Shown here: positions 1-64,000 of the stretch, piece after piece | Position numbering within the stretch: the first letter of the stretch is position 1 | How the letters are laid out: the number at the start of each line of letters is the position of its first letter | Assembly: GCF_006345805.1 (NCBI RefSeq) | Contig: NC_043012.1 | Span: 9,796,001 to 9,860,000, forward strand | Reading direction: 5' to 3' | DNA from: Octopus sinensis | Lineage: Eukaryota | Length of the DNA: 64,000 nucleotides | Notes under the pieces: model-generated | Told to the model about the DNA's origin: nothing | What the model saw: the letters and a program-made list of their open reading frames with translations, nothing else | The model's database searches: none | Translations under genes and position numbers: made by a program

Positions 1-215
1 TTAGGGTGTCAGCACCATGATCGTTATAATGTGGTTTCGATTCTTGGAACGGGCGACGCGTTATGTTCTTGAGCAAAACACTTCATTTCACGCTGCTCCA
101 ATCGACTCAGCTGGCAAAAATGAGAAACGCTGCGATGGACTGGCGTCCCGTCCAGCTGGGGAGTACATACGTCATAGAAACCAGGAAACCGAGTCTATGA
201 GCCTGGCTAGGCTTT
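1..215 (+). mobile_element. tRNA-derived SINE
   Basis: B-box-like ggtttcgattc; body shared with 34345-34590 and 46735-46913. Confidence 0.7.
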
Positions 216-240
216 AAAATAGCGCATTTATTTTTATTTA

Positions 241-294
<54 letters not shown>

Positions 295-1312
295 GAATGC
301 GACGAGCTAGCAGAATCGTTAGAACACCGGGTAAAATGCTAAGCGGCATTTCGTCCGCCTTTACGTTCTGAGTTCAAATTCCGCTCAGGTTGACTTTTCC
401 TTTCATCTTTTCGAGGTCGATAAAGTAAGTATCAGTCAAGCAGTATGGTCGATGTGATCGACTTACACACTCCCCTGAAGGTTCAGGCCTGGTGCCAATC
501 GTAGACAAGTTTATTATTATTATCATTATTGTTGTTGTTGTTGTTGTTGTTGTCATATTAATGCAGTAGGCTGACATAATCGTTAGCACCCTGGATGAGA
601 TGATTAGCAGTATTTCTTCTTCTTCCAATCAGGCCTCACGCCATTAACCACATAGAATAATCTCTAATTCGAGCCTACGTTAAGCTACTAAGAATGCGTT
701 TGGCAACTTGAAGATCCATCCACCACACGCGATAGACTGGTGGTTGCACGGGCGTACAGCGGATTCGAAATCTAGACTAGGGTCTGAAAGTTTACCACAC
801 CATAGTGGGTTACACCATGGTTTCTCTGTGTTGTGGCAGAAGGAGGAAGAAACAGTGAAAGTTTTGGTGAAAGAGTACAGCGGGGTTTACCCCACCCCTG
901 CCGGAGCCCCGTGGTTCTTAGATGTTTTTGCTCAATAAACATTCACAATGCCTGGTCTGGAGAACGAAACCGCGTTCTTACGACCGCGTTCTTACGACCG
1001 CGTTCTTACGACCGCGACTCCGCTGCCCTAACCACTGGGCCTTTGCACCTCCACTTTGTTGTTGTATTAAGACGGCGAAACGGCAGAATCGTTAGCACGC
1101 CGGGCAGAATGCTTGGCGCAGCATTTCGTCCGTCTTAACGTTCTGAGTTCAAATACCACGGAGGTCAACTTTTATCCAGTGAAACCCTGGTGTCGATTTA
1201 ATCTCCCTTCCTCAATATTTTCAGGCCTTTTGCCAATAGTGGAACGGTTTTACAATTATTGTTGTTGTTATTGATATTATTATTACCATGATAATGAGGA
1301 TGGTGGCGGTGG

Positions 1313-1354
<42 letters not shown>

Positions 1355-2582
1355 GGAGGAGGAGGAGGATAAAATTGTGCCCAAATTTGAAACCAATATT
1401 AGGTGTACTTCTGTTTTAGCATAATATTAACAAAAAAAAAAATATCCCGAAGTATATGTGAAGTTCCAGAAACCATTATATAGTCGTTGGAACATCATGG
1501 ATCAGCTCTTCCGAAGTAGCAAGCGTCTTTTGTGTTACTGTGTGTGTTTCAAGCTTTAGACATCGAAATGCAGAAATAGGTGAGATAAGATTCATTTTGA
1601 GAATGAACACTCCATTTATCATGATTATATGAAACCTTGAAACAGGCATTAAAACATTGCAGCCAAGCTCTAATATCCCTCCACTTACTTCACTGCATAT
1701 AACATCTGCATCATTGAGAAAAACTCAGCCAAAGGCGAATATAACTGTTATAGAATGCAATATTGCATATTAAACTATGTATTTGATGGCGGTAATTTGA
1801 ACTTGATTGCGGACTTCAAAACTTTTATATGAGGGAAGATCCGGGTAGATGCATATTTTAGAACTAAACTATATCGCACGATATACAATAAAGGATTCCT
1901 ATAAAATAACCATGTTTAATGGAATTTATGATCAGAATCAAAAAATGATAGGAAAAAGACCAAGAAATAAATGGATAAACATTATCTCTATGAAATTGCA
2001 TCCTAATAATTTAAAAATTAAATTACGTACTGAGCTTGGATGCCATGAAAAGGAAATTCCTTGTTGCGTACCGAGCAGGTGGTTTAATAGAAAAGGCAGT
2101 TATTAATGAGAACCGTCTTGTAAGTAGAATCCAATTACTCAACGGCAACAAAGAGTGTAGAATTATACCTTAAGATAGTAAATATATACCGTAACAAAAG
2201 GTCTACAATCATGGAAATATTAGGAAACTATACTTCCCGCAAAATGGAGTAAAGAAAGCAATGGTAATGGATTACAACGGGAGAGAGTACAGCGCTTATA
2301 CAAAGGAACTTAGGATGCTGAGAAAGGAAAAAAAGCATAACAATAAATGCAGTGAAGTATAAAGACATATATATATATAGAAATGGCAGACAAACCCCAC
2401 CATTCCGAATATAATCCAAACTAAAACAGACACTCGAAACGGACCCTCGAAACAGACGCTCAAAAGACTGATGACCGCGTTATGATTTATTTGAGGAGCA
2501 ACAAGCAGATTACCCGAGAGAGAGAGAGAGACAGAGATGAAATAGAGTGGATTAATGGGAGTATGTATGCACATACATTCCT

Positions 2583-2633
<51 letters not shown>

Positions 2634-2996
2634 CACCACTACCACCACCACCACCACCACCACCACACCACCACCACCACCACCACCACCACCACCACCC
2701 CACCACCCACCACTACTACTACTACTATACTACAACTATACTTACTTACTACTACTACTACTACTACTACTACTAATACTACTACTACTGTCACTGCTGC
2801 TGCAAACTGCTGCTGAGTTCAAATTCCGGCGCAAGGCCAGCAATTTAAGTTGGAGTCCGATAATCGATTAAATCGACCGAAAGGATAGGAAGCAACGTTG
2901 ACAGCAACAGGATGAGAAGTCAGCATAAAGCACCGGATAAAATGTGGTTAAGCATTTGGTCTGACGCGCTCAGTAGTCTTCCAGCACGTCAGCTTA

Positions 2997-3034
<38 letters not shown>

Positions 3035-3035
<1 letters not shown>

Positions 3036-3290
3036 GACGAAAAGGGGGAAGGGAAGAATCCTCTTGGAATTTGACTTCCAGACAGACACTGTATTAGAAC
3101 ATTGAAGGCCGGATATAGCAGCCTTTAGGAAGGACAAACAAGACTGCCTAATAATTGAGGTGGCACTGCCAGCAGCTCAACGCATCATGAAAGAAAGAGA
3201 AAAGGTTGATAAATATGGAGACCTGAGAATTGAGATCGCTAAGATGTGGCAGCTACGAGAGTCAAATGTAAAGGTTATCCCTATTGTCGA
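3035..3290 (+). mobile_element. R4-like RLE domain fragment
   Basis: DFQTD..RPDI..KVDKYGDLRIEIAKMW..VIPIV; follows (TAA)n. Confidence 0.7.
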
Positions 3291-4075
3291 ACCCCACGTA
3301 ACATGGTTATCCTGACCGCCAAGTACACCCCAGTAGACGCCACTATTCTTCTCAACTCATCCGGTTTATAAACGAAAGTTCAGAGTAGGCCCATTCACAC
3401 GGCCATTCTCGCCACATGTACCCTCATTTCAACAAATTTCCGGAAAAGGTCGAAGATGAAAGTGTCTCTCTTCAGTGCTTTCAGTCTCGTCCACCACACT
3501 TCCTACTTTTCCATTGCCATCAGATAGAGGAAAACTGCCTTTCCTTACGGAGCAAAGGAAGGCGGCAGGGCGGCGATGGACACGACTGATAACCGGATTC
3601 GTCCTACACACGACAAGAGCTGTTCGACCAAGCTCTACAAGTTAATAATGCACGGGCACTGGACGTATCCGTGCAAGAGGTATACGTCACTCTGCACCGA
3701 CCTCGGACAGGTCCGTCCGACAGTACTTCCGTGTCTTTAGAGCTTCTCTTAACTGGCAGATATCCCCGGTAGAAATGCCGGGCTAGAGATTTCTAGCATT
3801 TATCTCTGCCTGAATGTCCTCCTTGAAAGACCAGTTAATTGATCCCTAACGACGCCCAGTGTTTCCTCAAGGACGTTGTCGCTCTTTCCCGCCACTAATC
3901 CCCTATAGAACTTCATGGTAGAACTGACCACGATATCCGACTGGCAGAAAGCTGTGAGTACTTGCCGACACTCCAGGTACCAAGCGCCCTTTCTTTGTCT
4001 ACGTTTTATCCAGGACTCCGTCAATGAGAGAAACTGCGGAAAATACTGCTTGACAAACGGCGACCACACGTGCTC
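3291..4075 (-). mobile_element. Tx1/L1-like LINE 3' fragment
   Basis: WSPFV..., KFYRGL, LAWHFYRGYLPV, CPRCG...H..C knuckle remnant. Confidence 0.6.
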
Positions 4076-4295
4076 ACCGTTATTTTGGGAGAGCGTTATG
4101 TCAGTTACATCAACCCCAGTGTTTCACTGGTATCTAATGTATCGCCCACGGAAGGATGAAAAACAATGTAATAATATAATCAGGAAAGTATTATAGAGTT
4201 CAAAGGAGCAGATAGCATGGCACCGTAGGCTGTAGGGAGCAAGCACGATATACATGCAAGACAAGAAAAAATAACAATAGTAGTAGCAGTTGTAT

Positions 4296-4340
<45 letters not shown>

Positions 4341-4648
4341 CAGCAGCAGCAGTAGTAGTAGTAGTAGCAGCAGCAGCAGTAGTGGTAGTAGTATGGGAAC
4401 AACTGAATAGCGGTCTGGGGCCGATATATGAAGTCACAGAAACGAAGATGGTGAGGAAAGACAAAGGTACGAGCTTCAAAGGAAGTAGATAAGACAGAAA
4501 GGATTGTAGGCAGTTACGGCGGAGATAAAACGAAAATATTAAAGCATTATCACATAATATATACATACGCGCACACACACACACACGCATACACACACAC
4601 ACACACGCACACACACACACATACACACATATATATATATATATAAAA

Positions 4649-4852
4649 CGGCGGCGAGCTGGCAGAATCGTTAGCGCGCCGGGCGAAATGCGTAGCCGTA
4701 TTTCGTCTGCTGTTACGTTGTGAGTTCAAATTCCGCCGAGGTCGACTTTGCCTTTCATCCTTTCGGGGTCGATAAATTAAGTACCAGTTACGCCCTGGAG
4801 TCGATGTAATCGACATAATCCGTTTGTCCCCTCTGTGTTTAGCCCCTTGTGG
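4649..4852 (+). mobile_element. SINE with gcctttcatcctttcggggtcgataaa central motif (MetaSINE-like, from recall)
   Basis: B-box gagttcaaattcc; further copies near 300, 1072, 40330, 55040 and 59124. Confidence 0.7.
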
Positions 4853-4974
4853 GCAGAAGTGAAATACATATATATATATATATAAAACACGTACCAATAG
4901 AGAAGAAACTAGCACGACCAGGGCAGAATGTTCAGGAATAACGAAAGAAAATGCAGGCAACTGCTAAATCGTGA

Positions 4975-5600
4975 ATGGGAGTATCAAGGGAATGACAGAG
5001 CTTTTCTATCAAGTTTTGCGAAACGATTGGTGATACTCAACTTCAAGCCATCCAGAATTTTCAGCAGGTATTTGGTGATGATGCCACGGGTAAAACTCAG
5101 ATCAAGACGTGGTGCAATCACTCCAAACATGGGCTCACTTCGGGGGGGGGGGGCAGGTAGACTCAGGCGGGTCATCCACAAGCCGAAACGAGAGGCTGAT
5201 TGAGGATGTTAGGCAAATAATCCCGAGAGACCGTCATGTAGCAACTCAGGAAATTGCTTCACGATGTGGGAATAAGCTCGGGATCAATGCATTCCAGAGA
5301 GTTTAGGCAAACTTCGTCCCGAAGGTTGTGGCGCAGCAGAAGAAGCAATTCCGTGTGTAAATCACTCCGATCATGCTGGACTGTGCACACCACTGGTGAT
5401 GATACATGAGTTTATGGTCTCTACTCGGTGCGTTCGGTCATCTTACGTGAAAATGTAAATTCGTCAGGCGCACATTACACTTCTGTTTGCAAGGCGCAAT
5501 GATCGGGAGCACAGCAAGGGCGGCCAATAGGTTTTTAGACATGCAGCATTAGTTTTGGCGGGGAAAAAATGGAGTCATATAATTTCTGAACACTCCTCAA
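4975..5600 (+). mobile_element. Degraded mariner-like relic
   Basis: STSRNERLIEDVRQIIPRDRHVATQEIA, HTH-like remnant. Confidence 0.45.
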
Positions 5601-5869
5601 ATGTATTTGTGCGTTGTATGTATACACATATATACATGTATGTACCTCTTTCTCTCTCTTGCTTTTGAGGGTTATAATAGCACAGAGATTACTGGCACAA
5701 AGCCTGTTGATGCTGAGATGAATTTGAATGCCACTGCAGTTGATGGAAGTAAAGATAATAACAGAAATAAAAATAACACAGAATGATAGTAGTAGTAGGA
5801 TTAATAATAATGATAATAATAATAACAATGACGGGAATATCAATGATTTTAATAATAGTAATGCTCCTG

Positions 5870-6330
5870 GTTGCAATTTTAGAGTGAAATTCCTAGCCCG
5901 GCAGTGCTACCGGGGATATCTGCCGGTTCATACAAGCTTTAAAGACACGGAAGTACTGTCTGACGGACCTGTCCGAACTGGGTGCGGTGTGACGTATACC
6001 TCTTGCACGGATACGTCCAGTGCCCGTGCATTATTAACTTGTGGAGCTTGGTCGAACAGCTGTTATCGCGTGTAGGATGGATCCGGTTATCAGTCGTGTC
6101 CATCGCCGCCCTGCCGCCTTCCTTTACTCCGTAAGGAAAGGCAGTTTTCCTCTATCTGATGACTATGGAGAAGTAGGAAGTGTGGTGGACGAGACTGAAA
6201 GCACTGAAGAGAGACACTTTCCTCTTCGGCCAAACCGTCATCGACTTTTCCGGAAATTTGTTGAAATGTGGGTGCATTTGACGAGAATGGCCCGTGTGAA
6301 TGGCCTACCGTAAATCCTCGATTATAATCC
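5870..6330 (+). mobile_element. Tx1/L1-like LINE 3' fragment, inverted relative to the 3291-4075 copy
   Basis: High similarity to the reverse complement of about 3370-3790. Confidence 0.6.
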
Positions 6331-6721
6331 GTATTTTGTTTCCCGAAATTTAAAGATTATAGGTGCCATACTTGAACTTTGACGGCGGAAATTAATTTTG
6401 GTATCGTATATACTATAAACTTACACTCTAGTATTAAATATTATAAAATCATGGGATATTAGGTTATATGGTGAATTAAATTGCATCGCATATATTATAA
6501 GCTATATGTTATGGTATGTGGTGGGCTATATGTAATTACTATCGCATGATAACCCCTGCCTAATTAGTCTGACTTCATCTTATTTTGGTGATTACACTAT
6601 TTTTTCCTTTCTATGATGTTCTACCCTACTGATCATATTATGTATATTTCTAATGATTTTATGTAAGTCAGTCTCCTGACTAAATTATATACCCCCTAGA
6701 ATCTATAATATCATATACACA

Positions 6722-7103
6722 TGGAAGCACTCCGTCGGTTACGACGACGAGGGTTCCGGTTGATCCGAATCAACGGAACAGCCTGCTCGTGAAATTAATG
6801 TGTAAGTGGCTGAGCACTCCACAGACACGTCTACCCTTAACGTAGTTCTCGGGGATATTCAGCGTGACACAGAGAGTGACAAGGCCGGCCCTTTGAAATA
6901 CAGGTACAACAGAAACAGGAGGTAAGAGTGAGAGAAAGTTGCGGTGAAAGAGTACAGCAGGGATCACCACCATCCCCTGCCGGAGCCTCGTGGAGCTTTA
7001 GGTGTTTTCGCTCAATAAACACTCACAACGCCCGGTCTGGGAGTCGAAACCGCGATCCTATGACCGCGAGTCCGCTGCCCTAACCAATGGGCCATTGCGC
7101 CTC
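6722..7103 (-). mobile_element. tRNA-derived SINE
   Basis: Head ggaggcgcaatggccc..ggttagggcagcgg..ggtttcgactccc; same family as 26892-27261. Confidence 0.8.
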
Positions 7104-7692
7104 CTATCATATACACAATAGCACCTGCCACATTACAACTTATGAAATCTCTTCGGTCTGAATGCCCTTAACTATCCTAATTACGTCCATATCTACTACT
7201 TCCTCTTTTCGGGTTACCTTTATCTATTCCTTACCTCAAATTTTAATCCACTGTCTCTTTAAATGTAGGTTATATGTATTTCATATTTTTTCTCTAAATT
7301 CTTATCATTTCGTTTTCTTATTTTGATATCCTTACCTATTAACCTCAAATCCCTTATAAGTTGATACTGTTCTTAAATAGATATTTTTCAGCTACTTAAT
7401 TCTATGCGAGATAGTTATACTATATCCATATAAACGTATAAATATTTGTGTATGTGTATGTGTGCATATATACGCAGAACCTTTTCACCTCTTATCTCTA
7501 TTAAATTGTTATTTTCTTGTTCGTAAATAGATACTTTTCAGTTACTTACGTGTATGCGAGATGTTTATACTATATCCATATAAACGTATAAATATTTGTG
7601 TATGTGTATGGGTGCATGTGTGCGCACATATAAATATGTGTGTATCTGTATACATCTTTGTTTTTTTTTTCTGATTCATGACTTATTTAAAG

Positions 7693-8013
7693 ACTCCGCC
7701 GGTTACGACGACGAGGGTCCCGGTTGATCCGATCAACGGAACAGCTTGCTCGTGAAATTAACGTGCAAATGGCTGAGCATTCCACAGACACGTGTACCCT
7801 TAACGTAGTTCTCGGGGATAATCAGCGTGACACAGAGAGTGACAAGGCTGACCCTTTGAAATACAAGTACAACTCATTTTTGCCAGCTGAGTGGACTGGA
7901 GCAACGTGAAATAAAGTGTCTTGCTCAAGGACACAACGCGTCGCCGGGAATCGAACTCACAACCTTACGATCATGAGCCGAATGCCCTAACCACTAAGCC
8001 ACGCGCCCTCACT
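7693..8013 (-). mobile_element. tRNA-derived SINE
   Basis: A/B boxes (ggcttagtgg, gttcgattcc); tail shared with 6722-6900. Confidence 0.75.
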
Positions 8014-8663
8014 CGATTCATGACTTATAATCAATATATAGATAGCATGTTTATCTTTCCAGTATTCCCTAAGTAAATGCCCAGTGCAGTCTTTATAGAA
8101 ACCACTTATAAGTAATTAATTAAGTACTTTTTAATGTTTATAATTGATATATACACACATTTTATCTATTTTGGTTATGATATCATTTTCGAAAATCTTA
8201 AATTATCTTTTTATACAACATAACAATATTATTTATAAACAATTATCCATAGCGTCGCAAGATTAAACTTCCTCTGTATTAAGAGCCTAGGTTTCTTAGC
8301 GACTTTTCCCTTTAACTGGTAATTAACATCATGATTTAAAGTCTTCTCCTACCCATCCTCCTTTTATAGACAGTTACTCTATATCCAATTGACTACTCCT
8401 AATGTCTTCTTTCCTTCCCAAGGAAAAGGGATACATATGACTATTCATGACCATACCTAGCCATGAGCTGTCAACTTACTCTTGCCCTTTATTCTAAACA
8501 GACACTATCATCTAGTCTTAGATTTAGAAGTTGATGAAGAGACAAATGAATTTGAAATGAATCACAATCCTTTACAAGCTATCACTCCCATATTGCCCTG
8601 TTAAAGTATTTGAGAAAAATGATATTAATCTGTTCAGCTTTTTAATATTTTATTTATTTATTT

Positions 8664-8751
8664 GTGCAGCTGATGATGGCACTGCGTTTAAATTGATGTA
8701 ATGATTGCGTTGTTCAATTAAATGGAGCCGCTTGAAACGGTCGTACTCCAT
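8664..8751 (+). ncRNA. Degenerate hammerhead-like motif with long stem II
   Basis: GUGCAG-CUGAUGA-UGGC...GCCGCUU-GAAAC-GGUC-GUA-CUCCAU; stem I with one mismatch. Confidence 0.45.
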
Positions 8752-9000
8752 CACAACTTCATATCCTGTTGCGTATCTTGATTATATATATAGTTCCAAT
8801 TTACAGAAGAGAAAAGACGAAGACGGCTGAAAGAACAACAAGCGTGTGTATTAGTTTAACGCCCGCGAAGGATGAAAATGTCTTTGAAGTTTCAAACCTA
8901 TGCTATTCGACAGAAAGCATTGAGAGAGAAAGAAAAAAACGGAGAACAATGTGTAGGGATTAACGGTTTAACATTATATAAATAAATAAATTAATAAATT

Positions 9001-9045
<45 letters not shown>

Positions 9046-9053
9046 ATATATAT

Positions 9054-9084
<31 letters not shown>

Positions 9085-9121
9085 TATATATATCTATATA
9101 TATATATATATATTATATATA

Positions 9122-9152
<31 letters not shown>

Positions 9153-9305
9153 GTGACGTATTTTTGCCATTTCATATGGCTAACCCCTAAGGGTGGATGC
9201 TACTGTAGTTTTTAGCCCCAGGAGGACACACTCCTCCAGCTGGCCATAGACAACACTATCTGTGTCCTGTCAGTATTTGCAAAGGGAAGTCATCCTTCCC
9301 GTCTT

Positions 9306-9375
9306 CAACTTATGATACACACGGACTCAAGTTTCGAGGTATTGACCTCTCGTCAGCGTGTGACAATCATAGTTG
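9306..9375 (-). ncRNA. Type I hammerhead ribozyme, copy 1 of tandem unit
   Basis: Reverse complement: CACACG-CUGACGA-GAGG-ucaaua-CCUC-GAAAC-uuga-GUC-CGUGUG; complete core and extended stem I (CAACU AUGAU/AUCAU AGUUG). Confidence 0.9.
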
Positions 9376-9659
9376 TCGCCGAGAATTAGATTTCCTTCAC
9401 AAATACTTATACTTTTTCCAGCGTCCACTGTCGCTGATATTGAAAAAGTGAAATCAAACAATGATAAATATCAAAGTGAGTTATATACAGTAGCGGTAAC
9501 ACATCGTGACGTATTTTTGCCATTTCAATATGGCTAACCCCTAAGGGTGGATGCTACTGTAGTTTTTAGCCCCAGGAGGACACACTCCTCCAGCTGGCCA
9601 TAGACAACACTATCTGTGTCCTGTCAGTATTTGCAAAGGGAAGTCATCCTTCCCGTCTT

Positions 9660-9729
9660 CAACTTATGATACACACGGACTCGAGTTTCGAGGTATTGAC
9701 CTCTCGTCAGCGTGTGACAATCATAGTTG
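9660..9729 (-). ncRNA. Type I hammerhead ribozyme, copy 2 of tandem unit
   Basis: Reverse complement: CACACG-CUGACGA-GAGG-ucaaua-CCUC-GAAAC-UCGA-GUC-CGUGUG; palindromic ACUCGAGU stem III. Confidence 0.92.
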
Positions 9730-9863
9730 TCGCCGAGAATTAGATTTCCTTCACAAATACTTATACTTTTTCCAGCGTCCACTGTCGCTGATATTGAAAA
9801 AGTGAAATCAAACATTGATAAATATCAAGTGAGTTATATACCGCTACTGTATATAACTCACTT

Positions 9864-9908
<45 letters not shown>

Positions 9909-10035
9909 TTAGAGACAAAACCACTATTTGCAAAACAAACAAGGAAAGACTTAATCAATACATAAAATTTTAATAAATAGTCAAAAAAACCGCCACTACA
10001 ATCGTTTCTTGCCTTATATATATATATATATATAT

Positions 10036-10338
10036 GGAGGCGCAATAGTGGTTCGGGCAGCGGACTCGCGGTCGTAGGATAGTGGTTTCGATTCCCATAC
10101 CGGGCGTTGTGAGTGTTTTTTGAACGAAAACACCTAATGCTCCACGAGGCTCCGGCAGGGGGTGGTGGCGATCCCTGCTGTACTCTTTCGCCACAACTTT
10201 CTCTCACTCTTTCTTCTGTTGGCCTGCTCGCTTAGGCAGCGGGGTGGCGTCATTTGAAGGCTAAAACAATGCGAAGCGCATTGTGACCAGCGATGTGTAA
10301 CAACATCTGATAGCCTGGTCGGTCACGTGATCACGTGA
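10036..10338 (+). mobile_element. tRNA-derived SINE
   Basis: Same head as the 6722 family; tail gcctggtcggtcacgtgatcacg; copies at 29388-29681 and 62434-62743. Confidence 0.8.
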
Positions 10339-11995
10339 TATATATATATATATATTTGTGTGTATATTTATGAACATGACACTCTAAAGGCGGAAATATT
10401 TGAAGAAGCGAAAACAAGAATTCTTACTAAATACTAAGGAACGGAACATATAAAGATTAAATGCAACACTAAAAGAACAAAACAAGGTAAACCTGTTTCG
10501 AAAAATGCTGAAGAATCTCAATACCGTCGAATTAAACGAAAGACTCTATGTAGCAGTTTCTATACTTACAACAGGAAGTGGATATTTTCCTAACATCTAC
10601 TTCTATTGAAATATCAGAATCCAGGATATTTCATTCTGTAATGAAATCAATAACAAGATAAGATACAACAGAACATGAAATACAGGTAGGGAGAAGAGTA
10701 ATATGGAGATATAGCATGAGATAAAAAGAAAAAGATGCGAAATCAAAGAATTTTTTGAAAGAAGAGAAGAGCCTCGTGTAGGTAGAAAACTATGATTAAA
10801 TATCTACTTTTAGACTACAAAAACGGGTAGTAAAGAACAATAGAAGGTTAATGTAAAAAAGATTCAAGTAATAAGAATACTATGCTGGAGTCAAGAGCCT
10901 CAACGAATTCAAACAGCAGGCTGGAAATTGATTGTGAGAATACTGTTTTGCAAAGAACGAATTCTGTGGTATACTTTAAAAATTCTGACAGCCTTAACAC
11001 AGAACAAAACTTTGTTCCTGATGATGCACAAATAGAAATGGCCCGAGAAGTTTTAATACTTGTGGCATACTTTGTAGCTATTTCTGAAATAAAAACAGTT
11101 GCCACAGTCAGCTAGGATTAACTATTTGATAGAATAAAAACATGTTTAGGATATTAGTGAAGAGAGGTGTAGTAGAGATTTTTCTTTATTTCTATGGTCA
11201 AACTTACCATGGTATAAATAATGTTGCTGAAATCGAAACCCCTCGTAAGTACTTGCAGCACCCAATCGGAATCGTGATGATTTATTAACATGTATCACGC
11301 TTATTATAGTGTCTGTATAGCCGAGAGCTGATACAGACACCCTCTCAGCTCTCCCCAACCTTGATCCGCCGAAGCAGCCAGAATGTGACACTACGAGGAA
11401 AGGATGAAGAGCTGCACCTGTACTTGGTGGGTATTGAGTTCAGCAGCGCAGACTGGAGTATCGTATTATGAAGAGCCTTACTGAAAGACACAACGTGCTA
11501 CCAAATCCAAGATTAGATCGTACAATCTTATAATAGTTAGCTGAATGTCCTAACTACTAAGCTACGCGTATTCCAAAAGAGCTTGCATGATGTCTGAAGA
11601 CTTCCACGTTTGCATGTTACTCTACCTTTAAGTAAATAATTTGCTTACATTGTTTTCGTTTAGTGGTAAATAAAACTGAAACATAGGTTACAATTGGAAT
11701 GTTCGTCCTCAGTCTGCCCTGGAAGAAAATTCAATTTCTAATGCGTTATTTCATATCCAACACTTATGTCTTAACGACGTTCAGTGTTCAAGGTTCCAGC
11801 TACGCTGATTTGTGCTCAGCGGATTAGCTTTAATTTCTCTTGGCCAAATTATAGGCGTATAATTTAAGGAGAAAGAAAGTAATTCTGATCTACGAAATTA
11901 CTTTAAATACACCAGATGTAAGAAAACTGATATTTAATACAAACATATATAAAGTAAAACCATTGACTATTTGCTAGATAGGTTACACAATTAAA

Positions 11996-12391
11996 TCTTT
12001 ATATATAAAAGTCAAGTTGTGTGTCTGTCTCCTACGATTTAGATTCCTAACTACTCCTACATTTTGCGGTGCAGTGTAACCAAAAGCGGGTATCTTATAG
12101 TCGTGATTCATATCGAGCCCTTCTGGGTATTAGCGCGCGTCTACGATGAGTCTACGATTTAAAAAAAAATTACTATAATTTTTTTCCATTTTAATGGATT
12201 TTTTTCGCTATTATATAAGGGAAGTAACTCTCTAAAAATGTCTACGATGAATCAACGATTTAAAAAAAAATTACCATCATTTTTTTCCCATTTTAATGCA
12301 TTTTTTTGCTATTTTTTGGCTATAACTCTCTAAAAATGCTTATATAGTTATTTCCCTTACAAACCCGAGCAACGCCGGGCGATACTGCTAG
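11996..12391 (+). mobile_element. Non-autonomous Helitron
   Basis: Inserted between A and T; 5' TCTTTATATATAAA; 3' hairpin cccgagcaacgccggg followed by CTAG. Confidence 0.88.
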
Positions 12392-13290
12392 TTACAACCA
12401 AAAATATAAACATTGATATTTTGAATAACGGAAATAAGTATGACAGCTAGTAACGAAATCCAACTGCCACCTACATCAGAATCGGAATTAGACCAACGAA
12501 ATTGGAAGTAGAAATATATCACGTTAATGATATCGAATATATGGAAATGATTAAACACTTACTCAAATGTAAACCGTAGCCAGATGAATAAAGAAAAGAG
12601 AAATTGGTGAAATAAAGGTTTACTTGAAACAAATTCAAATTATTTGATCATGTTCAATGAAATAATAAACGAACCAAGTACAGTAGTCGTCATGGGGAAT
12701 TGATCTGTTCTTAATTGTTCTTATCTAAGAACATCTTCGTCCAGTCAAACTAAAGGGTCTAACATACAATATTTGATATGAAAAGAAACATTTTATAATT
12801 GTTATTGAGATGAAGAACAAAAGTATGTTTGAAACGGACAAATCTTGCTCAAACGTACAATTACAAACGATCTATCAATGTGAAAACGAACCGGGTTTCA
12901 TTGAACAAAACCATACATCTTTGCCTAAAGGAAAAGGATTTTATTAAAAGCTCCTTAAATGCAATTCGTGAACCAATTCAACAGTAGTAGGAGTTTGTGG
13001 GCCGTGTGTTATGTAGGGAAATCCTGAAGCTTTCAAGCCACATAAGAACATTGGAAAATGATAATTAAAGTGCAGGTCTGGCCGTATGGTCAGAACCTTG
13101 ATTCTCAATCACATGGTTCCGGTTAAGTCGCACTGCGTAGCACCTTGAGCTGGTATTTTCTCCTATAACCTTGCACCGAGCAAAGCTTTGAGAGTTGATT
13201 TGGTAGCCGGAAACTAAAAGAAGCGTGTCGTGTATATATATACGCGTCTATCGTTCTCATGTGTCACTACATCGACGTTGTTCGCCTTGC

Positions 13291-13379
<89 letters not shown>

Positions 13380-13859
13380 ATGTGTGTGTGTGTATTTAAC
13401 ACGTCTATGGATAGATTTTATCTCAGACACTGTCATGCTTTATAACGGCGTGAATACGTTTAGTATGCTACATAGATAGTGATATATGTGTGTATGAGTG
13501 TGTGTGTGTGTGTTCGCGCACACAGTCATGTGCACACAGGCTGTGTTTTAAGAAGTTTGCTTCACAACCACATGGTTCTGAGTTCAGTCCCACTGCAAGT
13601 GACTTCTGTCATAGCCCCGGGTTTACCAAAGACTTGTGAGTGGATTTGATAGACGGAAACTGAAACATGCCTAGCCTGTATATATGTGTTCGTGTGTGTG
13701 CGCATATATGTGGATGTGACCGACCATTGTTTGATCCCACCTAAAATCAACATTTTTCATTTAATTTCGTTCACGTTTGGCTAATACATCATTTATGTTC
13801 CACAGATAGCTCTACACCATTTAGAGAGTATTCACTTATGGTGTAATATGGAGTAATAG

Positions 13860-16426
13860 CGCTTTTAGGGTCAGAAGGGCTCTACTTTGCGAAGTAAAAG
13901 TTAGAACTGTCTCCCTTACGCCGTAAGATGCTCTGTAAAACATTTCATGCACACATCAACGTAGAATTCAACGACGAAAACAAGGCTGCCCTACGCAGTG
14001 GATCCAGTCATGTACAAGGACGACACAATCGGACGCGTCTACACAGTTCACCCCTTGAACTCCGAATGCTTCCATCTGCAGATCTTACTTCATGTCATTA
14101 TGTGACCAATTTTCTTCGACGACCTTCGCACAATGGACGGCAACTTATGTGGCACTTTCAAAGAATCCTGTTCCAAACGGATACAGATGATCAATATGAT
14201 AATGCACTTGGAGAGGCCTCTCTGTGTCGTTTTCCGTACAAGCTCCGACAACATTTCACAATAATGCAGGTTTTGTGCAATTTGGAAAAAATACAAATAA
14301 TCAATGTGCCATGCCATTTTGCTGTAGACTCGCCAAATCACAGTTAGCTTTGACACTCCCACTATCCCTGCCATTTACAAAAGAAGTATTCTTCTCTTGG
14401 AAGACTTGGTTATAGCAATTGGCGCTCAACGATTGGATGCTTATTCTCTCAAGACTTCAGACAGAAATGAAGACACCTGTCCCAATTGCCTAATTCTCGG
14501 AGAAACATCCTACAACATCCACAGGCTCAAACATTACAATACGGACAACAAGCCCCTTCTGAATTCCGATTAAGCTGACGTTTACAATTTCGTCCTCGGA
14601 AACATCTACACACACACTGGCGTAATCAGCTTCTTAGACGCACCCGTTAGAACTGGGAAAACATTCCTCCTGAATCTTCTTGCGAATTTGCGGCATAATG
14701 GTTACCTTGCTACTACTGTTGCCTCCGCAGGAATAGCATCGACTCCTCTCAACGGTGGATGAACAGCTCACTCGACCTTCGAGTTGCTTTTTAATGTAGC
14801 ACACCAAGAAAACTCAACGAGCCACATAATGCATTACTCGGACAAAACGAGAATTATGTTTGAAATGAAGGAACTATGCCCCATAAATGATCCCTACAAG
14901 CATTTGATACCACAATGAGAGACCTTAAATCGAACAACAACATCCTTGGAAGTGCGACTCTACTTCTTGCAGAAAATTTTCGACAAACTCTGCCTATTAT
15001 ACCCAAAGGAACACACGCGCGTGAACTTAATGCCTGGCTTAAAAAAATCTTACCTCTGGTCGCGTGTACAACTCACCATCAATAGATCACTCTTACAGAC
15101 TGGTCAAGCTACAACCTAGTTTTCGGAAATGCTACTTAAATTCGGCAATGGAGAAATTACATCCGACGGCAACGGATACATTGATACTACCATCATTGGC
15201 CCCACTCTCTCTATCCCTGATGACTTATGTTCTGCCGTTTATCCAAATCTTACAACGGAATAAATAAAACCAAACTGGCTTCGAGAGAGGGCTGTTCTTG
15301 CACCTACAAATGCAGCTGTCAACACTCTTAACTGTGACTTACTCAATCAGCTACCTTCTCAAGACACAGTTACCGACCTTGATCAGGTTACACATTTTCC
15401 AACGGAATTTCTCAACTCCCAAGATCCTCCACTACTTCCTCCCCATGAACTCCACTTAAATGTCAGTTGCCTCGTCATCCTCCTAAGCAATCTAAACGCA
15501 TCCACACTATGCAATGGAACTCGCCTTGAGATCAAACAAATAATGGACCAAGATATTGAAGCCCAAATTATCACAGGACACGGAAAAAACAATACCGTTT
15601 TCATTCCGAAAGTTCCGCTAACCCCAACAGACTGCCCCTACCCTATGCAGAGTCTTCAGTCCCCTCTCAAACTCAGCTTCACCATGACCATTAACAAAGA
15701 ACAAGGTCCGTCGCTGAAAATTGTCGGATTGGACCTTCGAACGTCGTGCTTTTCCCATGGACAGTTCTACGTCGGTTGTTCCAGAGTTGGCCATCCAGTC
15801 AACTGAAAGAAAAACAAAAAACGTCGTCTACAAATCAGCCCTACGTAGTTATTCTACAGCATTTTTCACATCTACACCAAATTGTAGCCGTTAGCAATAA
15901 GACTTCCCGCAAGCATTTCATTGATATTTTGATATTTTGCTTCGTCTCCCTGATTGCTGTTAGCAGTGCATTACCTTCATTGACCATTTTTACTTCACAC
16001 ACGCTGTTCGCTCATAAGCATGCTCTGACATTTATCTTTGATACATGCCATTATTCTATTTGCATGTTTGCTATAAATGTTTGTGTTTTTTTTTTATCAT
16101 ACGTGACTTTCAATGAAAAAAACCTTCAATGTGGTTGTGTCAGACATTACGAGAAAAATAAGTACATGACACAAAACACTGGCAGTTGCGATCTCGTTTC
16201 ATGGCCTTTCATTTATAACTAACTGCCAAATTTGTGTTCCCATAAATTTATTAATTACCTAAGTTTCTTTAAACCATATCATAAACTACTAACGAAAATA
16301 GTAATTATACATTGTACGCTTATCAACTTCAAACGATTTCTTACTGCGAGCTAATTCAAATTAAATCGTCCACAGGAGTGCACCCTTATGATAAGTCCCG
16401 CCGTTCAAAGGACGAGTGCATTTACT

Positions 16427-16428
<2 letters not shown>
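13860..16428 (+). mobile_element. Degenerate autonomous Helitron (PIF1-like helicase pseudogene)
   Basis: FLDAP..TGKTFLLN, AHSTF, FRQTLPII, LCNGTRL, TINKEQGPSLKIVGLDL..CFSHGQFYVGCSRV; weak 3' hairpin and CTAA near 16396-16428. Confidence 0.88.
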
Positions 16429-16473
<45 letters not shown>

Positions 16474-17997
16474 GTGTGTGTGTTTGTGTGTGCGTGCGTG
16501 TGTGTGCCTCTGTGTATGTCTGTTTGCGTGAAATACACATGTCACGACCGTGAAATGTGTATTCCTCAGCATGGGTGAATAATTCCGACGTTGTATTGGA
16601 AGAAAAATTACCGTGTATTCTGTACCAAGCTGTGGTTCATAATTGTTTAGAATCTTTAATATTATGCTATCTAACGCAAATCTCTTGAAATCTATTTCTA
16701 TATTCTATTCTTCCTACAGCATTTCCAAGATCTCACATTTAGGAACCTCTCGCTTTATCATGAGGTGTCATGTTGCCAATAGCTCGAACGTAAACTTTAT
16801 ATCATCTGTAAAAAGTTATTCCATTGAGTGTATTTTGAACGAGTTTTCTTTCCGCTTTATAATTTGCTTCTAATTTTTTCTTTCCTTTCTTTTAGTTTCC
16901 TCATTTCTACACTCCATTTCCCCCTCTTTGCTACAAAATAATGGATAAGAATAGTGAATGTTGACGGAGGATGATGCTGTGCGTTTTTATATTTGCTGTT
17001 GGTGATAGGGCAAGTCCTTCGACCATCGTTCGTGATATAGACTTTAGTGCCACTAGTTGTGCTTTGGTAACAAAACGATCGGTCACCTGTTCCTCTCTCT
17101 CCCTCTCATTCTCTCCCCCTCTTATTTTTCTCACTTTCCCCTTATTCCCTCTCTCTTTCTTTCTTTTCTCATCTTCCTTCTTTCTATCTTTGTTTCTCTT
17201 CATCTACTTTTCTAGTTTCTCTAGGCAGATATAGCTGTATAGCAGCTGACATTACTTCTATGCCCTATCAGCTTCACTACATTTGTCTCCCCACCTGCAA
17301 CAAATTCTGATGCTTTCGCGTATCATCATATCTTATATCTTCCCCACTGTGACCCTTAAATTCATCACTCAGTGCATCGGCTAATTCTGCTGCCATGTAC
17401 TCAGTTTTAAAATCCACACAAATCCTGCCATATAGCCAACAGCTGTTGGAGGCTATCCCTTAACGACAGTCACCATACTTTCTTTCCTCCAATTGATTTG
17501 TAGAGGGTAAATGCTTCTCCTCTTTTCGAGACATAAAGCTATGTCCATTTTCCTCGTGGATAATTCATCATGAAACGTCGTAAACACTGCTGCAACCTAC
17601 CTCTTCCACTCCACTTACTCTAGCTAGATTCGATCCATGTACAGAACATAATTGTTACCGGCAAATATTTTAGCAACATTGCTGCCATTGCCATTTATAT
17701 CATTAAAAAAGAAATACGTTTCTGTGCAAAACGTGTACGGACGCATGAAGAATGATTTTTGCCAATCGTATCGCTAATATTCCTGAGGTTAATGTCAACG
17801 TAAAAATAAAAGACAGGTCTAGTAATTTTTTCGTTCAATGCAGGTAAATGCTTGTGGCTGTTAAACAACGCCATTAATAATTAATCTATTTGTGTTTGGA
17901 TTGTTACATTATTTTCAGATTTTTCTTTGTGGAGGCTTTGTCTTTATATCTGGTCAACATATTCAAAGAATTTGAACAAGACAAAAAGAATAAAAAA

Positions 17998-18281
17998 AGA
18001 AAGAATCTTTATTCAAAAATACCATGTTTCTTCCCCAAACAAAAGAAAATAACCAAAAAGTAAACAAAAGCAAATGGAAACACTTTCTTGTCCATGCAAT
18101 AAATCTACAAAACAGAAATGAGCAAGCAAATCTTTCTCATAAAAAGATTTTGCTTGCTCATTTCTGTTTTGTAGATTTATTGCATGGACAAGAAAGTGTT
18201 TCCATTTGCTTTTGTTTACTTTTTGGTTATTTTCTTTTGTTTGGGGAAGAAACATGGTATTTTTGAATAAAGATTCTTTCT
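17998..18281. repeat. Near-perfect palindrome, ~138-bp arms, ~7-nt loop
   Basis: Arms are reverse complements; the same peptide appears on both strands in the ORF track. Confidence 0.9.
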
Positions 18282-18543
18282 GCCAATGCAAAATTTTCAC
18301 ACAAAGCATAATAGTAATAATAGTAATGACAACGCTTAGCGGCATTTTGTTCGGCTTCCGAGCGCTTCTGCCAGCTTGCAGAAGAGAGAATACAAAAGGA
18401 GAGACGATGACGTAACTACGTTTGTTCATTGGAGAATGCGTGAGAAAAACGGTCTTGAAAGAACAGAGGAATAGAACGAGCATAAAAAGCAAAAGGTGTT
18501 ACCGAGAATAATGAGTATAACCTTTTATGGGATTTTACATAAG

Positions 18544-18577
<34 letters not shown>

Positions 18578-18606
18578 TAATAATAATGATAATGATAATA
18601 ATAATG

Positions 18607-18639
<33 letters not shown>

Positions 18640-18896
18640 GTAATAATAATAATAATGATGATGATAATAATAATAATAATAACAACAGCAACAACAATAA
18701 TAATAATATTAATAATAATAACAACAACAACAACAATAATAATAATAATAACAATAATAATAACAACAACAACAATAATAATAACAATAATAACAATAAT
18801 AATAACAATGATAACAATAATAACAACAACAACAACAACAATAATACTAATAATAATAATAATAGCAATAATAACTACAATAACAACAAAAATAAT

Positions 18897-18927
<31 letters not shown>

Positions 18928-18961
18928 ACAGCAACGATAATAATAATAATAATGATGATGA

Positions 18962-19975
18962 TTTTCTTTTTTTATCAGTAGGGCGAAGGATGAAGGGGAC
19001 AATACAGGGAGAGACAATAAGTTTGGTGGTTTACATATAATGATGAAATTATAAAAAAGGGTAAGTATACACAGTATTCACTGAAAAAGAAGGGACATAT
19101 GCATAGCACACAAAGGTAAAAACAACAAGAAAGAAAAAAGGCTGGGAGGATGATAGAGATGTTGCGATCCTGATACAGGAACGCCTCTAGGGATAGTCGA
19201 GGAATACTCTGTCCGAGATTTTCCTAAAACACTAGGAGCAAGTGCCCTCTCCAGTTCCTACTCTCCGACACACAGGTCTACTCTTAGAGAGGTTAGAAGG
19301 GTGCAATCCACTCCTGCCATTTTCGCAACTTTCTCCCACCTTTCAATAAACTCACACGGGGGACAGCACTCCCCTATCCACTCACAACTTCGTTTCCAAG
19401 TGAAACTTGTGAAAGTCAATGAGAGCTCTACCAAAGACAAATGTATTTATTCTCATGCCTTTCAACCTTGTCCACCATACAACCTATTTTGCCACAGCCA
19501 CCAGGCAGAGGAAAACCGCCTTGCCTGCCCAATTGAAGGAGGGTAGCGGTGCGATCATCACTACAGACTCGGCCGACAGACGGATCCGTCCCACACACGG
19601 CAGTAGCTGTTCAACATAACTCCACAAGTCAGCAATGGACACTGAACGAGGGAGTGCAGAACAGTTTCGTCACTCTGCGCGCACCTCGGACAATTCCGTT
19701 TGACAGCACACCCATGCCTGTAGATTTTTTCTCGAAGCCGTAGCGCTTCTCGGTAGCACTGCCAGGCTAAGGACATCTCGGAATTATCCATGGTAGTTCC
19801 CGGAAAGTCTTCCGGAACAGACTAGTCAGTTCGTTCTCGTCGGCACCCAGAGTCTCCCTGAGAGCGACGTCGCACTTCCTCGCCACTAATCATGTATAAT
19901 TTGTAAAGTGGAACATCCACCGTTCCCATCGCCCGTCTGGTAGAGGGCTGTGAGCGCCTGACGACATTCTAACAA
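18962..19975 (-). mobile_element. Tx1/L1-like LINE 3' fragment, duplicate copy 1
   Basis: SLAWQCYREAL..REK...CPRCAQSDETVLHSLVQCP (zf-RVT-like). Confidence 0.7.
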
Positions 19976-20129
19976 CAACAGTAACAACAACAACACAACA
20001 ACAACAACAAAGACAACAATAAGAACAACAGTAGCAGCAATAATAATAATAAAATAATAATAAAATAATAATAATAATAATAATAAAATAATAATAATAA
20101 AAATAATGATAACGATAATAATAATAATA

Positions 20130-20163
<34 letters not shown>

Positions 20164-20215
20164 GAATAATAATAATAATAATAATGATAATAATAATGAT
20201 AATGATAATATAATG

Positions 20216-20248
<33 letters not shown>

Positions 20249-20598
20249 GTAATAATAATAATAATGATGATGATAATAATAATAATAATAACAACAGCAA
20301 CAACAATAATAATAATATTAATAATAATAACAACAACAACAACAATAATAATAATAATAACAATAATAATAACAACAACAACAATAATAATAACAATAAT
20401 AACAATAATAACAATAATAATAACAATGATAACAATAATAACAACAACAACAACAATAATACTAATAATAATAACAACAACAACAACAACAACAACAATA
20501 ATAATAATAATAATAACAATAATAATAATAACAACAACAACAATAATAATAATAATAATAATAATAGCAATAATAACTACAATAACAACAAAAATAAT

Positions 20599-20629
<31 letters not shown>

Positions 20630-20663
20630 ACAGCAACGATAATAATAATAATAATGATGATGA

Positions 20664-21675
20664 TTTTCTTTTTTTATCAGTAGGGTGAAGGATGAAGGGG
20701 ACAATACAGGGAGAGACAATAAGTTTGGTGGTTTACATATAATGATGAAATTATAAAAAAAGGGTAAGTATACACAGTATTCACTGAAAAAGAAGGGACA
20801 TATGCATAGCACACAAAGGTAAAAACAACAAGAAAGAAAAAAGGCTGGGAGGATGATAGAGATGTTGCGATCCTGATACAGGAACGCCTCTAGGGATAGT
20901 CGAGGAATACTCTGTCCGAGATTTTCCTAAAACACTAGGAGCAAGTGCCCTCTCCAGTTCCTACTCTCCGACACACAGGTCTACTCTTAGAGAGGTTAGA
21001 AGGGTGCAATCCACTCCTGCCATTTTCGCAACTTTCTCCCACCTTTCAATAAACTCACACGGGGGACAGCACTCCCCTATCCACTCACAACTTCGTTTCC
21101 AAGTGAAACTTGTGAAAGTCAATGAGAGCTCTACCAAAGACAAATGTATTTATTCTCATGCCTTTCAACCTTGTCCACCATACAACCTATTTTGCCACAG
21201 CCACCAGGCAGAGGAAAACCGCCTTGCCTGCCCAATTGAAGGAGGGTAGCGGTGCGATCATCACTACAGACTCGGCCGACAGACGGATCCGTCCCACACA
21301 CGGCAGCAGCTGTTCAACATAACTCCACAAGTCAGCAATGGACACTGAACGAGGGAGTGCAGAACAGTTTCGTCACTCTGCGCGCACCTCGGACAATTCC
21401 GTTTGACAGCACACCCATGCCTGTAGATTTTTTCTCGAAGCCGTAGCGCTTCTCGGTAGCACTGCCAGGCTAAGGACATCTCGGAATTATCCATGGTAGT
21501 TCCCGGAAAGTCTTCCGGAACAGACTAGTCAGTTCGTTCTCGTCGGCACCCAGAGTCTCCCTGAGAGCGACGTCGCACTTCCTCGCCACTAATCATGTAT
21601 AAATTTGTAAAGTGGAACATCCACCGTTCCCATCGCCCGTCTGGTAGAGGGCTGTGAGCGCCTGACGACATTCTA
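20664..21675 (-). mobile_element. Tx1/L1-like LINE 3' fragment, duplicate copy 2
   Basis: Near-identical to 18962-19975, offset about 1703. Confidence 0.7.
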
Positions 21676-21737
21676 ACAACAACAGTAACAACAACAACAA
21701 CAACAACAAAGACAACAATAAGAACAACAGTAGCAGC

Positions 21738-21817
<80 letters not shown>

Positions 21818-21833
21818 TAATAATAATAATAAT

Positions 21834-21867
<34 letters not shown>

Positions 21868-21879
21868 GTAATAATAATG

Positions 21880-21945
<66 letters not shown>

Positions 21946-21948
<3 letters not shown>

Positions 21949-22312
21949 GTGCATCTCTGATCACGAGCAGAAGTAGTGGGGGAGCATCATAGCCATGTGT
22001 TGAGAGGGATTCTTTGGGGTTTGAATAGTTCACTTCTGGAAACATGGGTGGTTCTTTCAACATCCTTAAACAACCCTTATTCAGGGACCGTTTGAGCGGG
22101 ATGGGTTACTCAACCTGAAAAAAATTCTAACTGGGCCCCACCTGCAAGGTCATGTGCTGTTTATCTTGATATGAGATCACCATGTCACGCACATATGGTT
22201 GTGATGCATGTGCCTGGTGTATCCTTATCAGACGGGTAGTCATGATGGATATATTGGGCTTCGTATATTTTACCCCAGTGTCACTTTGATGGCACGAACT
22301 GCTCTATCACTC

Positions 22313-22353
<41 letters not shown>

Positions 22354-22379
22354 TGATGATAATAATAATAATGATGATG

Positions 22380-22411
<32 letters not shown>

Positions 22412-22801
22412 TAATAATAATAACAACAACAACAACAACAACAACAACAATAATAATAATAATAATAATAATAGCATCATAGCCATGTGTTGAGAGGGAT
22501 TCTTTGGAGTTTGATTAATTCACCTCTGGAAACATAGGTGTTTCGTTCAACATCCTAAAGCAACCCTTATTCAGGGACCTTTTGAGCAGGATGGGTTACT
22601 CGACCTGAAGAAAATTCTAACTGGGCCCCACCTGCAAGGTCATGTACTGTTTATCTTGATATGAGATCACCATGTCGCGCACATATGGTTGTGATGCATG
22701 TGCCTGGTGTACCATTATCAGACGGGTAGTCATGATGGGTATATTGGCTTCGTATATTTTACCCCAGTGTCACTTTGATGGCATGCACTGCTCTCTCACT
22801 C
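21946..22801. mobile_element. Two tandem truncated copies of the (TAA)n-associated element
   Basis: 21946-22313 and 22473-22801 match the reverse complement of 58114-58470; separated by (TAA)n. Confidence 0.75.
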
Positions 22802-22875
22802 AATAATATAATAATAATAATATAATAATAATAATAATAATAATAATGATAATAATAATAATGATAATAATAATA

Positions 22876-22931
<56 letters not shown>

Positions 22932-22954
22932 TAATAATAATAATAATTATAATG

Positions 22955-23040
<86 letters not shown>

Positions 23041-24690
23041 TATATATGGATGACCTAAAACTATACGCTGCAAATGAGAAACAGCTGGAAACACTATTAA
23101 AGACAGTTCATGGATTTACCAAAGAAATAGATATGAAATTTGGATTAGAAAAATGCGCCAAAGTAACCATGAAAAGAGGAAAACTAGTTAAGAGTAGATA
23201 AAACCAATGAAATAAAAGAATTAGACCAAAGCCAAACTTACAAATACTTAGGAATCCATGAACTAGATAAGACACAACACACACAAATGAAAGAGAAAAT
23301 AAAAAAAGAATATTATAGACGAGTTAGATCAATACTAAACACAGAGCTCAATGCCAAAAACAAGATAATAGGTATCAACACTTTAGCTGTCCCAGTTATA
23401 AGTTACAGCTACAATATCCTTAACTGGACACGAAATGAACTGACCAAAATAGATAGGAAAACAAGAAAAATAATGACAGGATCTAGGATGCATCACCCAA
23501 AATCTGACATAGAAAGACTATATATACAACGTATAGAAGGTGGTAGAGGCCTTATACAGCTGGAAAACTACTATAAAATAACCACCATAGGACTGCAAAA
23601 ATATCTACTTCAGAAGGAAGGAAAACTGATCCAGATAGCGGCAAAACACGAGCAAAACAAAAAACTGTTCTCAGTATTTAAGGAAGCTGACAAATACAAA
23701 CAAGAAATCATACCACCTAATAAACATGAAGAAGAAGAAGAAGATGAAGAAACAACAAAAGCTATAAAACAAATGAAATCCAAACTAAAAATAGAACAGC
23801 AACGAACCATGATAAAACGATGGCAAGAAAAGCCCCTTCATGGTAAACACTGGACTAAACTAAACGCAAAAGAAATAGACAAAGAAAAATCCCAGCAATG
23901 GTTGAGAAGCTCAGGACTCAAAGCAGAGACAGAGGGATTTTTAATTGCAGCCCAAGACCAAAGCCTCCCCACCAGAAATTACCAAAAACATGTAATGAAA
24001 AGAAATATTACAAGTAACTGCAGAATATGTGGAGATGGACAAGAAACAATAAATCATATTATCTCAAGCTGCTCAGTCCTGGCTAAGAAGGAATATATTC
24101 ACAGACATGACAGAGTTGGAACCTACATACATTGGAAGCTATGCCAACATTATGGAATAACAACAGAAAAAAGATGGTATAGGCACACACCAGAAAAGGT
24201 CACAGAAAACGAGAAAGCAACCATACTCTGGGATATGCCGATACACACAGATAGAGAAATTAAGGCCAACAGACCAGATATAGTTGTCAGAGACCATGAA
24301 GAAAAAAAATGCTTTCTAATTGATGTATCAATACCGGCTGATGACAACGTGTCTCTAAAAGAAATGGAGAAACTCTCAAAATACAAAGACCTGGAAACAG
24401 AGGTAACTAGAATGTGGAATCTGAAAACAGAAACAATTCCTATCATAGTAGGTGCATTAGGCATGATAAAAAAATATTCAGACAAATACATAACAAATAC
24501 ACCAGGACTTACAAACACATATAACATAATGAAAATTGCACTACTAGGCACTGCTCACATCCTACGCAGAACACTTTCCATACAATAACCACCAGAGCAT
24601 CACAACAAATCACAGCACATACCTAAGGCACACAGAGCTGCGCTCGGTAGTGAAGTGAAAGCACGTTATAAAAATAAAACTACTGAATGA
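23041..24690 (+). mobile_element. R4/Dong-like non-LTR retrotransposon (RLE type), 5' truncated
   Basis: Starts at RT motif YMDDLKLYA; ORF 23287-24588 has GGRGL, AAQDQ, CRIC..H....C knuckle and RPD..D..K..KY endonuclease; flanked by (TAA)n. Confidence 0.92.
23287..24588 (+). CDS. C-terminal part of LINE polyprotein (RT thumb, CCHC zinc knuckle, restriction-like endonuclease)
   Basis: Uninterrupted 433-aa ORF with R4-clade motifs. Confidence 0.8.
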   Translation: MKEKIKKEYYRRVRSILNTELNAKNKIIGINTLAVPVISYSYNILNWTRNELTKIDRKTRKIMTGSRMHHPKSDIERLYIQRIEGGRGLIQLENYYKITTIGLQKYLLQKEGKLIQIAAKHEQNKKLFSVFKEADKYKQEIIPPNKHEEEEEDEETTKAIKQMKSKLKIEQQRTMIKRWQEKPLHGKHWTKLNAKEIDKEKSQQWLRSSGLKAETEGFLIAAQDQSLPTRNYQKHVMKRNITSNCRICGDGQETINHIISSCSVLAKKEYIHRHDRVGTYIHWKLCQHYGITTEKRWYRHTPEKVTENEKATILWDMPIHTDREIKANRPDIVVRDHEEKKCFLIDVSIPADDNVSLKEMEKLSKYKDLETEVTRMWNLKTETIPIIVGALGMIKKYSDKYITNTPGLTNTYNIMKIALLGTAHILRRTLSIQ

Positions 24691-25109
24691 TAATAATAAT
24701 AATAAATGCCGTGATGCAGTACCAGGTTGTTGCACTCATGGCTTCTCATCTTAACTGATTGGAAATGTTATCATGTACATTGTTTTTTGTTGGTATAAAA
24801 GATGGGCTACAGCAAATATACTGCTCAATACCACAGATTTGCATGAGCATGACCGCAGCTCTGAGCTGAAACTAAAATAGAAAAAATAAAAAAATCCCCA
24901 ACCTTCTTTAAATATCTCTTCAACATTTTTAAAGCGTATACTAGTTAACTGACTTTACAAAAACCAAGTGTGTCAAGGTAAATAACTCTCAATAATACTT
25001 TTAGAGTGACTTCCCTTAGATTACTAGCTTCGTGATACGCTCTTTATCGAGCATGTGTTAACGTGAACTTCAGCTGATAGTCGTTTTCTTACTTTGTCTT
25101 CTCGATAAT

Positions 25110-25153
<44 letters not shown>

Positions 25154-25164
25154 ATATGTATATA

Positions 25165-25370
25165 CTTAAATCAAAGCTGGACATCTTCCTGTCAATAGTC
25201 CCAGATGAACCTACCTCACGGCAAGTGGTGCAAATGAGAGTAGCTATATCAAACTCCATTCTTCACCAAGTGCTACATATTAGACGAGGTTCTTTGTAAT
25301 AACAGTGTAGCACAAAACGGCGGTGCATCCAACATCGCCGCAACTCTGAGCTGAAACTAGAGAAAAAAAA
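25165..25370 (+). mobile_element. CR1/Jockey-like LINE 3' end
   Basis: KSKLDIFLSIVPDEP..NSILHQ followed by ggcggtgcatccaacatcgccgc..ctgaaacta tail. Confidence 0.6.
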
Positions 25371-25494
25371 TACATATATATATGTGCGTGTATATATATG
25401 TATACATTCATATATATATTTATACATATTCTGTTGTATTAGATTATAAGGCACAAAAAGAAAATGACTCTCCCCAGACAACAACAGAATATGC

Positions 25495-25552
<58 letters not shown>

Positions 25553-26891
25553 TTTGAGGGAATATTAATCCTAACTTACAGGGAAAAATTCAATTTAGAA
25601 ATACTAAATCAAATTTCACACAATATAATATATATATAAATTAGAAAAAAAACACCTTTTATCAATTCAAAATGAACAATTAAATTACACCATCTAGAAA
25701 ATTACATATAATAAAAATTACATATTATAAAAACATAATAAAAAACAATTATATACGTTTTTATTACGTTTTTATTATTTGTTTGCAATTTACTTAATCA
25801 TCGGTATTTTATTGTTATTTTAACGTTAATATTTCTATTATATGTAAATTTCTGGATGGTGTAATTTAATTATTCATTTTGAATTGATAAAAGGTGTCTT
25901 TCTTTCTAATTTATATATATATATATATATATATATAAATTAGAAAGAAAGACACCTTTCTTGGGACAAGTATTTTCTACTATAGCCGCTGGCCGACCAA
26001 AGCCCTGTGAGTGGATTCCTCAGATGGAAATTGAATGAAGCCCGTGATATATATATATATATATCAATTACATGGTATAAGAATTTTAGTTATAAAAAAA
26101 CACTAGTATGACACTATTATATGAATCGACTTTTTACATCTGCCACTAATGGATGAGATATGTCGAGTAGAAAAGAACATCGAATCTAAAATAAGTCCGA
26201 TTACGTCACTCAGTATTTACGGAGAAGCCTAATTGACCCCTCAATCTATATTTTGGTTTATTCCAAAAAAGAAAAAAATTATTAATGATAAACAGAAATA
26301 AACGTATATCCGTGTTTGCTTTGTTCTTTTGGGGAATTTCAAGGATACGGGAAGTTCCGATGGATGGTCATTTCCTGACAGGTAGAATCAAAATAATAGG
26401 GGAAGAACTGCCAGAGTTGTTCGAGCATAGACACAAATAGTACCAAGAGTAGTCGATATCGTTACCTCCAATATTTAACCAACCCTAGAAATATGAAAGG
26501 TAAGTTTTGAAACTAGAATATAGAGAGCTGGAAGAAATCGCGCAAGGCATTTTCCAGGGCTCTCAAATTATGCCAATCCAGTCTTGAAGTGTCTGCTTCA
26601 GGTTGCTACGCTTTGAGTTCAAAATCTACCTGAATCAAATTTATCTTTTAGTGAGGTGGATGAACACACACACACACACACACCAAACAAAGAAAGAGAA
26701 TATCGATTCTGTTTAGGGGCAAATGGAGCGATGTCTGATAGAAGACAGGACGAAAGAAACAAAGAAGGTTAGCATTCTGTAGATATTCTGTTTGGTTTTG
26801 CTCGTGTATTACTTCTCTCAGATTAACATAATTCATTAATAGCCATATTTTATTTTCATTAAGCTGATGCCGATTATTGAAACTGGATGGA

Positions 26892-27261
26892 TGGAAGCAC
26901 TCCGTCGGTTACGACAATGAGGGTTCCGGTTGATCCGAATCAACGGAACAGCCTGCTCGTGAAATTAACGTGTTAGTGGCTGAGCACTCCACAGACACGT
27001 GCACCCTTAACGTAGATCTCGGGGATATTCAGTGTGACACAGAGAGTGACAAGGCCGGCCTGTTCAAAAACAGGAAGTAAGAGTGAGAGAAAGTTGTGGT
27101 GAAAGAGTACAGCAGGGATCACCACCATTCCCTGCCGGAGCCTCGTTGAGCTTTTAGAGGTTTTCACTCAATAAACACTCACAACGCCCGGTCTGGGAAT
27201 CGAAACCGCGATCCTATGACCGCGAGTCCGCTGCCCTAGCCACTGGGCCATTGCGCCTCCA
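26892..27261 (-). mobile_element. tRNA-derived SINE
   Basis: Homologous to 6722-7103. Confidence 0.8.
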
Positions 27262-27500
27262 CCATTATTGGAACTAAAACTAGCTTGAAATGCTTTCCAC
27301 GATTTCCTGAAATTGATAAGTCATTTGACTTATCAATTTCGGAGAATTCTTTACCTTGAGGCTACCTTCCTTTCTCTCCTGCAGTAGATCAAAACCAGAT
27401 AATTTCGATGAATCGAAACTTTGTCTGGTTCGATATTGGATATAGCGTTATTCTTATATTTTCAATATTCATGCCACTGGCTACTCTTCGTTGTACGCTT

Positions 27501-27536
27501 TATGTATGTATGCATGTGTGTACGTACGTATGTATG

Positions 27537-27568
<32 letters not shown>

Positions 27569-27570
27569 TG

Positions 27571-27604
<34 letters not shown>

Positions 27605-27981
27605 TGTATGTATGTATGCATGCATGTATGTATGTATGTATGTATGTATGTATGTGTGTGTGTATGCATGCATGTATGTATGTATGTATGTATGTATGTA
27701 TGTATGTATGTATGTATGTATGCATGTATGTATGCATGTATGTATGTATGTATGCATGCATGCATGTATGTATGTATGTATGTATCCATGCATGCATGTA
27801 TGTATGTATGTATGTATGCATGAATGCATGCATGTATGTATAAACACACCCATGTACTCACATACGCACATACAGGCTCACATACATTTCATGCATACAT
27901 ACATACATACATACATACATACATACATACATACATACATAAGTACTATGTATGCATGCCTGCATGCATGTAAGTATGTAT
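27501..27981. repeat. (ATGT)n / (ACAT)n microsatellite
   Basis: Direct read. Confidence 0.95.
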
Positions 27982-28709
27982 AAGTATCGCTTCACTTCTG
28001 AGTTAGCAATATAATTTTACACCTCTTTCCTGTTCCACTGAATTCTTCATTTTTTTATATTTTTGGGAGTTATTTCAATTCCTTCCGAAATTTAACAAAA
28101 ATTTCTACATAGAAATTTTAATTTTAATTGCCATGGCAAAAAACTTCTTCCCGCTCAACTTTAACACTCGACATTTAATGTCGTTTAATGTCTCTCGACG
28201 TCATTCAGGTGAATGCGTAAATTAAAATTCAAAAGATGTGATGAGATAGCATTTACCTTTATGGATGGAAGCACTCCGTTGATTACGCGAGTATGACCGC
28301 GAGTCCGCTGCCTTAACCACTGGGCCATTGCGCCTCCATTTACCTTTATACTGCCCAGGCAAACACGTAGATTCCTTCAACTACAGAGTTCATATAATAG
28401 AACCACATCTTACAATTAAGAATTCCTGATTAAATTTATTTAAGCGATGAATATACGTCATTAACTGCGGCCATCAACTGAATAATTGATATTTCTTTGT
28501 TGCTTTTGTTCCCAGTCATCTCGTCATGTTGGACCGTCGAACTCTGCACATTTTTTCTCTCTTCACTTTTTTTTTCTTTTTCTCTTGATACTTTCTGGCG
28601 AAGTGTGTAGTTTCGAAATGTAAATGACACTTCAATTCTTCCCGATCTTTAAAATAATACACCCGTTTCTTGTTCCTACACCTGTCTTCGCCTTATATTT
28701 TCTGTAAAT

Positions 28710-28805
<96 letters not shown>

Positions 28806-28830
28806 TATAATATATATATATATATATTAT

Positions 28831-28888
<58 letters not shown>

Positions 28889-28903
28889 TATATAATATAT
28901 ATA

Positions 28904-28982
<79 letters not shown>

Positions 28983-29387
28983 TAAGTAAGGGCAAACGAA
29001 AAAATCCTAATGCCAAATATGCCGAAAAATTGGACATATTGTCCATTAACCATATAATTAAAATTATACGTTTAAAGGTATTTTTTAATATGCTGGCCAT
29101 TGATAAAATTTTTTTCGAAAAGAATTTTTTTCGAAAAAAATGTTATCCTACGTTAGATATATAGAAGTTGGTCAGGTTGTTGGGGCGGAGGTACAAAGGG
29201 GCGGCATGAAACCACGCTACTGCATGGCCTTCCTCGACCAATCGCAGCCCACCTTAAGGTAAGAACAATCAGCTCATGTCATTCAAATTCAATATGGCTG
29301 ACAACTAGCATCTTTCTTGAAACTCATGAGTACCAACAAATCTGAAACAAACTGTAATAATCGATATATATATATATATATATGTAT

Positions 29388-29681
29388 CACCGTGATCACC
29401 GTGACCGACCAGGCTATCAGATGTTGCTACACATCGCTGGTCACAATGCGTTTCGCATTGTTTTAGCCTTTAAATGACGACACCCCGCTGGCTAAGCGAG
29501 CAGGCCAAGAGAAGGAAGAGTGAGAGAAAGTTGCGGCGAAAGAGTACAGCAGGGATTGCCACCACCCCCTGCCGGAGCCTCGTGCAGCTTTAGGTGTTTC
29601 GCTCAATAAACACTCACAATGCCTAGTCTGGGAATCGAAACCGTGATCCTATGACCGCGAGTCTGCTGCCCTAACCACTGG
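29388..29681 (-). mobile_element. tRNA-derived SINE
   Basis: Homologous to 10036-10338. Confidence 0.8.
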
Positions 29682-30059
29682 TACAAGATAGGCTACATCA
29701 TTGCCAGGATTAAGCGTCAAAAATCAAAGTTATCACTTATACACACTGGGGAATTCGAAGAAACGAGTAAATATAAAGCCAACTCACCAAATAACGATTA
29801 AATTAAATTAGCTGTAGAAATTAGTTACGACGTCACTCGTACCAACATGTATCGGCCGTTGCCTTTCGTCTGCACAACATCGCTGGCATGTAGAGGGAAA
29901 GACTGGTGGACATGGGCGACTACTGGACTTCTAAAAACAACCTTACCCGGTGTTGCGCTCCGTAGGGGAACTTTCTAAATGCAATCCCATGGCCATTCGT
30001 GACCAATGGGAACCTTTACCCTTACATTTTATAAGTATATATAGACAGAGAAAGTCCAC

Positions 30060-30093
<34 letters not shown>

Positions 30094-30733
30094 GAGAGAA
30101 GGAGAGAGAGAGATGAAGAGACTGAGAAAGAAGAAAGAAGACAAGAGGGAAGTAGTCAAGTAAAGTAGTGAGAGGAGAGACAGAGAAACGTATATGGAGA
30201 TGAAGAGATTGGAAAAGAAAAGCGAAGATATGAGAGAAGGATGCAGAGGGAGTCAGAAAATGTAGGTAGAGAGAATAAGAGAAAGAGAAAGAAAAGAGAT
30301 AAAAAAAGAGGTTGAATGGAGGAAGAGAAAAGATATACGGCTGTAGGTAATATAAAGAGTAGATCGTAATTTAATATAGTATATATAAATATATATATAT
30401 ATTTATAGACGATAACAAAAGGAGTGATAATAACAATGAGTAGTGGATCTTTGGTGCTATAAAGCCTTTAATTAATTAGTTAAGAAAGATGAAAGTTAGA
30501 GTGAGTTTTCAGCTGTTTCCTTATATGAGGCTGAGGTAAATATGTTTTTACCTCGTTGCAAATGCTAGAGATCATCAGAAAGAAAAAGACTCTATTATCC
30601 TTTTTGTTTATCTTTGCCTTTTTCATTCTGAGGATGTCTATCTTTTGCAACAAGGTAAATACATATTTATAACCGTAAAACATCTATTCGGACGGACAGC
30701 CATGATGAAGTGGCTACGGATATTACCTATACA

Positions 30734-31790
30734 TATTAGGCTGCCCGGAAAGTTTTGAGCGTTTTTTTTAATATGCAAAAAGGAACATAAATAATTGAAC
30801 TTTCAATAAATTTTATTCATTGAAATAATATCCATTATTATTAATGAAATTTGACATCTCTCAGTCAATTTAAATATTCCATCAGCGCAAAATTTGACTG
30901 GTTTTGAAGAAAACCGTTATCTTTATGCATTTTATCACCATCTAAATCGTTAATTGATTTTTCTTTCAATGAGTTCTGTAGGATCAAAAACTAGTGGTAG
31001 TCGGATGGCGCAATATCAGGAGAATATGGTGGATGGGTAAAAGATCCTACCCAAGTTCATGTAACTTTGTTCGGGTAACCAAAGACACATGCCGTCGGGC
31101 ATTGGCTTGTTAGAACACTACCTCTTCCCTGTTGTCAGCCTCCGGCCTCTATTCTTTATTTTTTGGTTCCAATTAGCCACCTGACTAAAGTACACAGGAT
31201 TAAGGGTCAGATTTTATGGGAGAAGTTCATAATAAATAATGCTTTTTTTGGCATGGATATTCCTTTTTGGTTGCTGCTTTTTTGGTATTGGTGCGGGTCC
31301 CTACGCTAACTCCAGGATATTTACCGTACTACGTTTTCGTACAGAAACCATTTTTCATCTCTAGTGACAATTTGTTTTTTAAAAAAGCATGCTTTCATTC
31401 CGTTTCAAATCTTACAAACAGAATACTGGTCCAAGCAATTCTTTTTCTGAGAGTTTGTGAAGGACCCATACAATATAGCGAAAAAGTATTCCAGCTTCAC
31501 TAGGTGTACATGAGCCGTACTCTTAGAAACTTCGAACTCCTCTACAAGTTATATATTCATGATATTTGAGCTTTCTTCGGTTTTTACATTCAAAACGTTA
31601 TCCAGTTTTGAAGATCTTCCACTACGACTGCTTCTTCCAAGCTAAACACTCCAGCTTTAAATTTTGCAAACCACCTTAGAAAAGTTGATTCGCTTTTAGA
31701 ATCATCACCAGAACCATCACAAATGTTTTGCAAATCTTTGCAGCATTTTTTACCGTTTTTGAATGCTTAAAAATTCAGAACTTTCAGAAA
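30734..31790 (-). mobile_element. Mariner transposon relic
   Basis: Reverse strand HPPYSPDIAPSDY motif, WFAKFK..F.LE..RSGR; TIR-like tattaggctgcc end. Confidence 0.85.
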
Positions 31791-31794
31791 AACT

Positions 31795-31861
<67 letters not shown>

Positions 31862-32374
31862 ACAGAGAGATACACACACATACACACACACACACACAAG
31901 CACACAAACTCGCACACAACCTAGCTGGAGGAGGCGTCCTCCATGTTGAAGTGGCGATAGGCATTACTTCCCAGTATAGTTACAACTTCCATCTTTTCTA
32001 GGGATTTTCTAACTAGCTGATTTGCTTGCGAAGAGTCTATCATTGTGCTTTATTTTAAGAGACCTCGCTATTTTCTGCTGAATACTAAGCTAGAACTTAT
32101 CATTGTGCTTCTCTATGTCTGTCTGTCTCTGTCTGTGTATGTGTGTCTATCTCCTCACTCACTCTCTCCTTCTCTCTGTCTGTCTATCTCTCTCTCTCTC
32201 TCTCATGCATGTATGTGTGTATGTATGTATGTATGTATGTATGTATGTATGCATGTATGGATGTAAGTACGTACGTACGTACGTATGTATGTATGTATGT
32301 ATGTATGTATGCATGCATGTATGTATGTATGTATGTATGTATGTATGTATGTGTGCGTGTCTGTATGTACAGAT

Positions 32375-32439
<65 letters not shown>

Positions 32440-33594
32440 AACTGAGATGTTAGACGAAACATGGAGAAATGAGTGTGACAGACAATAGCATAAGAGTAGC
32501 GGAAGAGCTTGGTTTTTAATTAAGTGTCGACAACCGGAAACATGCAAAAACTAAAGAGAGTTGAATTTATGAAAGCTGCATTGAAACTAAAACACAAGGA
32601 GGTCTTTCCTGTGCTCAGAGCGTGTCTATTAAATCTCAGATGACAGATTCGCTTAAGCCAAAAAGACGGGGCCTTGTGAGCTGCACGTTGGCAATATTAA
32701 ATCAAATTTTCAATATTACTTATTGATTCAGGATAAGGTCTCACATGTGAGGCTCAAGTTATTCACAACAAGGGCATCGTATGACGACGTAAGCGTCGTT
32801 ATTTTTGACTTTATCAATTGAGGTCAGTCGTTCTCAATACGAATCGTATTGTCTTTTTATCTTACGCAGCTGCTGATATCGACGACCCGTATTTTCCCCA
32901 TCACCACCACCACCACCACCACCACCAACACCACTTCAAACACTGTCACCTCCACCACCAGCACCACCAGCACCAACATCATCATCGCTATAAATACCTG
33001 CACCAGAAAGTGAGTAAGAGATCACGTGTAAGATAGATAGAGAGTGAATGAGTGAAAGAAACGAAGAGAGAGAGAGGGGGGAGAAAAACAGAAAGATAGA
33101 GAGTGGGGGATAGTAATGTGATTCTACTTAGGGAGACTAGGAGAGGTAGGAAGGTGAGAGGAAGAAGAGGAGGAAGAGAAAGAGAGGGAGTAGACAAAAT
33201 AAAAGGGAGGTGACGGAAATGGGGTGGTTCTACGTAAAATACTACGTATGACATAATACTGTGTATATATATATATATTTGTGTGTGTGTCGTGTGAATT
33301 ACAATGCCAAAATATAAGTACATGCTGTGCGTATATGTGTGTCTATGAGCGGATGTTTATAGCAATGTGAATATCTGAGCATGTGTGTATCAACACGTAC
33401 GAATCTCTGAGTGGCCAGATCGGTCGGTGAATATTTTGTTGAACAATGAACAAAACGTAAGAGGCGAAACAGACAGAGACACCTCGAGAGATCAGCGGAC
33501 ATCAAATGGTGGATAATGGATTTAAGCTGCAGCTTCGGATATCGCGGTAAGTTTTGATCGTTCGATCATCTCCACAACACATCGCATACCAACC

Positions 33595-34100
33595 GACCGA
33601 CCTACCTACCTAACTACGTACCTAACTATCAACCTACCTGCCTACCTAACTACCTACCTACCTACCTACCTACCTACCTACCTATCTACTTACCTACCTG
33701 CCTACCTACTTACCTACCTACCTACTTACCTACCTACTTACCTACCACCTACCTACCTACCTACCTACCTACCTACCTACCTATCTACCTACCTACCTAC
33801 CTACCTACATACCTACCTATCTACCTACCTACCTACCTACCTATCTACCTACTTACCTACACACCTTCTTACCTACCTACCTATCTACTTACCTACCTAT
33901 CTACCTACCTACCTACTTACCTACCTATCTACCTACCTACCTACCTACCTACCTGCATACCTACTTACCTACCTACCTACCTACTTACCTACCAACCTAC
34001 CTACATACCTACCTACTTACCTACCAACCTACCTACTTACCTACTTACCTACCTACTTACCTACCGATCTACCTATCTACCTACATACCTACCTACCTAT
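33595..34100. repeat. (CCTA)n microsatellite
   Basis: Direct read. Confidence 0.95.
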
Positions 34101-34344
34101 TCATCTATTTGTTTGTCTCTCTTCTGTCTATGTATGTATGCATATATGTATGTATGCATGTTTGTTTGTTTGTATGTATGTATGTGTGCATCTATGAATG
34201 TGTGTATGTATGTGTGTATGTATGTATGTATGTATGTATGTATGTATGTATGTATATATGTATGTATGTATCTATCTATCTCTAGCTATCCATCTGTTTA
34301 TGTAAATATGTATAAGTATACATACATAGTACATAAATAAATGC

Positions 34345-34590
34345 ACCCTTTTAAAGCCTAGCCAGGCTCATGGGCCCAGTTTCCTGGTTTCTATGGCATA
34401 TGTGTTCCCCAGCTGGACAGGATGCCAGTCCATCGCAGCGTTACTCATTTTTTGCCAGCTGAGTGGACTGGAGCAACGTGAAATGAAGTGTTTTGCTCAA
34501 GAACACAACGCGTCGCCCGGTCCAGGAATCGAAACCATAATCTTACGATCATGATGCTGATACCCTAACCACTAAGCCACGCGCCTCCAC
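34345..34590 (-). mobile_element. tRNA-derived SINE
   Basis: Homologous to 1-215, with full head. Confidence 0.8.
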
Positions 34591-34602
34591 TACATACATA
34601 CA

Positions 34603-34634
<32 letters not shown>

Positions 34635-34756
34635 ACTATTTAAATAAACATGCGTATATATATATTCAAATATGAATTAGACTAGCTCGAGCTATATAAA
34701 CAAGATTGAACAAACATACACAAAGTGTGTGTATTTGATTTTGTTTATATTTATAT

Positions 34757-34797
<41 letters not shown>

Positions 34798-35008
34798 CAG
34801 ACAGAGGGAAGAAGAGAGTGAGTGAGGAGATAGACACACATACACAGACAGAGACCGACAAACATAGAAACGCGTAATGATAAGTCCTAGTTTACTATTC
34901 AGCAGAAAATAGCGAAGTCTCTTAAAATGAAGCACAACGATAGACTCTTCGCAAGTTTTGACGAAACAAAATTATTTTTGTTGGATCGTTTTGTAATACA
35001 CTACATTT

Positions 35009-35043
<35 letters not shown>

Positions 35044-35428
35044 TATATATATATATTTGTATGTGCAATTATATATATGTATATATCTTTAGAGTGTATA
35101 GACAATTTATATATGTTTGTACGTAACTAAGTAAAGATCTGCATATGTGTGTATTTTAAAATCCATAACACATTCAGTCGGTTATCAGTGATCGTTTAGT
35201 TTGCTCGTATTGTACCTTGACCTATAATAAAAATTAATGATGTTTCCTTTCTTTAGTTCATACCGATCCATTAAACAGTCGTTAATTATGGAATGCTCCC
35301 ACTGTAAAATTTAAAATTTTCTCTTCTCTTTGACGTATTTCAAGTGAAGAAATCACTGTCATCCTAATGTAAGTGTTTTGTCCATGGATACTTCACATCG
35401 ATATAGAAGACTGCAGGATTACCAATAG

Positions 35429-35690
35429 GAGGCGCAATGGCCCAGTGGTTAGGGCAGCTGACTCACGGTCGGAGGATCGCGGTTTGTGTGTGTTTATTGA
35501 GCGAAAACACCTAAAGCGTCACGAGGCTCCGGCAGGGGGGGGCGACCCCTGTTGTACTCTTTCGCCTCAACATTCACTCTCTCATCCTCTTTCTTGAGTA
35601 ACGCTGCGATGGACTGGGTCGGGGGGAACACATACGCCATAGAAACCGGGAAACCGGACCCATGAGCCTGGCTAGGCCTGAAAAAAGGCT
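35429..35690 (+). mobile_element. Chimeric tRNA-derived SINE
   Basis: Head of the 6722 family joined to the tail of the 1-215 family. Confidence 0.65.
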
Positions 35691-36114
35691 CGTAAATAAG
35701 AAAAATGGATTACCAATACTTCATTTTGTGGCCTAATTTGGGTATCTCCGGCTTACTCAAGCTACCTTCGGCTACCTCCGGCTACCGCTGTCTGTCTTCG
35801 GCTCTATTTTATGATACTAAGAATATATTACTCTCCTTATTTGTATTTAAGATTCTAATTTTTTTTTTATCCCACGGAAGCGGAAATATAGATCTGCAGC
35901 TGTTCCAGTCAACATTCTGCTGTTTAAGTGTCTATGTTTTGTTTTAAAATTGTCTCTCTATATCTTATATCTACTGCCAGAAGTTCTTCCTGTCACCAAT
36001 CCTTACTTGCTTCCACTTAAGTCATTTTTTCCGGTAGGATTTAGAGATATGAACGCATAATGCACAAATATGCAACAGTGATACTACTTTAATGTCAACA
36101 ATAAGCCTAGGAAT

Positions 36115-36278
36115 GGCTGTGTGGTAAGTAACTTGCTTACGAACCACATAGTTCCTGGTTCGGTCCCACTACGTGGCACCTTCGGCAAGTGTCTTCTGGT
36201 ATTTCCTAGGGTTGACCAAAGCCTTGTGAGTGGATTTGGTAGACGGAAACTGAAAGAAGCCAGTCGTATATATGTATG

Positions 36279-36371
<93 letters not shown>

Positions 36372-36545
36372 CTGTGTGTGTCCCCAACATTACTTGACAA
36401 CCGATGGTGGTGTGCTTACGTCCCCGTAACCTAGTAGTTCGGCAAAAGGGACCGATAGAATTAGTACTAGGCTTACAAAGAATAAGTCCTGGGGTCGATT
36501 TACTCGACTAAAGGCGGTGCACTAGCATGGCGACAGTCAAATGAC
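36115..36545 (+). mobile_element. CORE-like SINE with internal (TA)n(TG)n
   Basis: ggctgtgtggtaag..ggttcggtccc..cggcaagtgtc; same family as 40732 and 51163. Confidence 0.8.
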
Positions 36546-37077
36546 GTGCTATCCAATGGGACTGAACTCGGAACCATGTGGTTGTGAAGCAAGTTTCTTA
36601 CCACACAGCAACGCCTGCGCCAATATAGGTGACTGTGTGGTAAGAAACATGCTTCACAACCACATGGTTCCGAGTTCAGTCCCATTGGATAGCACATTTT
36701 ACTTGTTTCAGTCATTTGACTGTGACCATGCTGGTGCACCGCCTTTAGTCGAGTAAATCGACCCCAGGACTTATTGTTTGTAAGCCTAGTACTTATTCTA
36801 TCGTATGTATACGTTTGTGTTTCTGATTTTGCCTACCGCCCCCACCATCTATTGCTTGACAACCAATGCTGGTGTGTTTACATCCACGTAACTTAACGGT
36901 TCGGCATAAGAGACCGATATAATAAGTACAAGGCTTACAAAGAGGAAGTCCTGCAGTCGATGCGTTCGACCAAAGGTGGCGCTCCAGCATGGCCGCAGTC
37001 AAATGACTGAAACAAGTAAGAGAATAAACGAAAGGAATAAAAGAACATACTTATACTTATTAACATTATTATTATTA

Positions 37078-37123
<46 letters not shown>

Positions 37124-37139
37124 AATATTATTGCTTTGG

Positions 37140-37430
37140 TTCAGCTTTGGTCTTATTCTTAGTAGGTTTTACGTGGGTAGCGTGTTACTACATGTAACCT
37201 TAGGGATCCATAAGTTTTCAGAAGTCTTTGAAGTGTTTAGGACCGCACTGATAATTCTTGCTGTCCCTTTGAAGACAAACCTTCGGTAGGAGATCTACAG
37301 GGCATTCTATTTCAATTTACTTCAGCCATTAGTCTGTATCTTGCCCTACTGTTCCCAACGCATCAATTATTATGGGCACGACCTTTACAGTTCGCATGCT
37401 CAAAATTCTTCCAATTTCAGATTTTTCTTC
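37140..37430 (-). mobile_element. R4-like LINE 3' end fragment
   Basis: SEIGRILSMRTVKVVPIIIDALGTV; between (TAA)n-type tracts. Confidence 0.6.
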
Positions 37431-37547
37431 CTCTTTCTTTCCGATCCTTATCATCCTCCTCCTCCTCATCCTCATCATCATCATTATTATTATTTTTATT
37501 ATTATTATTATTATTATCATCATCATCATCATCATCATCATCACATC

Positions 37548-37579
<32 letters not shown>

Positions 37580-37600
37580 CGTCGTCATCATCATCATCAA

Positions 37601-37658
<58 letters not shown>

Positions 37659-37879
37659 GTTATTATTATTATTATCATTTTTATTATTATTGAGTGCGAT
37701 ATCAGTGCATACCAGCTCAGTGACCCTGAGGTAATATATACGAAGCCCATCTTTTATACCAAGACAAAACAATGTACATGATAACACTTCCAGATCAGAA
37801 GCTATAAGATCCACTGTGAAGTATTGCATCAGAGCATTTATTGCTAACCTCCTCCTCCTCCTCCTCATCATCATCATCC

Positions 37880-37910
<31 letters not shown>

Positions 37911-38186
37911 TGTTATTATTGTTAATATTGAGTGACAGAGCAGTGCATGCCATCAAAGTAACAATGGGTTCAAATCTACGATGTCCAATGTACCCATCAT
38001 GACTCCCCGGCTAATAAGGGTACACCAGACACATGCACCACAACTGTATGAGCGTTATATGATCTCATATCAAGATAAAAAAAAAACGCGTGATTTTGTT
38101 AGTTTCCGTTTGACACACTGCGGTCGCACTGCGATAGAATTGAAACAATTTTTTATTATCAAACATTTTTATTATCATCGTCGTCG

Positions 38187-38347
<161 letters not shown>

Positions 38348-38349
38348 GT

Positions 38350-39778
38350 TATTCTATGTTTGACTTTTGCGTTACATTTGCACAAGCTGGCTCCAAGTCT
38401 CACCCAGAGACCTCAAGAGACAACAAGTTGGAAGTTCGTGTTGGTGTTATGCCTAGGGTGCCATATATTTGGTTTTGTACTTAGTGTTGTACTAGTGAAT
38501 GCCTAAAAAACCATACGAAAATTGTGTTTGTTTTAAAACTTGAGATTACATAGAAAGTATTTTGCGTAGGATATGAGCAGTTCCCATGAGCACTACCTTT
38601 TGAATTTCTGCCATTTTTGAGTTTCCTGGTATCTGCGTTAGGTAGCAATCAGCCCCTTTTGCTATCATTCCCAGGGCACCTATGACTACAGGTATTGTTT
38701 TAGTCTTCAGGGTCCACATTTTGCTGATTTCTATTTCAAGATCTTTATATTTGCTCAGTTTTTGGTAGGTCTTGACAGATACGTTTATATCGATTAGGAC
38801 AGTCATATCAATGAGGAGGCATGTTCTTTGTTTGAAGTCTTTCAATATGATGCCTGGCCTATTTGCATCTATCTTTCTGTCAGTTTGAATGGGGAAGTTC
38901 CAGAGGAGTGAGAGGTGGTCATTTTCAAGCACTGGAGGTGGTTTGTGTTCCCACCAATTTTTTTTATGGTGCAAGTCCAGGCTTGTGAAAATTACCCAGT
39001 GAATATATTGTGCAGCTCTATCATGCTTGTTGAGGTACTCTGTAGGCGCGAGAAGACTGCACTTGGAGACAATATGATCAATGGTTTCATTTTGTTGTTG
39101 ACATACTCGATATGTTGGGCGACTGACGTTCTTTAATATGTTGGCATTGTAGTTCCTTGTAGGTAGGCATTGATCTTGAGCTGCTAGGATAAACCCCTCT
39201 GTTTCAGATTTTAAGCCAGAGGCCATTAGCCATTGATAGGCCAGGGCTTTGTCAACATCTGCATTATTCGCTCTGTTTGGGTATTTGCCATTGAGAGGTT
39301 TTTCTTGCCATTTATCATTCAGAATATTTAAGGCCGCAGATTTAGCACGGGTTTTCATGCGCTTAGCTTTTTCTGTGCTTGTTTCCTGTATGTCTAAACC
39401 GAAATTTGTTTTATTCGGAATTCACTTAGATATTCCTTTGCCTGTTTTGTTACTGAGTATGATACTTACTTGTGTTCATGTTTTGAGACAAGTTTTAACA
39501 TCCAGTCCCCAGAGGTTTTGCAGGTAGGTGTCTAAGGCAATTGTAGCAATCTTCATTGTTATTGCCAGTTGCAAAAGACAACGGCCTCCCTCTTTTCTTG
39601 GCAGATAAAGTCGTTCTGTATCTGCCTTAGGGTGGTGCATTCTATGCATTGTCAACGGTTTTCGTATTTTTCTGTCAAGATTACATATTTCAGTAATTGA
39701 CCAGTTAACGATATTGAAACAGTAAGTCACGACTGGTATGGCTAAAGCATTGATCACTTCGATCCTGTTTCTCGCATT
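38350..39778 (-). mobile_element. R4/Dong-like LINE 3' fragment with frameshifts
   Basis: ORFs 39476-39757 and 38546-39358 homologous to the 23287 ORF; 3' end adjoins (TAA)n. Confidence 0.9.
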
Positions 39779-40113
39779 GGCGTTGCTCGGATTTGTTTTC
39801 TTTTCGACCCTTTAGAATTGGAATTTTTGAAAAGTAAAACGTTTGCATTATGTAGTTTGTTATTCTCTTTAAGTGGCGACACAGTAGTCAAAAAATTGTA
39901 AAAAAACTAGGGATTTTCATAGAAAAAAAGCACCAAAAATAATTTTTGGTTTTAATTTTAATTTTTCTTCTATGGAATGAAGAGCAAGCCTTTTTCTATC
40001 ATACTCTCAATTTTGGTCAACTTTCGCCGCAAGGTCTCGGAGGAGATAGTGTTAGTTGAAGGCTACCAAACCTGCCACACACACACAGACAACTCCAGGT
40101 TTATATATAAAGA
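39779..40113 (-). mobile_element. Non-autonomous Helitron, 3' end truncated
   Basis: Reverse complement starts TCTTTATATATAAA and ends at ccgagcaacgcc, as in the 11996 element. Confidence 0.7.
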
Positions 40114-40731
40114 CTACATGCAATTTCATTCGTTTCCATGCAACTTAAGCTTCAAACAGTTTTAAATACTATATATAACTCCTAGTTTTCAAACCGTTTT
40201 AAATAGTATATCTATCTCAAGTGTGTGTGTGTGTGTTTCTATGTGTGTGTGTGTAGTGTGTGTGTGCGTGTGTGTGCGTGCGTGTAATCACTCATATATA
40301 TGCACACATAATTACAGTCCATGTACGTAAGGCAGCGAGCTAGCAGACACGTTAGCACGCCGGACAAAATGCTTAACGGCATTTCATCCGTCTTTAGGTT
40401 CTGAAAATCGTATTCTGCCGGTGTTGACTTTACCGTTCATCCTTCCGGGGTCGATAAAGTAACTACCAGACGACTCTGGCCCTACCCCAAATTTCCTTGC
40501 CTTGTGCCAAAATTTGAAATCCATATTTCATGTATGCATTTCTCTGGTCCATTCACACGATTGATTTCTCTATAGAATGGTACAAGCATTAACGCAAAAC
40601 CCAGCGGAAAGATCTGAGTCGCAACATGAATTTTCTATCCATTTTGTGTACGTTTATGAATCTTTCTATTAACCAGCGTTACAAATGTAGCGGAGCGATA
40701 CATGCTCCAAAAAAAAAATAATACATATATT

Positions 40732-41140
40732 GGCTGTGTGGTAAGTAGCTTGCTAACCAACCACATGGTTCCGGGTTCAGTCCCACTGCGTGGCATCTTG
40801 GGCAAGTGTCTTCTGCTATAGCCGCAGGCCGACCAATGCCTTGTGAGTGGATTTGGTAGACGGAAACTGAAAGAAGCCTGTCGTATATATGTATATATAT
40901 GTATGTATGTGTGTTTGTTTGTGTGTCTGTGTTTGTCCCCCCAACATCGCATGACAACCGATGCTGGTGTGTTTATGTCCCCGTTACTTAGCGGTTGGGC
41001 AAAAGAGACCGATGGAATAAGTACTGGGCTTACAAAAAGAATAAGTCCCGGGGTCGATTTGCTCGACTAAAAGGCGGTGCTCCAGCATGGCCGCAGTCAA
41101 ATGACTGAAACAAGTAAAAGAGTAAAAGAGTAAAAGAGTA
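40732..41140 (+). mobile_element. CORE-like SINE
   Basis: Full copy with tail ggcggtgctccagcatggccgcagtcaaatgactgaaac(aagagta)n. Confidence 0.8.
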
Positions 41141-41408
41141 AAGAGATATGCATATGAAAGAACGTCTGTAGAAAAACGGGGAAAAGGGAAGTTTTCGCGA
41201 ACCATATCTTATTTTTGTTGCTGAGAACCAGCTAAGTTGATCCATTTACGACGGGCTTCCCCAGCCAAAGGACTATAAAACATCTCGCAAAGAATGAAGA
41301 AATTTTGAAGTTTCATTGACGTTTGCTATCTGCTGAGTGTCTTTACATTATATACATACATACATACATACATATATAATACATATATACATACATACAT
41401 ATACATAC

Positions 41409-41453
<45 letters not shown>

Positions 41454-41467
41454 ATATAATATATATA

Positions 41468-41566
<99 letters not shown>

Positions 41567-41573
41567 GATATAT

Positions 41574-41609
<36 letters not shown>

Positions 41610-41756
41610 GGCCTGCTAGGTAGCCGGCCAGAATGCTAGAAATAGATCATCAACGATCAAACTACAAGGGAAATTCTCTAGAGGAAGAATTCAGCGAACA
41701 CCAGAACCAGATTTGGCGGGCAGGACATATGAAAAATTAAATAAAAAACAGACTTA

Positions 41757-41832
41757 AATGCATACCTCGGTTTCGGTCTTAACAAAAGAATTACTTGCAT
41801 AATTCAAGTGTCCGTGACTTCTTCAGTACATT
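41757..41832 (-). ncRNA. Type I hammerhead ribozyme with long stem II insert
   Basis: Reverse complement: AAUGUA-CUGAAGA-AGUC...GAAUUA-ugcaag-UAAUUC...GACC-GAAACCGAGGUA-UGCAUU. Confidence 0.7.
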
Positions 41833-42532
41833 CGGTCCTCGAGATGCAAACCGCAAGACTAACCCCAGCTCTCTGTGTCAAGACAGACACATGCTTAGTC
41901 TTACTGATTACATCGGGAATAAAATTTCAAATGTCTTGGTTCCGGCGCGCTAAGAGACTCCTGAAGCGAAGGGCTGCAGTGAATAATTCACTGTGGGTAA
42001 AGCTTACTTCTAGGGAACGTATTTATTTAAATATTTAAAAATTGAGGGAGATAAATTAATATTAATTTTAATATCAATTTAAAACCAGTAGTCCAGCATT
42101 CAAAAAATCTGAGGAGTCAGAGAAAATTCAAATATATGTGTATATTGGCAGGGCTGGCCTGCTAGGTAGCCGGCCAGAATGCTAGAAATAGATCATCAAC
42201 GATCAAACTACAAGGGAAATTCTCTAGAGGAAGAATTCAGCGAACTCCAGAACCAGATTTGGCGGGCAGGACATATGAAAAATTAAATAAAAAACAGACT
42301 TAATATTAATTTATCTCCCTCAATTTTTAAATATTTAAATAAATACGTTCCCTAGAAGTAAGCTTTACCCGCAGTGAATTATTCACTGCAGCCCTTCGCT
42401 TCAGGAGTCTCTTAGCGCGCCGGAACCAAGACATTTGAAATTTTATTCCCGATGTAATCAGTAAGACTAAGCACGTGTCTGTCTTGAAACAGAGAGCTGG
42501 GGTTAGTCTTGCGGTTTGCATCTCGAGGACCG

Positions 42533-42608
42533 AATGTACTGAATAAGTCACGGACACTTGAATTATGCAAGTAATTCTTTTGTTAAGACCGAAACCGAGG
42601 TATGCATT
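42533..42608 (+). ncRNA. Hammerhead copy with core mutation (CUGAAUA), probably inactive
   Basis: Inverted copy of 41757-41832 with G8 changed to U. Confidence 0.6.
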
Positions 42609-42900
42609 TAATTCTGTTTTTTATTTAATTTTTCATATGTCCTGCCCGCCAAATCTGGTTCTGGTGTTCGCTGAATTCTTCCTCTAGAGAATTTCCCTTG
42701 TAGTTTGATCGTTGATGATCTATTTCTAGCATTCTGGCCGGCTACCTAGCAGGCCAGCCCTGCCAATATACACATATATTTGAATTTTCTCTGACTCCTC
42801 AGATCTTTTGAATGCTGGACTACTGGTTTTAAATTGATATTAAAATTAATATTAATTTATCTCCCTCAATTTTTAAATATATATATATATATATATATAT

Positions 42901-43116
42901 ATAATGTAAAGTATAGAAGCCATCTTATCATGGCTAACCACATTGGGGAGGGGGTGTTACTGTAGCTTTATAGCCCCAAGAGATCTTCGTCTCTAGCTGG
43001 CTTTAGATACAATATGTCAGCTAGAGACGAAGATCTCTTGGGGCTATAAAGCTACAGTAACACCCCCTCCCCAATGTGGTTAGCCATGATAAGATGGCTT
43101 CTATACTTTACATTAT
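42901..43116. repeat. Inverted repeat (99-bp arms, 18-nt spacer) related to the 9153 unit family
   Basis: Arms 42901-42999 and 43018-43116; shares gccat..atggctaacc..gggtg..tactgtag..tagcccca..agctgg with the start of the 9153 unit. Confidence 0.85.
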
Positions 43117-43270
43117 CGAGCGATTACTGTTTCAATATCATTCTGAGATTTAATTATGCTATATATATATATATATATATATATATCTATACATATACAT
43201 ATAAGCATTTTTTGTGTAATAAGATAAAAAAACAAGGCTGTGTAGATATTAGAACATTTATAGATAGAAG

Positions 43271-43323
43271 GTCTTACAGCTGTTTTTAGGATATCTATTA
43301 ATAATATCCCTTCATCGGAGACG
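43271..43323 (-). ncRNA. Degenerate hammerhead-like motif (Penelope-type)
   Basis: Reverse complement: GUCU-CCGAUGA-A-GGGAUAU...AUAUCCU-aAAAAC-AGCU-GUA-AGAC; palindromic stem III; core substitutions. Confidence 0.5.
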
Positions 43324-44425
43324 GTGTGAGAGGATAGTTAAGCCATAGTTAGTTTAGATGTGATACAAAATAGAGTGAGGTGGAGGAAAGAAAATAGATG
43401 CAAGATATGTATGGGTATTGAAGTTGTAAATCCGTTTTATAGGCATAATGGTATACATGCAATATTCCAATATCCTATGAGTAATGTCCAAAAGTCCAAC
43501 AGAGCTTAATATGATTTCTTCCAAATATAGAGCTTATAAGCAATGTAAGATTCCCTTAGGAGTGAGATCCAGCAGATTTTTAAACTTGGTTATTCCCAGT
43601 AGGGAATTTATATACAGTGTTGTAGAGTCAAAGGTTTGTATTTAAAGTGACCTAAAAATAGGGAGTGTATTAGTAAGGTCAAATCGAAAACAAGAAGTGA
43701 GGAGTGAAGAAAGAGAGAAAAAAAAGGAAGAGAAAAATGAGAAGAGAAAGAAACAATGAAAGAGAAAAGAGAGAGAAGAAGGAGAAGAAAGTAAGAAGAA
43801 GATTAGTAAAAAATAACAAAATAATAAAATAAATAAAAACCTTGAAGAGAAGAATAAAAGGAATAAAGAAAAAAGAAAAAAGGAAATGAAGATATAGATC
43901 AGTCAGTGGTCAGTGGAGATAATTTGAAAGTAATTCACCCTTTATATTCCCACTCCTACTATATTGGCTATTCCCTTGGATAACATCGGTGGTGTAGAGA
44001 GGGCTGGTTGGTATGCAGGAGCGACTACTGATCTTCCATACATAACCTTGCACAGAGGGGAACCTTCTTAGTGCAATCCCATGGTCATTTATGAGGTAAG
44101 GGTCTCTTTAATCTTTACCCATAACAGTAATAACTAAACAGTGTATTGTGCGTTTTATTGTGTTTATGTCATGCACAGTATTTCCAGGAACTTGATACAA
44201 ACTGTTTGTAGTACAAAGATGATTGTGAACTACTCACTTACGGCATGATTCACTGATGTGAAAGACACTAGCAGAACACCTAAGTTTAGAGATGCCAAAG
44301 CGAAGTGTTTGATACTATTATAATATTTGTGTGACTGTGGTTAGAATATTGTCGAGATCCAAAGTCTAAAGATAGCCTATTCATTCAAAATGTGTATTGT
44401 GTATATGTGTGCGTTGATGAGTGCG

Positions 44426-44457
<32 letters not shown>

Positions 44458-44883
44458 ATATTATAGAAATTATATGTATATATATATATATATATATACG
44501 TGTGAGTACGTTTTACACGTATACATACTAGAATAGGGACAGATTTTGTGCTACAAATCTTATAAGATTTCAGACAGAAGTTGTATTGTATACATACAAT
44601 TTCTTTGCATACAAACAAATATGAGCTGCATTGAAGTATTTATATAAATATCGGGGAATAATTATGTGATACACTCTGTGAATACATATAACTAATATGG
44701 AACACAAGCGTGGAATTGGTACATAGGATACTTTTTAACTCATATAGAAATTTGTAAGAAATTTGTTTGTAAAAAGACGAAAAAGATTCCATATGTATGG
44801 AATAATAAATATATGAAGGCATTTATCTTTTTACACTTCTGAACCAATACACACACATTCATATATATGCATGTATGTATGTG

Positions 44884-44928
<45 letters not shown>

Positions 44929-45091
44929 AAAGTAATTAAGATTCAAGTGAGTTCTGTTGAATTCACATGAATGAGGTACTTAACATAGATGCACCAGAAA
45001 TCTATATGGTATTAACCATAAGATAATGCGGAGTGATTATAAGCAAGAAAAAAGCAACAAAAATGGATCAATATTTCGGTACAATTGTTTC

Positions 45092-45134
<43 letters not shown>

Positions 45135-45287
45135 CATATATATATACATATATATTGGTATATATGTTAATATATATTCATATACATACATAGATGCATA
45201 GGCACTACATACATTTCTATACTTATATCTACCTATTCATATTATATTTATATATGTATATGTGTGTACCAATGTGTTTGTATGTGT

Positions 45288-46170
45288 ACGGAAATACCCA
45301 AAAGAAACCGGAATTTCGCAATATTATTTTATTCAATTAGTTTTACATGTTTAGACTTTTATCACCTTCAACGTATTCCCCATTTGACACAATGCGTCTG
45401 TCCAGCCGCGTTTTCCACTATTCTAAGCAGTGCAGAAACTCTTGCGAAGTGATACCTTTTAACGCATCTGTGGGTTTTTTTCTCCACTTCTTCCATATTT
45501 ACAAATTCCATAGCATCAGCCTGCGTCACCTGTGATGACCTTCGAAAAAATGTCCGGATCAATTTCCAACTGTTCTTTCATTTCACGACACGCATTCATC
45601 TGTGACTTATTTTTGATCTTCCATGAGAAAACGAGGCACAAATTTTGCTGTAACTCTTTTTATTCGCAATTCCTCCTTCAAAATTCTTTGGCAGATGCTC
45701 CAGGATGCACCGGTTATATCAACGAGTTCATCAAATTTTTGGTGAAGGTCCTCCAAGATAATTTCATGAATTCTCATGATGTGTTCACGAGGTCGACGAT
45801 CGTCCTGAACGAGGTTGTTCTTCAAGCGACAACTGACCATTCCTAAACCGTTGAAACCATTCGTAAACTTTTGTTTTGTTTATGACAGCGTCGTTGTAAG
45901 CAGTGGGAAGCATGACAGCCGGTTTTGACCGCCGTTTTCTTCTGCAGAAAATAAAATTTCACTGAAGAACGCTGTTTCTTCGTTTAAGCCATCAGAAGAA
46001 ACGATGAAAACCAAAGTCGCACCATGTGGCAGAGCGACCGCGCAGAAAGACGCCTGTTGGCAGGCTGAGGCCTGGCGGTTTCATCGAGTGGCTTCCAATG
46101 ACGGAAGAATGAACTGCAGAGGGCTTGTCCCACAAGAATCATTTCCAGTTACTTTTGGGTACGATTTTAT
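45288..46170 (-). mobile_element. Mariner transposon relic, internally deleted
   Basis: ICQRILKEELRIKRVTAKFVPR; imperfect TIRs (tacccaaaagaaaccggaa / ttccagttacttttgggta). Confidence 0.75.
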
Positions 46171-46289
46171 ATCTGTGTTAAACCGAATGATAACGATAAG
46201 ATTGCAGCTGGAAATGCTCAAATGACATGAGGTGAAAGGAAAAATAAATTGAAAGGTATAATGAATAAACGCTCTAATAGGTCAAAACA

Positions 46290-46321
<32 letters not shown>

Positions 46322-47886
46322 ACACACGCACATACGTACGTACGTACGTATGCATGTATGTATGTATGTATGTATTTATGTATGTATGTATATGTATATA
46401 TGAATGTATCTATAGGATGTCCTAAAAATGTATACAAAGGTTAAATGATTATAAATAGAATATTTATTAGAATAAATACCATTTTCAAATTTTAGTAGAA
46501 TTTACAGAGAGAATTTAGTGTTTCACGAATTCTTGCTTTAAAAATGATGCCTGCTTTCTCTGGTCTTGGCTGTGCTGATAATCTGGAAAAATGAAATCTC
46601 AAGTATCAAAAAGCATTACTTTCGCTTTTATACGCATTATTTGACAATGGTTAACCTGCATTCGCCAAAAGTTGCCGGTCTTGTACTATAAACATTATCT
46701 TTTTTATTGGGAATCCCCTTTAAAAAATCTAGGGATGTGTTCCCCCAGCTGGACGGGACGCAGCGTTACTCATTTTTGCCAGCTGAGTGGACTGGAGCAA
46801 CGTGAAATGAAGTGTTTTGCTCAAGAACACAACGCGTCGCCCGGTCCAGGAATCGAAACTACAATCTTACGATCATGTTGCTGACACCCTAACCACTAAG
46901 CCAGGCGCCTCCACATAAATGTGGTTATAGCATTTTGGAAAGATCAAGTTTTAAAACTATCGCTTTTGAGTAATAGCTTGATGAAATTTTGCCATCCCGC
47001 TCGGCAAATCACACACTTTATTGATGGGAAATAACTATGATTACGTGGCATTTACGTATTCTGAAGATTTCTTTTGACAAAAGTGTTGATTGGTCTCGTA
47101 TCTCCACTTTACTTCTCGTAACTAGATGGTCACGTACCTCTACAACCTTTATACTCTAATGACGTCTAATCTGCGCAGCTGACTCCTCTTGTACTTCTAC
47201 TACTCACAGACCTCAAACTCAATCTCTCTTCATTCTTGTTGCATTCATCCCTCCCACCACACTGACCAATATGCCTGCTCCCTCCTACCCAGGACCTCAG
47301 TCTACTGGAACGTTTACCTTGCTCATGTTCTTCCTTGCAAATTTTGGCTAGCAACATTGTAAACTGAACATTTAAAACGTCTATTTAATCAGTTTCGAAT
47401 GGTCTGATAGTCATGTGAGCAATGCCCCTTTCTTTTTGACTAAGCGATTAAAATAACATAAATACAGTAAAGGAGAATCTGTGTTCAAGGACCCTCTAAA
47501 ACAATGATGATGTTGGTCTAGATAAAAAACGGAAGTAATATCCAGAATAAAAGGTAAAAGGTTGCTTATCATATGTTTGCTGATCGAACAGGTCTTTGAT
47601 AACAGTGATTCCGTCATGATGAGGTCATCATACGCAGGAACGTGTAGGTTACGTTATTTAAAACCTGCATCCTCTTATCATTACTTTAGTTAGTAGGGTA
47701 TGAATTGGAGAAAGACATGGCTGTTATTTGTAGAAGTAGCAAAAACATAAAAGTCTGACATGTAATATGAAATATTTCCGCAAAACATTTATATAGATAT
47801 GAGTACAGAATTAAAGCCGAATAATGATAATAATAATAATGATAATAATAATAATAATAATAATAATAAAAGTAAAAATAATAATA

Positions 47887-47931
<45 letters not shown>

Positions 47932-49259
47932 TAATAATAATAATAATATTAAAATTAATAATAATAATAATAATAATAATGATAATAATAATAATATATA
48001 ATAATAATAATATATAATAATAATAATAATATAATAATAATAATATAATAATAATAATAATAATAACAATAATAATGAGAAGAAGATGAACAACAACAAC
48101 AACAACGATGTCAACATCGGATTAAAGAAATCAAGACAAGTAGCATTGATCAACTTCAGCTGAGAATATATATTGTTTAAAATATTTGACATTTCTTCCT
48201 AAATACAAAGATCTCTCTTGCAGACTTTATTCAAGAACACATATTAAAGTGGCAGTATGAGTGTTTTTTACAAATCTCACCTGCTCACAGACACACGTGT
48301 GTGTGTGTGTGTGTGTGTGTGCGTATACACACATATATATATATATAAACATATATAAGTAAATGAAAAATGAATTGTATATAAACGGCAGATGGAAAAC
48401 GTTCGGCAAAAAGAGACTGATAGAATAATTACTAGGTTTACAAAGAATAATTCCTGAGGTCGATTTGCTCGACTAAAGACGGTGCTTCAGTATGGCCGCA
48501 TTCAAATGACTGAAGCAATTAAAAGAATAAAATAATATATACACACACACAGACATAATTATCGGCTACACGTCACTACATAGATTCCTAAACAATGTGT
48601 GTCAGCGTGGTACAAATTACCAAAGAGCACACAGTTGCGAATGACCTCGAAGGACTACAAATATCTCTGTAGTGTTCAGTACTTAGTTTTCACCATCGTT
48701 ATGTTGTGGAATATTTTGATATACTCAAAAATCTTGGAATTTCGAGTATGTTATATCTATTAGTGATTGTCACTCGACTATTCAGTCTTTATTAAGTAGT
48801 GTTGATAAAGTGATCTCTCGCTTAGTTCACACTTACGTGTGTCATTCTTCCGGTCGATATAGACATCCTTTACAAGTATATCAACGGACTCAGTTATGTG
48901 TCCAAAAATCACTTTCTGCCTCTTATGTAACTGTCTGGTTTCATAAAACACTACAAACATGCTGTCATTACACCCCTCCCCGCCAACAATGTACAAGCAA
49001 CAAGTGTCTCTTAACATTCATGAGAATAGCAAAGTGTTATAAGGACTAAATATTTGGGGTGTAGAATTGTATAGTATTTAGAGCGTTGGACGAAAAGACT
49101 TGAGACATATTATCCGGCTTTTTGCGTTTCAAGTTCAGATCCCATCAAAATCAAATATGCCTTCCATCCCTTCCAGAGTCAAAGATTAAAAAAATCAATC
49201 ATTTCGATCGACAAAAACACTCCTAAAATAGACAATAATTATGTCAAAATCTATCTTAT

Positions 49260-49462
49260 AGTCGCCATGATAGATCGTTAGCCACTACATACATTTTTTT
49301 CACTCCTTGTTCCTTGTTTTTTCTCTGTCTCTTTCTGTAGAAAAACGTAGGCTCGAAACGTAAAAGATATTTTCTATTCCTGAGCGTTATACTAATATAT
49401 CTGTTTGTTTTGTACACCACCTGTCTTCGTCTTTTGTTCTTTTTTTTCGTAAACTCTCCCTA
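49260..49462 (+). repeat. Second copy of the CUGUNGAA/GCUCGAAAC repeat family
   Basis: ctttctgtagaaaaacgtaggctcgaaacgtaaaagat...gagcgttatactaat...caccacctgtcttcgtc. Confidence 0.6.
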
Positions 49463-50070
49463 TATCTTATAGTATATATACATACTATAAGATATATTTA
49501 CACTTAAATATATGGTGTTTCTTTGGTAGCATTAAAACTATATTTTGAGTTTTCTTTTAGGGTTTGAATCTACTGTAACCTGAAGTAGTGTTGAACGTAA
49601 TAAAACATAAGCTTAATTTAGATTAACATATTTCAGATGTTTTGTTATCTTTTCATAATGAAATAAGTCTCGAACTAATATCAAAGCAATTATACCACTT
49701 CCTTGATAGACAAACCTTCGCAAACACATTACTTAACCTATCCATAACCGAATGGTGTCTTAAATGCTATTCAGACTATCGCTGCAACAGTAGAACTCTA
49801 CCAGGAAACCCACTGCTTCTAAATCCGCTTTATGGTCCGCTTCTAAATCGTTCATTTTGTTTTTTGTTGCCAATACCCAGGCTGAACTCAACGACTTTCT
49901 ACGCTGAATATATCGCTCCGCAATTCTGCCCTACTTCCTCATTTCACAGAATCTTCTTCTCCCCAGTAAATGAACAACTGCTGCTCGAAAAAGCTCATAC
50001 TGAAGATATTTGCATTACACCTGTACAGTTGTATGCATTGATCAATATGAAAAGATATATAATGGCGGCG

Positions 50071-50140
<70 letters not shown>

Positions 50141-50143
50141 TAA

Positions 50144-50227
<84 letters not shown>

Positions 50228-50230
50228 TTA

Positions 50231-50560
50231 TTACCTCTGCCTTAGCGAAGATGGAGGTATTGTTTTCAGTCGTGTTTGTTTGTTTGTCTGTCGGTGGATA
50301 AGATATCTCAAGAACAGCTGGATGGATTCGAATGAAACTTTCAGGGATGTTTGGCCACGTGATTGGCACGAACTAGTTAGATTTGGGGGTCGATCCCCCA
50401 CCAGAGAAATATTCTGAATTATTTTCCCGGTGTTTTAACTTAATTTATGAGAGAGTTCCTTTTCAGTATTCTCGCTTAAGAACAGTCGAGATTATTTCAG
50501 ATATTCTCATTTCGCATTTCTATCGGTGCAAAGATCCAATTCACCAGAAAAAAACTTCAG
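50231..50560 (+). mobile_element. Helentron/DINE-like non-autonomous element
   Basis: ttacctctgcc..ggaggtattgttttc..ggatggattcgaatgaaactttcagggatg. Confidence 0.6.
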
Positions 50561-51004
50561 GAAAAATGTTTTTTTAATTTTTTTAAAAATCCTCTGACGC
50601 ATTATTTGTACTGACGGAAGAATCATTCAAATTTTTACAAAAAATATTTATGGGGGTTGGGATCCCATAAGTTAAATTGTTCCCTCCAATCTGTTCCAAA
50701 TAAATTTTTCGTTGTACTAAGCACTCTTGTTTTTCATTGTACTAAGCACTCTTTTTATCCATCTTGTTTTTCGTTGTACTAAGCACTCTTGATAACATAC
50801 TTGTTTTTCGTTCGAACGGATTTAGTGGGATTTTTTAAAAGCCAAGAAGAAATTTCCTCTAGCTGGTGAAAACTGCACAACTACATCTGATATATTGTGA
50901 GCAGGGAATCGAATCCCTACCCCATTCTAGCGACGGGACCAACACACAGTTTGCTTCAGGCTGCAGAGCCATTCAGTTGTAGTATTATGTTGTTCTTGCT
51001 TATT

Positions 51005-51650
51005 CTATATCTTACTCCAGAAAGGTTGACTTTCATCAGCATCAAGAGCTAATCTTTTACGTTTTTTATTGTCATTAATCTCTTGGTAAACTCTTTTTTG
51101 GTAGGATCTAAACAATTTTTGCTGGTATTCTGTAACCCGTTGTTCAAACTTAGTTAGCTTCGCTTTGCTAACCAACCACATGGTTCCGGGTTCAGTCCCA
51201 CTGCGTGGCATCTTGGGCAAGTGTCTTCTGCTATAACCCCGGGCCGACCAATGCCTTGTAAGTGGATTTGGTAGACGGAAACTGAAAGAAGCCTGTCGTA
51301 TATATGTATATATATATATATATATGTGTGTGTGTATGTGTTTGTGTGTCTGTGTTTGTCCCCCCTAGCATTGCTTGACAACCGATTCTGGTGTGTTTAC
51401 GTCCCCGTATCTTGGCGGTTCGGCAAAAGAGACCGATAGAATAAGTACTGGGCTTACAAAAGAATAAGTCCCGGGGTCGAGTTGCTCGATTAAAGGCGGT
51501 GCTCCAGCATGGCCGCAGTGAAATGACTGAAACAAGTAAAAGAGAGAAAGAGAGTATGTATGTGTTGCTTCAGTTCTTCAATTAAAACATTCAGGCCCTT
51601 TTGTATCTTCTTCCTAACCTTTTCGTATTTCCTTACATTCTTACACTCCC
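51005..51650 (-). mobile_element. R4-like LINE pre-RT fragment split by a SINE
   Basis: IEELKQ / KLTKFEQRVTEYQQKLF...FWSKI. Confidence 0.55.
51163..51550 (+). mobile_element. CORE-like SINE
   Basis: Homologous to 40732-41140. Confidence 0.8.
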
Positions 51651-51709
51651 CATCATCATCATCATCATCATTATTATTATTATCATTATTATTATTATTA
51701 TTATTATTA

Positions 51710-51781
<72 letters not shown>

Positions 51782-51782
<1 letters not shown>

Positions 51783-53790
51783 GCCTTTGCACAGCTTCTA
51801 ACGCTGGAGATGTACTACAGTGTCAGCTGTTCACTACCAGTGAACTAAAGTAACACCTCTTATTTTTCGAGTCACCTTCCGGAGTATTCAAGCGGTTCCA
51901 ATCAGTGCTGTTTTCTGCAATTGCTCCACCCTTACTGCAGCCCCTATTTGCTCCACGTACTTTTCGAGATTTTTGCTCACTGTTCCCAGGGCTCCGACAA
52001 TTATTGATAGTACTGCTACCTTTTTTAACAACCACAACTGCTTAACTTCCCAAGCTAACCTGTCATATCTGTCGACTTTTCTTTCTTCCTTATCGCATGC
52101 CTTGTTGTCAGCTGGGCATGCAATATCTATGATCCAGCATAGTTTGTTTTCTTTCTCAATTAAGACTATGTCCGGCTTCCTATTCTCAATCTCATGTTCG
52201 CACTGAATCATAAAATCCCATAGGATCTTTGCATTACTATTTTCGACAATGCCTTCAGGTTTGTGGTCGAACCAATTTTTTGCTCTGTCAAGTCCATACT
52301 TGTTGCAAAGTGTCCAGTGGACAAGCCTGGCTATATTGTCGTCATGTCTCTTATATTCCTTCTGGGCTAGTGGCGTACATTGGCCGGTAATATGCCATAC
52401 AGTTTCACCGTCTTGTCTACAGATTCTGTACTTATCACTTTCTGCGGTGTTGTCTATTCTATATTTTATGTAGTTTGTTCTTAGTGATTGCTCTTGGGCA
52501 GCACAGATTAGAGCCTCCATTTCCGGTTTTAAATCATTTTTAGTCATCTACAGCCGTCTTTTTTTCTCAGTCTGTCTTATCTTCAACAATACTATGAAAT
52601 TTGCATGCATTCTTTTCTTTATCCACCTATTTTCTGTTTCATCCGTTTTCTATTTCTTGTATAGTGCTTATCTTTGCAATCTTTCATCCTACACAAGTCT
52701 GATCTTCCTACTTCTAATAATAGCGGTTCTGTGGAATTTTTCATATACTATGCTATGTTGTATTCTTCTGCTTTAATGCTGTGTTCGCATCCAATAAGTC
52801 CTCTTCCCCCTCTTTTTCTTGGTACATACAGTCTGTTTGTGTCACTTTTTGGGTGGAGAACCCCCGTATCTAGTTAGCAACTTCCTTGTCATTCTCTCTA
52901 AGCTGTTTAGTTCGTCTGCTGTCCATGAGATTACCCCTGCTCCATATCTAAGGAGTGAATTCGCCCAGGTGTTGATAGCTTCGATCTTATTTCGTCCGTT
53001 TAATTTCGACTTAAGGATCAGTCTTTAGTCTGCGTAAGTACTCCACCTGAAATTTTTCTGTCATTTATTTCTCCATTAATTTATCCATTTCCAAAATCCC
53101 CAAGTACTTAGCCCGTCTCTTCTATCTGCTTCATAATCTCCCCCGACCGTATCATTAGTCCGTCCATACATTTGATTTTGCCTCTTTTCAATACGAACAC
53201 ACTACACTTTCTCAGTCCGAACTCCATTCTGATATCAGCACTGAAGGTATACACCGTATCAACGAGGAAACTGACTTGGGCTTCATCATTACCATAAAGT
53301 TTGAGGTCATCCATGAAAAGCAAATGGTTGACTTTTTGTTGGTGGCTTTTGAATACATACCCATCTTTTGCTTTCCTCAGAATCAGTGTCAGTGGTATCA
53401 AGCACAGTAAAAAGAACAGTGGAGACAGGCTGTCCCCTTGGAAGATGCCCCTCCTAATTTCTACTGTCCCTAAACTTCTTCCGTATGCTGTCAGGTCCGT
53501 CCTCCAATTCACCATACTTTTTCCAAGCCATCGCTCCACATTCGATGCAATCCCAAACAGGTTCATACACTCCATAATCCAAGAATGTGGAATCCTATCG
53601 TACGCCTTACGATAGTCGACAGCATGGCTAAGTTATTTTCCTCCTCTTGCAGTCTCTGAGTACAGTTTTATCTATCAAGACTTGATCTTTGGTACCTCTG
53701 CACTTACGCTTGCAATCCTTCTGCTCATGTGGCAGGATTCCATTTTTTTCTAGATATTTGTACATTGACTCTTCGAGTATTCCAGTCAAT
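51782..53790 (-). mobile_element. R4/Dong-like LINE, degenerate RT plus RLE
   Basis: RGIFQGDSLSP, HLLFMDDLKLY, AQEQSLRTNY, RKPDIV; 3' end in (TAA)n. Confidence 0.9.
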
Positions 53791-53794
53791 GTCG

Positions 53795-53832
<38 letters not shown>

Positions 53833-54211
53833 ATTATTATAATTATTTATTCTTTTAATCTCAGTTTTCTCTTGTAATTCCTGAAGTCTTGTATGCGTAG
53901 CGGGCTTGCTGCTTGCATCCTACGGTACCATGCGATATGTACTTTTCAAATGTCTAATTCTTTCCTCGTTGTTCTAGCTATGTAACGGAGGCAAACCGTC
54001 TGTACTAGTTGCCCTGGGAATTCTAATCCGATTTTCTTTTTATTCCACTTAATGCCATTTGATACTATTCGCAAGAACCAGCAATAATTCACACTGTCTT
54101 CACCTTCATATAATTGGCACTATCTTCTTTCTTCATACAACTGGTACTATCTTCACCTTCTTGATATAATTGGCACTATCTTCACCTTCTTCATGTAATT
54201 GGCATTATTAC

Positions 54212-54272
<61 letters not shown>

Positions 54273-54694
54273 GTTGTTGTGTTGTTGTTGTTGTTGTTGT
54301 TGTTGTTTTGTTGTTGTTATTATTATAATTATTTATTCTTTTAATCTCAGTTTTCTTTTGTAATTCCTGAAGTCTTGTATGCGTAGCGGGCTTGCTGCTT
54401 GCATCCTACGGTACCATGCGATATGTACTTTTCAAATGTCTAATTCTTCCTCGTTGTTCTAGCTATGTAACGGAGGCAAACCGTCTGTACTAGTTGCCTG
54501 GGAATCTAATCCGATTTTCTTTTTATTCCACTTAATGCCATTTGATACTATTCGCAAGAACCAGCAATAATTCACACTGTCTTCACCTTCATATAATTGG
54601 CACTATCTTCTTTCTTCATACAACTGGTACTATCTTCACCTTCTTGATATAATTGGCACTATCTTCACCTTCTTCATGTAATTGGCATTATTAC

Positions 54695-54758
<64 letters not shown>

Positions 54759-54780
54759 GTTGTTGTTGTTGTTGTTGTTG

Positions 54781-54845
<65 letters not shown>

Positions 54846-54918
54846 GTTGTTGTTGCTGTTGTTGTTGTTGTTATTATCATTATTATTATTATTATCATTA
54901 TCATCATCATTATTATTA

Positions 54919-54949
<31 letters not shown>

Positions 54950-55459
54950 AATAATAATATTCTGTAGTCTCATTTTATTACATGCTTTCACTACACTACC
55001 GAGCAGTACATATTGATATTAATATATTAATGTATCGCTGCATTTCGTCCGTCTTAATGTTTTGAGTTCAAATGCCACCGAACATGATTTTACCTCCCGG
55101 TGTCAATAAAATTAGTACCATTCGAGCACATAGATCAATGTAATAAACTTATCCTTCTCCCGAAATTGGTGACCTTGTGCCAAAATTTGAACCCAAAGTG
55201 AAAGAGTCTCTAATGATAAAATTAGAAGGGATGATTATACTCCATTGATGAGGTAATTTTTGTTGCTGCTCTTTTATAGTTATGCCTAAAGGCTTTGGTT
55301 TTCAGACTATATATAATTTTAATAACGAAATATATCTAGCGTTATATTTCGACCTCTTTTATATATTCCCGTAGAACATGTGATTACTAATATAAATTGC
55401 ACGGTTAATTGTTTCCAAAATGACAGTATGATACAAAATCAAATATTTTTAGAAAATCT

Positions 55460-55484
55460 TATGTAACTCTTTTCTCTATTGCAG
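55460..55484 (+). promoter_or_regulatory. 3' splice acceptor ahead of the ZIP coding exon (5' UTR intron)
   Basis: tgtaac branch-like motif, then the pyrimidine tract tcttttctctattgcAG|G, 125 bp before the ATG. Confidence 0.7.
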
Positions 55485-55609
55485 GTTCTCACCAGTTTGA
55501 AGAAAATATCCTGTACCTTGAAATTAAAAATGTTCCTGCGAATAGTACAAGAAGCAAAAACGAAGAATATTAATTATAGGAACATCTTTGAAAACATTAA
55601 CTAAGCACA

Positions 55610-56668
55610 ATGAATCCAATTGTTCTTTGCAAAATTATTGTACTCATCATTGTATTTTTATCGACCATAACTGCTGGTTTGTTACCGTTTGTTATGCTGA
55701 AATTCTTGAAACGAAAAGGAGAAGAACATTCTCCATCATTTAATAACGCAAAGATAAAAATGATTCTCAGTTGCTTGAATACGTTTAGTGGAGGTGTCTT
55801 TTTAAGTGCTTGCTTCATTCATCTGCTCCCTGAGGTGCGCAAACACATGCAGAAAATACTGCTGACGTTGAATATCAAAACGAATTTTCCAGCAACGGAA
55901 TTTATAACTATATTTGGCTTTTTCATTATTATAATGATGGAACAATACGTTTCACTTTGCTTTAGAAAGAATGATAAACACTCAAAAAACAATCAGGATC
56001 TCGATGAAAGCGAAACTGGATCTGGAAGCAGAACAAACGGAAAAAAAACAGCCTTATACCTACCCGTAGAAGAATCGGATGACACGAATCGACTTGTTTC
56101 TCGTCGACTTTCCGTTTCTAGTGTTCATTCTGTAGAATCCATGAGAAGTGAAATTCTCAAGCGGGTAGATGTGGACACGCACAATCATGTGCATTTCTCA
56201 AACGAAGAGAAAGAATCTAGTTTACGTTCAGTACTGTTGTTACTGGCCTTGTCACTTCATACAATTTTTGACGGATTAACCGTCGGTTTGGAAAAGACAG
56301 TCAATAACGTCTGGTCGATGTTTACTGCAGTAATTATTCATAAAATATTAATTGGTTTCACACTTGGTCTCCAAATGTTTGAAAATGCTCAGTGGTCAGT
56401 GAGACGGACGATTTTTCTAATGTTTATTTTCTCTGTGATTTCCCCCATAGGTATTGTGATAGGTATTTTAATAGAAGACCTAAATGTTCAGAGCGTTTCT
56501 GAACACTTTGTGTCCGCACTCCTTAAAGCGTTGGCAACAGGTACGTTCATGTACGTAACATTTTTTGAGATTCTGGGACGAGAGATTTCTCATGATGCAA
56601 CACCATTACAAATATTATTTGCTATCATCGGTTTTGGTATGATGACAGAACTTGCATTTTTTGATTAA
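55610..56668 (+). CDS. ZIP (SLC39A, ZIP1/2/3-like subfamily II) zinc/divalent metal transporter, 352 aa, intronless CDS
   Basis: About 8 hydrophobic segments; LNTFSGGVFLSACFIHLLPE; FPATEF; His-containing loop THNHVHF; TM4 LALSLHTIFDGLTVG; TM5 VIIHKILIGF; SPIGI; LATGTFMYVTFFEIL. Confidence 0.95.
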   Translation: MNPIVLCKIIVLIIVFLSTITAGLLPFVMLKFLKRKGEEHSPSFNNAKIKMILSCLNTFSGGVFLSACFIHLLPEVRKHMQKILLTLNIKTNFPATEFITIFGFFIIIMMEQYVSLCFRKNDKHSKNNQDLDESETGSGSRTNGKKTALYLPVEESDDTNRLVSRRLSVSSVHSVESMRSEILKRVDVDTHNHVHFSNEEKESSLRSVLLLLALSLHTIFDGLTVGLEKTVNNVWSMFTAVIIHKILIGFTLGLQMFENAQWSVRRTIFLMFIFSVISPIGIVIGILIEDLNVQSVSEHFVSALLKALATGTFMYVTFFEILGREISHDATPLQILFAIIGFGMMTELAFFD

Positions 56669-56704
56669 GTTCAAGCAATCAAGGACATGGTGACGTAATA
56701 TGAA

Positions 56705-57072
56705 ACAAAAGCACTCAAAGAACGCAAACCTTCGTCAAAGCAACACCAACGTCCTCTCAACGATTAACTGGAGATGACATTTAAAATGAAAATATCTGAA
56801 ATAACATCGAATGCTCTCACAAACGAGAATACTAAAAATGAATCCGACTGCTCTCAAATATTAAGTGAAAGGACAGGAAAAATAATCCAGAATCCCTGTC
56901 CGGTACGGATCGATCCCAACATCTAATCGCTTGGTGCCAGTCACGAGGCCAAACATCCCTGAAAGTTTTATCCGAATCCATCCAGCAGTTCCTGAGATAT
57001 CTTGTCCACGGACAGACAAACAAACAAACACGACAGAAACAATGCCTCCGCCGTAAATAAGGGGGAGGTAAT
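56705..57072 (-). mobile_element. Helentron/DINE-like non-autonomous element just downstream of the ZIP stop
   Basis: ttacctcc..ggaggcattgtttc..(gttt)n..gtccgt start and gtttgcgttctttgagtgcttt end; homologous to 50231-50560. Confidence 0.6.
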
Positions 57073-57401
57073 AACTACTTTTCCACTGATGGATTAGTTT
57101 ATTTTTAGAATCGGACAAAATACTTGCAAGATTTATTTCGGTTTCTTACGTTACATTTTCATATACTGAGAACGTCAAATTCACGTTTCGTCATTCCGGG
57201 ATTCATAAACTGTTGTCAAGTATTTTCACTGGATTAATGCATCATACACCAGTCTTCCAATTCCAATGTCTGTAGATGTGTAAAAAGCAATTATTTAATA
57301 ATTATTATTCAACGGTCTTAGTTTTGAGCGCTTTCACAAATGAACATAACTCTGTCTTTGGTACAACATTCATATACATATTTACACACATAGACACGCG
57401 C

Positions 57402-57446
<45 letters not shown>

Positions 57447-57764
57447 TATGTGTGCAAGATATAATAATCAGATTAAAGTATCAAGCAGAACCCACTGTAA
57501 GCATTCTAATCGAGGACTAGGCTGCCAGGTGCCAAATATAATGAATTCCAAAGTAAGATAAGTAGGAGAAAATCATGTGTATATACGTATAATAATATTT
57601 CCATTGTGAAGCATATTATAAGCAAATTAAAGGAATCGTGTATAAAGCGTTTTAATATGAACTTATCTATCTGTGTGAAATTCTCTGGACTACAATTAGT
57701 TCATGAATTTGCTGCAAATTCATAATGCTGACGTAAATTGGGTCAAAGCCACGTCTAATGTAAT

Positions 57765-57773
57765 ATTATTATT

Positions 57774-57840
<67 letters not shown>

Positions 57841-57928
57841 TATTATTATTATTATTATTATTATTATCATTGTTATTATTGTTGTTGTTGTTATTATTAT
57901 TATTATTATTATTATGTTGTTGTTGTTG

Positions 57929-57963
<35 letters not shown>

Positions 57964-57997
57964 GTTGTTGTTGTTATTATTATTATTGTTGTTGTTG

Positions 57998-58032
<35 letters not shown>

Positions 58033-58066
58033 GTTGTTGTTGTTATTATTATTATTGTTGTTGTTG

Positions 58067-58113
<47 letters not shown>
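57765..58113. repeat. (TTA/TTG)n microsatellite
   Basis: Direct read; one of many such tracts. Confidence 0.95.
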
Positions 58114-58663
58114 GAGTGAGAGAGTAGGGCATGCCATCAAAGTGACACTGGTGTAAAATATACGAAGCCCAGTATACTCATCATGACTACCCGTCTGATA
58201 AGGGTACACTAGGCACATGCATCACAACCATATGTGCGCGACATGGTTATCTCATATCAAGATAAACAGCACATGACCTTGCAGGTGGGGCCCAGTTAGA
58301 ATTTTCTTCTGGTCGAGTAACCTATCCCGCTCAAAAGGTCCTTGAATAAGGGTTGTTTAAAGATGGTGAATGAAACACCCATGTTTCCAGAATTATTCAA
58401 ACCCAAAAGAATTCCTCTCAACACACAACTATGATGCTCCCCCACTACTTCTGCTCGTGATCAGAGATGCACATATCGTCAGCCACTAAGGGACATGCTC
58501 AACTGGTTAAGGTCAAACAACTGACAAGCAAATCTGTGGTATTGAGCAGAATATTTGCTGTAGCCCATCTTTTATACCAAGACACAACAATATACATGAT
58601 AACACTTCCAATCAGTTAAGATCAGAAGCTATTAGAGCCACTGCTGGTACTGCATCAGGGCAT
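58114..58663. mobile_element. ~550-bp non-coding element inserted in (TAA)n (longest copy)
   Basis: Homologous pieces at 21946-22313, 22473-22801, 24704-24840, 37690-37845 and 37928-38075. Confidence 0.75.
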
Positions 58664-59021
58664 TTATTATAATTATATTATTATTATAATTATATTATTA
58701 TTATTTTATTATTATTATTATTATTATTATTATATTATTATTATTATTATTTTATTATTATTATTATTATATTATTATTATTATATTATTATTGATAGTA
58801 GTAGTAGTAGTATTATTATAGCACGCGGAGCAAAATACTTTGTGGCATTTCTTCTCAGTTCTGAGTTCAAATTCCTCCTTTCGTGGTCGATAAATTAAGA
58901 TCAAGTGAAATGTTGGGGTCCATGTAATCGATTACTTCTCTCCTTCAAACTTTCAGGCCCCTTGTATCTTTAGCAGAAATGATTATTAATATTGTTGTTG
59001 TTGCTGTTGTTGTCGTTGTTG

Positions 59022-59077
<56 letters not shown>

Positions 59078-59350
59078 GTTATTATTATTATAATTATTGT
59101 TGTTGTTGTTGTTGTTGTTGTACAGGCGCCGAGCTGGAAAAATCCTTAGCACTCCCGGAAAAATGCTTAGCAGCATTTCGTCCGTATTTACGTTTTGACT
59201 TCAAATGCCGCTCAGTTGAGTTCGCCTTCATCCTTTTGGAGTCCGTGAAAGAGTCCGTATGTATTTCTGTGTGTCTGCGTGTGTATGTGTGTGTGTGTGT
59301 ATGTACACACACACACACACACACACGCGCGCGCATATACACACACATAT

Positions 59351-59490
59351 GTGTTCCTTTCTGTGGAAGAGCGTAGGCTCGAAACATTAAAGACCTTTTC
59401 AATTCCCGAGCGTTATACTAATACATCTGTTTGTTTTCTATACCACCTGTCTTCGTCTTTTGTTTTTTTCGTGAATTCTCCCCCTATATA
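59351..59490 (+). repeat. Short repeat family with a hammerhead-like CUGUNGAA-GAGC-GUAG-GCUC-GAAAC motif
   Basis: Homologous copies at 49260-49462 (+) and about 8790-8960 (-). Confidence 0.6.
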
Positions 59491-61042
59491 AAATCACACA
59501 CTATATCTGTCTCTTACCCCACACATTTCTCTATACTCTCAGAATCTAATATAACACCTGATCCGACATAACTCTGGAACTTCCCGTCCCCCATTCTGTT
59601 TGTCGTATTCTAACAATTCTACGCTCCCGATTTTTCCATTCCTTTGCACTTTACCCAACTGAAATTTCTCAATCCATTTGTTTCATCTGCAGAGGTGGAC
59701 TTCCCTAAGTTGAAACTAGACATGTTTTATGTCAAACTCCTAGGTCCCAAACCGTCATCGAACATTCCTCTACCTTTCTTGCAAAGCATATTGAAGAAAC
59801 GATAGTTGAGCAACATAAATAGCCAAGGTTTCAGAGTGAGAGAAAACGCTATGTTGTATCATTCATCCTACTGTGATGTTTAGCGGCAACGGTTGTGAAT
59901 TAAATTCATCTGTTACGACTAGTCGCGGATGGATATTAAATATTATCTAAAAATATATTAAACATAATTAACAGATACTAATAAATACCTATATTGTTGA
60001 TATGGAAATGTTTGTGAAGTCCTATTATCATATTATTGTCAAAGATAATCTTATTTTAGATACATTTTTTATCGGGAAACCATGTGATTCTCGACGTACC
60101 ATGTGACCTCATTACTAAAGTATGATAGATGCAAGGTCGGCTAGTATAATTCCATGTGATATTGTAATCAAATAAATGATTACAATGAACCTAGGTTGAT
60201 GTTTAGCTTATATTTTGCTGAACATTTTAAAATACATATTTACTCGTTTATAGGATATCTCACCAAGATAACGTAGTAGTATTCTGCAGAATTTTATATA
60301 GGACGAATGTATTTGCAGAAACAGAGTGATACGACTGCACTGTATTAAGAAATCGTGACCCAATAAGTAAAACTTACTCACATCACCCGAATGAGATAGG
60401 TATGTAGACAAACACTCGTCTAATTTTACACGTCATATAAAAATAAACCAATCACCTGAGGGAGCGTTATGTGACCTCATTAACTACTTTTTGGTAAAAA
60501 TGTAAACATCTATACTTGAAAGAATCCACTAACACTTTTTGATATTCACCACTCCTTTCACTAACACGTCTATTAAAAAACAAACACACGAAATTTCTAT
60601 TTCTCTCTGAGACTTTTTCCAATATAAGTGATTAGGAATTGCGTATTAAAGACCCATTGCAGCGTATAATACGCAAACGTTCTTAATTTGCCACCAGGTT
60701 TCAAATTCCTGTCGGAGTTGTTTTGTGAATCAACATTTGTTTAAAGAGAAAATAATAAAGAATATATATTTTCTTAACTAACGGCGTTGTTTAATGCTCG
60801 GGTCACTGGTTTCAGTCATTCCCGCATCTGTGAGTGTTTATGGGTATGCAGGTACTAATATATGCGTTTATTGTATTCGAACTATTTGTGTTTACCTTCA
60901 GTGGTGGACATCCGTCCGCTAGAGAGAGTGTAATACTTCATTCCAGCACACAATATATAGAAAAATAGGTGACAAACATCCAGTGATCTTGCAACAAGCA
61001 AAATAGCTAGTTACAAAATTTCTATAAGACATGTAAGTCTCG

Positions 61043-61101
61043 GACGTGTGTCCACCGCTGAGGAGAGCACGAATAGCTCGAAACCTGACGGTCTGGTCGT
61101 C
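61043..61101 (+). ncRNA. Type I hammerhead ribozyme (solo)
   Basis: ACCG-CUGAGGA-GAGC-acgaaua-GCUC-GAAACC-ugac-GGUC-UGGU with possible GACG/CGUC extension; predicted cleavage after C61093. Confidence 0.85.
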
Positions 61102-61129
61102 GTCGTTGAGATGTTAGGGTTCGCTCCTA

Positions 61130-61661
61130 TATGTATGTATCTATGTATGTATGTATGTATGTATGTATGTATGTATGTATGTATGTATGTATGTATCTAT
61201 GTATTTATGTATGTGTGTGTATGTATGTATGTATTTATGTATGTATACATGTATGTATGTATGTATGTATTTATGTATGTATGTATGTATTTATGTATGT
61301 ATGTATGTATTTATGTATGTATATATTTATGTATCTATTTATGTATGTATGTATTTATGTATGTATGTATGTATGTATGTATGTATGTATGTATGTACGT
61401 ATGTATGTATATATTTATGTATCTATTTATGTATGTATGTATGTATGTATGTAGTATTTATGTATGTATTTATGTATGTATGTATGTATGTATTTATGTA
61501 TGTATGTATGTATTTATGTATGTATGTATGTGTGTATGTATGTATGTATGTATGTATGCATGTATGTATGTCTGTATTTATGTATTTATGTATGTATTTA
61601 TGTATGTATGTATGTGTGTGTGTGTGTATGTATGTATGTATATTCTATCTATCTATTTATC

Positions 61662-61710
<49 letters not shown>
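61130..61710. repeat. (ATGT)n then (TA)n microsatellite
   Basis: Direct read. Confidence 0.95.
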
Positions 61711-61713
<3 letters not shown>

Positions 61714-61878
61714 AGATTTAATTTAAAAACATATTTTTTTACTTTTCATTTGTCTTGCTCACTTACATTTCTGGTGTTTGCTAAATTTTCTAGAGAACAA
61801 TTCTTAGTGGTAAGATCATAGCGGATCTATTTCTAGCATTAAGGTGTCCACATATTGGTATTCCCTCTTATATGTATG

Positions 61879-61979
<101 letters not shown>

Positions 61980-61989
61980 CTATATACAT

Positions 61990-62340
61990 TCTTTTATTCT
62001 TTTATGTTTCAGCCTTGAGGATGCGGCCATGCTGGGGCATCGCACGTGTAATCACCTTTTAATTGGCCAATTTTTTTGTTTTTACTTTTGATGAAGTGGG
62101 GAGTTCGAAACTGCTGCCCTCTCTTGAGTTTCTTGCCTTGATATTGGTTCATCTGGGATCTTGGATAGCAAGTAGTCAAGTTCTTCCCTTGAAAACAACT
62201 ACACTTACTCCATGGAAAATCCTCAGATGTTCTGGCAAGGAGTTAAATATCTGTGGGTTAGCGAATCCCAAGCTATTGCAGAACATGAAGCTCGCCTTAG
62301 ATGAGACACCTGAGACTTTTGGAACGGCAGTGACGTCCAT
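61990..62340 (-). mobile_element. CR1/Jockey-like LINE 3' end
   Basis: NSLGFANPQIFNSLPEHLR..; tail ccccagcatggccgca..ctgaaac. Confidence 0.6.
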
Positions 62341-62381
62341 TACGTATATATGTAAATTTTTTCTATGCCCTTAATTATAAT

Positions 62382-62421
<40 letters not shown>

Positions 62422-62433
62422 CGTGTGTGTGTG

Positions 62434-62743
62434 TGGAGGCGCAATGGCCCAGTAGTTAGGACAGCGGACTCGCAGATGTAGGATCGCGGTTTCGATTCCC
62501 AGACTGGGCGTTGTGAGTGTTTATTGAGTGAAAACACCTAAAGATCCATGAGGCACCGGCAGTGTGTGGTGGTGATCTCTGCTGTACTCTTTCGCCACAA
62601 CTTTCTGTCACTCTTTTTTCTGTTGGCCTGCTCGCTTAGCCAGCGGGGTGGCGTCGTCTGAAGGTTAAAACAATGCGAAGCACATTGTGACCAGCGATAT
62701 GTAGCAACATCTGATAGCCTGGTCGGTCACGGTGATCACGGTG
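62434..62743 (+). mobile_element. tRNA-derived SINE
   Basis: Homologous to 10036-10338. Confidence 0.8.
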
Positions 62744-62756
62744 ATATATATATATC

Positions 62757-62905
62757 GAGACAATGGAATTTACCATGCTACGCCAGACTTCACGGTCCAT
62801 CATGGCATTACGGAGGTCCTGTTGCTGGATGCCTGTATCCCTGGAGATTACATCAGGGTAGGAGAGTGTGCGCCCTCTGGTATTGCGAGTAGATGGCTTC
62901 AAGAA
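62757..62905 (-). mobile_element. RTE-like LINE 3' end
   Basis: KPSTRNTRGRTLSYPDVISRDTG..DLRNAMMDREVWRSMV. Confidence 0.6.
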
Positions 62906-63399
62906 ATCTCCTTGCATCTTACGTGATACAAATAAATACCATATCAATGCTAAGAAAATATTTAATCTCATTCTGTGACAAAGTCTTTCTTTATTAATTC
63001 TGAACATAAAGGTCCTTGATACAGTCTGAGATGGGACCTCCCTTCGTGGTTGGAAATTTTTCCTGAGCAACATATGTTTGTTTCATTATTTCCAGGCATA
63101 AACTTCCTCTGTGTAAAACACATTCCAATACTTGTGAATGTGTCCGGCAATGGTGGAAAACTGGGTAATGGGAAAGTATATGCAATATGGGTGTATCGGC
63201 AACTGACTCTCAATTTGAAAGATATCAGCATGGAAGTCTGTTAGGAGATTTTGAAGTGCAATGGAATCCTGTTTTTTTTCTACCTTCGATCTAGTGATAG
63301 AGTTGTAAACGGGACTGTGTGCTTGTGATGAAGATTTAATGTATGAAATAACATCACACAACTTTTCCAAGGCCGAAAAGTTCAAGAGACAGCAATCAG

Positions 63400-63850
63400 T
63401 ACAAAAATGCATAGTAGCTGTCTTTGGGGTTGATAATGGTGTCCGTGGCTGTACCGAGAAACTAAAAAAGCTTACAGAAGCCATTCAGAAGGAGAGACCG
63501 AACAAAACTCTGAAAGCAATACACGTTCACCATGAAAATGTTCGATTGCGGACGCTTGGCATCAAATCAAGAGATTGGCAAACGGGGCAAGTTAGTGCCC
63601 CCTCCCATTTCCCTTCGCACCCATCATACTTTACAGCCTCGTCCCGTTTGACATCCACTAGTTCGCAGCAGTAACAAAAATCATCGGGAACAATAATTTC
63701 ATGACAATGGATGTGAAAATGGTTGAGACGTTGGTACGATAATACAAATCTAATCTATGAAGATTCAGGTGTTGGGTCCAACGATCGGATAAATGCAACA
63801 TCTATGATAGAGATTATATTGAACAGCAGTATTATATACAGGACGGTTGC
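63400..63850 (+). mobile_element. Degraded mariner-like relic
   Basis: LKKLTEAIQKERP..HHENVR..HPSY. Confidence 0.5.
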
Positions 63851-64000
63851 TGTGCCGACACGTGCAATTTATAACTGAGTTAGTTAATGATTTATGCTCA
63901 CTTTTGCATTATTTTCGCTATAGCCGTCATAATTTAAAATAATGAGAAGTTGACTATCATTGTTTTTCAAATGGTGGCTTGACTAGAAGCTCTGAGTATC

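Follow-up and report, generated by a model that had tools for sequence, protein, structure and literature searches.

The window, a 64,000-nt stretch of the Octopus sinensis genome (NCBI RefSeq GCF_006345805.1, contig NC_043012.1, positions 9,796,001 to 9,860,000 of the forward strand), contains at 41610-42880, between (TA)n runs, an insertion made of two inverted arms of a ~546-bp unit, which span 1.27 and 1.06 units and begin at different phases, as the first-pass annotation had described with coordinates that hold (Table 1). The host genome is 2.7 Gb in size and rich in microsatellites. Positions within the unit (p) follow the ribozyme sense and are obtained as p = 42156 - window position. 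The overhang of the left arm beyond one unit forms a direct repeat (41610-41757 / 42156-42303, spacing 546). The longest open stretch on the sense strand is 41 codons, an antisense stretch of 97 codons (41745-42038) has no start in its first third, and GC content is 38.6%.

Table 1. Features of the inverted insertion and its flanks (window positions; p, position in the 546-nt unit; arrows follow the unit in ribozyme sense).
Feature	Position	Strand	Remarks
(TA)n-rich run, left flank	41349..41609	none	likely insertion target
Left arm	41610..42303	minus	694 nt, 1.27 units, p399 -> p546 -> p546
Hammerhead, type I, intact core	41756..41833	minus	predicted cut after GUA, 41763/41762
Internal copy of the tail within the left arm	42031..42132	minus	site A p24 to site B p125
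Head-to-head junction	42300..42303		4-nt overlap, TTAA, self-complementary, p399-402 / p91-94
Right arm	42300..42880	plus	581 nt, 1.06 units, p91 -> p546 -> p125, outer end at site B
Second hammerhead	42532..42609	plus	G8U at 42544, predicted inactive
Terminal tail	42770..42880	plus	~100-110 nt, site A (42770-42779) to site B (42880)
(TA)n run, right flank	42877..42903	none

The two arms differ at 6 of 581 positions, with 3 more differences in the TA flank, and both carry a private change at p147 and a rare change at p446. A fold-back or assembly artefact is hardly credible, since the arms differ in sequence and in their ends, the layout recurs in 84 pairs with different junctions, and the head-to-tail joint is present in contigs assembled from four independent runs, which come from four studies and from organisms A and B. 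Part of the unit was present in 19 of 24 runs, none of which is recorded as RNA. One contig, from run X5, starts at 41753, 9 nt from the predicted cut, and was set aside, contig ends not being evidence of cleavage.

Several other repeats lie in the window. A 353-bp hammerhead family is represented at 9153-9873 on the minus strand (CUGACGA ... GUC; 1,404 candidates), also in a head-to-head layout, and a 536-bp sister family (2,940 candidates) at 61715-61875, as a short arm with its own hammerhead, in which U.U stands at the base of stem II and the cut follows GUU, and with a ~100-nt tail. Adjoining the insertion, 42901-43159 is a perfect 99-bp inverted repeat with an 18-nt spacer that resembles the 353-bp family, its right arm extending ~44 nt further to a TA run, like a tail at one end. 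A decayed repeat on the minus strand at 43200-44100 ends in a degenerate hammerhead-like motif near 43280-43325, and gave no match to the PLE (Penelope-like element) proteins tried. Runs of (AAT)n/(TTG)n flank tandem repeats of 483 and 490 bp (53790-54818 and 21819-22963). On the minus strand at 38546-39811, two open stretches (291 and 111 codons) resemble, by eye, the C-terminal region of a LINE reverse transcriptase (RT), and a short repeat at 40725-41145 may be akin to octopus SINEs.

The minus-strand hammerhead (41833->41756) has its stem I at p323-329/394-400 and the core CUGAAGA at p330-336, and shows the enlarged stem II noted in the first pass, with an A337.C381 pair at its base and an extra 7-bp hairpin inside loop II, followed by GAAAC-CGAG-GUA, which places the predicted cut after p393. 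The elements of a type I hammerhead (CUGANGA, GAAA, NUH and three stems) are all found in the sequence. The Rfam hammerhead models gave no match at the gathering score in the whole window, nor at E<=10 in 41600-42900, and the 81-nt motif folded no better than shuffled sequences (z -0.36). The assignment is supported instead by conservation and by pair-preserving changes across copies. Over 88 loci, p330-336 and p382-393 are almost without change, N7 being free (A 56, U 34), while in the stems pairs are exchanged as pairs (325:398 from A-U to U-A in 7 loci, 339:379 from U-A to C-G in 9, and 328:395 from U.G to C-G in 14), and the pair 337:381 at the base of stem II is A.C in 72, A-U in 10 and G-C in 4, all of these counts (87-88 loci) being inflated, since the loci are kin and the independent events few. 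The core is kept across subfamilies, and cleavage is thus likely to be under selection.

The core change noted in the first pass in the inverted copy is present, the plus-strand hammerhead reading CUGAAUA. G8 is an essential core base, and a G8C change abolishes cleavage according to the accessible text of PMC11167929. G8U was found in 1 of 63 loci; being private to one locus, it is ruled out as a functional variant and most likely arose after insertion.

The window element is a member of a young, ORF-less family of several hundred copies, of the non-LTR retrozyme or non-autonomous Penelope-like type. A search of the genome with the unit gave 1,255 candidates, of which 40 were scored, and two exact 42-mers of the unit occur 561 and 317 times. 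For the analysis of ends, 112 independent loci were mapped with the tail as anchor (first set), and 29 fresh loci with a different anchor, beside site A. Family loci are 83-100% identical to the window copy, and their arrays reach 4.8 units. In comparison with the sister family, the tail is the most conserved segment (78% vs about 69%). An arm with two whole hammerheads is present at 28 of 140 loci; the window locus has none and is therefore likely a dead end. The 546-nt element itself is an ordinary passenger.

The outer ends of the arms fall into two clusters, site A (p13-25) and site B (p111-132), about 100-110 nt apart, and TA repeats adjoin 205 of 213 A or B ends. Among 84 pooled head-to-head pairs, 71 had one end of each kind, none had two A ends, none had two B ends, and 13 had an end at neither site, where the tail-anchored sample under-represents A+A and not B+B. 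The pooled set leaves out duplicates (L106 and the second pair of L137), both pairs of L113 and the three-piece locus L239, and uses a site A range widened from p10-30 to p9-30, by which L243 counts as A+B. Before removal of these rows the first set gave 59 A+B, no A+A, no B+B and 14 pairs with an end elsewhere (n = 73), and the separately anchored fresh set gave 13 A+B, none alike and 3 other (n = 16). Single arms ended 32 times at B, 11 times at A and twice elsewhere in the first set, and 10 times at B and 4 times at A in the fresh set. The window locus is one of the exceptions, combining site B with p546; this outer end (41610) stops 15-24 nt before the usual site A is reached and recurs at arms of L001 and L117. 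In the 353-bp family the ends are 40-50 nt apart and 12 of 12 pairs have one of each (23 of 30 loci counted, after exclusion of overlaps, of two pairs that contain an additional inner piece and of one pair cut at the edge of its locus), and in the 536-bp sister family, with ends about 100 nt apart, 4 of 5 pairs are A+B (17 of 20 loci).

The inner ends, by contrast with these fixed outer ends, lie all round the unit (230 arms). The median arm is 455 nt, 80 of 230 arms exceed one unit and the longest reaches 2,598 nt; the distribution of lengths is well described by an exponential that is not cut off at one unit (KS p 0.35 and 0.51), and lengths are uncorrelated within a locus (rho 0.12). Of the reading first proposed for this locus, reverse transcription of a self-cleaved circular or multimeric RNA, the more-than-unit template stands on these arm lengths, while a circle and a linear multimer are not separable by these data. 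The unit is indeed circularly permuted at the window locus, as was also stated, and the permutation follows from outer ends that are fixed at two sites and inner ends that are free.

Particular weight had been given to the breakpoint of the minus-strand copy, 5 nt past the predicted cut. Its position at p399 is correct, and the TTAA overlap makes the true end 5 to 9 nt past the cut. That the 5' end produced by the hammerhead determines the position of the junction, so that breakpoints mark the cut, was weighed against all mapped arms. Inner ends at p391-399 numbered 8 (3.9 expected per base at risk, p 0.045), those at p391-417 numbered 24 pooled (11.6 expected) and 20 in the first set (9.3 expected), and those before the cut, at p364-390, numbered 6 (11.7 expected), a roughly two-fold excess after the cut and a deficit before it, in a p391-417 interval chosen after the first set had been seen and in counts that enter both L243 arms at p394, although one arm begins there. 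Five of the 17 pairs whose arms share an inner end have it at p394-417. The clearest single case is L243, where one arm begins exactly at p394, the first base after the predicted cut, and the other has three tandem copies of the 12 nt that follow the cut, and then 10 nt from before the cut, which looks like RT stalling at a cleaved RNA end and suggests that cut RNA likely acts as template on occasion. Against a general role of the cut, 146 of 230 arms read across it with only 8 ending at p391-399, the excess was not replicated in the 29 fresh loci (4 vs 2.4 expected at p391-417, p 0.22), the stretch after the cut is AT-rich, and the partner arm in the window ends at p91. A stronger hotspot lies at p444-454 (18 vs 5.4 expected, pooled) and was replicated in the fresh set (5 vs 1.15); p440-449 forms a perfect palindrome with the common T at p446. 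The proposal that breakpoints are set by the cut is thus not borne out and is, as a general account, distinctly improbable; we infer that cDNAs stop at the cut site in only a minority of insertions. The window breakpoint itself, at 5-9 nt from the cut and on TTAA microhomology, may reflect a cleaved template, and chance together with TTAA explains it about equally well. Over all 84 junctions, 24 had an overlap, 19 were blunt and 41 had extra bases.

The relation between the two arms of a locus was analysed on 120 young arms from 74 loci. Divergence was 1.5% between units inside an arm, 1.7% between arms of a locus and 2.7% between arms of different loci, and the proportion of comparisons in which a locus-private variant was shared was 17% for the two arms of a locus and 0.4% between loci. 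At 12 diagnostic sites (excluding p16, for an end effect, and p302/304), agreement was found in 158 of 167 comparisons within arms and 178 of 202 between arms of a locus, compared with 18% between loci; mixed haplotypes were present at 4 of 44 loci. Later gene conversion or read polishing in assembly could account for part of this likeness. The two arms stop at the same template point in 17 of 71 pairs (4.2 expected, maximum 13 in 20,000 shuffles), and 20 of the 71 pairs have arms of which neither could be contained in the other, which excludes copying of one arm from the other without trimming.

The linked p302/304 pair (window 41854, 41852) differs between units within several loci, on different backgrounds. 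With the change, p301-306 becomes fully complementary to hammerhead p329-334. The variant matches older subfamilies, and templated correction, conversion or polishing are possible sources.

These features were compared with a model in which a single cDNA, started at B, folds back at a palindrome and is copied back, the endonuclease trimming the second arm at A. Palindromes at inverted junctions have been read as self-priming (PMC3846280, accessible text) and the tail as endonuclease resolution (likewise PMC8557442), the model accommodates the 17 same-end pairs and a further 29 in which A is nested in B, and several same-end junctions lie at palindromes (p447, p473-481, p498). It is strained by the 20 of 71 pairs, and the window locus, that cannot be nested either way, and in the in vitro system of PMC11167929, as far as its accessible text describes, RT starts at either end of the tail. 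We consider the fold-back of one cDNA improbable.

The reading that best joins the fixed ends to the likeness of the arms, and to which we give about an even chance, is that a Penelope-like RT-endonuclease acting in trans primes both cut ends of a (TA)n target on one RNA, one at each site. The copies are dispersed and ORF-less, with a conserved hammerhead, (TA)n flanks, fixed A and B ends and free inner ends, and each inverted locus has one A and one B and arms that are alike. In this two-primer model a source array would be transcribed and the transcript cut by the hammerhead into 546-nt monomers, which a host ligase would close into circles; the enzyme, probably as a dimer, would bind the tail and cut both strands of (TA)n; site A would serve for the extension of one 3'-OH and site B for that of the other, with each cDNA going round the template over a random length; and the two cDNA ends would be joined head-to-head via microhomology (TTAA at the window locus) or templated fill-in. 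Several of these steps have precedents, each given here as described in the accessible text of its source. A Poseidon PLE cuts AT-rich DNA in vitro on both strands and extends both, with RT starting at two internal RNA sites that bound the tail and a dimer predicted (PMC11167929), cleaved and circularised retrozyme monomers occur in coral, mussel and axolotl (PMC7229834), and PLEs have been proposed as mobilisers of retrozymes (PMC7229834; bioRxiv 10.64898/2026.07.22.740005). The same Poseidon system used uncut RNA, its hammerhead was dispensable, and its start sites were equal between strands (PMC11167929).

With the same two primers on one RNA, the template could also have been a linear transcript that reads through a tandem array and was left uncut, in which case the hammerhead would serve for occasional processing. 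This variant is unlikely, and deserves serious consideration: in the accessible text of PMC11167929 mutation of the hammerhead left insertion in vitro unaffected and uncut RNA predominated as substrate, the weak stem III suggests poor cleavage of the monomer (PMC4209133, likewise in its accessible part), and the mixed haplotypes and the p302/304 pattern fit a template of non-identical units. It is opposed by the agreement of units inside an arm at the diagnostic sites, by the conservation of the core across subfamilies, with cleavage likely under selection, and by the expectation that 5'-truncated copies of a linear array would shrink with every generation, yet arms reach the lengths given above. 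The template was in effect more than unit length, and because truncating copies of linear arrays would shrink, a circle is somewhat more likely than an uncut multimer. The full form of the two-primer model, in which one dimer and a single circular RNA with two fixed, different start sites, rolling from both, mobilise retrozymes, the tail being the spacer between the active sites, has in our estimate somewhat less than an even chance. Against the two-primer model, 13 of 84 pairs, the window pair included, have an end at neither site; the p302/304 differences within loci are not explained by one monomer template; arm lengths are uncorrelated within a locus, and haplotypes are mixed at 4 of 44 loci; and no autonomous partner was found in the GIY-YIG stretches compared, the partner being inferred.

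The search for such a partner covered the coding Penelope elements of the genome, in which there are 5,029 GIY-YIG candidates and intact RT + GIY-YIG frames of 775-781 aa that carry the CxxxxCxxC motif described, in the accessible literature, for Neptune-type endonucleases. By nucleotide comparison, none of 30 + 12 GIY-YIG stretches among the 5,029 candidates shares a pseudo-LTR (pLTR) or unit ends with the family. A solo Penelope pLTR structure had been suggested as an alternative, with a search for adjacent RT/GIY-YIG ORFs in other copies as a check. Solo pLTRs left by truncated copies of an autonomous Penelope element would agree with the architecture, which is that of PLE insertions, and with the existence of these intact frames. 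The period is 546 nt, the arrays, of up to 4.8 units, are ORF-less between hammerheads, no RT + GIY-YIG ORF lies between the repeats as in an autonomous PLE, none of the screened family loci continues into an ORF of its own, and the PLE coding pieces found near 7 of 112 loci were, where inspected, separate or nested insertions; the solo pLTR origin is accordingly very improbable.

Candidate partners were rejected as follows: a 72-nt, 78% match at L190, which is a separate fragment 1.3 kb from the RT piece; the coding piece at L029, with unrelated spacer and a TA run between; a loose contig end, which proved to be a neighbouring repeat; and a partly inverted coding element of Neptune-like type at L279:3740-6240, which is nested in a copy of the sister family. 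A young Neptune-like family is represented at L181-L185 (e.g. L181:2532-4877) by several intact, nearly identical RT + GIY-YIG frames of 781 aa, and near its 3' end carries a hammerhead-like motif, recognised by eye, with UUGAUAA instead of CUGANGA.

In twin priming of LINE-1, both target ends prime on one RNA, giving an inversion joined by microhomology, with the second primer at a variable internal site and arms that do not overlap. The present family differs from LINE-1 in that neither site varies and the two arms span the same sequence.

Metazoan non-LTR retrozymes (Cervera and de la Pena 2020, PMC7229834; Li, Clavereau and Pollet 2026, bioRxiv 10.64898/2026.07.22.740005), as described in the accessible text of these sources, are alike in their ORF-less tandems with one type I hammerhead per unit, GC below 50%, a short stem III, a mismatch at the base of stem II (U.U in axolotl HHR_Amex2) and the presence of PLEs in the same genome. 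They differ in unit size, 150-450 bp as published (PMC7229834) against 546 nt here, and the present arrays, known from sequence alone, are short (<=4.8 units), 5'-truncated, often head-to-head, with fixed ends and (TA)n targets. The word 'inverted' does not occur in the main text of PMC7229834, and occurs in bioRxiv 10.64898/2026.07.22.740005 only in a reference.

The insertions of PLEs (Arkhipova 2013, PMC3846280; Craig 2021, PMC8557442; accessible text) share with the present family partial tandems, an inverted truncated head-to-head copy, extension at one end only, palindromes or microhomology at junctions, microsatellite targets and non-autonomous forms (Chlamys MRC1), and 5' truncation, partial tandems and the head-to-head inverted copy were found here in 84 pairs. 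An inverted copy with a 30-40-bp tail at one end is thus already known (PMC3846280, PMC8557442). The tail is about 100-110 nt here against these 30-40 bp, an ORF is absent, and for the restriction of the extension to one end the present family supplies a count (71:0:0) and a link to a shared template. Poseidon of Anolis (PAc; Frangieh 2024, PMC11167929, in its accessible text) resembles the family in that, in vitro, RT starts at two internal sites on either side of the tail, the target is AT-rich, both strands are extended and a hammerhead lies upstream of the start sites; unlike here, the PAc sites are adjacent, 111-118 nt into the ORF region, and the bulk data show no difference between strands, the pairing of sites per insertion not being reported there. 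The 100-nt tail, the count of one-of-each ends and the shared-template evidence were not found in the openly accessible literature, on which subscription papers and supplements (e.g. Fig. S2 of PMC11167929) may bear.

The origin of the tandem and inverted insertions of PLEs, and of their tail, is named as open in the accessible text of PMC8557442 and PMC11167929, and the link between retrozymes and a PLE enzyme has so far come from co-occurrence and phylogeny. A family that is young, short and present in many copies, and whose start sites lie far apart, gives a rule based on counts, of one A, one B and one template, in which the proximity of breakpoints to the cut site is a minor effect. On a 546-nt substrate the two starts are easily resolved, and the question becomes a test with two marked RNAs. 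If the two-primer model is true, the strict one-of-each ends in three families would be a genomic footprint of two-site priming.

Follow-up and report, generated by a model that had tools for sequence, protein, structure and literature searches.

A hammerhead ribozyme motif downstream of an octopus ZIP gene is probably a relic of an old retrozyme-like repeat family

The hammerhead motif located downstream of a ZIP zinc-transporter gene in the 64 000-nt stretch of octopus DNA analysed here (hereafter, the window) is very likely a true type I hammerhead, carried by a truncated and approximately 20% diverged copy of a repeat of approximately 360 nt; this repeat would be an extinct non-LTR retrozyme, and the motif would play no role in ZIP expression. 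Repeats of this size with type I hammerheads have been described in molluscs and in many invertebrates, whose genomes contain thousands of them. The coordinates of the features discussed below are given in table 1.

Table 1. Features of the repeat insertion and of the neighbouring ZIP gene (positions in the window).
Feature	Positions	Strand	Basis
type I hammerhead	61052–61100	+	sequence, descriptor and fold
forward fragment of repeat unit (model 135–233), 89 nt	61041–61129	+	57.3 bits to family profile
inverted fragment of repeat unit (model 17–177)	60876–61038	−	127.7 bits to family profile; 75–81% identity to dispersed copies
broken 5' half of a second hammerhead, antisense to 61042–61082 on + RNA	60876–60917	−	sequence comparison and predicted pairing
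(TATG)n then (TA)n microsatellite, adjoining the forward fragment where it is truncated	61130–61710		sequence
ZIP zinc-transporter coding sequence in a single exon (352 aa); neighbouring gene, outside the repeat	55610–56668	+	Pfam PF02535 Zip, E 5.5e-56
single-copy stretch under RNA-like contigs, likely distal ZIP 3' UTR (putative)	59443–60750		contigs in 4/4 runs
poly(A)-signal-like site: AATAAA 60754–60759 and GU-rich 60786–60792	60754–60792	+	sequence; use inferred

Anatomy and origin of the motif

The canonical core, the 4-bp stem II, the 3-bp stem III and the GUC triplet, all of which had been claimed for this motif in the initial annotation, are indeed found between positions 61058 and 61093. 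The core is formed by CUGAGGA (61058–61064) and GAAA (61080–61083); stem II (61065–61068/61076–61079) closes a 7-nt loop; stem III (61083–61085/61090–61092) includes the A15.1–U16.1 pair and carries the loop UGAC; and the triplet (61091–61093) sets the predicted cut 3' of C61093. Three helices surround this core, and the order CUGANGA … GAAA … UH, with stem I open, is that of a type I hammerhead. The word ‘intact’, which had also been applied to the motif, is appropriate for the core (0 differences in 11 core columns of the family alignment) but neither for stem I nor for loop III. Stem I (61052–61057/61094–61099) has a proximal part of 4 bp (61054–61057/61094–61097) whose first pair is G–U, followed by a C–C mismatch (61053/61098) with one further pair beyond it, and its distal 3' strand carries a deletion. 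The palindromic loop III and the extra base of the family are both missing. Concerning the features of loops I and II, the copy retains U1.7 (61100; see PMC11875169 for its tertiary contact) as well as the A that ends loop II, alongside one change in loop II and the distal deletion in stem I. Since the core is complete and the two bases involved in the tertiary contact are present, the isolated motif may plausibly self-cleave, with chances that we would set close to even.

A chance arrangement of letters could be suspected, as the motif matches no hammerhead model of Rfam, whether at the gathering score or at E-values up to 10, and the minimum free energy (MFE) fold of the region is a competing hairpin instead of a hammerhead (z 0.33 to −0.39). 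However, the Rfam scan at gathering score also missed the clear hammerheads at 9356 and 9710, so that the miss reflects the coverage of the models, and plain MFE folding is uninformative here, a competing hairpin being predicted for these clear young copies as well. Moreover, the same descriptor yields only 0.005 matches per shuffled 64 kb on both strands (1 in 200 dinucleotide shuffles), which argues against chance, and homologous hammerheads with paired changes are present in dozens of loci. A chance origin, to which we would give a very small probability, is ruled out by the family alignment.

An old and dispersed family of repeats

When the 2.72-Gb genome was searched with positions 60700–61130 (the initial annotation had proposed 60720–61130 for a test of family membership), a dispersed repeat family was retrieved: among 465 candidates, of which 40 were scored, 50 non-self matches at 74–87% identity were obtained. 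With the ribozyme part as the only query, there were 14 non-self matches (15 of 15 candidates scored), and with the full unit 1,496 first-look candidates; among the 40 of these that were scored, the best non-self full-length copies are only 77–83% alike, from which we conclude that the family is old. An alignment of 44 ribozyme segments and their flanks delineates a non-coding and circularly permuted unit of approximately 360 nt with 46% GC, which carries one type I hammerhead and occurs as dispersed, multiple copies. With its single type I hammerhead, this non-coding unit falls within the size range of metazoan non-LTR retrozymes, approximately 170–400 nt.

The copy under study is not solo, contrary to its first description: an inverted fragment of the same family adjoins it, and the family itself is scattered genome-wide. 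In the order of the window, the insertion consists of model positions 177–17 inverted, joined to positions 135–233 forward, then of (TATG)n. At other loci, the upstream part and the ribozyme part match opposite strands, since the former derives from the same element in inverted orientation. The forward fragment stops well short of the usual 3' end of the family. Wrap-around pieces of the family end at model positions 51–69 in 13 of 14 cases, and neither arm of the window insertion reaches this point; since neither outer end lies at the usual 3' end of the family, both ends of the insertion were likely lost. Among the 46 loci of the old family, 27 display an adjacent same-strand piece, mostly partial, and 16 an adjacent inverted piece. 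No long tandem array was seen among the loci examined, and the copy at 61052–61100 is not itself tandem. The unit, these tandem and inverted arrangements, the divergence of the copies and the inverted-plus-forward anatomy of the window insertion are thus direct observations.

Old-family pieces number three in the window against two, both weak, in 128,698 other bases. Besides the insertion at 60876–61129, two fragments of the family in the window, at 50833–50961 (−) and 31923–32035 (+), do not contain an intact ribozyme core.

Decay of the ribozyme within its family

The ribozyme alignment was built from 30 of the 44 segments, the 14 others (partial, second copies or indel-rich) being left out; it leans towards well-kept copies, because of this omission of poor segments and because 7 of the 30 were found through the ribozyme query. 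In these 30 segments, the hammerhead helices are paired in 83.6% of the cells, and 13 of 18 pairs include a change on both sides; the covariation score was reached by 0 of 500 shuffles, in a control that ignores the relatedness of the copies. The family ribozyme displays a 6-bp proximal stem I and a 4-bp stem II, an extra unpaired base after A9 and before stem II (29/30), U1.7 (28/30), a terminal A of loop II (29/30) and a loop III that is most often palindromic (GUAC, 8/30).

Placed in this alignment, the copy at 61052–61100 differs from the majority in 9 of 67 columns, versus a mean of 10.3, and 14 of the 29 other copies have 9 differences or fewer. A perfect core is also found in 12 of these 29 copies. 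Its stems, with 2 differences against a mean of 3.76 (8 of the 29 others have 2 or fewer), are better kept than average, which, like the complete core and the retained U1.7 and last A of loop II, speaks against the preferred reading; its 4 differences in loops are the highest value among the aligned copies. The cost of the hammerhead fold for the isolated motif (8.3, against 5.7–6.7 for the young family described below and 2.2–9.4 for siblings) does not separate this copy from the others. The full descriptor is passed by 4 of 32 ribozyme segments in loci L002–L030, which were found almost all through the upstream arm, and by 3 of 10 segments in loci found with the ribozyme query, so that the fold of our copy is that of an ordinary survivor. 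No excess conservation relative to paralogues was detected in the family alignment, and this copy shows no sign of being special among its siblings. CpG sites differ at a rate of 0.270 (of 259), versus 0.136 (of 1,623) elsewhere in the alignment. The family, whose copies are approximately 80% alike, likely decays neutrally.

A history consistent with these data can be proposed by analogy with the retrozymes of PMC7229834, PMC8557442 and 10.64898/2026.07.22.740005, from whose accounts the transcription, cleavage, circles and mobilizing partner are taken. Tandem units would be transcribed and cut once per unit by the hammerhead, releasing monomers of approximately 360 nt. A Penelope-like reverse transcriptase and endonuclease would return these monomers to the genome, in many cases accompanied by an inverted piece truncated at its 5' end. 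The window copy would then have lost both outer ends and decayed neutrally, its core surviving by chance.

Possible transcription from the ZIP side and possible co-option

The motif lies on the same strand as the ZIP gene, approximately 4.4 kb past its stop codon as initially noted (stop at 56668, i.e. 4,375 nt before 61043), and transcription reading as far as the ribozyme had been suggested to let it cut the 3' UTR or read-through RNA. Contigs of four runs (X1, X2, X4 and X11), which carry no RNA annotation on record and are only guessed to be RNA, bear on this point. In all four, the first covered position is 55484, next to an AG acceptor, the preceding 184 nt are free of contigs, and X2 and X4 have loose contig ends there; such a start fits spliced RNA on these three grounds. 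From there, contigs span the ZIP frame and the UTR up to 57395, the end of the stretch examined. Further downstream, contigs of the four runs cover 59443–60750 at 98–99% identity (only 59883–60656 for X1), and positions 59500–60870 have a single match in the genome, namely themselves. Because this cover extends over single-copy DNA up to 60750, transcription, presumably on the ZIP strand and continuous with ZIP, likely comes within approximately 300 nt of the ribozyme, nearer than the distance of 4.4 kb implies. A convergent gene was considered as a source of the cover at 59443–60750 and rejected, visual inspection of 61700–64000 and of the next 10 kb having revealed nothing but short frames and fragments of retroelements.

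The last RNA-like cover thus ends approximately 290 nt before the ribozyme. On the ZIP side, contigs end at 60656 (X1), 60750 (X2), 60735 (X4) and 60691 (X11), and 60780–61128 has no contig cover in these four runs, where contigs stop upstream at their own ends and a record filter applies. This gap is not usable as evidence: the stops are spread over 95 nt, contigs can show neither the end nor the strand of an RNA, the filter intervenes, and the animals differ by 1–2% from the window. An AATAAA hexamer lies 334 nt before the cut site, the other hexamers being further upstream, and the end of the mRNA is predicted near 60775–60782, approximately 315 nt before the cut. RNA polymerase II normally transcribes past the poly(A) site (PMC6938672), and nascent ZIP RNA could therefore include the motif. 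Transcription may thus plausibly run on from the ZIP side into the ribozyme; a cut within the mature 3' UTR is less plausible. The ZIP 3' UTR (56668–60780) may be approximately 4.1 kb long, with several repeats, and summed contig depth is high at 56770–57050 and 59340–59500.

Given this setting, a copy co-opted by ZIP would cut either a longer isoform of the 3' UTR or the nascent RNA downstream of the predicted poly(A) site; it could thereby clear transcripts that missed this site, or leave a 5'-OH end refractory to the termination exonuclease. The inverted arm would serve as an off-switch. The strand of the motif, its perfect core and retained U1.7, the RNA-like contigs reaching 60750 and the AATAAA with its GU-rich stretch are all compatible with this scenario. 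So are published precedents: a ribozyme placed downstream of a poly(A) site in human cells cuts the read-through RNA, the resulting 5'-OH product being undegradable (PMC6938672), hammerheads exist in Clec2 3' UTRs (PMC6155905), and exon-overlapping retrozymes of Xenopus tend to lie in 3' UTRs (10.64898/2026.07.22.740005). Yet the copy is no better conserved than its paralogues, its fold also persists in the four siblings mentioned above, and a few intact copies near gene ends are expected by chance, on a rough inference, since at least approximately 1,500 candidate copies exist.

The inverted arm stands against co-option as well. In read-through RNA, 60876–60917 is predicted to pair with 61042–61082. 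The hammerhead fold costs 7.0–9.9 kcal/mol without the arm and 25.2–38.8 kcal/mol with it, versus 8.8 ± 1.4 (37°C) and 10.8 ± 1.8 (20°C) kcal/mol with shuffled arms (20 shuffles) and 5.7–7.9 for young copies in similar context, all these values being equilibrium predictions that take into account neither the kinetics of folding nor the contacts of the core and of the tertiary structure. The arm is thus predicted to block the ribozyme, adding roughly 17–29 kcal/mol against the active fold: as ZIP read-through RNA would make the antisense arm first, the latter would pair with the 5' half of the ribozyme and keep it inactive. A regulatory role is therefore unsupported, the motif being a fragment of a decayed repeat, free of excess conservation, preceded by a poly(A)-like site and faced with a sequestering arm, and we consider co-option very improbable.

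A variant of this idea, which we find barely credible, is that a dead retrozyme copy was retained just past the poly(A) site of ZIP to cut read-through RNA in a switchable manner: the arm would keep it off, and disruption of the duplex, for example by A-to-I editing, would free it. If it were true, a transposon ribozyme would have been recruited into host 3'-end processing or termination; if simple co-option were true, a natural ribozyme would act beyond a poly(A) site, a situation mainly known from engineered tests. On the preferred reading of a decayed retrozyme copy, the motif as found matters little and is likely an ordinary transposon remnant.

Relation to Penelope-like elements

Alternatively, the repeat unit could be the pseudo-LTR of an autonomous Penelope-like element, the window insertion then being a 5'-truncated and partly inverted end fragment. 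Inverted 5'-truncated pieces and partial tandems, which are hallmarks of Penelope elements (PMC8557442), are common in the old family, 60876–61038 (−) abutting 61041–61129 (+) as inverted pieces do at 16 of 46 loci, and the unpaired base before stem II (29/30) is described for the minimal hammerheads of Penelope (PMC4209133). The family ribozyme is nonetheless canonical, with its 6-bp stem I, 4-bp stem II and U1.7 (28/30), and does not have the minimal Penelope form. In the alignment, the sequence upstream of the unit is either the end of a previous unit or free of common sequence. Penelope-type GIY-YIG frames are abundant in this genome (147 matches of 150 scored, with open frames up to 883 aa), but none of the 20 loci checked among these 147 carries the unit or shares its 3' flank with it, bar one weak piece of 17.7 bits, in what is a small sample dominated by few families. 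Similarly, among the frames examined in the window, neither a reverse transcriptase nor a GIY-YIG frame was found beside the insertion at 60876–61129. We thus hold the pseudo-LTR reading to be unlikely. Three loci of a GIY-YIG-bearing family, L087, L088 and L097 (G000 C10, C6 and C13), have open frames of 538–883 aa and, within the sequence retrieved for each locus, are devoid of the CUGANGA–GAAA motif.

A related young family in the same window

The initial annotation implied three hammerhead families. Two were found, and strict, relaxed and minimal descriptors detected no third one in the 64 kb of the window. The second family is represented by a tandem pair at 9150–9841 (−), with a 354-nt unit and 98.6% identity between copies; genome-wide, it counts 1,264 candidates and long tandem arrays at 96–100% identity. 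Its hammerheads at 9710 and 9356 have a 6-bp stem I, a 5-bp stem II and a 2-bp stem III. The insertion as a whole (9150–9873, −) includes a 35-nt inverted piece, with (TA)n on both sides; both orientations are present in 11 of 16 loci of this family and (TA)n occurs in a flank in 14 of 16.

The flanks of the motif at 61052–61100 had been judged unrelated to those of the other families. This remains correct for the own flanks of the copy, but not for the unit of its family, as approximately 100 nt are common to the old unit (model 265–368) and to the young family (9514–9604 and 9151–9250, −; 41.5 and 35.5 bits). From this common segment we conclude that the old and young families are related. 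The segment lies near the 3' ends of both families and is a candidate recognition signal for a mobilizing enzyme. Young copies end at two places approximately 45 nt apart (query positions 218 and 261–264), like the tail described for Penelope-like elements. The young insertion is a better target than the motif at 61052–61100 for a test of circular RNA.

Two related retrozyme-like families, one old and one young, are thereby added to this genome, and the inverted, truncated insertions of both agree with the idea, already proposed, that retrozymes are mobilized by Penelope-like elements.

Other features of the window

Non-LTR retrotransposons have left fragments beside (ATT)n at 23188–24588 (+), 38546–39811 (−) and 51888–53632 (−), where reverse-transcriptase and zinc-finger domains are matched, and similar ones at 3300–7000 of the next 10 kb (L101); by their motifs, they presumably belong to a clade with a restriction-like endonuclease. 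A fragment of a Pif1 helicase 2B domain (15264–15806, +; E 4.8e-12) is presumably a Helitron remnant. Near-identical blocks approximately 1.7 kb apart (19157–19546/20860–21249 and 18475–19040/20087–20688), with identical 129-aa frames, stem either from a tandem duplication in place or from an artefact of the assembly.

Comparison with known systems

A literature search found no report of retrozymes in octopus, which is weak evidence of absence; the supplements of PMC7229834 and 10.64898/2026.07.22.740005 may list cephalopod families. Four known systems offer points of comparison. Like the hammerhead of the Clec2 3' UTR (PMC6155905), the window motif is on the sense strand, downstream of a coding sequence; however, Clec2 ribozymes are described in that source from several mammals and inside the mRNA, whereas no excess of conservation is seen for the window motif, which is likely situated past the poly(A) site.

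The pseudo-LTRs of Penelope elements (PMC4209133, PMC8557442) share with the present case an inverted 5'-truncated piece beside a forward piece and an extra base before stem II, and with the old family a palindromic loop III as the commonest form. The old family differs from them by its full canonical ribozyme and by the fact that no linked reverse-transcriptase or GIY-YIG frame was found.

Sm-alpha of Schistosoma mansoni (PMC6155905, PMC11875169) is likewise of type I topology, with a proximal stem I of 6 bp and a stem II of 4 bp; here too, U1.7 is unpaired and loop II ends with an A, and these two bases could form the loop contact. In contrast, stem I of the copy at 61052–61100 is imperfect, with a mismatch, a G–U pair and a distal deletion.

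Finally, retrozymes bearing hammerheads are a known kind of element (PMC7229834, PMC8557442, 10.64898/2026.07.22.740005), and Mytilus galloprovincialis, in particular, is described as harbouring non-LTR retrozyme repeats of approximately 350–390 bp with type I hammerheads (PMC7229834). In contrast with metazoan retrozymes, the old family consists mostly of monomers and partial tandems with approximately 80% identity between copies, and the window copy, cut short at either side, lies directly against an inverted fragment. In other respects, the metazoan non-LTR retrozymes of PMC7229834 are like the old family: a non-coding unit of approximately 360 nt with one canonical type I hammerhead and a GC content near 45%, head-to-tail pieces, many dispersed monomers and Penelope-like elements in the genome. 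The proportions of the stems in the old family are, likewise, the canonical ones of metazoan type I hammerheads (PMC4209133).
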